Source: Vezdaea acicularis (lineage: Eukaryota). From it: 63,774 bases of DNA. The position numbers and the translations under genes are program-made. The DNA is taken from assembly GCA_026025075.1 (NCBI GenBank), contig JAPEUI010000095.1, forward strand, positions 1 to 63,774, written 5' to 3'. Positions 1 to 63,774 of the stretch are shown in pieces (within the stretch, counting starts at the first letter, position 1; every line of letters starts with the position of its first letter). Below the pieces are notes generated by a model. The model had not been told where the DNA came from and did no database searches. It was given only the letters and a program-made list of their open reading frames with translations.

Positions 1-2870
1 GTGCCGCCGAAATATATGGCGATAAAGAGTACCAAGAGGACGAAGCTGATGATGACGACGACGATGATGACGAATATGATGATGAAGATGCTGCTGAGCG
101 CCGTCGTAAGATCGATTACTATCAAGTGGCTCACAGGATCAAGGAGGAGATTCACGTGCAGCCAAATATTCTGGTTGGTGGCACGCTGAAGGAATACCAG
201 GTCAAGGGTCTTCAGTGGATGATTTCGCTTTATAATAACAATCTGAACGGTATCTTGGCCGACGAGATGGGTCTAGGAAAGACCATCCAGACTATCAGTC
301 TCATCACCTACTTGGTTGAGAAGAAGAAGCAAAACGGCCCCTTCTTAGTCATTGTCCCGCTAAGTACCTTGACAAATTGGAACCTCGAGTTTGAGAAGTG
401 GGCTCCAGATATCAGACGGATCGTCTACAAGGGACCTCCGCTTGCCAGAAAACAACAGCAGACACAGATCCGATACACCCCCTTCCAGGTTCTGCTCACG
501 ACTTACGAGTATATCATTAAAGATCGGCCAGTTCTGAGCAAGATCAAATGGGTGCACATGATTGTAGACGAAGGTCATCGCATGAAGAATGCTCAATCCA
601 AACTCTCCAACACCCTCACACAATACTATAATACTCGATACCGGCTAATTCTCACCGGTACTCCTCTCCAAAACAACCTCCCTGAGCTTTGGGCTCTTCT
701 TAACTTCGTTCTTCCTACGATCTTCAAATCCGTAAAGTCATTCGATGAATGGTTTAACACCCCATTCGCCAACACAGGAGGTCAAGATAAGATGGAGTTG
801 ACAGAAGAAGAACAGCTGCTCGTTATTCGCCGTCTCCATAAGGTTTTGCGACCTTTCCTACTCCGTCGTCTCAAGAAAGACGTCGAAAAGGATCTGCCTG
901 AGAAACAGGAGACGGTCATCAAATGCAAGTTCTCTGCATTGCAGACGAAGCTGTACAAGCAGCTCGCCGACCATCAAAAGCTGTTCGTCAATACCAATGG
1001 AATTAAGAAGGGTGGTGTGCGTGGTCTCAGCAACATGCTCATGCAACTGCGCAAGCTCTGCAATCATCCTTACGTCTTTGGCGAGACGGTCATCGATGAG
1101 ATCAACCCTAGCGATATGATTGGCGACGACATTTGGCGGACGTCAGGAAAGTTTGAGCTTCTGGACAGGATTCTACCAAAGTTCAAGAAATCAGGACATC
1201 GGGTGCTTATGTTCTTCCAAATGACCGCTATCATGGACATTATGGAGCAGTTTCTCAACCACCGCGGTGAGAAGTTCCTGCGCTTAGACGGCTCGACCAA
1301 GTCCGACGACCGCTCAGATTTGTTGAAACTCTTCAATGCACCCGACTCACCGTACTTCTGCTTCTTGCTCTCGACGCGCGCTGGTGGTCTTGGTCTCAAC
1401 TTGCAGACTGCAGACACTGTCATCATCTTCGACTCCGACTGGAATCCCCATCAAGATTTGCAAGCGCAGGATCGCGCTCATCGTATCGGTCAGAAGAATG
1501 AGGTTCGCATTCTGCGTTTGATCAGCTCCAACTCTGTAGAAGAGAAGATTCTTGAGCGTGCTCAATTCAAGCTCAATATGGACGGCAAGGTCATTCAGGC
1601 TGGCAAATTCGACAATAAGTCCACGAACGAGGAGCGTGAGGCTATGCTTCGTGATATGATCGAGAGTGTGGAAAACGTGGAAAATCTAGGCCAAGAAGAA
1701 CAAGACGACGATGATCTCAATCTCATCATGGCAAGATCCGAGGATGAGATCGAGCTCTTCAAACAGATGGACGAAGAAAGAGATCGCGACTCGGAGTATG
1801 GACCTGGCAAGAGATTGCCTCGTCTCATGGCTGAGGAGGAACTTCCCGATATATACTTGCAGGAAGGCGGTCCACTCGTGGAAGAGCTAGACGAAGAGGT
1901 TGGCCGCGGAGCTCGCAAGCGTACTCAAGTCAAATACGATGATGGCCTCACTGAAGAGCAATGGTTGGAAGCCGTGGACGATAGTGATGACTCTCCAGAA
2001 GCCGCGATAGAACGGAAGCAAGCCAGGATCCAGAAGCGACAGTCGAATAAGGACAAGCGCCAGGGCGGTGAAGATTCTCCAGCTCCCAGCCGAGAAGAGT
2101 CCGAACCGCCGTTGGTGCCAAAGAAGCGAGGCCGGAAGCCAAAGGCCGAGAAACGCAAAGCCGACGAAGTCGTTATGGAGAGACAACCACCAGCCAAGCG
2201 CAAACGTGGTAATTCGGGCAAGCCTATGAGCGATGCGTTGAGCGCTGAAGAGAGAGTCGTCCTGCAAGGCATTCTCAATAACGTCTACGAGTATTTGATG
2301 GATCTAGAAGAGCCTATCCCCGGTGAAGACGAAGCTCGAGGACTCATTGATCCGTTCATCAAGGTTGTATCCAAGACGCAATACCCAGACTACCACATCC
2401 TCATCCAGCACCCTATTGCCATGGACAATATCAAGAAGAAGATCAAGAAAGAGGATTATTCGAGCTTGAAGGAATTCCGCGACGATATTCGGCTCTTATG
2501 CAATAATGCTAGAATGTATAATGAGGACGCGAGTCAGCTCTACTTAGACGCTAATACTATTGAAGTAAGATGATCTGGACGATTAAAATTGTGTGAAGCT
2601 AACAAAAAGCCATAGAACGCATGTGTTGCAAAACTCAGAGAGGAGACGGAGAAACACCCCGAGTTTGCTGATTTTGACGATCAAAACTCCTCTGCACCGG
2701 ACGGTCAATCTACTGGCCCAGTTTCTAGCGTCGGAACACCTCTCGCATCCGGCAACGCTTTTGGAGGTGGGAGCACGGGTGGTGGTGGTGGAACAAAAAT
2801 CATGTTGAAACTTAACCACTCGGCATACACGAATGGAGACAACAACGGGCGGCAGAGTGATGGCGAGTAG
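1..2870 (+). CDS. SWI/SNF-RSC chromatin remodelling ATPase (Snf2/Sth1 family) with C-terminal bromodomain; 5' end lies outside the window
   Basis: Frame open from position 3. Motifs LADEMGLGKT, DEGH, TGTPLQN, LSTRAGGLGLNL, QAQDRAHRIGQ, and bromodomain YPDY...NARMYN. Intron 2565-2615 (GTAAGA...GCTAAC...CATAG) gives a last exon ending TAG at 2870. Confidence 0.95.
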
Positions 2871-3778
2871 ACCTTTCCTAGCACGCGGAATTTTCTAAGA
2901 GGAACAAATGAGGGAAAGACTTGCTTTGCGCGGCAGCATTACATCGGGGGCAACTAGATCATCTGCATTATTTCCATGTAACCTTTGGGGACTTTATGGA
3001 CGAGGGCTACTCGACCATGGTTAGCACGCGGGAACACTGACGGGTGGGCTTTTGGGCTGGCGCCTTTCTGATAACCTTTGGCTCGCGCTGCGGCGTTTGC
3101 ATACGGCGTGCATGGCGTCGAACACCTCACAGAGAGTCGGAGCATTTGCGCTGAGAGCTTGTGTACTTGTAGCGTGCTGAAAATAGAGACGTACGTCTTG
3201 CATGATACGTCTGGATCGCATGTGATTTCCTCCGCGGTGGCGTTTTGAGCTTGGCCGCTCAAGCAAGAGAAACCCCACAGTATTGGGTTACAACGCCACG
3301 AGTTCCTAATAACTGCCCAAACCCGGGGTCAGGAACCCAATGTATAAGCCTCTGAGCAAAGCAATCCTTCCTGTTGACCTCTATCTGTGGCCACATTGCT
3401 TTAGCCCCCGGAGATGGCGTGCGTATCAGGCCTCGTGAATTAGGCCCGCCCCTCCCCCCTGTCAGCCAGTCCCAAGCTTGCCCGCTAAATCACCCCACCC
3501 TACGCCCAACTGCAGCCTCAGACCATCCCACCCCATCGCCGACAGCACGCTGCGTCGCCGAAAGGGTGCAGCCTCGTAATGTATCTTCCGGTTACAATCG
3601 CCGCACAGATTGGGCGGCCAGCGACCCGCCCCAGACCAGCTGCTCCTCTGGTGTTGTGGGAATCAGATATGAAGGCGCCGGCCGCCCCGCGCGAACCTAC
3701 GTTCTTTTGCCTACTCTCGACGACGAAGAAGCAGACCACTGACAACGACGACGACGAGACCGACGCAACGACGTAGAG

Positions 3779-4928
3779 ATGCAGAGCTCGAGCGCGCCGA
3801 ACACCCGCTCCACAACGTCGAACCGAGTGCTGTTCGAGAAGCCGCAGAGCAGGCTGATCGAGCAGGCGAAGATGCCGGAGGAGAAGGAGAAGGTGGTAAC
3901 GGTCGTGGTGGAGGAGATGCCACGGTTCGAGCCGGAGATAATCGATCGCAAGGGCGGGTGAGCTTGTTACCATCCCCACCTCTTCAGCCCTTTACAGTAG
4001 CGCACTTGTTTCCAAAGCTTTGCCTAAAGCTCTCTCTTATCCTCACCTCTCTCCTCCACTCGATCGCCCCTTCCCTCTCTCAGCCTCTTCGCTAACCCTC
4101 TCTCTCTCCAACCCCCCCAGACGCTTCGCCGGCCCCTTCTTCACCCTCACCATCGGCCAACCCCCCGAAACCGCACAACTCTCCGCCCACCAGTCCATCC
4201 TCTCGCAATCGCCCACCCTCGCCCGCTTCTGCTCCTCCCCCCACTTCCTCGAATCCCGCACCCACCACCTCTCCTTCCCAGACGACCACCCCATCATCTT
4301 CTCCCTCCTCCTCGAATACCTCTACACCTCCGACTACGAACCCACCTACCGCACCGTCCGCTCCTACGGCCGCGCCTCCGCCTCCACCAGCGGTCTCCGC
4401 CGCGCCGACCTCCCCTGGACCCCGGACTACCTCGCCGCCCAAACCTCCATCGCCGCCCAGCTCTACGTCCTCGCCGAGAAATACCAGCTCCCCTTCCTGC
4501 AGAGCCTGATCGCCTCCAAGTTACCCTACCTCACCGCCTCCCTGCCCGGCCCCGCCTTCTTCGCCGCCGCCAAGTCCGTCTACGACGACATCCCCGACGA
4601 ACGCCGCACCACCCCCTTCTTCGACTGGTTCCGGCGCGAGGGCGTCAGTCTGCGCCGCGTGCGCGAGGCAGAGGGCGAGGAGTGGTGGTTAGCCTTCTTC
4701 GAGGGCGGCGGCCGCTTTGCCCGTGATCTGGTCGAGGCGTGTGATCTCCTTCGCGGCCGTGAGAGGGAAGGCAGGAGCGAATGGGAATGGCGCCGGAGGA
4801 GGATGACCTGGGACGAAGACGAGGCGGAGGCCGGGAGTACGCTCTGGGAGGCTGATAGGAGGGGTGATAGGGGCTGGGAGGGCAGGAGGAGGAGGTGGGA
4901 CGATGATACCGATAGTAGGTGGTCTTGA
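3779..4928 (+). CDS. BTB/POZ-domain protein
   Basis: Exon 3779-3957, intron 3958-4120 (GTGAGC...GCTAAC...CCCAG), then exon 2 with fungal BTB signature (AHQSILSQSP...FPDDHPIIFSLLLEYLYTSDY...LYVLAEKYQLPFL). Confidence 0.8.
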
Positions 4929-5645
4929 GCGCGTATGCGGGGGGGTTTTTTTTTTGGGGGGGGGGTTTTGCTTAAGCCGGCGTTCGGAGACAGGCGGGTT
5001 GGGACTCTTGGTTCGGTCTTGCCCAATGCCCTCTTGGCCTTATGCTTTTCTCCGTACGGAGGTCGAGTGGGCCCGTCTCGGCGTCTGGATTCTTTGTGCA
5101 TGGTTTCCGCTTTAGAGATGTATATACACTTACTCTGTCATCCATCCGTCTATCCAATTTTGTAACGTGCAGACTCACGGTTGTGCAAGCTAGTTCGATC
5201 TTGATGGTGTCACTCCACCCCCTCATCCTCACCCCCACACCCCTCCCCCTCAACCATGAAATCATCAAACCACTCTCCTTGCCCAAATCCGTAAGAAAAC
5301 CCTTCATACAAGCGTCGTCTCCGCCTAAAACAGGGATTATTGAGCCACTACACGAGGCGACGACGGCCCAACCGCGTCATCCATCCATGCACCTAGTCTC
5401 CTCGCACTTTCCCTCGTTCCCAAAGCCGGGGAAGAGGGCCAACACCCACTCGTTCACGCTAGCAGCGAGAAAGAACGAGGGATGACTATACTTTGTCCCA
5501 GCGGAACGGATCAAACACAATGAAGGGCAGAATACTAGGCTTAGGAAAGAAAAGACGGATGAGCGGAAGGGTACGAAGATGGTTGATGTTGTTGTTGTGA
5601 AGATTATATGGGTATAGATACATGTATGATATGTGATATATGCTA

Positions 5646-6905
5646 CTAATCTACAAGTTTGCCGAAGAAGGGGATGCCCAGGGCGCTCAAGAGGAGTCTG
5701 CCTTCCCGGTCGTTCGTGGCGGTCGTACAGATCGTGACGTGACAGCCCGGTATCATCTTAGCAGGATACCTAGAGTGTACACACACACATCAGCATACGC
5801 GAATATGAGGCAGAGCGGAGGGAAACAAGAAGGAAGCAAGGGAGCAACAAGAAAGAACGCACATATCATAATTAGCCTCGATCTCCGGAAACAGGGCGAC
5901 AGCATCCTCATCGAGGCCGAAGGAGAGATTGCCGCTGCTATCGCCGGAAGTACCCTTGACGCCATGCCAATCCTTGATACGGGGCATGACGACGTTGACG
6001 CACTTGTTCAGGAAGTGATACATATCCTCGCCCCTCAACTCCGCCTTGACCGCGACGAACTTGCCCTTGCGCAGATCCCACTGTCCGACGTCGCGTTTGG
6101 ACTTACACGGGGTGGCTCTTACGCCCGTGATGGCCTGCACGACCATCCCGGCGGTGTGGAGGTGGGCGCTGTCGTTCTTGGCCGCCTTGACCATCGTGTG
6201 TAGCGTGATTTTCTCGAGCCGCGGGATGTTGCGGAAGGTGGTTGGTTTCTTGAGGAGGCGCAAGACGTCGCCGCCGCGGGGTCCGCGCCGGGCGCGGTTC
6301 TTGTGGTAGGGTGAGGAGTCGTCCCATTCCCGGAGCCGGGCCGGGCGCAGTGGAGGCGGGGTCCCAAAGGGAATGTGCTTGTAGGTGAGGGTCATTAGGT
6401 CGGGCGCGATGGTGGCGTGGTATGTTTGCTGGAGACTGGGGAGGGTGAAGGGGCCAGCTTTGAACTCGCGGGAGGAAGGGTCAGAAGATGGAGGTGGTTG
6501 ATGAGGATGTAGGGGGCCACGGTAGTATCGTGGAGGCCGGAATTGATAGCTAGAAAAGGAAGTTGTGTTAGTCTTCGAGGTTCAAAACATGTATAGCTCT
6601 TCCACGCTCGCCAACCCATGACTCTTCTCTTGAGCAAGACCGCCGATGATGACTTACCGACTGGCAGGAAGCTGCGTCGATCGCTCGTTGCTTTGCTTGA
6701 CAGGATCAAACGTCTTGATAATCTCTTCAGAGGGGCCATCTGCGATTATAGAAGACGCCGGTTCTAGATCCTCGAATGGGTCTTCTTCAACCGCAAGCGC
6801 CTGACTGGCCGCATTGCGTGTTTGCAGTGTACACCCTGGAAGTGCTCTCGATCGAAACGGCCTTCTAGAGGGGTTTCGGAGCTTTAGTGGCACTCGGAGA
6901 GCCAT
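5646..6905 (-). CDS. MRPL7: Mitochondrial large-subunit ribosomal protein uL5m (54S L7)
   Basis: Three exons (introns 6550-6657 and 5770-5862). Transit-peptide-like N-terminus, RYYRGPLHPHQP, L5 domain VMPRIKDWHGV...GDSSGNLSFG...FPEIEANYD...RLLLSALGIPF. Confidence 0.92.
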
Positions 6906-7135
6906 GTCGTTGTTGCGAAGGTGTGTCGTAGATTATAGCTTCTCACGACTCCAGAAAATGCTTCCGGGATTGGCGCCAAGCCTTCGCTTCCTGGCCGCTT
7001 CAGGCTAGCTTCAAGCAAGACGATCTGATTGGCAATTGCAGATGATCACGAACATGCATAGTTGACATGGTTACTCTATTATTTAGGATATATTCATACA
7101 TTGTCTAAGTTCTTACCATTCCATGTTGACTTCGA

Positions 7136-10100
7136 TCAAAGCGCCCACTCGCTCTTGTCGTCGGTAGGCAGTACAAAAGGCTCATCGATCAGCTTGATAG
7201 CGAATTCACTGCAAAGGATGCTGCAACGTCGTTAGCCCTTAGATCTTGTAGCTACTGTGACCTACAGAGATGAGACACTTACCACGAAGCTGCTACTAAG
7301 TCGTCTAACTCTTTTACAGCCCTTTCCCTTTTCTTCCCCGTACTCACGCCTCTCGACACCTCTAGCTGTAAATCCCTAACCTTCTTTCCTCTTCCTACTC
7401 CTCCGCTCTCAACAATCTTTTTGGCCAGACAGTCGCCATGGAATGCATGCTGGCATGGAAATACCCAGAATTGCCTGCTTAGAAGCGGGAACCCACAGAT
7501 AAAGCACTTTTCTCCAGGCTCCACAATTGCATAGCGGCTATCGAGCTTAGCAATATCTTCCTTTATACGCTGAGCAGTAGTTGACGATTCGTCCATTTCT
7601 TGTTTCAAACTATCAATGCTGCGGGAATAGTCTTCAAGCGCAGTACAGATTTCCTCTTTGAAATCGTCGATTATAACGAAATCAGGGAAGAAGGGTATAA
7701 GATCCTCGATCTTGAGAAGGTCACATCGTTTGAGGAATTCAATTGCGGTCTTGATGCCGTCACTTTGCGAAATCACCCTCTTTGCGACTGCGAGCCAGAG
7801 CTTCTTCCGCAGAGCTGGGTTTTCTTCCGGCCTGTCCGCGACGAGACTCGCCAGGTCGATTTCATTATACTTCAGAGCCAGTTCGACGGCCTGCGAGTAT
7901 TGCTCCATTGAGCTATAGATGTGAACGCAGCTCTGGATACGCTTGTGTAGTATGCACAATCGTAATGCGAAGTCTGCATCATAACTTCGTTCCTCTTTAT
8001 GAGACTGCGCCTCAAGGTATGCGAGAAGCGCCGACTCATCCTTCGAAGCGTGAGAGGCATATACTGAAATGAGTGTATTGTGGATAGCCGCATCAGTCGA
8101 ACGCATTTGGTTAATTACAAAAAGAAGGTATCTGACTGCTTGATTCTATGCTTCGTCAACAAACGATTACATGTTCTGGGTTCGTCCTGCTTACCTGTGC
8201 TAGCGACAGTCGTGCGCTCATATTATAGCTAAGGAGCGCCGGGATTATATTCCGGGGTTCAATGTTCGACTGCCTCGTCAGGACATCTACCAACTCGGGA
8301 GCGACATTGTTCATGAGGACGGTACTGTATTCGTAAAAGACATCCGCATCTGTTTGCTTCATTAATACATTCAGCGCATCTGACCATCGTTCTCTTTGTA
8401 TCCAATAAGCAAGGACATAGCCGTAATCATTCACGACGGTTGCGAAATATAACAGCTCCGCTTCTCTGCCGTGTTTACCGATAATGTCGTACGTGGCCTC
8501 CTTATTGAGATCAGAACGGTATCGTGTGACAAACTCGCGGTACTCCATACGTATTGTCGAAAGCTGTTCCTTTGACTCCACTGGGGTCGTGGTCTCCGAC
8601 AATTCAGCCTTAGTCGTGATTGTATCATCCAATGCATCCAGCTTCGACATGAAGATCTCAATTAGCCAACTGGCAATCATCGTTCGCTGCATCACTGAAG
8701 ACCTCTTGAAAGTTGGAAGCTTTGTCAGGAGGTATTTTCTCAGAGCATCTTGCTCGCCTGCGTCAATGAATGTCAAAGCCACGCGCTCAAAGGCTTTGGT
8801 ACTTTTCCCGTAGACGCCGGCTGCATCAATATATTGGCCTTTACGGATGAGATAGTCTCCTGAAGCCGTAGCAACGGCGTCTCGTTGCTGGGAGGTCTTT
8901 GCATGTTCTAGCGCTGCGTCGAATTTCTGTTCTTTCAGCATTATCTTCCAGACGTCCCGGTCTTCTTCAGTGAGAACAATTTCAAAGATTTCTGTAGTTG
9001 TAAAGAGCCAAAACGTGTTGCTCTTCTGATCGGCCACGAGACTTACAGCCGTTTGGTTAGGCTCAAGGACTAGCTGGTCATAGACAATGCTGTGATCCAA
9101 TACGTTTACGGCAACGATACGGTCTTCGAACAAGTATATAATGTGCCAGTGAGTCAGTAATATAGCGGAAACAAAGCTTGAGGACTGTATCGCAGGTTTT
9201 CGACGGGAGCTCCCGGTTTGTGAAGTCGGAAGTTGCGCTTTTGGGAAGCTTTTGGCTTGCGACAAGATCTTTTTTCCAACATCTAGAGTCGCGGGTGAGT
9301 TTAGTAGCTTGCTGTGATATACCCCTTGTGAAGAAAGCCATGCAAACGTTCTCTCTGTAGTGGGACCTTTCAATGAACTTTTTTCCGGTAGATCAGGTGA
9401 CACTACTAACATTGATGGTGCCGATGCAGAAGCATTTGAGACATCGTGATGCTGAGGCGTCGCCGTTTCAAAAAGTTTAGTATAGATCGAACCACCTCCT
9501 TCGTTACCTTGCCTTCCAACGCTACCAACGAAGACAAGGAGCCTACTGTGTGTTGCAACCAATATCCTTCTCAAGTCTGGAGTACTGGGAACAGCGTCGA
9601 GCCATAGTCCAGTAATGGATCCATCCTGGACTTTGTACAGACCCTTCAAGTACTTTTCTTCTCTTCGATAGAATTCTGTCGAGGGTTCTATGAATATTTC
9701 ATATAGGTTTCCATCTGAAGCTCCGACAATGATCTCCCTGGTTGAAGCTGTAGGAAGGGATGGGTTCCAAGCAATACATTCGATTGTGACGCCTTTTAAT
9801 CGAGCTAACAATCTGGGTTGTCTGGACTGGGCGTGTAGATAATAGTTCTCGCCAAGGGTCGTGCTGATGACAAGATGTGACGCGGTTGGATCAAGGAAGA
9901 TGCGTCTTATGACACCAGTGTCTGAAGACTTCTTAGGCAGGTCGATATCTTATTGCGACTCAAAGTCAGTACGAACTTCATAAGACCAAACTTGAGGATT
10001 GTTATTTGGAGAAACTTACCATCAATGTCTCGCGGCCTGTCGAGATCAATTCTGATCAATCTACCGCTAGAAAGAGCTAGAACTAAGACGTTATTCGCTG

Positions 10101-10239
10101 CTTGTGCTGCTACAAAATCTGAGGGAAGGTCAAAGTCAAGAGTCACAGGCTGCACTTTGAACATCGGCAGACTAGCTGCATCGTTGAGATCTGCCAGCCC
10201 GCCGACAGCGATGTATCCATTGTCGGGATCGAGAGACAT
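7136..10239 (-). CDS. VPS18: HOPS/CORVET subunit Vps18/Pep3
   Basis: Four exons (introns ~9949-10019, ~8147-8194, ~7221-7282). Beta-propeller, clathrin-like repeats, LLKIEDLIPFFPDF, C-terminal RING-H2 (CFICG...FPCQHAFHGDCL...CILCSE). Confidence 0.95.
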
Positions 10240-12689
10240 CAGGACAGCATCTCTGCAATACTAGCTGGACAATTCACTTCGCTGCTTCAATCCTTGTCTC
10301 CCACTCGTATAGCTCAAAGCTGCAGCTGTTGCGACATCTCATATTGAATTGCATTGGTGGGTTATGAAGTTGGGACTACAATAAGCTAAAGCTGCTACGG
10401 CAAGCTAACCGGCACAAAGCGTGGTTTGATCGCCAACTTTACGACCGAGAGGAGAATGATCATGGTAAGATCATTGCGCCAACGGAAATGATGGATCCGC
10501 CATCGCTTCAGAGAGCACCCCAAGCTTGAGCTTTTCCCTGAGAATTCGCGCAAAGTACTTTGCGATTGCTTGTTCGGTGCGCGGCGGGTCCCTTTCTAGT
10601 CTAAATCTGTGTAAGTGCATGCCCCTCATGTTAAGAACCCAAGCTGACCAAGCCAGAAGATAGCTCGTGGCACAGAAACATCATCAGGGTCAATGAAAGC
10701 GACAAGAAAGGCTTAAGATAGCATGCGTTGAATTATGGTCGGGCCTTAGTTTCCCGGAAGTTGAGTGTGGTCGACGATCAACACCGCTCTGGGACCAGCT
10801 CCGACCAAGACCTCGATACCCTCCCACCTCGAAGACATCATCAAGTGGCACAACATGGCTATTTCTTGACTGACCCCCTCACGCCTGAAAGCAGGCAACC
10901 GAGTCTGATCGCCGTCGCCCGGGCATCTCGTCTGAGGGACATTTGAACGTGTCAGGACCCTGTTAGGAGAACGGTTTCTTTTGTGGCCTTTGCGGCGAAG
11001 TGCAGACCTTCAGTCAGCGATGTGAGTATGCAGGGCAAGCATGCTTTTCCAGAAGATCGCTTAAAGATTCCTCTGTCCAAATGTCTGCAGTATTGATGCT
11101 GCAATTGCACCGAATCCGAGTCCTGGGAGCAAGGTGGGCTTACGCATGAATTGGCCTTGGGACGTTGATTAGCTGTTGCGACTGCTCCTCCGGACGACAG
11201 GAGAAATTGGTTGCATGGAAAGCCCGGTCACAGATAGGGGACTGATCCACGCTGGGCGTGGCTCGAATTGCCATGCTGAAGCCGACAGCTTAAAGGCGCA
11301 TGCGAGGCCCGATCGAAGGCCGAGGATTGGAAGGAGTGGGGGAAAGGTCAGTCGAGTTTGACCAGGTGGTTATCATGTGAAATGGGCCATAGCCTGTCGT
11401 TGCTCTTTTTTGCCTGAGCTTCAACAGGCCTGGACGTTGTTCAAAGCCATGGAGAGATGCACATCCTGTAGCGTTGCATCAACTAGCCTGCTGCAAGCCA
11501 CTTACCACTGTCTCTCCGCTCGTGTTCGTACAAATGCTTCCAACCCAAGAACAACTTAAGATTAAAAAACAATTAATTGATCGATCCTTGTGTGAGCAAA
11601 GCGCCGTTGCAGGGCACGGTCACCGCACGCAAAAGCTCCAAAGCCATTGCAGAGGCCGGGGCGAATATCGATGGCAGATGGCAGTCTCGTGCGCGTTGGC
11701 TGCCTTTGTTCTGATGGCTCGTCAAAAGGGGGACCGATGCGGTTAGGCGTGATCGCTGGTGTGTTTCATCTCTCGCTCGAGAAATGCCAAACGGCGTGAG
11801 CAAGCTCTGCGTCGATGGCACCAACAGATGTTGCGCGAGAGTCCGTGAGGCGTGTGCTGACGGGAGAGATGACCGGCGCTATATGTTGCTCGCCGCCGGT
11901 TGCTAGATATCCGAGAACTCTTTGAGATTTTCGTGTGGTCGTGGGTGGTTAAATTGATGCGAAACTCTGAATCGTCGTGGAGCCGTGGCGATCATCGTGG
12001 TCTGCAGCGGACGACGTTGCTTAGCGCCAGCAGCCATCCCAGCTCGACAAATCCCCCCCATCCAACCCAAACCGCAATGCCCTTCGCCACTGCTCGACCT
12101 TTCCACCCTCACTCCCTGCCCCGAGTGAAAGAATAGGAGCGTTCGACAAGACCCTAACTGTAAAACCAACGGCCAGTCACCAACTGTGTGTCGAACCTGC
12201 CGAAGGACCTGTTTTGTCTCGCCGAGAGGCTCCGGCTCAGCAGCGTTTGGACCCCTTTTAGACGGTTTCATCAACCCGCGGCGGGCGGTTGGTCCGTACT
12301 GCCTTTGAAACGAACCGTCGGCGACTCCCAAAGTATCAACGATACCTCCTTCTCGTCGCGTGTTCTCTCTCCCTTAATTACCTAAACACTTTGTTTGTGC
12401 CTTTTCTGTCACTTCATCCTCCATTCTTTTGAACTCCAACGAATCGACATACGGCAGACGTTCGCTCACTCGATCCTTCGACCATTCTGCCTGCCTCAAT
12501 CACTTGCCGGATGGTGTTTGAGAGGGCTGATCGTTGCGGCACGACGTTTCTACCATAATACGGAATAATTAGATACAACTCATGATATAATCGTCCAGAG
12601 ATCGGACCCGCCCGGCGTCATTCCACTAATCCATAAGACGATCTATCCTACCTCTAGGACAATAATCTTGTAGGACCCTGCCCACAGAG

Positions 12690-15590
12690 ATGGCGATGCT
12701 TGCATCGAAAGCTTCCTACCCGTCCTATACTGTGGCATCAGGACAGATGTCGTCCAGGAGCACAGAAGCACCTCTCACTGCTCGACGAGTACTCGCGCCG
12801 ACAACGTCAAACCAGATGTTTGCTAGTCCAACGGAGTCGGAATTCTCGGACGCTTATGATGGAGGAGAGTCCGTGAGGTAAGACTGAGGCGACTATACAG
12901 ATTCAAATCTTGAGCTTATGACTCCTAATCTAGGTCGTGGGATGAGAAACGTGTAGGAGAATGGCTCCGTTCCATCAACTGCGGACAGTATGAGCAACTC
13001 TTCAAGGGTTAGTTGATGAGTTCATGATAGAACGTCATTTGCTGATTAGTTGGATTTGCAGCGAATCACTTCAATGGCGAAAACCTACTCGAGTGCGACC
13101 AAGCAGTTCTCAAAGAGATGGGCATCAAGAAGATTGGTGATCGCGTGCGCCTGTTCGTTGCAATCAAAAATCTCCGCAACAAGACTTATAGCAAGCAACG
13201 GAAGAGGAATAGGGTATGCTTCAAGATTCCGAACGCTCAGTGCTTAATGCTAAACCTTTCAGGATTCCTTTGCAACTCTCGACAATCCTTCCTATACACC
13301 CCCATCGTCTGCTTCTCCGCGGCCATCTGGAAGTGCTGGGCAACGCTCTCAGACAAGCCAGTCCTATCGACAAAACCAGAGTAGTGGTTCTTCAAGATAC
13401 GAAAAGGTTCCATCCCGCCCGGAGTCCCCCTTCTTGCGTTATCCCGGCATGAGTCCTATGGAGAGCGCTCGTCGGGAGGGCCAAGGATACTTTAATAATT
13501 CGAGCAATCCGAGAACTGGAGAGCCACCCTCGTCAGCAACAACAGTGACCACTCGTGCAATTCCAACTCACAATCGACAGAGTCCCAGTATCAGCATGGG
13601 CCCATTGCCAGAAAAGTCGGGTATAATCCGCGTAATATATGCTCGTGGTGAAACCAGAGTTGTAAGCACCCAAAACTGTAAGACGGCCGAAGACATTATC
13701 CGAAGTGCCCTAAGAAAATTCAATCAACCGGAGCATCATGTCAAGAACTTCTGCTTCTACGTGCTGGATGGTATAGAGCCAGAGCCTGCCAATTGTCGTC
13801 GTATCAACGACACCGAGCTCGTCAGAATTACCAGTGATCCTTCCAGGGCCGAAAGGAATCGCTTGATTCTTCGGAAGATCCACGCTGGCGAACCTGGAAA
13901 TGATGAACTGCAGCGAGCCGCAAAAATTGCTATAGAAGAGAGTGAAACTGCGCTAGCTCAAAATGTGGCAATGGCTAGCACAAAGACGCTCAAAAAGATT
14001 ACCCAAATCACTGGGGCAGATTGGAAGAGCTACGAGAACCCTCAATCTCCCACGTCAGCAATATCTCCCACTGCAAGAGGAATTAACCTTGCCAACGCCC
14101 AATCACAACTAGAGACTCCTAGGGAAGTTCCTCGGGCTGTTCCAAGACAACAGAAGAAAGGCGTCCTCCGCGAGTTCCTTGGACAGCGCCCGCCCAGCGA
14201 ACTCATCAGTTCGGATCTACATACATATTTCCCGGATCACCAGAAAGATGAGATTGAGAACACTGTTCGAATGTCCATGCGAAGGTCTGCCAGGATAAGC
14301 AGAGCTACTAGTCGTCTTAGCACCGCTAGCAATCTCAGCTTTTCCTCAAGTATGAAAGATGCACCACCAATCCCGAGTGTACCAGAGAGTTGGTTGAATA
14401 GCGGAGGCCACGCTCGAGCACCACGACCGTTATCTATCACCAAGCTGGGCGGATCCCATTATAGAGATTCGGTAGCGTCGTCAATGCTCGAGCCTCTTCA
14501 GGAAGAATCTCCTATTGATCCAGACGAACCTGATCGCAAGTCATATGTTTCTTTCGACAGTGGCTCAGACACAATGATGACGTTGGGCGAGAGCTCTAAC
14601 AGCTATTACCATGATACTTCCATTAGTACTCCAGACAAGGACACCGGTGGGTCTCTGAACGAAGAGCTAAGCCAAGCGCTCGCTGAAGACGGCGAGGAGC
14701 AAGACCAAGAGCTCACTCAATTCCTGTCTGGCGACTCATGGGAGAATATTAAATGGATGAAGGGAGCCCTGATCGGTCAAGGCTCGTTTGGAAGTGTCTA
14801 CCTGGCTTTGCACTCGATCACTGGTGAGTTGATGGCCGTCAAGCAAGTGGAAATGCCATCAAACACAGGCAACAAGCTTGATATCAAGAAGCGTGGCATG
14901 GTCGACGCTCTCAAGAGGGAAATCGGACTCCTTAAGGAATTACAGCACGAGAATATCGTGCAATACCTCGGGTCCAGCTCGGATGAGGAGCATCTCAACA
15001 TTTTCCTGGAATACGTTCCTGGTGGCTCCGTCGCAGCGATGCTGAACTCCTACGGCCCTCTGCGCGAACCTCTTATCCGCAACTTCGTCCGCCAGATCCT
15101 CAACGGCCTCGCGTATCTCCACAAACGAGAGATTATCCATCGCGACATCAAGGGCGCCAATGTCCTCGTCGACAACAAAGGTGGCATCAAAATCTCCGAT
15201 TTCGGTATCTCCAAACGTGTTGAAGCCTCCACAATCCTTGGCAGCGGTAATGGCGGCGCAGCTGGCCACGCCCACCGACCCTCGCTCCAAGGCTCGGTCT
15301 TCTGGATGGCCCCAGAAGTTGTTAAGCAGACGTCCTACACCCGCAAAGCGGATATCTGGTCTCTCGGATGTCTCGTCGTCGAGATGTTCACCGGCACTCA
15401 CCCTTATCCAGACTGTTCGCAACTCCAGGCCATCTTCAAGATCGGCAACTCTACCGCTACTCCAACCCTTCCGGAGGTCGCTTCAGACGAAGCTAAGGCT
15501 TTCCTCCAACAAACCTTCGAGATGGACCATAATAAACGTCCCTCTGCCGAAGAACTCCTCTTAAGCCCCTTTTTAAACCCGACTGCATAG
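12690..15590 (+). CDS. STE11: MAP kinase kinase kinase Ste11/SteC (SAM, Ras-association and kinase domains)
   Basis: Three short 5' introns (~12878-12932, ~13008-13061, ~13214-13262). SAM (WLRSINCGQY...MGIKKIGDRVR), RA domain, kinase GQGSFGSV/HRDIKGAN/DFG/SLQGSVFWMAPE. Confidence 0.95.
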
Positions 15591-16672
15591 ACTATCTGAC
15601 CGACCGAGCGCAACAAAAGACGGAGATTCGCGAGAAACTAGGGAATTTGGTACGAGTAGCTGGCTCTCCTCTTCACATCGTTGCTACAAAGCGTTTCGTC
15701 TCCTTCTGCTTCTTATATCGCGGTCAACTCTTGTTTCCTCTTTTTTCTTTGTTCTTTTGCAACTTGCATTAGCACGGAGCGGGACTTCATCACCAATGGC
15801 GCCGGCTGCTTGCTCTCTTTTCTCATTCCCACCCCCTTCACGAGCAACGACGAGTCTTATTGCACGCAACATTATTTGCACTCATGACTTTGAGGATTGT
15901 AATTCCGTCTAGCCTATGTAGGAGGAACAATTAGCTAGAGCCTCATCCCTCGAATCTCTATCTGCTACAAAGCGCCCCTAGTAAACGTCCTCATTGCCGC
16001 TCTTGCCCCATGTGCCTCTCGCGTAAACGCTGATTCTGCCGCCCCACTTGCTTTTCGGCTGTTTATAAACCACTATTACTAGCTTTAAACTTTCAGTCAA
16101 GTTAGCTCAAAACCCCTTCAGATCAAGAACTACTGTCCTTCACCGGACCTTGACTCTTTTTATTCGTCCCCCTTCGTGCCTAGTGCCTAGTGCGGTAGGC
16201 GCACGTGATTTTTTCGCCGATGGGTTCGAGAGTTCGAGTCGTGCTGTTCTCTGTTGGTGGGTTTTGCAGTGGGGTTGGGTGGAGGGGTTTTTTGGGGCTT
16301 TGTAGAGATGGGTAGGTTTCGTTTGTTGGTGGTTTGGGGGGGTGGGTGATGGGTGGATGGTGGTTTTGAGGTTGGTGGGATGGGAGGGCCCCCGTTATTT
16401 AGGACGGTGCTTATGAGCATGAAAGGACTCGCGGAAGCTGGGTTTACCGGGGTACGGTACCTAAAGCGGGCATGAAAAATAACGCGAGGAGAGTCTACAA
16501 AGTAAATCGGTGGAGGAACGCCATGGTTGAAAGACACAGATCCAGCGATCCACCGTCAGATACAGTCCCCGTCCCATCATCTACGTTTGATATCTTCTAT
16601 ACAAAGCCCTCAGTTCCCTTTCCCGCCTGGAATCCCACGCTACACGCTTTCCCTCCTTCCTTCCTTCCCAGT

Positions 16673-17751
16673 TCACCATCCCCGCTTCTGCAGCTTCTCC
16701 CCTTCGTGCATGTCTCCGCAGTTGATGCCCACCATCGCTTCTCCAAGGTCCTCGCTGACCTCCGCCAGTATCTTGGGGTCCTTGTAATGCGTCGTAGCCT
16801 GAACGATCGCCCTCGCCCTCGCGGCCGCGTTCCCGGATTTGAAGATGCCGCTCCCAACGAAAACACCGTCGCAGCCTAGCTGCATCATGAGCGCCGCATC
16901 AGCCGGTGTCGCGATGCCTCCCGCGGCGAAGTTGACGACGGGCAGTCTTTTCAATGCTGCGGTTTCCGCGAGTAGAGAATATGGCGCTTGGATGTCTTTG
17001 GCGAGGACCCTGAGCTCGGTGGGCGACATGGTCGAGGCGGCTTGGATCTCACGCTGGACCGTCCGTTGGTGTCGTACTGCCTCGATCACGTCGCCTGTGC
17101 CGGCTTCGCCCTTGGTGCGGATCATAGCCGCGCCCTCGCTGATTCTCCGTAGCGCCTCTCCAAGGTTGCGACAGCCGCAGACAAAGGGAGTCTCGAAGTC
17201 GTGCTTCTCGACGTGGTGGGCGTGGTCTGCGGGTGTGAGGACTTCGGACTCGTCAATGTAATCTACGCCTATTGCTTGGAGGATCTAAAAGTCGGTTAGA
17301 TAGGGTAGATCAGAGGTGAATAGTAGGAAAGGACTGACTTGACACTCGACAAAGTGCCCTATCCGAGCCTTCGCCATGACTGGTATCGTGACCGCCTCCA
17401 TAATCTCCTTGATCATCTTCGGGTCCGACATTCTTGCTACGCCGCCCTGTGCCCTTATGTCTGCTGGGACTCGTTCAAGAGCCATAACGGCAACAGCACC
17501 GGCTTCTTCTGCTATGCGCGCCTGGGGGAGATTCGTGAGCACTTGTTCCGTAAAAAGCTACCCCGCCATTGCGATGGTGGCAAGAGAGAAAAGCGTACCT
17601 GTTCGGCATTGATAACGTCCATGATGACCCCTCCCTTTAACATCTGAGCCAGACCGGCTTTGACGGTGAAATTGTTCGTCATGCCGTTCGCGCCGTTAGT
17701 AGTACCGGTGGCGGGGCCATGACCGTTAATAACCGGGATCGTCGACGACAT
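16673..17751 (-). CDS. PDX1: Pyridoxal 5'-phosphate synthase subunit Pdx1/Snz1
   Basis: Three exons. [65 protein letters not shown], ends RGW. Confidence 0.97.
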
Positions 17752-18737
17752 TCTCCGAAAGCTCTTGTTCTATAATGACAGCTGAAGAATGAGAGAATAT
17801 GTAAATGGTTACAAGAGCAGAAGTGCACTGTGCAGGTCTCGAGGTTATGGTGCAATAATGTGGACCGTTGTCAGATAAAGGGCGTGGTGGCATGAATCAG
17901 AGGAGAGTGCGGGACAATCCAAAATCTGGAAGTTTTCTTTTGCCCACTAAAATGCCGTCAGCGCGCCGATGGAGAAGCCGAGACCCGGACCCTGCATCGA
18001 GGATCGCTTAGCCCCGGCGCTTTCCCAATCCAGCAGTCGCAGCAGAGCTGTCGTGACACTAAACATATTAAAAGATGCTACTGTATATTGCTCGGGCAGG
18101 TCCGGTCCTAAGAGGAAGGCCATGGACTCGTCATAGAAGCACGCGTCTTCAGCGACAGAGTAGCAGCCCATTGCAAACTAGGTGCATCATGTAAGCGCTC
18201 ATGGAGTTCCCTAGGTTTCAGCTAGGACGCATTTCATTGCGATTATGGAGGTAGAGTTAGCCAGTCTTCCATAGATTCCACCGTGAGCTAAATGCGAAAA
18301 ACGATTCGACTTTGTACGACAACAAGAAGAAAAAAGCACAATCATAAAACCGCCGTAGAGATAGCGAGAGTAACCCCCTTTTTCACCGGCTCTATCCCTG
18401 GAAATTCATATGCATGCCACAGCAAAAGTGCCTACCAGGCCAATGTACTCATGAATGTACTCGCACGCTTGCATTACATTGAAGCTCTCCCAACGCGTTC
18501 CAAACAAAAGCAGATTTAGCCCAGGATTGGTGTATGAGTGATGGTATAGCACGCGCGCCGGCGTGGACAGAATAGACAGGAAGAGAAGAAGGAAGGAGAG
18601 GCCATAGCGATCGTGAGGCCATGGCGGCGTAGACCAAACCATGGTCGATTATATGATTCAAACGCTTTTGTGCAATCTTCCAAGCTCACCCAAACCCCAG
18701 TCCAGGCAAACATATCTGCAAAGAAACCGAATGAAGT

Positions 18738-21700
18738 TTAAGAAGGGGCGGCGATGGCAACATTGGCGGGGGGATTCTCGGATATCTTTGTCGATGTTTG
18801 ACCAGAGCTTGGCCCATCAATGGTGCTATTTGTCGTACTAGGATAAGAGCTGCTTTGGGGCGACTGTGCTTCTGTGCTTAGCAACGGCGGAGTAGTCGTA
18901 GTCGAGTTTTCGCGCGAAGGCGTGACGCTTTGAGCAGGCGTCATAGTGTTGATGATTTTCTCTATCTAAAATGGATATTAGTCTTTGTATCTTTCCCGCT
19001 TGATGTTGGACCCATTGCATACCGCAGTGATTTGCTTGCCATAGCTGAACTTTCTGAGGGTTTGGATCTGTGGCTTGATCATTTGTTTGAAATTCTCTAG
19101 GTCCTCTCCCTTCAAAATCTGAAGCATGGACTCTACGCCGAGGTAAGCTATTGATGTTCATCCATTGGCAAGGATTTTTAAGTACTCACGAATGACGTAG
19201 TTTGCATACTGATCCTTCATCAGGCCTTGGACAGCTGAATGGTCAGAAGCTGGGTTCATGACGGCAGCAGTGAGCTCCCGAAGTTGCTCTGCATTTGCAG
19301 AACGCATGCATCGCTCCACGACGTTGGAACCGCACTTGTTCTTGGAAAATGCAATGAAATTCGCCGCCACAACCTTACTGATCTTCGCCCTGTCTTCCTC
19401 TTTACCGTTCTGCGTGATGTGCTGAACGACATAGTTTCCGTAAGGATCAAGAACCAAAGCATAAGTGCTTGCATGCAACTCTTGTAAGATGGAGCTCTGA
19501 GTAGGCTCGTCACAGTGCTCGAGGAGTCTTTGGATGACACGACACCCGTATTGATGGACCGCTAGAGCAGGAACCTGCCCAGCCACGGCTTTCACCACGA
19601 ACTGAATGTGCTCTTGCGGCACTCGCTCGATCGCCTTCTGGATAACATGGTTACCATTCTGATCCTTGATACATTTCATGACGTGGGACTCGAGTTCTTT
19701 GACGAATTGGACTTGTTGATCGAGCAAGATATGCTCCAGGGCCTATTTTGAATTAGTGACCGACGCCGTAGAAAAGAGCCGATGTGGGGATACCTTTTGC
19801 ACAACTCGACAACCATACATCTGGAGGGATAAGCTCAATATGTGGCCCTTCATTTGTTCCGCTAGAATACTCTTCTGGTGCTGGTTGCCGTGCTCGAAGA
19901 ATTTTTGAATAACGTAGTTTCCGAAGACATCTGTTGTCAGCTGGAGTGCATTGGGGCGTATCTCTCGAAAGACCTGGTCTTTGTCGTCACTGTTGGCGTT
20001 CTCCAGCTTTTGCTGGATGAATCGAGAGCCGTGCTGATCACCACTGAATTCGACGACATGGTTGTAAAGATCCTGAGAGATTAGCGAGAAGCAAGGACTG
20101 CGAATGCTTGCACATACCTTGAGGTCATATCGCTTGCTAGTCTTCGTATTTGACCGAAACTCTTGCAGAAGGGGGCTCACAAGATGATGGCCAATTTCCT
20201 GATCTCGGGCTGGGCCCCGAGGGGGCATTGGGCCTGTGGGTATGTTTGCCGCAGGGCCAGAGGGATAGAAGACACCACCGTACTGATTGAGGCGAAGACC
20301 GTTACCGGGGCTATAGTCGTATGTATGTGGCGGAAAATTGCCACGGAAGGCTTCGTTACGCATCATCAGAGCATTAGCCTGTGGGAAGAAATAAGACGGC
20401 TGGCCTTGAAGCCCTTGCTGTCCCTGTTGTATGCCCTTTAACTTCCTTTCTAGCATTAGAGCATCGGCTTGAGCAAGTTGAGCAGCATGGGTTTGACCAC
20501 GTCCTGTGAAGGCGCCTTGAGGCGGCGCACGAAGCTGATTTATGTTTGTTGGTGGGGTACCACTGGCAGAGTAGTAGGAGTTCCGTAGGCTTGCACGGTG
20601 GTCGCTATCGGCAGGTGATGCAGAGCCTTGACCAGCCGATCTTGGATGCCGTTGCAGGCTGAACGGGTCAGAGGAGAAATCTTCCAAGAGACCTTCAGGC
20701 GTGAGTACCCCAACTCCAGGTGCGGTACTTGAAGCCAGGGCTCCGAAAGAGTGTTTCGTAGATGTGGGAGCTTGACGATGATCCATTGCTGAATTCCATT
20801 GGCGCGATATGTTCACAGGTGCAACCGTTTGATTGGTCGAGTCAAGACTTAACAGTCCAAAAGCATTCATCATCTGGGGAGTTGCCGCATCCCGTGGAGG
20901 GCTATCTTGCCTGCCAAGCTGCGAGTGAGTCGAGTAAACAGAATTGCTAGCTGAATGAACGGCTCGTTGACCCCCAATCGCTTGCGGAGTATACAGACCC
21001 TGCGCTGGATTGCTGATCTGGGTTCCGAACTGGATCCCTGGTGATGGTAGGCCACTTCGATGAGGAGGTATGCTACTGCTCCTCGAAGCCGACGAGCTGC
21101 CAGGAGTAAGAAGGTCGGATGTCGGATATTCTTTTCTAGCCCGCCTCTCTATGCGATCGTCCTCCGATGGCATGTTTGTAGGGGTTCTGAATTGACCATT
21201 TTCGGCGCTGTTAAACGGGAACTGTCCTCTGCTGTCACTAGGTTTGCCGAAGGACCGAAGACCATCACCGTGTGATACTCCTGCAACGAAGCTGCCGGAC
21301 GTCGGATCGAGCATACCCTTCTTGGCAATTCCATTTGTGGTAAGCGTGTTTGGTACAATAGCCTGTCGGGTAGCGGCAAAATATGGAGATGTGCTTCTCA
21401 AGTCTTCTGCGGGGATACTATTGGTGCTCAAATTACGTGATGATGGCGCTCCATTGTCAAGGCCATGAGATCGTATGCCTGGAGCGACGGTAACGTCGCT
21501 TTGAGGATCGTTCCAGGGACCTCTCTGTCGGTTGGACCATGCATCTGCTTGCGTAGAGCCCAGTAGGGAATTCGAATTAGAGGTGTTGTTAAGGGCACCA
21601 GATCCTGAGGCAAGATAATTGCCATCTACTTGCGTCAGACCAGTTAGTCTAAGTACGATGATTTGTTCATAAGAAACTTACTGAGGCGCTCCATGCCGCT

Positions 21701-21982
21701 TTTAGCTGCCCCGAAATCCGTGCTACCAAGGGTGGAATTTCCCCAGATGCCGCCGTTCTGCTGCCAAGTGCTGCCCCCATTTCCCAAGCTCTGACCATAG
21801 GCTGAGCCTTGCGTCGACCGGGACTCTTCGCCACTGCTTTTGAGAGGGTTGGAGGGGAAGTCTCCAAGACGAGTTGGCCGAGACTAAACTTTGGCGTTAG
21901 TGAAGAGCAGAGGACATTGCGTTTTGACAATGCCTACCTGATTATTTGCATTAGAGGCGTTATTCGAGCCAATAGTATCCAT
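18738..21982 (-). CDS. PUF3: Pumilio-family RNA-binding protein (Puf3/Pumilio type)
   Basis: Multi-exon gene. Long low-complexity N-terminus, then eight PUF repeats with recognition motifs SRFIQ, NYVIQ, CRVVQ, NHVIQ, CRVIQ, NYVVQ, SNVVE, NYVIQ. Start ATG at 21982 inferred from splice signals. Confidence 0.88.
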
Positions 21983-24900
21983 TTTCGTAGACGTCGGCAC
22001 GTCAGCACCTAATTTTTGAAGAGAAATAGTGTAGATACCGGGCGGTTCTCGGCCGGCTGAGGATGGAGGTAAGGTATTATAGAAAGTCGCAGAATGGGAA
22101 CCAAAATATCTCGCAGTTGTCAGGAATACTACTGCTTTCCTGTCCTAGAGAATACAAGCAATGGAAATGAGCTTGAATGATCGCGAAAGCCTTCGTGTGG
22201 GACGTCTTTGTACCTATAAACACCGGTCGTAGAGGCATATACAGAAGTGCAAGCACTTTGAAGTCGGTCAGCGGAGTCGAGAAAAAGGCTGTTGAAGAAG
22301 GGTCACTGCGCGAAGTATAGAGCGGATCGGCGTCGAACAGGATGCTGCTGGTCGCGCAACCCCCTCGTTTGCTCACGAGTTGAGGAGTCACCCAATATCG
22401 GTGCGGTCCAGGTGCAGGCAGCCGGATTGCGACAGGATGGAGGCCGGCTCTCGAAGGCTTCGAGCAGATCGTTCGGCCTCTCCACACAGCTGCCTCGGGA
22501 CGAGGGGCCCAGAGCTTGTACTCATGCGGCGCTACAGGTCGTCGTCAGACCAAGCCGGTGATGCTGATGAGGCCACGGACGATGCAAGGGGTCCAAGGCG
22601 TTATCGGAGGGTGGAGGCGCGTAGGTCTGTTGGCCGGAAACGCGCAGAGAGGGCCAACAGGACCGGAGGGATGAGATGAAGTCCAAGTCTGTGAAGGTTG
22701 GGAGCTGCGGTCTGATAAGGTCGGTCCGGTCTCCAGGTTGCTACGGCGTCTCCGCAGCGCGGGGGGGGGGGAGGATTTGCGGAGGAGGATTTGTGATGTC
22801 GATGCCTCTCTCACGCCGGACTGGAATTTCTGGCTTCTGCCTGTCACACCAGCGGACGAGCGAGGGACGGCGGGAAGGCTAAAATTCCCGGCGGCGTCCT
22901 CCCACGCGAGAGGCGAGCCAAGAGGAAGCGCTGGCGGAAGAGAGCCCTTGGAGCTGCTAATCACTTCCTGTACCCAGGAGACTTGGTCCGGCATGTACTG
23001 TACGGCGGCATATGCTATGCGTGTGCACGGGGGTTGGGATGAGTGAAGTCGGGACAACCAGGCCCATCGGTTGACGCCGTGAATCCTTCTGCCATCGATC
23101 GCGCACGACGAGCTGAGGGTCTGGAGGAGGCCTCCCGCTCAGGGGAGATGGCGCAGCCTTGCGGGCGTTTGTCGACGGTTTCAGCGAGCGACAAGGCTCG
23201 CCTCTAGGCGCGAGGAGGGTCGCTGGGGGCGCCGCGATTGACGGTCCCGCGGGCGGCTTGCCCGTTCTTCGACCCTTAGACGAGCCACTAAGCCCCGGCT
23301 AAGGCCAGAGACGCGATCGCGTCCGGGCAAGCTCCAAACCTTTTCACAGCATCGTCGCAGATCACATCCCGTCCAAAATAGAACGCTCAGGAAATATCTT
23401 CGCGGCCGACCGCGCGCTGTTTCACCTGCTGGACGTCGAAAAATGAAGCTCGAACGTCGAGCGTACAACCGTCCTGGGGAATCCTGGAGAAGAGTGGGGC
23501 CGCTGGAGTCGAGCGCAGCTTCACGAGCTGACTCTGCCTGGGACACCGCACGGCGGACTGGATCCGGGAGAGGGTGCGTCGTCCACTGCTGCAGCCTCCG
23601 ACACCATGGAGAAGCACAACCCTTCGCCCGCACCTTGCCCCAGCCATCGAGCTGTCGCTCATGTCTCTTTTCAACCTCCTCCGTTCCTACTCCGTTACTC
23701 GTCTTGAGGAGAGCAAGGGCTTGCGGGTAGGGGACGGAGCTGTTAGCGGTTCTGAAGCGGAGATGAGGAATGTGAAGGTCAAGCAAGGATGCCAGCGCAG
23801 GAATGAGGATTTTGATAGGTTCTTCATTCCGGCGGACTATCTCCATCTCGATGCGTTGCAGACGGGCGCGCGCCCCCAGTCATCGATCGACGCGGTCGCT
23901 GGTCCCATAACGCCATACTATGCCAAGTGGCTTCAACCTGATCACCGCCTCGAAGCAGATGCATCCGCGTTATATCATCAAGCAAACTCATGACCTCGGC
24001 CACGCTCGACCAAGTCGACGGTCTCCGGTTGTCGGCTGGCAAGGTTGCGCTGCCGGGTAGCGGATCGAAATCAGCTTGCCAACAGCCAAAGGGTACTGCG
24101 ATCCGTCGCCTGCGCTCAAACCAGTCGGGCGGCCGCGGCGGGGCGTAGTATCAGCCTGATGGATGCGGGGGTGATTCCACGTCTGTGTCACGTTACTAGA
24201 CGAGGATTGGATTGGTCGTTGCTCCGACCGCCTGGGCGTGATGACCTGGCATATCACTGGCCTTGACGGTGTCGAGGGCCCCGTTTTGCAAGTCTCCGTT
24301 ACTCGGCACTGGACAATCAAACGCTGTGTGTGTTTGGTGCCATGCTAATTGAAGGTCCATAAGCGTTTGAGAGAGGCGAAACAAGGCGGTAGCGCCGCCC
24401 GCCCGCTCAACTAGACGCAGGATCAGCGTTGGCCCTGCGAGAGGTTTGCACCTTCGCACAGTTGCGTATAGCGTGGGATGATTGTGGAACGAACGTGCAC
24501 GTCAGCTCTCAGATGTGGAGGTTTCATCTGGCGCCTCAAACTCGAACATCGCGTGATTCAGCGGACGGCAGAGTTTGATAGCGTACTCGCCATCTACCGA
24601 CGGACCTGACGGACTGCAACGTTTGCAACGACTCCTTCCTGCAAAAGTTCGATGGTATAACATCGCAAAGATGGTAGGGTTGAGGTGGACCACCGCATCT
24701 GGTCAGTCTAAAGAGCCAGCAATCTTATTCTGCCCTCAAACAGAAAGGAGAACCCATTGGTGACCTCAATTCACCCGCTTTCCAGCAAAGGCAGACAGAG
24801 CGCACGCGATTGGTAGAGGGTGGAGACCTCCACGGACGATTTAGCCTGTCATATGTTGATATGTAGGTTGAATGCTTGACTCTCACAAAGAAAGGACATT

Positions 24901-25541
24901 TCTTTGGCATATCACGAGAAATTCTTGTTGTTGCCCCCTTCCGTGCGTGCATCCTGCCCCTGAGCTGAAGTGCCAACTCCGCAGAAGAAAGCAAGCCTCC
25001 TTGACTGTCCTGACAAGGCAGCAGCTTGTGATAGAGGACTGCGTATGATATGAGAAAGGTCTCTTAATTTCGCACGTGATGATGCCAAGCTTAGCCGGGA
25101 GTCGGTTGCTAGTGGTTCCTTGCGCGCGGTTGGTCCGGGCGAAAACGCGAGAAGGCGCAAGCGAGCTTAGCCGAATCCGGCGCTTAGCGACAGACCGCAA
25201 TTTCCCCCCGTTCCTCACCTCTCCCTCCTACACTCCCTCACCTCATCGTCAGCGGTGCGAGTCCTTCCTTCACTCCTTCCTTTGACCTTCATTCTTCAAT
25301 TGGCAGGTGTCGGCTTCATTCTCTCAGCCGAGCGCCTTGCTGTCCACTCATTCGAGTAAATCAAGCAGTCCACGCGTGGGTCCTTGCGTTGGGTCGCGAT
25401 CCAGGAGACAAAACTATCGAATACTCCTTCCTTCGGCCACCTGCGACGAAACCTTCAGCTCTAACCCCATCAATCCGATCTCCTTATAACTCAATCAGTC
25501 GTTTAGACTCATCCAGCACGTCTGCAACCTACCTCGTCAAC

Positions 25542-26090
25542 ATGGATCTCATGAAGCGGCTTGTCGCTCGCGACCAGACCGATAGCGGACTGAACCCCAC
25601 AATGGTCAACCTTTTGATCGTTCTCTTGGTCCTGATATTCCTTGCTTTATCGCTCATTGGTACACTTTTCATTCTCCGAAGCCGTGGAAAGTCAAGAAAG
25701 GAGGCTGGTCTTCCGCTCTACAATGACAAATCCTCGTCGACACACAACCACCGCCGTCTTACAATAACCGCCACCCCCTACGGTCATCGTTCGCAATCTA
25801 TCCATGTTCTGAGCGAGAAACAAGCCTTGATGGAAAACTCTTCATCTCCTCCATTAAGTCCCGAATCGATCCCCGAAATTCGGATTACATTTCCTGAAGA
25901 AGAAGATGAGTCGGGCGCACGAAAATCGGGTCGTGTTGTCGTTGTGCACGTGGGCGATACCGGCATAGGGATGGAACCGGTCGATGAAACGCTGCCTCCA
26001 TATCAAAAGAGTGACGCGGATCGATTCCACTCACTCGACATGGATCGTATAGGGGGGTTAAAGGAGAAGAAGCATGGAGTGAGGCATTAG
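25542..26090 (+). CDS. Small single-pass membrane protein of unknown function
   Basis: ATG at 25542, hydrophobic helix LLIVLLVLIFLALSLIGTLFIL followed by a basic stretch, then PEIRITFPEE...GRVVVVHVGDTGIGMEP...LPPY...DRFHSLDMDRIGGLKEK, a pattern I recognise from filamentous-ascomycete hypothetical proteins. Confidence 0.75.
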   Translation: MDLMKRLVARDQTDSGLNPTMVNLLIVLLVLIFLALSLIGTLFILRSRGKSRKEAGLPLYNDKSSSTHNHRRLTITATPYGHRSQSIHVLSEKQALMENSSSPPLSPESIPEIRITFPEEEDESGARKSGRVVVVHVGDTGIGMEPVDETLPPYQKSDADRFHSLDMDRIGGLKEKKHGVRH

Positions 26091-26691
26091 GGCACGCCAA
26101 GTAGACAGCTCTCGACGAACGTCCATCTGCATATAGGCCGATCTTGTATATTTGACTTGGGCCTATCTTAGGGTCAGCGGCACGGTACGCTCCTTCGATA
26201 GGGACCCTTGGAGGTCTTGACGACATTGCATACTGTATCACTAGGGGTTTATATCAAAGGGTAGGGGGGAGCTTTATGAGATAATTGGTGTAATGCTGCC
26301 ATTTATTGCCTCAATTTGATCGGAGATCTGAGAAGTAATACCAAAGGATGGGTATAAATTTCTTGTCTCATTCGAAATGGGGACATCTACAGTATCTTCG
26401 AAAATCTAGCAATAACTGGGCGCCAATAAATATTGTTACTGATGGTATATCTCGTCTATCAGAACACGAATGAAAGTGCTGGACCTAGAGCAATGTATTG
26501 AACCGGTGCTTGAGTCATCTTGATTTACCACATTGGCAGTTTTGACGGATGCGCGTGGGCCTCGGTCGCCGAATTTTTGATGCGCGAACCTGCACGAGGG
26601 ACGTAGCACGTTCCACTAGAATTGAATACTACGCCGAGGTCTTCCCTTCATGCCACTCTTTTGACCACTACTCTGGCGGCACGAGTCGCAA

Positions 26692-29600
26692 ATGGACCAG
26701 AATGGCAGCTCGCCGAGCTACAAAGACATAGCTGCTCAGTTTGCTGAGGCGAGAGCTGCCAAGGTGAAATCTGATGCTACATCTAGGTCCTCGTCCAAGC
26801 GCGCTGGCGCAACTTCCACAAACAAGGTAGAGGAGGTGAGGTTCAAGACTTCACACGGGCTCCTGGTAGTATTTCTCACTTGGATATTGTTCGTGCGAGC
26901 CCGGTGTTCACACCTTGAGCTACTAAAACTGACTTTGTTTACTCCCATAGCATTATACACGTACTAGGCCTCTACTTCTTTACGAAAGGCTTCCTTCTCA
27001 CAAAGCTCGTTTTAGACTTCAAGTCTGAGTGTAAGAGCTCGCCTGTCGAAATCAGAGGGCCAAGAAGTCTGGGCACACCGTACGAGGGCTGCTGGCACCC
27101 CAAATCGTTCGACAAGGCGGTGATCATACTTGTCGACGCCCTGCGCTATGACTTCACCATCCCTTTTACAAACAGTCCCGACTTTCCGGCACCGCGCCAT
27201 TTCCATAATTCATTCCCTATACTTTACGAAACGGCTAAAGAGCAGCCTCAAAATGCTTTCCTTCTTCCATTCATTGCTGATCCGCCAACCGCCACGTTGC
27301 AGAGGCTTAAAGGATTGACGACGGGCACACTACCAACATTCGTTGATGCAGGAAGTAGTTTTGCGGGCACTGCTATTGGAGAGGACAATATTATAGGGCA
27401 GTTGAGGGATGCGAATAAAACACTAGTTCATCTTGGGGATGACACATGGCAGGCCCTTTTCCCCGGTCAATTCGATGTGGAGCTGACCCATGCGTACGAC
27501 TCCTTCAACGTTTGGGACTTACATACTGTAGACGAGGGAGTCACAGAACACCTATTTCCATTATTGAATCCATTGAATTCATCCAAATGGGACGTCATTG
27601 TAGGGCATTATCTTGGGGTAGACCATGCTGGCCATCGGTACGGCCCGGACCATCCTGCTATGACCGCAAAATTGCAGCAAATGGATGCTACCATTAGGAG
27701 AATGATTGATAGCGTGGACGACTCAACGCTCTTAGTCGTCATGGGTGATCATGGCATGGATGCTAAGGGCGACCACGGTGGAGAGTCAGACGATGAGGTT
27801 GAAGCGGCTTTATGGATGTACTCGAGAAGGGGAAGCTTTGGAAGAACTTCGCATGAATCTCTTCTCCCACCGCAGACTGCAAAGGAAAGGCCGGTTGGTC
27901 AGATTGACTTGGTACCAACTCTATCGCTTCTTTTAGGAGTGCCCGTCCCATTCAACAATTTAGGCGCACCAATTTCAGAAGCCTTCATTGGAAAGGGCGG
28001 CAGTGACTGGGAGAATTTGGCAACGGTCCACGAGCTTACCGCAGCGCAAATAAAACGTTACCAGCACGAGTACTCGAATGCTCGGGGTCTCGACGAGTCC
28101 ACGGTTTCAAAGCCTGTGGCACTCTGGAATGCAGCTCAGAAGGCCTGGACAGAGGCAGTCAAAGCGGCAAAGAAGCCATCCTCGGAGAGCTGGAGGGAAG
28201 CTTTTGAGAGCCTCTCAAGATATCAAGAAGAAAACCTTCGCATATGCCGTGCGCTGTGGGCCAGGTTCGACATTCCAAGCATGCTACAAGGAATTCTGAT
28301 CTTAGCATGGGCACTTACTCTTTTGATTGGCTATGCGCGGAGCACAAAAGATCTGGATATTGCAGAGCTTTCGCCCCTCTTAATTGTGCGGGCAGCTATT
28401 GGCGCTGGTGTTGGTGCTGCAATCGGCCTTGGTGTCTCCTATTTAGACACAGAGTGGACCCTGCTGAACTGCAGTCTATTTGGGGCCGCGATTGGCAGTC
28501 TTTTCGCTGTCAGTTCTGTCTCCTACTACATTCGCCGAAGGCTGGCATTGCCACTACCCAATAGTTTGTGGGGAGGGCTAGCTCTCCTGCTTACTGTTAG
28601 TCAGTCCGCTGGGTTTGCATCCAATTCTTACACCATTTGGGAAGATGAGATTCTACTCTTCTTTATAAGTACATTTGGAATTTTGGCTCTCATCTCTTCA
28701 GCACGCCACGAGAACCCCGTAGACCGCACGCTTGGTATTTACCATTCCACGATCTTCATCGTCCTCGGAAGGGTCGCATCTCTATCGAGACTATGCAGGG
28801 AAGAGCAAATGCCCTACTGTCGCTCAACCTACTACGCTTCGGCGAACTCGTCGACCTCGGCGTTCTGGCAGCTTCTAATACCATACTTCCTCGCTATCGC
28901 CTTACCTAGCGTTATCAAGTCGTATTATCAAGGTACTCGGTCATACGAGGGTTCTGCTGGTCTCTGGATCGGTGTTGCGTTGCGTCTTGGCCTACTCCTC
29001 ACTGCTATTTTCTGGACTCTGGATGCAGCGGATGACGGCGACTGGTTCGACCTCCCAGAAGGGGCCCTCAAGACTGTACGTACGGTGATATCTCAGTTAG
29101 TCTTCGGAATCGCACTCGCTGCGGGCACCACGACTTTCGCTTGGGCAAAACCATGTATCAGCATTGGAATGGAGTCGAAAGAGGCTCCCGCTGGCAAGAA
29201 TGAAGCCAGAACTGTGGTCAGCGGTCAGGTTGTGACAATACTCGGCTATGCGAATGCACACGGCTCGCGATACTTTTTGCTTCTCTGTAATGGGCTACTT
29301 GCGGTGATACTACTCCAAAAACCCATGGGAGGCGGTGCAATCGCCATCATGGGCTGGCAGATCTTATCCCTACTCGAGATCGTCGATTCTAACAATCTCA
29401 GCATGACGGCGATAGGGCCAGTCGTCCTGGGGCTCTTGGGGAACTTTCACTTCTTCAAGACCGGACATCAAGCAGCTCTATCCTCGATCCAGTGGGAGTC
29501 CGCATTCATCCCCCTTCACACGATTCGCTATCCCTGGTCACCAATGCTCGTTTTGGGCAACACCTTCGGCGCGCAGATCCTCGCTGCTCTCGCAGTGCCG

Positions 29601-29879
29601 CTGCTTGTCCTGTGGAAGCAGCCTCCGAAGAAAAAAGGGCTATTGGGGGATGTGGCCAAGGCCGCGAGCACGCTTATGTTATTTCACACTACGATAGCAT
29701 TGGCGACCACCTTGTGGGCTTATTGGTTGAGGAGGCATCTGATGTTGTATAGAATATTTAGTCCCCGCTTCATGACTGGAGTTATAGTACTGCTCGTTGT
29801 GGATCTGGTGGTCGCATTCATGGCTGTTGGAGGCGTTAGATGGAACACACTTGCAGTTGCAGACGTTTTTGGATACTAA
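26692..29879 (+). CDS. GPI13: GPI ethanolamine phosphate transferase 3 (PIG-O/Gpi13)
   Basis: One intron ~26889-26950. LVDALRYDF, ADPPTATLQRLKGLTTG, HYLGVDHAGHRYGP, GDHGM, multiple TM helices, RRHLMLYRIFSPRF. Confidence 0.95.
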
Positions 29880-30130
29880 GCACGCGCTGTTCTTTCTGTG
29901 TACCGCGTATCGGTGTGGGAAAAAGAATCTGTATATATATTCTGATGTCCAAAGTAAAATAGAAAGCAGTCAAAGTCTTCGTCAAAATTCCATTCGTGTC
30001 GTCCATTTCGAACCAATCCTCATTCATAAAAAGGTTTATGCTCGTGAAGCGAGCGGCTTTAAATTTATATTTAATCCCAAGCTTCACGTTCCATGCCGCT
30101 TTGCGGCAATCAACCGCCCACTTATCCACC

Positions 30131-32528
30131 ATGGCAGCTGCACTTCCAGATCCAAGCACTTTCAAGACATGGGAAGATGCATTTGCGCACCCTGTCCCCG
30201 TGGTGCGCGGGGTGCAGAAGCAGCTTCAAACCAATCTAGCCGCGAACAGCGAGAGATTGCGGTCACTAGTCGGGTGAGCTTTGATATCCAATACATTTGT
30301 ATCCCTGAGGGCTTTGGAGGTGGCTAATTGGTTACGGTGACTAGAGCAAGCTATAGAGACCTCTTGGGGACGGCGGAGCGGATTATAGAGATGGATGGGC
30401 AGATGCGCGAGGTCGAGTTGGTGCTGGGGGGGTTGGGCAAAAAGTGTAATTCGAGGATGTTGGATAGGATAGGCAAGAATTATGCGGATATGGATAAGAG
30501 CTGGAAAGCTCGAGGTGAGAAGGGCTTTCTAGGGGACTCGGAGTGCTCGATAAGCTGATCATAGAAGCAGATAATGAACGGCTTACGTCCGCTGCTCAAC
30601 TATCGATACTGCAGGCGTGCCCTCTTGTGATCTCTCGATTGCTGAGGAAGACAAGATCGCCGTTACTTGCGGCAAAGGTTCTTGTTATTTCACGGCTGCT
30701 GCACAAGAAGCTATCATCAGAAAGAGATCCGCCGCCATTGGTAAACATCTTACATGATCGACTCCGACGCTTGAGGGAGAAGCTTCTCCGGCATATCGAC
30801 ATACTCTTCTCGAGCTCAGGTACTACTCAGTCAAGTCTCGTGGAGGCAATGTGCGCGTTCTCTCTGGCTACTAGTTCGGCGCCGACGGACGTCTTGCGGC
30901 ACTTCCAGCATGTTCGACTTGATGCAATGTCTTCAGCTTTAGAGAGGAGAGAGGAGGAGCACACACATGTCCTAGAGTGTTTAAAGTTATACTTACGGAC
31001 GCTGCAGGAGATAGTTACTATATTTCCAAGGCGACTTGCAGAGGCTCTCTTGAAGCTGAAATCTGCACCCTTATTACAAGACCCCGATGTCACGACCCTC
31101 GTAGAACTGAATCTGGACGTCTACGCGCGGTGGGTTGCAGAAGATATACAGCACTTTACTCCATGGGTCAATCATGAGGAGCTGCAAAAGGGGATGGTGG
31201 ATACACTGCTAAAGGGATGGGCAAAGAAGGGGTTTCAGACCTTTTCGAAGGGCCTCAAGGAAGAACTTGGCACGATATCGGATTTCAGAGCAATGACCGA
31301 GCTCCGAACGAATGCGCTTCGAATGTGGCTTGATCCTAAAAGTAAGAGTACGGCTTACTCTTCCACCGAAGGTCTGGATGAACTACGATCTATCTTTAAT
31401 GCTCAATTAGTGCGCATGGCCCACGTTAGAGCAAAACGACTCCACTCTGTGGGAGAGCAGATTCATGACAGTTTGGATCGATGGCAGAATGGAATCACTA
31501 ACGCCCGGAGCGAGCTCTGGTCTGAATCCATCACATCAATGGACGTCGGCAATGGCGCGATCCCCTTCAAGAAAGCTATTCTGAACAGCTCTCGTGGACG
31601 TAGCGAGGCTATTGTACATATCATTGAGAGCTACGAGAAGTGGCTAGTATCTATGGAGGAGATATCCGATGTCGTCGACGGGCTGAAGAAGATGAAATGG
31701 GGTGAAGACCTGGATGATGAAGAGGACGAGTTCGGACTCGAGAACCGCAATGACCTGTTGAGCGCAGATGATCCACAGCTGATTCAGAACGAACTTGATA
31801 AGGCGATCACGGATAGCTTCTTTGATCTACAGAAGACAATAGGGGCTACCGGAGCGAATTACCGATCAGCACACGTTGAAGAGAAGGGCCAGAAGTCAAT
31901 GTTCCTGTGGCGGTGCATTAGAGAGCTACGGGAAAGACGTCCACACAGGGGAAACACCAAGGATTTTGGTCTCGAAGCCGCAAAGTCTTTACAGCATACC
32001 ATCGCAGAAGACGTAGCGGCACTCCCCTTACTCAAGTTTCGAGAAGCGATGGAGAAGCAAGTACAAGCAAACAACCATCCTGCACGGGCGCTGTGGGAAG
32101 GCACACCTGAGCTTCCATCGCAGCTCTTGACAAACACATTCAACATACTTCATGACCTCGTCACAGCGATGTCAGATGCCGGCATGGATCTCTGGAGCAA
32201 AGGTCCCGTCAATGCGATCAAGGCCGTCGTCCGAAAAGACATATGCGAGTCCTTCGCGCCATTCCTCAAGGACGAAGTCGACAGTGTCCACGATGAGAAC
32301 GTCAAAAGAGCAGTAGATCCAGACTTGCGCGTCCAAGCAATCTTCGACGTTTCCTTCCTGGCCCACGCTCTCGACATATCCTCTAGTGACGAGACGGAAT
32401 TGCATTCCTTGCAGGAAAAACTAAGGGCAAAAGCAGGCCTGAGCGAAGCGTCATATGATCGCATAGAACAGGCCGCGAAAGCATATTGGAAGCGGACGCA
32501 ACTGCTCTTCGGCCTGCTTGCCTCGTAG
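30131..32528 (+). CDS. COG1: Conserved oligomeric Golgi complex subunit 1 (Vps51/Cog1-type N-terminus)
   Basis: Two introns (~30274-30344, ~30515-30563/69). RLRSLVGASYRDLLGTAERIIEMD, LWEGTPELP and C-terminal YWKRTQLLFGLL. Confidence 0.85.
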
Positions 32529-32572
32529 TTAGCATGAATAACCACATATCGCTTTAGCACTTCCAAAATCTC

Positions 32573-33173
32573 ATCCGAAGGTCACGTGCATATACCGCTG
32601 AACCGCTACCTTCCCCGTAGCTCACGATCCGGTCCCCTCTCGGAAATCGAGATCGGGCCCCCACTCACCCGCGCGCTGCCCGCCAGACGGTCTGATCTCG
32701 ATCCATTCGGCGTCATCCAATCGTCGCACCTGTCACGCAAAGAGTCTCAAGTCACGTGCTCGTCTGGATACTTCACGTGATGCGGAGGTTTTCTCGTTGC
32801 GCTTGCTCACGGATCGGCTCGTGCCGCTTTACTTACTCCCTCCGCGGCACTTGGTGCGGTTGTGAGGTTCGCTTCCCATTTGGGGTGACTTGGGGCGGAG
32901 GGGAAGGTTTGGGAGAGGTGTAAAGCGGCAGCGGACTCTGCCAAAATTGATGCTGACCTTCTTGCTTGATGGCGTTAGTCGCGTTTTGGAGAGTTGTATT
33001 GGACTGGTGGATTTTGAGATCCTGGATCTGATGCTCATAGGCGTGGCTGTAGCGGACATTGCTCCGCAAGGGATTCGGAGATGGGTGCGTGGCGACCAGC
33101 CCTTTCGGATGGGAAAGGGTACAAGAAAAACTCGGGACACGTGCGTTCTGAGATATGCACGTGAGCTGCGGGT
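32573..33173 (+). ncRNA. Candidate structured RNA of unknown family
   Basis: Nested complementary segments: 12-bp closing stem, 14-bp and 11-bp internal stems, several 7-8-bp stems; G-U pairs work on the + strand. No credible CDS. Confidence 0.4.
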
Positions 33174-33292
33174 TTCTGTGTTGCATTTGTTTCACGAGGG
33201 TTGACGGGTTTTGCTGGCATCGCTTCTTCGCGTACGCAGGTCTTTCATCCCACTTCACCAGCACCCAGTCGCATCGTGATTTCTTGGACAAT

Positions 33293-34691
33293 ATGTCGTT
33301 ACCCCGTCTCACATTCCTATATCCACAGTTCTTCAAGCCCTTAGCCAAAGCTCCTGTATCTATCCACAGGCATGCCTTTTGCGCGACCACCCGTCGCTCT
33401 CAGCAACAGTTTTCTCGCCATGGGACAGCGGTAGAGCCAGTCCCTCCCCCGTCATCAATGGCATCAGCCCCTAAACTCTCTCGGAAGGATTTAGATGGCA
33501 AAAACAAATCTGGAGCTGAAGAGAAGGATGCAGGGAAGGAAGCCAAGGAAGATGGCGATGTGGCAGCGGTGCAAACCGATAGCAGTCCCAGCGCGACGTC
33601 CAGCCCTAAAGCAAAGGAGGAGATGCAAGATAGTGATGGGAAAGCCTCAAAATCTCCCATTGGATCTTCCACTAAGAGCAAATCTAAAGCTAAGAAAGAG
33701 TCGGGAAACAAAGTGCAAGAGGAGGCTGCTATATCGAAGTCTGAAGATTCCCATCCAGCAAATACGAGTCCACAACCATCCAACCCCGCCACACAATCCT
33801 CATCAGCGGCCAAACCTACTCCCAGCGAAGCTAAACCAGAACCGCTTCTCGACCCCTCGAAGCCAGCCCTGGAAACCGTCCTCCACCTACCTTCACCCTC
33901 CAGCCCAGCCGCTCGCGAGCACAGACCCCCACACTTACAAGCCCCACCCTACGTCCACCACTTCGACACTTACACGCTCGTACGCAGTCTCGAAAAAGGC
34001 GGCTTCACCGGCGACCAAGCCGTAACCGCCATGAAAGCCGTCCGATCCCTACTCGCCGTCAACCTCGAACTCGCGCGCGAGGGCCTCGTCTCCAAGTCCG
34101 ACGTCGAGAACGAGACCTACCTCTTCCGAGCCGCCTGCTCCGAGCTCCGGACCGAGATCCAGAACAACCGCAAAAGCGCCGCCGACCGCATGCGCACGCA
34201 GCGCGCCCAGCTCCAGCACGACTGCGACATCGCCGGCCAGCGCCTCGGCCAGGACCTCGCCGTGCTCAAAGACGAGCTCAAAGGCATGTTCGACGACCGC
34301 AAGATGGGCGTCCGCAGCGAACAGCGCATCCTCGAAAGCCGCATCCAGGAGCTCAACTATAAGATCACCGTCATGCTCAACAGCGATATGAAGAGCGAAG
34401 TCGAGGGCCTGAGATGGGTCCTCACCCGCAGGGCCGCCATGGCCATCGTGATCACGGCGGGTATGTTTTTACTCCATACCCTCCTTTTCTAGCTGTCGCT
34501 GATCTGGTACCCTTGATACAGTTCTGATCCTGAGCTCGTTGCGCTATGCGAGTATGCGGACACATGCGGCGGAGGTTAAGAAGGAGAAGGCCGCTAGTCA
34601 CGAAGGGGAGGGGCCGACGGACAGCTCGAAGAGGGGGCCAGTCGTCGATGGTGATAGGGTAGTGAATGCGAGTTACGTCTCACTGGGGTGA
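33293..34691 (+). CDS. Mitochondrial CCDC90/DUF1640 (MCUR1/Fmp32-Put6/Put7-like) coiled-coil protein
   Basis: Presequence-like MSLPRLTFLYP, head domain HHFDTYTLVRSLEKGGFT, coiled coil, C-terminal TM segment across intron 34461-34521; TGA at 34689-34691. Confidence 0.85.
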
Positions 34692-34953
34692 TTTAGGATC
34701 GTACTAGCGCTAGATAGACTTTTCGTTACTTTAAAGATACCCTTCATAGTCCATCAATAACGTCTTTGACAGCAGAATATGACTCTACGCGCTTTCCCAC
34801 CGATTCCTCGCGCGAGAAAACTATCTGCGGAATTGATCCAAGTGCCAAGAAACACAGCGCACAAGAAGACCAGCGCCAGGTCCAAGAGGCCGGGACGTCG
34901 TACGGGGAGAAATGACAATAGGAACATGAGCGGTCGTCTGCGTCGTAGCAACA

Positions 34954-36519
34954 TCAAAAGTACCCCCCAGAGGACCCTGGACCGAGTCGAAGAATATCTC
35001 GTAGACCGTCTTCCATAGCTTTGATATTAGAGCCGTCCTGTCTCATCTGCGGGCCCTCTTGGCCGATTTGATTGCTTCTTACGCTTGGGCTCTGAAGAGT
35101 ACCTGGATTGGCGGGGTAGATAGGAGGAGGTCCTTTACCATCATGAAGACCGAGACCTGGTGTCGAAGCGCTCTTCAATTGATGCTCACGAAGGGGAATG
35201 GGTGAAACCGGTCCGCGAGAGATATCAAACCCATCCTGAGCCTTCGCCGGCGCGACTTCGCGGCGAAGACCAGAAACGGATCGTGGCGAAGACCGGCCAT
35301 ATGAAGGAGGGCGCAGGGCCCCTCGGGGCGGCGGAGCATTCCGCGACCGATGAGTCTTAGATGCTAGTGGAGACTGCTGCGGATCGGCGGTTTCTGTGAA
35401 AGCTGGAGTTTCTGAAGGCGAGGGCGAGTCTGGAATTTGCTCGACTGCCAGGGACAGCTCACCTGATTGAGGAGATGACGATGACGCTGACCGATCCGCA
35501 TTGCCAGAGAATAGAAGGGTTTTAAGAGCCCTAGACTTGGCCTTTCGGTCCTCTTCGTCTCGCTCTTGCTGCGACCCACCTACAGGTGGTGTAGGTGTCT
35601 GTCTCAGAGCTCTCAGGCGGTCTTGATAGGGAGTGGTAAATGCTGGCCCAACCACTTGTCTTGGGCTCTCAGAATTTCCCAATTCAAGAGCAAACATGTC
35701 ATAACCAGGGCTTTCAGCAGATAGACGGGAATCATGAGGCCTCTGGCCGCCCTGCGGTGTAGACTGAAAGGAGCCAAACTGCGCTGTGGTAGATAGTGGT
35801 GAGTCGGCTGACGGTGTAGCAACCCCTCGGCTGCGAGCTCGGGCCTTCTCCTCTCTGTCGGCCTTGAACAGAATATCTAGAGGAGACTCATTTCGTGCGG
35901 GGACGTTGTTCCCACCTTTCAAGTCCGGCAATTGCTCGGTAGGTTCTTCATCTTTAGCAGATTCTGCTATCAGTCTAGCATTGAGTCCATTCTTATCTAG
36001 TGAGCTTGGCACGGATTTGGAGAAGAACCGGGGAATGGGCAAAGACGATGGTGCAGGCGAGGCATGGAAGGTCGGACCCGCGTAAGCAGTTTTTGGTGGA
36101 GGAGTATTGCTGGAGATTCGCTCAAAGCTTGTGGGTCGGTTTGTTGTAGGCGTGACAGGCCTTGATGACCCACTATCGATCTTTGCGTTGGGGTTATTGC
36201 TGAGTCTTTTCTTTGGTCGTGGCTTTCTCTTCTTTGTTGCATTTGCTTCGCGTCCAATTATGTTATTCATGACCTCTTCACCAACGTCAGAGACTTGGGT
36301 AGGATCTATTTGTGGGCCAACATAGGAAACTGTTTCGTGTTGAGGATAGCCGCTTTCATTAGAAAGTTGGCTTTGTTGAAAAGGCTGGAACCCCGCATCA
36401 GCATAGTATTGTTGAAAATTCCGAGGGTTCGAGATATATTGCTGCTGGCTATATGGAGCCTCCGAGGTCCCCATATTAGCGCTTTTGGTGTGTCGGCGGT
36501 TCCGATGACCTGAAGACAT
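34954..36519 (-). CDS. Disordered protein with Edc1/PNRC2-type decapping-activator motif
   Basis: 521-aa single ORF, S/P-rich, containing YAGPTFHASPAPSSLPIP and short leucine-rich helices (LDILF, LKTLLF, LRDILRL). Confidence 0.75.
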   Translation of the reverse strand: MSSGHRNRRHTKSANMGTSEAPYSQQQYISNPRNFQQYYADAGFQPFQQSQLSNESGYPQHETVSYVGPQIDPTQVSDVGEEVMNNIIGREANATKKRKPRPKKRLSNNPNAKIDSGSSRPVTPTTNRPTSFERISSNTPPPKTAYAGPTFHASPAPSSLPIPRFFSKSVPSSLDKNGLNARLIAESAKDEEPTEQLPDLKGGNNVPARNESPLDILFKADREEKARARSRGVATPSADSPLSTTAQFGSFQSTPQGGQRPHDSRLSAESPGYDMFALELGNSESPRQVVGPAFTTPYQDRLRALRQTPTPPVGGSQQERDEEDRKAKSRALKTLLFSGNADRSASSSSPQSGELSLAVEQIPDSPSPSETPAFTETADPQQSPLASKTHRSRNAPPPRGALRPPSYGRSSPRSVSGLRREVAPAKAQDGFDISRGPVSPIPLREHQLKSASTPGLGLHDGKGPPPIYPANPGTLQSPSVRSNQIGQEGPQMRQDGSNIKAMEDGLRDILRLGPGSSGGYF

Positions 36520-37211
36520 AATTGTTGGTGGGCTTGATGAATAGGCAGCCTTTCCTTATAATAATCAACGAAAAGGTATGAGAGCTAAGTCCTTCTCAGA
36601 AGGCTGTGCAAGGTCTACCTGAGACCTCAAAAGCTAGCTATCGAATGTTTATTCGGTGACTAGCGGTACGAGAGGTATGATAAATCGCCGGGCGGATGTA
36701 AGAAGATCGCTTGGGGGAGACTGTATGTAAAGAGTGTTCGATCAGGTTCTCGTTGGAGTAACATTTGGAGATCAGTGTAGTTTTGAGAGGGAGCGATAGG
36801 ATACGCAGGTGGTAGCCAAATGCGTAACAAATTTAGATCAAAGTATGGAGGGATTGTGAGGTTGCTGCGTCGTACGTGAAGGCTGTAGGCGTGTTGCGCA
36901 TGGCGGCGCATCATAACATGGAGTACGTTCGGTACTTGCCGCTCCGACTTGCTCATGGCGGGGGAGTTGGGAGTATTGTGTCCAGCCAGTAAATGGAACT
37001 TAAAAATAATATTGGCACACCAAAGACTCTCAAATATTGCAGCACACTAAACACATTTTTTCTGTTTGCGCGACAAGCAAGTACCGTAATCATTATCGTT
37101 CTGTCTTCATTGACCATACTGACGAATAACTGGAGAGCAGAGCCTCGCCTCCTGCACACCAACAAGACCGAATCATCACCTTAGCCTCCATCTCAGACTC
37201 TATACACTACA

Positions 37212-37765
<554 letters not shown>

Positions 37766-39679
37766 TAGTCAATGAATTCGATGGACAAATTTCTTGCATG
37801 GTCTTCGATGGAACACTTGGCGTTGGGCTAGATTCTCGACATGTTGAGCTATGATGGGTATTTCACGGGCCTTTTGTTAAAATAGCTTCCCAGATGGTGT
37901 ACGTTGACTCCGCATAGCACAGCTACATGCTTTGGCCCAGAGGATACCAGACAGTTCAGCTTTCTTCAAGGAGACTTTATTTGACAAGCAACTGATAGAA
38001 CAATGCGGAACTTGGGTGTATCCTGTACGCCCTTGCTCTACTCACACAAGCCTAGTCACTCCAAAGCAGTACTCATCTAACTTTCTTGCCATCCACAACT
38101 ATCTCGACTCCTAAATTGCTATTCTTTGATGGTAGCCATTGCAAGGGGTGCTTGTTGAAGAATGGCCATGCCGGAACGATTACAAGAAAAACAAGGCCGG
38201 TGCCTATGAGGCCTCCATAGAGAGTGGCGTAGATATCATCGCGAAGATAGCCAGCTAAAAACGCTGCAATCTATCCACCCATATTAGACTGTAGCCATTT
38301 GCGGAGAGTTGATAGATAGCTTACACCAACGGCACCAAGCAGAGCTGTTGTCAACTTCTCGGCTAGGCGTTGTCCTTCGAAGTCCTAATATATTTCTGCA
38401 TAAGCTTCAATGGTACTTCACGCAGAGAGGAAAGACCGACAATCTGGCCCTCCAGTATTTCTTGCACTTGCCCTCCTATGTCGTTCAGTGCCTCCATCTT
38501 TGCAACTGGCTTCGTCTTCTTCAAGGGAATGTGGTCTCAAGGTCGATTAAACGATGTTCCTGGCACGTGGCTTCGGAACATACCGCGACCGGCATGGTGG
38601 GATGATGATATGCAGCAGACGAGCCCTGACCAATGTGGTCCGTCATGAACTCCACGGGCTGAGTGGAGCATACATCACCCTCTTCTTCGCGATGGTGACA
38701 TTGGGCATCTATCCAGTATCCACCCGCCCATTGGACGCAATGCAGACATGCAATGCTGATGGGATAGTCCCTGTATAAAGTCCCCGGCCGTGAATGCCGA
38801 TTTGCCATGCGGCGCTTGCCGCCTGTTGTTCGCTCGTGCACTGATAGAATTTTGCCGAAAAATTGTTGCGCTACTGTACACACCGCTTAGAACAATGCCG
38901 AAGCATAAAACTGGATCGCTCCCCACCTTATCGCCTTCCACCGTCAAACGTCAAGGTTCTATCAGACCTTCTAATAACGATCTTACAGAGAGCTCTCCCT
39001 AGCAATCGGTTTTGAAACAACATCATCTTGGCTTTGTCATTGCTCTCACTTTGAGTCGCAAGAAACGCTTGAGCTTTTGTGAGATCATCTCCGTCCCCCA
39101 AACCGGTAGTTCTTCCGAGACCTGAAGCTCACGTCCGACCGTGTTCTTTAAGAAGCTCTCACCTGCTTAACACGAGAGACATATACAAGTCTTTCGTGTT
39201 TTTCTTCATCATAAAGCTCCACCTCACAAAGCTGGCTCAATCCACCAAGTTGGCGGGACTCTACTACCACCAATTCTCCTTCATTCGCCCTCTCCTTGGT
39301 CCAAAGATCTGGGCCCATTGCGGAGGCGACAAAAAGCCTCCATAATTGGCCTTTAATTTATGCATTAAACCAAATACAAGGCCTGCATATCACGAACGGT
39401 TATCGTTCTCGCTCTTGGGGAGTGAGAAGTAGGGTTCTCTCACACTGGCTACAATCGTCTTTGCCGGAGGTAGGGATTGAAAACCCTACACGAAGGCTTC
39501 CATACAAATTGGCCGAACCTGATCAGTGAGCGCTCGTTGGCGGCTCACTGGCGAGTGGCTTCTTTTAAGCCTCAGAAAATTTACGTGAGTAGGAAGGTGT
39601 TTTTCCCGCGCCCTTCGCTGACTTCTGTTGGAGGTTTATTGCAATTGCGCAGGGTCTTCATACGCTATCAATTGACGAA

Positions 39680-41772
39680 ATGGACTCTCCACGATCAGAG
39701 AAGTCGGATACTCGCTTCAGCACTCCAGCCTCAGAACTGGACGACCACCGCAATCTACCATCGTCCCTCCCTCGAGTACTTACGCTTGGTACTCTCAATG
39801 ACAATCAAGGAGGGCCAAATCCTTCCCGTCGGGGCACGATACGTGCTTCTTTCAACAACGATCGCACCGGCATAGCACCAGACATGTTTCCTCCTTTAGA
39901 TACAAACCAAGAACCTCAATACTTAGCCAGAGACTTTGAGCAGGCGATCGTGGACGATGATACGAGCTTCGCACTCTCAACCCATGGGTTGACTGCTGAG
40001 AGTCCAGTTCATAGGCGCCGCTCTCTAAGCTCAGCTGTGGGGCGTCAAGGGTCTCTTCGAGTTCATAATACCACAGATAGAACAATCAGATCTCGAGCAA
40101 GTTCCTCCTCCTCACGATCTGAGTCTCCACCAAATTCTGTCAAAGCATTCGCCAACCCACGGCTTCGAGAGCGCGCTGGTACTGTTAACAGCAAGGCTCC
40201 ATCTGAGCATGAGTATGGTCCCCAACGAACTATCTCAGGAGGAACCCACCAACGTCGACCAACTTTCTCAGATGGTAACACGAACAACCTAGGTTTAGAT
40301 TCCGATGACTTGGCAAAACAAGGATCTGCAGAGGAGGATGTGTGCTTCCCTCCTTCGGTAGAGGAACAATTAAGACCGAATGAGATAGATTATGAAGTAT
40401 TGGACGAGTTCGTGGTCGAATACGGTAGGGGACGGTCCTCGGCTGCACCAGATCGACGTCGACGCCAGAGTATGAGCTCACAGAGTCGCCTGCCAAATAT
40501 TTTCAAAGATCTTCGCCCCCAGGGTGCTCGCCAAGCTATTCCAAAAATTATTGTTCCAGGGCTTGAGTCTGAGTCGGACAAGGAAGATCAGCTGTCTGGC
40601 TTTGACGAAAAGTGCGATAGTGGCCTCGCTCTCCGCCCGACTATCTCTGCCAGACAGTATAGTCAATATGAACCAGGCAGATTCAGCTTTTTCTCCTCGG
40701 AACTTGATTCTACCATTCTTGCACCTGACCTTGGAGACCTCCTTCTACCGGGTGAATCATTCCACGACCTTTTCGGGAGAGTTCCAGAAGAGGGCGTGTG
40801 GTGGCTCGATGTCCTTGACCCAAACAAAGACGAAATAAATGCTATCTGTAAAGCATTTGGAATTCACCCGCTTACTTGCGAGGATATCAAAACACAAGAA
40901 GCACGCGAGAAAGTGGAGCTGTTCCCAAGGTACTACTTTGTCTGCTTCCGATCGTTTGATCAGCGGGACAAGTCAAGCGAAGACTACATGGAGCCTGTTA
41001 GTGTTTACATTGTCGTCTTCCGTGAAGGTGTTCTCAGCTTTACCTTTACGCCAAACCAGCATGCCGCCAATGTCAGGAAGCGAATCGGAAAGCTTAGAGA
41101 TTATGTGGCACTACATAGCGATTGGATCTGTTACGCTTTGATGTGAGTTCGTTCGCAAGGTTTTTCTGGTTGATAGCACTAACGAATCTTAGTGATGAGA
41201 TTGTGGATCAGTTCGCCCCTGTTATTCACGACATAGAGAAGGAAACGGACTCAATTGAAGATCATGTCTTCATTGCTCGCGCTGATGACTTTGCCGGCTT
41301 GCTTCGTCAAATTGGAGAATGCCGCAAGAAAGTGATGAGCTTGATGCGTCTATTGGGCGGTAAAGCAGACGTGATCAAGGGCTTTGCGAAACGATGCAAC
41401 GAACAATATCCCCAGACGCCTCGTCAAGAGATCGGTCTCTATCTTGGCGATGTTCAGGATCACATTGTGACGATGATGTCCAACCTTTCTCATGCAGAAA
41501 AGATGCTCTCACGCTCCCACTCCAACTACCTCGCTCAAGTGTCTGTGGATGGGATCGCCCAAGGCAACGAAGCCAATCGCATTCTCAGCAAAATCACGCT
41601 CATCGCAACCATTTTAGTCCCGCTCAATCTAATTTGCGGTCTTTTCGGCATGAACGTACCAGTACCCGGACGTCAATCGACAGGTTTGGGTTGGTTCTTT
41701 GGGATCCTTGGCTTCATCGGGGTGATCGTCGCTCTAAGCATGATCGTCGCAAAGAGACTTCGACTTATTTGA
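39680..41772 (+). CDS. ALR1: CorA-family Mg2+ transporter (Alr1-like)
   Basis: WWLDV, FGIHPLTCEDI, REKVELFPRYYFVCFRSF, two C-terminal TM helices with GLFGMNV. Intron ~41143-41191. Confidence 0.9.
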
Positions 41773-42347
41773 GTGATTTGTACGAGTTTCAGGACATACA
41801 TAATCGCGTTCGCTCAATGGTCCGCTGAGCAGGCTTGGGGCTTCTACCGCCATGTAGATGTTGCTGAATCAGTAAGGCACTGAGATAAGATGGTAGAGGA
41901 TGGGTTAGAGGATGAATGTAGGGAGAGTGGAGCGTTACGATCTGACGGTTACGATGCGCTTGAATTTCTTGCTCTGGTACTTAGTTTCACATGGCTTAAT
42001 AGACGGTCTCTCCTGATATCACTTTGTGCTCATGCGCTGCGCATTTTGAACCATATATCAGTGCGATGGATGTGAACTAGCCACATCCACTGCAGATTCT
42101 GGGCCCCCTGAGGCTTGGCCAGAGCCATGTTCATCTCGTGCTTCATAAGCCAGTGGTCCTCTCCCCCTTTGTTGCTTCCTGCCTTCAGTCACTTTGCCCT
42201 GGATCTCTCTGGCCCAGATTTCCTTTCTACAAAAATTCTCCGTTTGTACCCCCAACCCACCGAGCACTTCTCAAGCACCACGAATTCCTCCTCTACTCCC
42301 CTCCTGAACTATTGCCTCTTCATCTCGATGTCCCGCCCTTGCTCCTT

Positions 42348-43667
42348 TCACCTTCGCTCCCTTCTCGATCCCTCATCCACTCCCCCCGCTTTATTCCCAA
42401 AGCTCAGCACCTTCGTCGCATACGGCCGCACCTCCACCCCCCTCAACCTTTGCACATACTCCTCATCAACCACATCCTCCCGCCCATCCTGCACCCTCCC
42501 AATCTCCACCACGCCCCTAACCGCCAACCCACCACCGGGCCCCTCGCACCAAACCTCCCACCCCTCCATCCCTCCCTTCTCATCCTCCTTCACGCGGCGC
42601 GCACAAACGCGCAACTCTTCCCCCACATATAGTGGTGCTAGGTTGCGGTACTCCACCCGGGTTATCATCCACTCGTTCTTGCCTTTGAGGCGGATGACGC
42701 GTTCTTGGATGAGTGTGAGCATGAGGGTGAGGAGTAAAGGCCCGTGGACGAGGAGGTTGCGGTGGCCTTCGGACAGGCAGTAGGCGGGGGAGAGGTGGAT
42801 GGCGTGCGCGTTGTAGGTTAGGGCGCTGTACCGGAAGAGGAGGGAGGGTGTTGGGAGGAGGGTGTGGGATAGGCTTGGGGCGTGGGGTGCTGGGGGTTTG
42901 AGAGGTGTTAGCTGGGATGTAATGGATATTTCTGGCCAGGGCGGATTTTAAAGAGGAATATGCTTACCTTTCACGGGTCTTCTCACTCCCCCCCTGCCCT
43001 CTACCTCGCCCTGGCTGTGTGCCGCTTTCGCGCGCATGAACACCAACTCGCGCCTCTCCTCGAGTATGTTGCTGCGTAACCCCGCTTGCACGATACTCCG
43101 GATGGTACTATCCTTCGTCCCCGTCTTCCAGCTCCACGGCAGCATCTGCCTGTCAATGGTGACAAACACCTTCTCCTCGCCGTCCCTCCCGCCTTGCTCC
43201 GCCCCGCCCTTAACCCTCACATCCACGATCCGCTCGACCATCACGACTCTCCGCCCATCAGCCCTAACCCCGCGCGAAGGCGGATGAAACCGAATACTCC
43301 CACCAGCCCACAAGCGCCTTGTCCACGACGGGCCGGGAGAGGTTGCGGGATCCGTGCTATCTGGCAGGAGACTGTCCAGCGAGAGGGGCGGCGGGAAGTA
43401 GACGAGGTGGTGACCTGGGGGTAGAGGGGGTTGTTCGGTGGGAAAGAGCGGGAGGCGGCGCGGTGCGCTGGTGGGGAGGAAGCTGCAGAGGGTTTTGGAG
43501 AGGAGGTAGGAGGGTGTGGGGGAGAGGGTGTCGCGGAGGATGGGGAGGGGCCGTTGGAGGAGCTCGGTGGAGAGCTGGGATGCGAGGGTTGAGGAGGGTC
43601 GGTGGGGTGGGAGGGGGCAAGGGTGGCAGAGAAGGCATGATTGGGGGCGTATGCGGGGCCGTGGCAT
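42348..43667 (-). CDS. HTD2: Mitochondrial hydroxyacyl-thioester dehydratase type 2 (hot-dog fold)
   Basis: LPPGHHLVYF, RRLWAGGSIRF, and after intron ~42890-42967 LLFRYSALTYNAHAIHL...EGHRNLLVHGPL. The C-terminal end is uncertain. Confidence 0.8.
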
Positions 43668-43930
43668 TGCGTGGAATGTCAATTGAGGGGTTGAGGTGGG
43701 CGAATGAGTGGGAGGTGTATTGACAAAGACATTTCGCGGGAGATCCGCGGGTTTATTTGGAGCTCTCTCGGTAAAGCCTCGGAGGTGCTCACGAACGCCG
43801 CAACTTGTTTGCACATGTTTGCAGGTCGTTTTCTTCGACGTAGAACAAAACGCAGTACATATGTACTGTACGCATTGGCCTTTCAAAATATTCTACAATT
43901 TATAGCCGTACTTCCAATCTGCGTATGCAG

Positions 43931-45038
43931 CTATATCCTCTTCGCCGTATGATCCTCCCAGCTCCCCAACCACCGCCATTTCTCCGTGAAATCGAATAGA
44001 CCCGTCAGAGCCTTCGCCATCACTTCCTGCTGGCCATTGAACCCGGCGCTTTGGAAGAACTCCACGAAGAAGATGTAGTGCCACGGCCTGACGCGGCTGG
44101 GCCTCGAATTGATGCTGGTCAGGTTGAGACCGTGCTCTCTGAAGACCAGCAGCACGTCAGCTAGTGCGCCAGGCGCCCGATGGTCGACTGTAAAGGAGAC
44201 GAGGGTTTTGAGTGATGCGAGCCGGTCAGGCCTAGGTAGCAGGACTTCACCTAGGGATATGCCTTTTTGTATGATGAGGAATCGGGTGGTGTTGTCCTCG
44301 CGGTCTTCTATGCCTTCGTCTAGCACTCCGAGGTTGTGAACATCCGCTGCAATTCTGCTCGCGATGGCGGCGCTGGTCCTAGATTTGTCCATGGCCACTA
44401 ATTCTGCTGCCTTTGATGTGCTTGAGACCTCATGTCTCTCTACGCCTCTTAAGTGTGCTTGTAGATAGATTTCGCATTGTCCGAACGCTTGGGGGTGCGA
44501 GTATAGGCGTTTGATATGGCGAAGGCCGGGGGGTCTCGCATTATAAAGTGGGTCCTCATGGATACCTAAGCCAACATTGACATCTGATTGAACTGACGCA
44601 GGGTATCCGAGAAGGTGGTGGTGTACGTCCAGGTATGCCTCGCCGCAGACAGAAATATCTGGATACGCATTGGTTCGATCGGCGAAGAGATCGAGCGTAT
44701 AGACCACGGAGCCATTCGTCGAGTTCTCGAAGGGAACGACCCCGCGCTCCACCCTGCCCGACTGGACAGCTTCAAAGATATCTAGTCAAGTATTAGTCCC
44801 GAGAATTAGAATATTCGGCGGACTTTCACCTTGGATAGTGATTTGCGGTTGGAATATGTACTCGGCCTGATCGAAGCATTCTAAAGCAGCCTGTGCAGAA
44901 TCAGTACGCAGCGTGCAAGGGGCACAGCAGCGTGAAGGATCGACGGCGCGATCTCGCAGCCGAGCTGGCGGGACGCACTTGATGAGAGTATGAGGATCTC
45001 GGCCCCAGGTACGCCACTGAAGGTTGTTGCCGCGCCAT
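43931..45038 (-). CDS. PHA2: Prephenate dehydratase
   Basis: Three exons. VAYLGPRSSYSHQA, GVVPFENSTNGSV, SHPQAFGQC, NTTRF, ACT domain PGALADVL...LNLTSINSRPS. Confidence 0.95.
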
Positions 45039-45640
45039 ATCGACAGCCTTATCACCGAAGCTCCGTTGAATGTAGCAAAAGTGAGTCCACAATCGACGTA
45101 AAACACGACACCATCATGGACGAGAGACACCCTTTATTCACTCTGTCGTCCTCGACACATGGCCGCCATGAAGCGACATTTCTCGGTGGTCTGAGCGATA
45201 TCGGTCTTGCAACCCTCGTCGTTTGTCTGGATTGGGAAGGTGATTGGGATTAGTCGCGAGACAATTCAACGACAAGATCCTGCAACACTAAGCGTTACTT
45301 TGGTGTAGTTTCACCGCAATGACTGTATAGATCACGCTCTGAAATGTGGGATCATTATTAAATGTATGCCTGAACTGGCTCAACTTTGACAATCACATTA
45401 TAGAAGCCTCGAGACGTCTAAGTTGCGAGACTACGGGTTCTTTACTGTAAACTATTAATTTCATCGACATGAATTTGCTAAAGCTAATAACGCTATCCAT
45501 AACGCCTAAGCATGTGGCTGCAGAGTGGTGAATGCAGAGCGGTATAGCACGAAAAGGTCTCTTTAGAAAATCTAGGATGCAAAGTTTCCCATGCCGGTGA
45601 TTCCCAAAAAATGCGATGCCATGAGCTAACCTCGAAGTCA

Positions 45641-48037
45641 TCAGTCTGCTCCATTCAACCATGGCAAATTCCAGCTTCGTAGCAGCTCGCCGGCCGATCC
45701 CCAATTTCGAATGAGCCAGACAAAGACTGCACTGCTGCCGAAAAGGCCGACGAATTGGAGTGCAAGCCACCCCTTTTCCTTGAAGTGAGAATTCCACTTG
45801 ATGATGCCGAGCGGATCTTGTTGACTGACGCGAGCCATGGACTGAAACCCAGATTCTCCTGCAATACAGCCGTTGTCCTTTGTTTTGACCAATGCCTTAT
45901 TTTCGCAGGAGCGGACAGGAACCAGGCTCCCATCGGCCACGCACTCTCCTAGTCTTTCCGTCAGCCATAAGGCTCTTTCGCCCTTGGCAAGCGTCTCATA
46001 GCGCTCTTTCTCGTTCTGAAGGCTTCTCTGCAGATCGGTAGCCCATTTTGCCAACCGTACTTGAGCATACCTCTCCTCACGCTGAGTGTGATCCGTTATC
46101 CTGGCTAAAGCAAAAGAGGTGGGAGATGGTCGAGAGCTGGAGCTGATCGCTGACGAGGCTGATGAGCCTAATTGATTTCTGGTGAGCGCGGCAGCTGCAG
46201 AAGCACCCTGCGAACGAACACCATGCCCAGCAAATGAACCTGAAGTATTTGTCTTGCGCCACTTGACGAATTTCTTAGCTGTAGTGTGACGCAGCTGTGC
46301 TATGGAGTCATCCTTGAAGAGGAATTCTACCAAGTCTGTAAGCTCAGATGCAACTAGAGGCTGAATATAATCAGGACTCATGAGCAAGCTAGCGTCCATT
46401 ATATCCGCGTCATCTGATGTTGCTGAAGACACGGCGAAAGGGACGATAACTTTATCGAGCTTTTCATGCGCGGGAAATATGAGAGGATGTATGTTGCTGA
46501 GGTTCGCGGACTGTAAATCCGTAGATATTGATGATTTGAAGTCTGAAACTTGATCTTCAGTGAGTTCGTCTGCCTTGGCAAGAACGGGAATAATGTTTGC
46601 CAATGGGGCTAGACGCCGCATATATTCGAGATCAGTGGGCTTTACACCTGTAACCACAGTTTAGCAAGAACTAAGGGACATGTCAAAGGGTTCGAGTCAG
46701 GCACTTCAAGTTAAGCCCTAACTCATCATGGAGGCAGCTAAATGCATGGATCATACCTTCTTTGATGACGTAGAAGACGCTATCGACTAACAATCCACCA
46801 CTTCCGCCGAGTAGGTTGAGTATCTCCCCATCATTCATGCAATCCAAGGATAAGTTTTCAAATTGAGACTCCAAATATGCGATCACGGATTCAATGTTTT
46901 TATGAGGCGACTTTTCCGCCTTATACCCAGGAGTGTCCACAAAGCAGAGATTCCTTTCTAACACAGTGCCACCCAAGCTCTTACGGCGTCTCCGGAGTTT
47001 CACATCCTCAACATCTGACCACCATGGAGGATATGGCTTGGTGCTTGCGTAAACTTCGGTGATCTGCCTTGTGCTTGTGTAGTCCTTTCCGTCAGCAGGA
47101 TGATCTTGGCGTTTCGATTTTTTGACTCGATGAGATTGTATGTGTGGGGGAGTAGAGGACACTGGATCGACATGAACGATATGCATGCATGTTTGAACGA
47201 TGGATTTGATCAGAGAAGTCTTGCCAGTACCTTTTATGCAAGTCAGTCGACCATCCACTACTTCAAGGTAGAGAGATACATACCAGAATCCCCTGCTATC
47301 AGAATCTTCAATCGACCCATGCTCTTACCCCTGTCCGTGAACGGCCTACGACTTGGCATCTTGATACTAGGCATTATGAGCTGAGGAGCGCTATCTTGAA
47401 TCTCACTAGGCATCTCTTCATCCTCCTCCCCACTGGACATGATTGCCTGACTTCCTCCCTCATCCACAGCAGAGTCTGAATCCGAATGTCGCAAGGACCG
47501 CATTGCCAAAGACTTTGGACTCCCAGGTGCGGAAGAGCCAGGAGCTGGAGATGCAAGAAAGACAGGTGTGAGTGGTCGAGAGATCGAAGACTGAGAGAAT
47601 CGTCGAGCGGAAGGCTGGATCGAAGGAGGCTCGCTGGGATCGGTCGTCAATACCTGCGAAGCTTGTGGAGCATGATTCGTAATGTTTCCAGACGAACTCC
47701 CAGATCCTCGAGAGGAGTGCCGTTTGAAGCTCTCTGTCCTCAAAGGTCGCTTGTCTTCGACTTTGGACGCGTCCTCACTCTGATTCTCGAAGGAACTGGT
47801 CGTGCTCTCTGTAAAGCTCTCAATACCATATTGGCTATCTTTATTCGATCTTGTAGATCGGCTTAATGTCTGTGGCTGATGGGATGAGCTTTCCAACGCG
47901 CTTTCGCTGGTCATAAAGTACGTTATCTGCGGCCCCTGGGCGGGACCACCGAACGAGGGTGCAGAGCATGGAGAGTTTCCTGTGATGCTCGAGGTGCGAG
48001 ACCTACCAGCAAGGATGTCCCCCGCAGTAGGCCTCAT
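45641..48037 (-). CDS. Septin-like P-loop GTPase with C-terminal hydrophobic segment
   Basis: Three exons. G1 GDSGTGKTS (across an intron), G3 FVDTPG, G4 PVLAKAD, coiled coil, then WLALQFVGLFGSSAVFVWLI. Confidence 0.75.
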
Positions 48038-48921
48038 GACTGCAGAATGATGCCAAACGAAAGTTGTAGGGACTATGAGAAGTTATCTGGCCAGAAGGGA
48101 GCGTAGTATTGCAGTGTCAGCCGGTTGAGTTGTAGATGTACCCCACCATCATCCCACTCGCTAAGAGCTCCTGCTCTGGCGCGTTAGCCTCGAACGCCTC
48201 ACCCCTGGTACTGAAATAGTCACTCTCAAAAACATGTCCCTAAAGATCTTTTCATGCAAAATTTACATTCTCATTATTTGTTGTACAAGAAATTGAAGTT
48301 CTTAGACATGAACACTCAATCATCAACCTAAGTAAAAGCGCTGCTCAGGCAGGTACTCAGACAATCCTCAGGAGAGATTCTCAATGGATAGACAAACATC
48401 GAAAAGAGCCCTACCCCAGCAGTATCCGCCTCTGAGAACATCGATCGCACTGAAGATCACAACTCGTCTCGACCCGCAAGAGCTTTTCCCCTAGCCAATA
48501 GAAGTAGCAGATAATTCAGAAAGACGCTATTGGCAATGCATAAGATAGCCCAAAACCAAGCCCAGATAAGTCCATGAAGTCGATCAGAAAATGCGAGCAA
48601 GATTGGGAAAAGGGAGCATCATCCATGGTTATCGTCGCATCGATTGAGGTGTCGCTGCGTGATGCAAAAGGAAAAGTAGTGGCAGGTCGAATTTCATCGC
48701 TCTCCACGAGACCTGTCCGAGGGGCTAGGCGCGGAATGCGGGTAGAATACAGTACAAACACTTTGTAAGAGAGAGATTCGTTCGTAATATGGTATATGCT
48801 GCTTGTGATAGAAGCAATCTTAGATATTACAGCCTGGGATTAATCCATAGCTTTTTAATGGACGCGCTGTAGCTTGTCGCAACGGCCGTGGCGATCCTTT
48901 CAGAGTGGTCGATGGTTTGGC

Positions 48922-50778
48922 CTATGACTCGTGGGGACCTCCACGACCCCTGGCAGTGACATTGCCGCCTCTGCCACGAGTACTATAACCCGCTCCACCA
49001 ACACTCTTCTGATAGCCACCACGCCCGCCCCTACCACCTCTTCCTTGTCCGTAACCCTGTGGGCCATAAGCAGTTGATCGAGGACGCCGCTCTTCAACGT
49101 AGATAGCCTCACCACCAATATGGTGAGGGTTAGCTGCAACAGCAGCGTTATAGCCAGCAGTCGTTGCAAACTCAACGAATGCACAATTCTAATTCATGAA
49201 GTTAGGACGAGGACAGAAAGGTCTTTGGTTTGAATAGGGTCCCGCATACCTTTGGCCGACTAATGTCAAAGTAGGCCAGCTCCCCAAACTTGCTGAGCGC
49301 ATTCTTGAGTTCCTCCCGATCCACCTTTTCTGTAACATACTTGACATACGCCATGACGTTCCCTTTCTCGGAGATGGAAAGAGGTCGAGATTGCTTCTTC
49401 GCATGTTCGTTGCCAGCCGTCTCCCAGCCAGGGTTTTGATTGGAACTCTGCTGAGGTTGAGTTGGAGTCGAGCTGCTATCCAAAGGTTGAGATTGTGGAG
49501 GGGTAGCCCTCGGCCGTGATGAGGCTGGCGATATTGAGGGAGGAGGTGCTGATTCTGACGCTGGCTTGAGTTGGGGAGCGGCAACTAGACTGGCCCAAGA
49601 CTTTGGTACTTGTGGCTTAGCAACGATAGGCGGCTGATTCTGTTTCTCTGGCACTACAGGAGGCGGGGAAATAGCCGGAGTTGGCTCAGGATCCTTAGGC
49701 TTCTCTGGCGTTTCCTCTTCAGCTGCAACGGCAGCGACAGCTTCCTCATGGGACAAAACGTCAGCTTCAGCTTGGCCACCAGATGAGATATCTTCCTGCT
49801 GGGCTGGAATCTGAGCCACCTCTTCGGTGCTCCCAGCGACGCCATTCGTCTTTGGTGTTGAAACACTTCCATCTTCTATGGTGTCTGGGACTTTCACGTG
49901 CTCAGGAGCTTTCTCTTCGAGCTTCTTGTTGACCAATTCGGCATCACGTTGCTGTTCGGCAGGGTCGTCTGAGCTCGTAAGAGCCTTGGCTTGCTTGGGG
50001 GCAGCATGTCCAGAGTCAAGACTGGTCTCGTGCGCTTTGCTTGGCTCCGGTTCAGGTTCAGCGGGCTCTTCCTCTTCAATCTCGTCGTCAAGGTAACGGA
50101 AGATATCATTGAGAACAAACCATCCATTCGGCTGTCGGGCAAGTATAAAGGTCTGGACAAATTTACGATATGGGCGTGATCTATTTGAAAGTTCTCCAAT
50201 TGCCTGTATCAGAATGTTGCTGAAGGACGGTTGAAAATCTACGTTCGTGACCCGGACCTTGCAATCCTCAAGATCGAGTTCTTTGATGCGCGCCGCGATG
50301 TCCTGACCTCTGTTAGCAAAGATACACTAAGAGAGCAGTATTATATTAACTTACAGCACGTCCAACGGAGATGTTAACTTTTTCAGCCTCTTCGCCAAAG
50401 ACGAACTGAGATTTTTTAAAGTAAAATAACTTCTGGTGTCTCAGCAATTGCAATAATCTAGCATCTAAAGTGTAGACTCCTAGCTTGGTCATGACTTACA
50501 TGTAAGTTTTCAGGCTGGCGACCTAGGGTCAGGTAGTATCTCTTGATGAATGCCCAAGTCACCTCCTCATTTGGAATGTCTGTTGGGGGCTCATTTCCAG
50601 CAGTCGACTCAGCTACAGTGGAGGCCTGCGAGCCAGCATTGCTAGGAGTAGGCCCATTATGCCCAGTTGTTGCCCCTTGTGTAGGAGGTGACATCTGGGG
50701 CTCGGGATTACCGCGATGTTGACTGTTTGGGCCATGATTGCCGTTGACCACTGGCGGCATCTGCTCTATAGTTGCCAT
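48922..50778 (-). CDS. NTF2-RRM-RGG protein (G3BP/Bre5/Nxt3-like)
   Basis: NTF2 domain (WAFIKRYY...KFVQTFILA...VLNDIFRYL), KSWASLVA, RRM (NCAFVEF...VEERR), RGG tail. Three introns; TAG at 48922-48924. Confidence 0.9.
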
Positions 50779-52096
50779 GATTTAGGTGATATGAATTGGG
50801 TTATTTAGGGTATCGAGTATTTATCTCGTGAGTTTCTGAAGAGTAAGATCTAAGGCCGAGGCTTGGTTAGATATGTGGTTTAGATGGAAGCTTTGAGCGA
50901 ACCTTAGGTAGGCTTCTGCGAAAGAAAATGCAGGCGAGCGCGTGAACTTTTTGGTGAATGATGCGAACGCAAACTCCTACAAAGGAGGGATTTTGAACAA
51001 TGCCGCTACGAATGTGTCGCCCGTCCTAGATTCTCTGATACGTTTAGTAGTGCCGTAGAGGATTCTGGTCTGATGCCTTGGCTAATAGCGCGAGATATCT
51101 ATGGGGGAAAATGGTACGGGTAGGTGATCTAGGCGAGGGTGAAGCCAATAGGAGAAGAGTAAGGCTTAAGCTGAAGACTGGAAGGGTATTGAGTGGTGAC
51201 TGGAGGCGAAAGGGTTCAGATGTGAGGAGTTGTGCCGGCGCAGGTCGGTGGTGCTGGTTTACTGGTTGAATGGTGGATCTCGGAAAATATTTGGTTAGAC
51301 TCGGCTGTCTAGTGGCCTCCACTAACAAATGCGATTACCCGTCAGTTGTACCTGCAATCACGTGCCGTAACGACCGAAGAAACCCATGCGCAAGCTGATG
51401 CAATTTGGGATGAAATCTGATTTTGTGACTCTCTATATTGACTCTGCTGCAGACATACATCCAGATCACGTGGATAGAGATAGCGATCCCGCCTTTACGC
51501 CTGGGCAGCACAATTCTATATTGACGCTGTGTAAATTGGCAATGAAATGGCTCAAACTGGTCTTCAATTCACAGGTCTTAAAGCCGTACCCTTATGTGGA
51601 ATGAAATAGCGGCAGTGTAAGTATGATTACTGTGAAAAGAGAGCCCAGCTACTATTCGTGGGAAAAGCGAGGCTCGAGCACTTCTCCCTCTGAACGATAT
51701 TCCTGAACAACTTGCTTGATGAGAAGTTACGTCTAGCTGGCTAAGCTTAGGTTGTTGATAAGGTGAAAATGAGCTAAATTGCGTCGACTGTGCTGAAGTA
51801 TCGACGTCAGATACTACGCAGCGTTGAGGCCTTATGTACGTAGCTGAGTAAAGCGAGCGCAGTAAAGTCATATGAGATGCGCCGAGCGATAGGCGTGGGT
51901 AAAAGCAGAAGAAGTGCATCAGTCATGAGAAGATAAAGACAATTCGATTCCAATCCAGACTCGTCCTCGTGTGCCCGACGTCGTCCAAGCTATGTCACGC
52001 TCGCCACTAACCCCCCGACTCCGACGCCGCGTATTAAGAAAGGTACAGCAGAATGCTGTGCAGACCAGTATGTAAGGCAGTCAGTCGAGAGATCGA

Positions 52097-52551
52097 TTAT
52101 TTCGCTGCGACCTTCTCGCTCATGACCTTTGGTCGGAAGACTGCGTCTTGTCCTGTCATCCTCCTTCCCAACGCTCGCTCCAACTTCGCTCCTAAGGCTA
52201 GCTTGCTAAGGTTCTCGCTCTTCTCTTTGGTCGGGATGAACCGTTGCTGTTGAAGACGTTTGCTTTCGAGTCGCTCAAGACCTTCAGTCAGGTCTTTGAT
52301 CTCGGACATGCGGGGGTCATTCGAGGAAGCGGTCGTTGTCACGGTGCGCTCAGAGTAAGCAACAGAGGGCGTGACGGAGTAGGTTGAGAACCGCTGGGAG
52401 GCCCGCTTGGCCGACGAAGCCTGAGAGAAATGTTAGCCTGGAATCAAAAGATTGGTGTGAGCCAGGGGCTGGTGATGTTCGCGTTAGTATGGGCGGAATG
52501 GAGGCTTACAGCATCAAGTATCGGCCGTGATGATTCGAGTGATCGACCCAT
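52097..52551 (-). CDS. Small hypothetical protein (~121 aa)
   Basis: Exon 1 MGRSLESSRPILDA, intron GTAAGC...CTAAC...CAG (~52421-52509), in-frame exon 2 with LQQQRFIP...LSKLALGAKLERALGRRMTGQDA. Confidence 0.75.
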
Positions 52552-54176
52552 GTTGTGAGGATAAGGGTCTTGAACGCTGTTCGATTAAGCTAGGAGATTT
52601 GTTGTAGCGATTACAGTGAGGCACGACTGGATAAGAATGGTCTCTGCTGGAGGTACAAGAATCGTGACGGGGGAGAGCGGATGACGATGGGTAAGAGGGT
52701 GTCTTCGGAGATGTTTGTATGGTTGGAGCGGCTACGAGGGTCGCCTCAGGGATCCTTTCTTCTCGCTTGGAGTCTCCAATGGGTTTCGGGTGCAATTCTG
52801 GATTGACCACGGGCCTGGGATTCTTTCACAACCGTGGAACGTCCGAAGAGATTAGGCGCCCGGTAATAGGGGAAGAATGGCAGTCTTAACGATATCTCAA
52901 AGCCAAAAACGGAGCGAATGCGAGTTGTAGGAAGGTGGGGCCGCCGTGTGATACTAAGACTTCGTTCTCACGGGATGGGAGAGCACGTTTTACGACAGGC
53001 GAAACCCCTAATTCTACGGTGTCACTTATCTATCCTACAACGCCGATTGACTTCGCAGCTGCCTCTGCAAACGATCTCACCAGATTCATGGTCTCACATG
53101 CAGATCCGAAGCAGATTCTTGCTTGATACGCCTACCTTACGCTCAATTAGCTCATAGGGCGCCCAAAGGATCACGGCTTGTTGGGGCCGCGCCTGCCTAA
53201 AGCGAAAAACGTGGCGATTCTAGCGCGTTCCTGCCACGTGAAGATCATCCCGTGTCTATGCCGGATGCCCCTTGGCACGGCCTGCTGAGGTGTTCCTGCG
53301 TTCTGCGAGAAATGAGGTTGGGCTGGCCCTGCGTCCGAGCGACTAATCTCCTGTGCCTCCCAGATGGTAGGGGTGTTACGGAAACGCGGTACGTGCCTCC
53401 GACCAGTTTCAAGTTTGGCCTCGCCTTATGAAGAAAGAAAGGCCGCCTCGTAAGAGTTTCCATATCACCGTACGCATTGTAGCTCTGTTTAGGCATCTAC
53501 ATATCTGGGGAGGGGCACTCCTTACTTACTGGTCTGAATCATGACGCTTTCGAGTCTATATCCTCTTAAGCACTTCTGATTATGTGATCCGAAGATCTGA
53601 TATGCCCGGGTTAGCTTCTATAGGACGAGGCCACCACCGATTCCAAATTACCTTGTGTGAGGCGGATCCTATTTCAGGTCATGTCGACTTGCACGGGAGA
53701 ATATGCGTCTTTGATGACATTTTCACGTGAAGATGCTACAGCGGAGTCTCTATTCCAAGATCCGGACAGGTATGGACCGCGTGGGCCCCCTTCCTGATGA
53801 TCTATTGCCTCAGTCCAGTGCGCCTGAGGCCTCAAAAATGTGGAAGTCAGATGTAAAATAATACGTAGGTCCTCAAGAAGTTCTCCTGTCCTAGGTAAAA
53901 TAATTACGAACAAAGTCAGGAGTATTCATGGCGTTTTGGGACGAGACAGATACGGCTCAGTCTCGAAGGGGACAGGGCAAGGCGAGTGGCCAATAGCAGC
54001 CCCGGCTTCTGTTCGCCTCTCTCTCGCCGCTCTACCCCCACGACATCTCCTCGCCTCGCCTCGCAGCGCCAAGATCCACATGATCCGTCTGCTGCTCGGC
54101 AGATTCCGCCGTTCTGCTGCGCGTTGCTGTCCGTTGACTGCTGACTGGAGCAGAGTGGCCCCACGATTGGCCAGGA

Positions 54177-54213
54177 TTTGCATTTTGCAGTTTGCATTTT
54201 GCATTTTGCATTT
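54177..54213. repeat. Heptamer microsatellite (TTTGCAT) x5
   Basis: tttgcat tttgcag tttgcat tttgcat tttgcat tt, read directly. Confidence 0.9.
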
Positions 54214-55426
54214 ATCGATCGAGCCACATTCGCCTCCGCACCGTCGCGGCATTCGTTGGACGATACGCTCGAACGGCAGTCCCGTGGAGAAGCGGATAGG
54301 AGTACTTAGGCTCGAGCTCCATAGGCCGGAGAACCCATTTCTCCCTTGGCGGAGATAGGTCCTCTTGTCCTGCGCCGGCGGAGCCAATGACAGATAGGAT
54401 AATAGCAGAAGTGCATTTTGTGGTGGCGTGCGAAAGTCGAGAGCGTCGTTGGCTGGAACTCGCTAGAAAAGCAAACCCTAACGAAGGGCCAGAACACGCT
54501 GGCGGGCCTTGTCTGGACGGGGGACTGAGCACACCCCCTCCTCCCCGCATCTGTTGCACCACCATTCCATACCATCGATATGCAGCCTCATGAGCAAAAG
54601 ACCGTCACGAATGTAACGTCCGACTGTTGCGGCACATTCAAAAGCCGCGCAGCCTCCTGCAATAGGACTTGCTCGCCGCAGATGGAGTCGCGTAGAGATC
54701 AGTAGAGATGGTGACACGGCGTGACCGCAGTCGCGGTCTTGCGTGACGGTGCCACCGGAATGAAGTTTCCTTGGGGCCTGGCAGGCGACATGTCGGTGTG
54801 CGACGGGATAACGCGAATGCAGCTGGTCCATCGACCGGACCCTGAAGCAAAAGACTATTTTGGAGATCGCGCACCTGCGCGCAATGTCCGGATGGGTGGG
54901 CGGATGCGGGCGGGTGACAGTAGTCTCTCGCCTGTCTGGGCTATCGGTCCAGGGCCCGATTAGAGCAGTTCAGCTTGCGCTCCCTGCAGAAACCTATATT
55001 GCCCCATCCGAGTCGCCCAGACCTCTTCTGGCACCATGCTCAACCGTTGTTGCGTCGACTGCCTTCCCTTGCCCTGTGCACGATATAACAAAACATATCC
55101 GTCCCTTTTCTTTATTGTATAATTGATCTTGAAACTCCAGGCCTCCAGGCTGGTGTCACTTCCTACTGCAGCACGCTTGCGTCCGTCGCGCATCCGCTTT
55201 GTCGACGCTGGAACTCCTTGCAGATCCTCGATCGACCGACCTCACTGCCGAACCGACCCTCCAACACAATGATTCTCCTGAACTGAGACCAGTCCTTGGA
55301 GCAGCTTGATCATTGACTTCCGCTTCGAACGAGCTACAAAGCGACCTCGCGAGCTTCTTTTCACCTCGCGTCTCTTGCATCCAGTGAACTTTGAAAAATC
55401 TACCGAGGTACCGAAAGATCGAGACG

Positions 55427-56959
55427 ATGGAGGTACCAATAGTCCTGCATGTACCTCAGGAGTCCTCGGAGCTTGCAAAACCACTCGGGATGCGAGAAAC
55501 ACGCCCTCAGTCATACCCTCTGCAGAGATCGATAACAGACCATCTTCCGACTGCATCCACCTTTTATAATGCCTTTCCCAACCTGTCGACATCACATTTA
55601 CCTTACCACCCTCCCGAGTATGACCTGACGGAGCACACATTCAAACTGCCACCCTCACGCTTTAGCGTAGTACCACGAGAAGAGGAAGGGCGAGAACTGC
55701 TACCCGGATACTCTTGTTCCTTGAAGCATGAGGCCATCTTTCAACGCAAAGTCGAGCAGACAAGCCCATTCGAGCTAGCAGGAGATCGAAGCTGGAAAAA
55801 GGTCTTCGTCGTGCTTCAGGGCACCATGCTCAACATCCACAAGATCAAGACGCCATTCTTTGGAACGGCATCTACCGATATCAGCCATCCTGACCGACCT
55901 ACAGGGACATCCGCTGGTGCGCTTATCAAGAGCTATACCCTCCAGCATGCAGATGTTGGTGTCGCAGCGGACTACAGGAAATTGAATCACGTCCCGTTTC
56001 AAAAGCTATTTAGTGTACTGAAGCTTCATGGAGTGGCCAATGCTAAGTTTCGCAGTAGACAATTGGTCATCCGCGTCCGGGCCGAGACCGAGCAGTTCCT
56101 GCTATGTTGCACCAAGATTGATACGCTCCTGACTTGGCTAGAAGCTTTGAGCGCTGCGATTGATCTTTCACCGCCATTGGAAGAGCGAACCCTTCCGAAA
56201 TATCAAACGTTACCTCGGAGGCGGAGAAGGCGAGCAAGGGATGTGATGAGGGAGCAGGAACGGATCATCCGGGAACAGTTCCCCAATCTGCTAGAAGAAG
56301 AGTCGGAAAATTCAAGAGCAGCGACAAGGAGAAGCCGAAGCCAAGCTCGAGCTCAACAGTCAAGTGATGAACGACGGAGAAACCAAAGCCTACCTCCCCT
56401 ACCAACAGATGAACAATCGCAGACCCATACCATCCATTTAGTCGAGACGAACCGAACTTCCGTGAGCAGTGGTGGTGAAGGCGAACCCAGCTCACCCCCT
56501 CCACGCCGCCGCGGTGGCCCCTCTTTGACTCTCCGACCACCCGAACCTTCTGCAGACGACGCCTCCGAGGTTGACGTCGACATCAGCGAGATGCGCGAAG
56601 ACCTAGGTGAAGCAGAGCCTGGAGTTGAGGATGTTCCTGCCCTCCATTCGCCCACGGGCAGCCCCTCGTCGTCCTCTTCTAGCTCCGTCCACTCCGTCCA
56701 GGTCAAATGGTGTCCAGAGCATCATCGGGATCGCGCAGCGGAGTTACGGCGGGCGAGGCGCTGCTCACGAATCCTCGTCGCTTCAGAGCCACGGTTAGGC
56801 GGTGTTATCGTGAAGGACGGCAAGAAATGGCGGATTGACTTTGAGCAGGAGCGTCTCGTCGAGTGTCTGGACGACCTGCCCTGCTACAAGTCTCCTGACG
56901 ACGAGGCGGCAGAGCAGAGCTACCGCAGGCGTAGGGGACTGATTGAGCAGGGTATGTGA
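55427..56959 (+). CDS. PH-domain protein (YHR131C-like)
   Basis: PREEEGRELLPGYSC, RSWKKVFVVLQGTML, YTLQHADVGVAADY, VIRVRAETEQFLL, W...LSAAIDLSPPLEER...PRRRRRR. First ATG at 55427. Confidence 0.8.
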   Translation: MEVPIVLHVPQESSELAKPLGMRETRPQSYPLQRSITDHLPTASTFYNAFPNLSTSHLPYHPPEYDLTEHTFKLPPSRFSVVPREEEGRELLPGYSCSLKHEAIFQRKVEQTSPFELAGDRSWKKVFVVLQGTMLNIHKIKTPFFGTASTDISHPDRPTGTSAGALIKSYTLQHADVGVAADYRKLNHVPFQKLFSVLKLHGVANAKFRSRQLVIRVRAETEQFLLCCTKIDTLLTWLEALSAAIDLSPPLEERTLPKYQTLPRRRRRRARDVMREQERIIREQFPNLLEEESENSRAATRRSRSQARAQQSSDERRRNQSLPPLPTDEQSQTHTIHLVETNRTSVSSGGEGEPSSPPPRRRGGPSLTLRPPEPSADDASEVDVDISEMREDLGEAEPGVEDVPALHSPTGSPSSSSSSSVHSVQVKWCPEHHRDRAAELRRARRCSRILVASEPRLGGVIVKDGKKWRIDFEQERLVECLDDLPCYKSPDDEAAEQSYRRRRGLIEQGM

Positions 56960-57379
56960 GGCATGGTGTAATCTTCGCGGTGATAACACCTTGGAGATAG
57001 GATAGGATGGGTGGGTATGTGCACTTTTTTTTGCTACTTGTTGCTTTAGCGGGTTTGCTTGGGACGGATGCTTGTGTTGGTCTGTGCAGCTGGGGCTCGG
57101 GGCGTGCTTTTACTGAAGCGATTTAGCGGGCAATTTGGGCAGTTCGATGACAGATGATGAGACCACTGGGTCGGATATGAGGACTTTGCAGATAGTGTCG
57201 ATATTAGTGTCCGCCGTCGAAGACCTAGTCAAAGCGCTTGCAATATCTAAATACAATATAGTATGCCAATAAAATCACATTACACCCCCACGCCCGTGCA
57301 AACAAAAGCCACCCACATACCCATAAAGGAGACCCATCCGTCCCCTCCCCCTCCCAAACGCCTTCCTTTTCTTTTGAAA

Positions 57380-58166
57380 TCACCGCGTACCCAGCTCCCC
57401 CTCCACACTCCTGACCTCCTCCCTAACCCCCTCCGCGCCCCTCTCTCCAACCAAGCCCTTCGCCAGCGCCTCCTCCGCGCCCTCCAGGTCATGCACCACC
57501 CCCTCAAGCTGCTTGACCAGCCCATCGATCTCCTCGCGCTGTCCCCGAATCTCCTGCAACAGCGCCGCATTCTTCGACGCCGTCGTCTGTAGTTGCGCAT
57601 TCAACTGACTCTGCTGCTGCGCCAGATACGGACCCAGATGCGCGGCGAGCAGCGCGTGGGGTGGGAGCATATGCGGACTATACAGTCTCTATCAATCAGC
57701 CTCACCTCCCTCAACCACCCCCCCAAAGCACAAGAATGACAGCAACTTACGCAACCTCCCCCTCCCCCTGGGGCTCACGATCCCTCCTTCTCCTCGCCTC
57801 CGCAACAAGTTCATCCAACTCATTCAATCTCGGCACGACCTCTCTCTCCGCCAGAATATCCGCGAACTCGCTCTTGGCCAGCTCCTCCAGCCGGCCGACC
57901 ATCTGCGCCCAGAGCTTGTGTAGGCTGTCCGGAACGTATTTCGCGGGCGTGGGGAAGCAGCTGGAGAAGTTCGCGTAGGAGCACGTCTTTAGTGTGTGTG
58001 CGAGGGCTTCGTTGTAGATCTTTTGGAGGGCGAGGGCGCGGGGGCCGGGGAGGGGGTGCGTTGTTGGAGTGGGTGTTGTGGAGGGGTTGGTGTGGGTTGA
58101 TGGGGCGTTTGTTGATGCTGCTGTGGTGGGGGGGAGGTCGGGTTGGGGAGGGTTGGCGGAGGTCAT
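57380..58166 (-). CDS. NNF1: Kinetochore MIND/Mis12 complex subunit Nnf1
   Basis: PGPRA...ALAHTLKTCSYANFSSCFPT...EFADILAEREVVPRLNELDELVAEA, intron 57678-57750, then PHMLPP...AHL and a coiled coil. Confidence 0.85.
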
Positions 58167-58262
58167 GATGATGGATATGGGTGTAGAGGATGTGTCTGTA
58201 ATGATTGATGGTTTTCTGGATGGTCGTAGATTTGCTCTGTGCGGAGATAGGGCATGGTTGGT

Positions 58263-58325
58263 GGGAGGCGCTGAGAGAGGGGGAGGCGCTGAGAGAGGGG
58301 GAGGCGCTGAGAGAGGGGGCGGCGC
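58263..58325. repeat. 18-bp tandem repeat (GGGAGGCGCTGAGAGAGG) x3 plus a partial copy
   Basis: Three identical units read directly at 58263, 58281 and 58299. Confidence 0.95.
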
Positions 58326-58403
58326 GCCTGTTCGCGTTTACATGTTGATGCCGGCTGGTTATGACCCTCATAATAGACTTTACTGCGGTAATTTGTTCAA
58401 GTA

Positions 58404-58487
58404 GGCCTAATGGCCCAATGGCAAGGCGCTTGACTACGATTTACCATTGGCATCAAGAGATTCCAGGTTCGACCCCTGGTTAGGTCA
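58404..58487 (+). tRNA. tRNA-Arg(ACG) with a 12-nt intron (58440-58451)
   Basis: Acceptor stem GGCCTAA/TTAGGTC, A box TGGCCCAATGG, anticodon stem CTTGA/TCAAG with ACG at 58436-58438, T arm CCAGG-TTCGACC-CCTGG, downstream T tract. Confidence 0.95.
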
Positions 58488-58895
58488 CTCATTTATGTTT
58501 TTGAATTTCAAAACATTGATATTAATTCAATTAACAAGAATGCATGACAGTTGTCTGCTTTTCTTTTTTCAATATTGAGTTGGGTTGCAGCGCGTTGTAG
58601 AGTGAGCTCCGATCTTGGCGCGGACTTCTTGCGCGTCTCCCGAAAATGTACGCGATGAACCGCCACTTTACCGTAGCTATCAGCGAGCAGAAATCCTACA
58701 CCACCCTTCTCTTGGGAGGACAATCCGAGGCGGCCTTTAATTCCTTGCATCACTTCATACAACGCTCCTTTAGGGCGTATTCCCGACATCACCAAGCCCC
58801 CTCCCAGCCTCGACCGCAGGTTTTCTCAGCGCAGCACTTTATTTCGATTCATATAATTTCTCTTTGCGTCACTTAGTGGATGAGATACGACCAAA

Positions 58896-60765
58896 ATGTA
58901 AGAAAAATTGCATCTGTTTGCAAGTCTGTCATGTCTTCTCGTAACTGACCCGAACACAGGGAGGCTTTTAGTGGAATCCATCTCGATCTTTCGAAGAAAG
59001 CAGGCAAATGCGCGGTTTCTGAAGCAGGTATAGGATGGAAGACAGCTGAAGGTAGCGACATGTGGACTCTTGAGAAATCAAATATAGCGAGTGCCCAATG
59101 GAGCAGAGCTGCAAGGGGGTTTGAACTGAAGATAATCGCAAGAGATTCGACTGTGGTCCAGCTTGACGGATTTGACGAAGATGTGGGTAGCACGGTATTA
59201 CCGCAGGATCACTTTGCTAACGTGTTTTAGAACCTGGACTCCTTGAGCAAAGTATTTCAACTATGGTTTGGTATCAAGATTGAGAAGATTGAGCACGCTA
59301 CAAGGGGCTGGAACTGGGGCAAGGGTGTCTTTGAGAAATCTGAGTTGACATTCAAGGTCCACAACAAACCTGCCTTTGAGATACCATATTCAGAGATCTC
59401 GAATACAAATCTCGCTGGACGAAATGAAGTAGCTGTTGAGTTCTCATTACCCGGAAACGGAAACGAGACTGGGACGAATGGAGCGATGGGCGGAGCTCGA
59501 GGTCGAGGTAGAAAAGCCGGTGGGGGCGGAGATCAACTGGTGGAGATGCGTTTCTATATTCCGGGTACGACGAAGAAAAATTGGGATAATGATGACGAGG
59601 TGCGCTCTGAAGATGGCGAGGAAATCAACGCGGCGAATCAATTCTACGATACCTTGATGGAGAAGGCCGATATTGGTGATGTTGCAGGAGACACATTCGC
59701 TACGTTCCAGGACGTACTTCATCTCACACCTCGTGGTCGGTTCGATATAGACTTATACGAAACTTCATTCCGACTTCGAGGCAAGACTTACGATTACAAA
59801 ATTCAGTACGAGTCCGTCAAGAAGTTTTTCCTCCTCCCGAAGCCCGACGACCTCCACACGCTCATTACTATTGGGCTGGAACCTCCACTGCGCCAAGGCC
59901 AGACCAGATATCCATTTGTGGTTATGCAGTTCAAGCGGGACGAGGAAACCATCATCGACTTAAACATGACGGAGGAGGTATTGAAGGACAAGTATGAAGG
60001 AAGACTCCAAGAACACTACACAGGCCCTACGTCTCAAGTTATCGCTCAGGTTTTCCGCGGGCTGGCGAAGAAGAAAGTTACCACCCCGTCAAAGCAATTC
60101 TCTAGGTAAGAGACATCGAGCTATACCCTTGATCGTTGCAAATACTGATACTCGCTCATAGCTATCACAATCAATCAGGGGTCAAATGCTCTATCAAAGC
60201 AAACGAGGGGCACGTATACTGTCTCGACAAGGCGCTAATGTTCGTCCCCAAGCCTGCAACCTACATTTCATTTGATAATATATTAGATATCACAATGTCG
60301 AGAGTGGGCGGTGCAGTATCGGCGAGCAGGACATTCGATATCTCTGTTGCCTTGAAGGGAGATGCTCAACCCATCAGTCTTAGCAACATCAACCGCGAAG
60401 AGCAAATCCCTCTCCAGGATTTCTTCAAGTCCAAGGGTCTCAAGACGCATAACGAGATGGACGACGACGGTGGTGCTATACTTGCTGCGGCAATGGAAGA
60501 TGCTGGTATGTCAAGTGATGACGAAGTTGCGCCTGCTCGCGCGGATCGTGGTAGCGCCGATGAGGATGACGAGAGCGTCGACGAGGACTTCCATGCTAGC
60601 TCAGACTCCGATGTGGCCGAGGAATACGATTCGGCTCATTCGAGTAGTGGAGGTAGCGATGCAAGTGATGCGGAGATGCAGGATGCTGAGGCGGACGATG
60701 TGGACGACGATGAAGAGGAAGTTCAGGAAGAGAGGCCGAAAAAGAAAGCTAAGACAGGGAAATAG
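58896..60765 (+). CDS. POB3: FACT complex subunit Pob3/SSRP1
   Basis: AT|G start split by intron 58898-58959; further introns ~59183-59230 and ~60106-60161. GWNWG, TPRGRFDID, LRQGQTRYP, acidic tail and PKKKAK NLS. Confidence 0.95.
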
Positions 60766-61300
60766 GGGGTTTCCCAGTTTTGGTGCGGATTTACAGTCCT
60801 GGCTAGTAATTGTGGGAGATGTCTACAACCAGTCTTTCGATATATCATGGCATTAGGGCTTCAGCATAGATTCGTAGCGTGCAAAATGAGCCGCTTCTGC
60901 GGCGGAAAAATAATCTACATCGTCCACAGTGTAGGTTCAAGCACTGAGGTGATCCTTAAAGAAGAAAAGCACATCGGGAGTGATCTTCACTGGAGAGCAA
61001 TATCCCTAGGCAATCAATTAGGGACCGGTTTCTGGATGTCTTGTGGACGTATCTCTACACCTTAGACAAAACATGTGCATATTTCTTACTAACTTATACC
61101 TGATGACTGTATATGTGACTGGTCATATTCCATTGCCAACCACAAAATTCACCTATGGTGCGTCCATCCTCGCTTGGCAGCGGCACTGAAGTATTCAACC
61201 GGCCTCAACTCCAACCCCACCATCAACATTTCCCTATTCTCACTCCCAGTGCCTATTGTGCTCTGCCTACGGCTACTCGCTTTCAAAGCCGTTGCCCAGC

Positions 61301-62767
61301 ATGAGTGCACCTCAAGCAAACGAAGCCGAGAAGAACATCGAAATATGGAAGGTCAAGAAATTGATCAAGCGTCTCGAGGCGGCCCGAGGCAACGGGACCT
61401 CGATGATTTCACTTATCATTCGTGAGTTATGTTGATATTTTCAAAAATTCCTCGACTTAGACTGATAAATGGAAAGCTCCCAAGGATCAAGTCTCCCGGG
61501 CGGCTAAGATGCTGGCTGAAGAATTCGTACGTGCAATTGCGTCGCACACAACGAATGTGGCGATATTGACATTTATAGGGGACTGCCTCGAATATCAAAT
61601 CCCGCGTAAATCGGCTATCGGTGCTTTCTGCAATCACCTCAACTCAGCAGAAGTTGAAGCTTTACTCTAAAGTCCCAACTAATGGCCTTGTTGTGTACTG
61701 CGGCGAAATCATCACTTCCGAGGGCAAGGAACGCAAAATTAATATTGACTTTGAGCCTTTCAAGCCGATCAATACATCGCTCTATCTCTGCGACAACAAG
61801 TTTCATACTGAGGCATTGAGCGAACTGCTTGAATCAGACCAGAAATTTGGCTTCATTATCATGGATGGAAATGGAGCGCTGTTTGGGACCCTTAGTGGCA
61901 ACACTAGGGACATCCTTCAGAAGTTCTCCGTCGACCTGCCTAAAAAGCATGGCAGAGGTGGTCAGTCTGCCCTTCGTTTCGCTCGGCTTCGAGAGGAAAA
62001 GCGGCACAATTACGTTCGAAAGGTTGCCGAGCTCGCCGTTCAAAACTATATTACTAATGATAAAGTAAATGTTGCCGGTCTTATTCTAGCTGGGTCTGCG
62101 GATTTTAAGAATGATCTCAACCAGTCCGATATGTTTGATGGACGACTTCAGGGGAAGGTCATCAAAGTTGTCGACGTTTCCTATGGAGGGGAAAACGGCT
62201 TCAACCAAGCTATTGATCTCTCTGCCGAGACTCTGAGCAATGTCAAATTCATCCAAGAGAAAAAGCTTATCAACTCGTACTTTGCTGAGATTAGTCAAGA
62301 TAGCGGCAAAGTCTGCTACGGGGTTGAAGACACTTTAAAGGCACTAGAACTTGGAGCAGCGGAGACTTTGATAGTATTCGAAAATCTTGATGTCACTCGC
62401 TGGTCTCTCAAGACTGCTGCAGGCTCAGAAGTAATTCTACATACGAGCAAGGAGCAGGAGTCCTCCAACCGGGAGATGTTCATGGACAAGGATACAGGCC
62501 AGGAGATGGAGCTTGTCGAGCAGATACCTTTCTTGGAGTGGCTGGCAGAAAAATACAAAGATTTTGGCGCCACTCTTGAATTTGTCTCCGACCGCTCCAG
62601 CGAAGGGAATCAATTCGTTAAGGGCTTTGGAGGAATAGGCGCAATTCTGAGATACAAGGTCAACTTTGAGCAGTTGGCCGATTTCGATGATGACGAGGAT
62701 GAATTCTATGACGGTATGCTCTTGTTAAGACACAAGCAGCTTCTAATGCTAACACTGCTTAGATTGA
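61301..62767 (+). CDS. SUP45: Eukaryotic release factor 1 (eRF1)
   Basis: TASNIKS, YLCDNKF, GRGGQS motifs. Introns ~61422-61476, ~61527-61578 and 62714-62762; stop TGA at 62765-62767. Confidence 0.97.
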
Positions 62768-62986
62768 CAATATCGCAACCTCGCCAGGGGCGAGGAGACG
62801 TATCCAGACACGCCTGCAGGGCGCAGTTTGACGGCGGTCCCTTCAGAGCGGCATTATGATACTCTGCACACTCTTGATGAGAACCGGCCTCCTAAGTTTA
62901 CGCACTTGGAGACTTGGCTGCTTCCCAATGCTGGTGAATCCGCGTCCACCGCTGCATACTAAACATGGAAATGCCTTCGGGCTTTG

Positions 62987-63039
62987 GTGAGTGTACTAGC
63001 TTCATCCTCGCCAATTGCACAAAGCTTACAATACTGCAG
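62987..63039 (+). promoter_or_regulatory. Predicted 3'UTR intron of the eRF1 mRNA
   Basis: Donor GTGAGT at 62987, branch-like GCTTAC at 63024, acceptor CAG at 63037-63039; 53 nt, similar to other introns in this window. Confidence 0.75.
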
Positions 63040-63774
63040 CGACGCCAAATAGCGTTTGTGAAGGTGCGGGCTTGGGAGTCATTGGGGGGGGATTTTTGAG
63101 AATGAAAAAAGCGTGGCTTCTTGATTTTTGATCTTATAACCGGGGCTACAAAGATTCGTGTTCGCTCCTTGTACTGAGTCTTGAGCCCACTTCCAACTCT
63201 GCTGTTTGAAACTACTTACATCAAAAATATTCTCTATTCCACATCCGCTTTGTATGTGTTGGAAGTGGCCAAAATCTCGTACTCCTTCCTTAGATCTTGG
63301 TAATGCATGGGTTGTAACACTTTGGCAGCCAGCCCCAGCACTTCCCTAGCGGATGGATCAATAGAGCCGATCCTCTGGGCCCTTCCTTTGGTACTCTGGG
63401 CGAGGTAGCCATGGACCTCTCGAAAGTAGTGAGTCTAGCTGCATGATGTTGCTCAGTTGGGCCTCACATTTATGCGACGCCACGCCGGGCGACATCGCCA
63501 TACATCAAGGCGCCTATGGTTGTAGCCTGATTCGCGGTAGATTGACTTCGCTCGGGCTGTTTGCACTGTTTATGAATGCGAGTCAGCCTGCAGAAGAGCC
63601 TAGATTCCTAAGCAAAGTCCTGGGCTTGTGGTGTCTCAAGTGCATTCGACCGGTTTCGAAGTGACAACAAAATTCATTTCGTTGCCCCCACTATGATGTT
63701 TTTGTTCAACCGGGGGAAGCCTGTTTCATGATCGCCATCCCAAAAATAAATGGCTGGTGTAGAAAACGCCGGTC

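Follow-up and report, generated by a model that had tools for sequence, protein, structure and literature searches.

A probable readthrough-plus-NMD feedback arrangement, with a conserved hairpin behind the stop codon, at the 3' end of an eRF1 gene of Vezdaea acicularis

The dose of eRF1 sets the fidelity with which stop codons are read throughout the cell, so that eRF1 homeostasis matters broadly. The 3' end of an eRF1 gene of Vezdaea acicularis raises the question whether this gene is controlled by its own product: its stop codon is a UGA followed by C, the frame behind the stop stays open, and an intron-like stretch lies further downstream. The first-pass annotation of the DNA analysed here, a stretch of 63,774 nucleotides that we refer to as the window, had read these features as a switch in which termination at a leaky stop would expose the mRNA to NMD and readthrough would stabilise it. 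Control of eRF1 of this readthrough-plus-NMD kind is already known, from plants since 2017 and from Neurospora since 2020, in agreement with the annotation's own remark that the mechanism is not new. Autoregulation of erf1 in N. crassa was reportedly described by Kurilla and co-workers in FEBS Letters in 2020, and similar circuits are said to have been proposed there for many fungi. For plants (Arabidopsis, seed plants), the part of Nyiko et al. (2017, PMC5397192) used here describes an eRF1-1 gene with a leaky stop-CAA and with a 3'UTR intron that begins less than 25 nt past the next stop, so that readthrough partly rescues the mRNA from NMD. Overexpression of eRF1 lowers this readthrough, and the exon-junction complex is located 20-24 nt 5' of the junction (same part of PMC5397192).

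Relatives of the window gene were collected by scanning metagenome contigs with exon 3 of its eRF1 gene, and the best 80 of 380 confirmed relatives were kept. Twenty-seven intron-poor fungal loci (L001-L026 and L043) form, together with the window, a close set of 28 loci; the remaining 53 loci of the best 80 were used as outgroups. According to tblastn, the window eRF1 is 82-91% identical to the 27 close loci. Over the last 80 residues the identities are 75-92%, except for L007 and L026, which reach only 73% because an extra intron interrupts the match. The loci are phylogenetically related and include near-duplicates (L007/L026, L019/L021/L023, L013/L014 and L009/L020), and counts over the 28 loci therefore overstate the independent support.

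The window gene lies on the + strand and has four exons. Its coding part spans 61301..62767 (exons 61301-61421, 61477-61526, 61579-62713 and 62763-62767), with coding introns of 55, 52 and 49 nt, and the spliced translation is 436 aa long. Exon 3 alone matches the Pfam families eRF1_1, eRF1_2 and eRF1_3 (E 4e-15 to 3e-47), and NIKS and GGQ motifs are present in the spliced translation. With these three domains and two motifs, the 436-aa product is eRF1, the class I eukaryotic release factor. The last coding intron (62714..62762, + strand, 49 nt, GTATGC..GCTAAC..TAG) ends 2 nt 5' of the stop codon. The TGA at 62765-62767 is reached only once this intron has been removed, when the mRNA reads ..TAT GAC G/AT TGA C (here and below a slash within a spliced sequence marks the junction). 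Removal restores the C terminus ...EFYDD followed by the stop, as is found in the 15 of 28 loci without an intron there; 13 of the 28 have an intron at the identical place, with AG/AT TGA.

The context of this stop codon is strictly conserved. The heptamer GAT-TGA-C (62762..62768, + strand), composed of the last Asp codon, the UGA stop (62765-62767) and a C at +4, is identical in 28/28 loci. The last Asp codon is always GAT, and the preceding one is GAC in some loci and GAT in others. The window stop is followed by CAATAT; over the 28 loci the triplet at +4 to +6 is CGG in ten, CAA in seven, CAG in five, CTG in three, CCA in two and CAC in one. By sequence, the main stop is thus a TGA-C of the readthrough-prone type in all 28 close loci, and the UGA-C context to which the first-pass annotation had drawn attention is a property of every one of them. 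A C at +4 occurs in 19 of the 53 outgroup loci. Ten of these 19 read TAG CAATCA, which is the signature of plant eRF1-1 in the part of Nyiko et al. drawn on here (PMC5397192).

The extension that would be made by readthrough (62768..62962, + strand) comprises 64 sense codons (62768-62959), ending in ...STAAY, and a TAA (62960-62962) whose next base is A. Further downstream, the segment 62987..63039 (+ strand), GTGAGT...gCTTACaatactgCAG, has the pattern of an intron and is predicted to be a 3'UTR intron of 53 nt, with a GTGAGT donor, a CTTAC branch-like site and a CAG acceptor. The fungal branch site has the form CTRAY, from which CTTAC departs; L009 has the same departing form. Counted from the final base of each stop, the predicted junction is 219 nt downstream of the TGA and 24 nt downstream of the TAA. 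The coordinates given by the first-pass annotation for the TGA, the 64 codons, the TAA and the intron, together with the two distances, are all correct.

We then asked how much these features weigh in the window taken by itself. When the 300 nt after the stop were shuffled, at least 64 open codons were obtained in 1405 of 20000 shuffles, and at least 64 open codons follow 12% of the 447 TGAC sites on both strands of the window. The open frame in the window alone is therefore within chance (p about 0.07-0.12). In simulated sequence, loose intron patterns have a density of 0.41 per kb, which corresponds to a chance of about 11% per 300 nt, and their number in the real window is no higher than in the simulation; the intron-like stretch in the window alone is likewise within chance (about 0.11). 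As the statistics of the window alone are not significant, the weight of the argument rests on the relatives.

Among the relatives the post-stop frame behaves differently from the other two frames. Before splicing, its median length over the 28 loci is 70 codons (range 49-198), against 18 and 5 codons for the other two, and in 26/28 loci both of the others are shorter. Early in-frame stops in orthologues, which the first-pass annotation had named as evidence against its proposal, are contradicted by the at least 49 open codons present in 28/28 loci. Judged from these comparisons, the post-stop frame is selectively kept open among the 28 loci.

An intron-like stretch at the corresponding place was identified in 24/28 loci by hand curation and pattern scans. 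Relative to the unspliced second stop, a donor lies between -60 and +40 nt in 11/28 loci under the strict pattern and in 20/28 under the relaxed one, where about one would be expected from the simulated density. The window donor aligns with the donors of L025, L007 and L010. No intron was called in four loci: L004 and L011 contain nothing convincing, and the contigs of L017 and L024 end 125 and 81 nt past the second stop, respectively. The contig of L011 runs 2.3 kb past the gene.

The called loci follow a simple geometry. The main stop is located 146-400 nt 5' of the donor in every one of them, and none has a second stop more than 34 nt 5' of the donor. In nine loci the second stop precedes the donor by 21-34 nt (window 24; L007, L026 and L010 34; L009 21; L012 and L043 22; L016 and L020 23). 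The frame reaches or crosses the donor in twelve others (L001, L002, L003, L005, L006, L008, L013, L014, L015, L018, L022 and L025), and it ends 15-147 nt past the junction in the eight of these for which the junction was computed (L001, L002, L005, L008, L013, L014, L015 and L025). For L003 only a donor was called. L018 has a GC-AG intron; considered as a spliced mRNA that would prove splicing, this locus was rejected, being probably genomic with a GC-AG intron-like stretch. In L019, L021 and L023 the second stop falls before the donor or the frame runs across it, depending on which of two donors is used. The spacing between stop and intron in orthologues, which the first-pass annotation had proposed to compare, agrees with its proposal: the main stop is at least 146 nt away, and the second stop is either 21-34 nt away or the frame runs across the donor. 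The rule that the second stop is at most 34 nt before the junction or beyond it may, as derived from these sequences, be new; no description of it was found in the open-access literature searched. The base following the second stop is a purine in 12/12 loci with a stop before the junction, three loci without a called intron being counted; this is the opposite of the C that follows the main stop. Plant loci failed as a positive control for the geometry script, because of their long introns, inside which the unspliced frame comes to an end.

A hairpin was found shortly behind the stop codon, at 62779..62795 (+ strand), CCUCGCC-AGG-GGCGAGG, with a stem of 7 bp and a loop of 3 nt; it is given alike by folding, by the covariance model R1 and by RNAalifold. 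This element was absent from the first-pass annotation. It begins exactly 11 nt after the UGA, and the 11-nt spacer (62768..62778, + strand) has a constant length in all 26 loci matching R1. The fold of 62765-62805 has an energy of -12.9 kcal/mol (z -2.41), and 2 of 200 shuffled sequences were equally good. Model R1, built from an alignment of 19 sequences, matches 26/28 loci, with one + strand match each at the eRF1 stop (E 3e-11 to 3e-4). The match in the window spans 62762-62802 (39.7 bits, E 1e-7), and no second + strand match was found in the 63.8-kb window. The two loci that R1 leaves unmatched, L013 and L014, have another stem, GGCUC pairing with GAGCC, three bases further on. The 53 outgroup loci gave nothing better than E 0.98 with R1, and a search of Rfam with 62600-63300 gave no match at E up to 1.

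On the alignment fitted to the model, 99.3% of the cells are paired, as compared with 37-61% when the partner is slid. RNAalifold gives the identical helix, with a covariation term of only -0.2. Covariation is in fact weak: four of the six pairs never vary, one of the six shows a compensatory change (C-G to U-A, in two sequences), and the covariation score was reached by 11/500 shuffles. Covariation was accordingly discarded as proof of the hairpin, the stem hardly varying, and the support for the helix comes from the conservation of both arms around a variable loop. The third codon positions within the arms are nearly invariant (CUC, GAG, xxC), the loop varies, and the arms are 5 or 8 nt apart, a difference of exactly one codon. 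Near-invariant third positions and steps of 3 nt in the loop would reflect a constraint at the RNA level inside a maintained frame, and they point to this region being an RNA element as well as part of the maintained reading frame. A second stem further downstream, UGACG with CGUCA, was seen by eye in L001, L008, L022 and L002; it does not occur in the window, L005 or L010 and was dropped.

The remainder of the extension is less uniform. The extensions of the 28 loci differ in length and sequence, and the pN/pS values of whole extensions are 0.35-1.1, mostly about 0.5-1.1, with 0.35 for L013-L014. These values indicate that the bulk of the extension behaves as a spacer, as it does in plants. 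One block, RPSPLRS, stands out in nine loci, where it lies twelve codons before the second stop in eight and eighteen in the ninth. Its pN/pS is 0.17, a value biased downward in its pN by the choice of the block after inspection; 7/7 of its third positions are variable, and its arginines switch between CGN and AGG codons. High synonymous divergence with kept residues argues that the extension is translated in the lineages with RPSPLRS, as far as the sequences tell. A further peptide, PPARQDLGLVHG/RSxLRxMVxV, is encoded across the intron in L001, L002 and L005, and related forms are found in L006 and L022. The window extension is without the conserved C-terminal peptide blocks of its relatives, RPSPLRS included. 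Near the donor it looks shortened and frame-shifted in comparison with L022 and L005, in which ..GL(V/L)HG abuts the donor. No Pfam match was obtained for the extension, nor for five antisense or downstream ORFs. The hexamer TGACGG (62829..62834, + strand) lies in the +1 frame of the extension, whose own frame reads L-T-A at this place; (C/T)TGACGG is aligned in 10/11 sequences, and the Thr codon is ACG in those ten. At the nucleotide level, the conserved blocks of the region are the hairpin, a CCAGA and the TGACGG.

Taking these results together, we consider it likely that the 3' end of this eRF1 gene is a readthrough-plus-NMD feedback device of a filamentous-ascomycete type. The sequence features needed for the model of the first-pass annotation are all present in the window, and they appear to be conserved across the 27 related fungal loci. 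It is the sequence architecture and its conservation that are observed here, and the functional steps described below are inferred from the work on plants and Neurospora. Splicing of 62987-63039 would place an exon-junction complex about 20-24 nt 5' of the junction, i.e., about 195 nt 3' of the UGA. When eRF1 is plentiful, ribosomes would terminate at the UGA (62765-62767), the complex would stay in place and the mRNA would be degraded by NMD. When eRF1 is scarce, a near-cognate tRNA would decode the UGA more often, favoured by the GAU-UGA-C context and by the GC-rich hairpin 11 nt downstream, which is probably the main stimulator of readthrough. The readthrough ribosome would then translate 64 codons as far as the UAA-A, a tight stop located 24 nt 5' of the junction, and would strip the exon-junction complex from the mRNA, which would thereby be stabilised. 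The 64 codons would bring the ribosome as far as the exon-junction complex, and the UAA-A would serve as a safe stop.

Several other explanations were weighed against this feedback reading. The leaky stop might mainly serve to make a C-terminally extended eRF1 isoform with a function of its own, the effect of the intron on mRNA stability being secondary. The low pN/pS of the RPSPLRS block in nine loci, the intron-spanning block of L001, L002 and L005, and whole-extension values below 1 in most pairs speak for such an isoform. However, the whole-extension values mostly fall between 0.5 and 1.1, the extensions range from 49 to 198 codons and differ in sequence, and the blocks were picked after inspection, so that their low pN is partly a matter of selection. 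Moreover, the window extension is without these blocks, ends early and has no Pfam match, and the plant extended protein is described in the part of PMC5397192 used here as inactive in termination assays, its extension not being conserved. We regard this explanation as unlikely; in the relatives the feedback circuit and an extended isoform may both be present, and for the window there is little to speak for such an isoform. A somewhat smaller probability still is given to the possibility that, owing to the 3'UTR intron, the mRNA is subject to NMD constitutively, or that this intron has a role in export or expression, with no meaningful rescue by readthrough, and that the open frame is a by-product of constraints at the RNA level. 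It is true that 3'UTR introns trigger NMD in certain filamentous fungi (according to the part of PMC5397192 used here), and that the conserved blocks of the region (hairpin, CCAGA, TGACGG) are of the nucleotide-level kind. Yet at least 49 open codons in 28/28 loci, loop indels of 3 nt and second stops at most 34 nt before the donor would be unexpected if the region were not translated, and one block of the extension shows signs of selection at the protein level.

The extension could also be reached without readthrough, by alternative splicing from the donor at 62714 to the AG at 62845-62846 (TTGAC..CCCTTCAG), which would skip the stop and the hairpin. In the window this join would be in frame with the extension (G/AG CGG.., reading E-R-H-Y-D), and in many relatives (C/T)TGACGG is followed by a pyrimidine-rich stretch and YAG, which is similar to a fungal 3' splice site. 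This route cannot be general, however, since the upstream intron is missing in 15/28 loci. Furthermore, L002 has no GT between the stop and the motif, in L007, L008 and L006 the motif is followed first by an AG outside the extension frame, and neither the invariant UGA-C nor the hairpin would be accounted for; we consider alternative splicing very improbable. Lowest of all in our estimate stands the explanation that the features of the window are due to chance or are decayed remnants, with an efficient stop and a 53-nt stretch that is no intron. The weak statistics of the window alone, the non-consensus branch site and the divergence of the C-terminal part of the extension from the relatives would fit this. 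Against it, the window has GATTGAC, the 11-nt spacer, the 7-bp hairpin (R1 E 1e-7) and TGACGG, its GTGAGT donor is at the place of the donors of the relatives, and its second stop falls within the 21-34 nt zone. Pure chance is unlikely because the window keeps every conserved element.

The feedback reading, which we thus prefer, places the locus beside systems described before. The locus shares with plant eRF1-1, as presented in the part of PMC5397192 used here, the C at +4 and the CAA triplet, a frame that stays open over a long distance, an intron (predicted in the window) that begins less than 25 nt past the next stop (24 nt in the window) and an extension with poor overall conservation. 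In contrast, plants have UAG-CAAUCA, with no stem-loop named in the paper, whereas the fungal loci have UGA-C and a hairpin at a fixed distance; the ten plant-like TAG CAATCA loci among the outgroups are not matched by R1. Unlike in plants, about half of the fungal relatives have a frame that runs across the junction, and some fungal extensions carry blocks conserved at the protein level. The gene is also the same in N. crassa (erf1): reference 62 of PMC10578600 is a paper whose title names readthrough and 3'UTR-intron NMD in the autoregulation of this gene. The likeness, drawn here from sequence alone, extends to the fungal subphylum (assigned by similarity), the leaky stop and the 3'UTR intron. 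A readthrough/NMD circuit of eRF1 in Aspergillus was not found in the open-access literature searched.

The combination of UGA-C with a conserved hairpin at 11 nt resembles the viral type II readthrough signal. In alphaviruses, tobraviruses and coltiviruses this signal consists of UGA-CGG or UGA-CUA, followed at about 8 nt by a stem-loop (Firth and Brierley 2012, PMC3542737). Common to both are a UGA with a C at +4 (CGG in 10/28 loci) and a stable stem-loop shortly downstream. The viral structure is extended and about 8 nt away, whereas the fungal hairpin is compact (6-7 bp), has a spacer of 11 nt and belongs to a cellular gene. The purposes also differ, the viral signal serving a polymerase fusion and the fungal one likely the control of mRNA stability.

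The stem CCUCGC/GCGAGG is conserved in sequence, beyond what pairing demands, which might point to recognition that is specific for this sequence, with the ribosome, eRF1 itself or some other factor as the reader. A more far-reaching proposal, which we put forward tentatively and hold to be possible rather than probable, is that the eRF1 stop region of filamentous ascomycetes is a dedicated recoding cassette (invariant GAU-UGA-C, fixed 11-nt spacer and hairpin), in which sequence-specific recognition would tune readthrough to the eRF1 supply, and that the extension, through short peptide blocks selected at the protein level, would give the longer eRF1 a separate role. Hairpins at fungal eRF1 stops are not described in the open-access literature searched, and a fixed-distance hairpin with a sequence-invariant stem may be new. 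If it is not contained in the Neurospora paper, it would be an undescribed cellular stimulator of readthrough.

The hairpin at its fixed 11 nt would represent a compact cellular readthrough element that is directly testable, and the 34-nt rule would provide a natural test of the idea that terminating ribosomes have to get as far as the exon-junction complex. Standard annotation of this locus would give only the 436-aa protein; the 3'UTR intron, the hairpin and a readthrough product of 501 aa, all of them predicted here, would go unnoticed. The layout, for which there is proof from one plant and a report from one fungus, would be one that has been kept across many filamentous-ascomycete-like lineages.

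The gene immediately upstream of eRF1, at 59231-60765 on the forward strand, encodes an SSRP1/Pob3-type FACT histone chaperone with Pfam matches to SSrecog, PH1_SSRP1-like and the Rttp106-like middle domain, an acidic tail in its product, and at least one intron near 60110-60132. In eRF1 itself, the last coding intron (62714-62762, forward strand) ends 2 nt upstream of the stop codon, its AG being followed by AT and TGA. Among the 28 loci (the window and 27 close fungal metagenome loci), 13, spread over different sub-groups, have an intron at exactly this place and 15 lack it, which suggests that the intron is old and has been lost repeatedly.

Two short elements were found in the open frame that follows the main stop. 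A conserved YCCAGA block lies about 8-10 nt 3' of the hairpin, at 62808-62813 on the forward strand; most of the 28 loci carry it, and in the extension frame it is read as Pro-Asp or Pro-Glu. About 64 nt past the main stop, sequence comparison revealed an invariant TGACGG hexamer (62829-62834, forward strand) common to the window and loci L002, L005-L008, L010, L022 and L025, and present as TGACGA or TGACGG in L004, L013 and L015. In every listed case the hexamer is set in frame +1 relative to the extension, whose own frame gives L-T-A, and the Thr codon over it is ACG every time. A pyrimidine tract and a YAG come after the hexamer, and the whole looks like a fungal branch point and 3' splice site. 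The UGA-CGG form of the main stop also recurs in this hexamer.

Further downstream, an RPSPLRS(V)M block is located 12-18 codons upstream of the second stop in L004, L009, L011, L012, L016, L017, L020, L024 and L043; across these nine loci its residues are kept while synonymous sites are free to change (pN/pS 0.17). Similar xS.LR(N/S/H)(V/M) blocks, possibly homologous to it, are found in L001, L002, L005, L006 and L022. Because these come after the predicted late intron, the intron is on different sides of the possibly homologous block in different clades. The late intron of L018 (approximately 1815-1870; GCAAGT..GCTAAC..TCTTAG after an exonic G) appears to be a GC-AG intron.

Among the more distant metagenome relatives, the eRF1 stop is TAG CAATCA in ten loci (L056, L057, L068-L070, L073, L074 and L077-L079), with 39-123 codons open after it. 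This is the readthrough signature published for plant eRF1-1 (PMC5397192). In the neighbouring plant-like loci L060-L067, L071 and L072 the stop is instead TAG-G or TAA-G/T, which matches the published description of eRF1-2-like genes. A TGA-C ending was also detected in nine others of these distant eRF1 loci (L034, L051, L053, L044, L058, L028, L045, L054 and L040), in the context TGA CAATTT in L034 and L051; 15-49 codons are open past it on these short, possibly transcript-derived contigs. R1, the covariance model of the hairpin, had no match in these nine loci. The leaky UGA-C may predate the hairpin.
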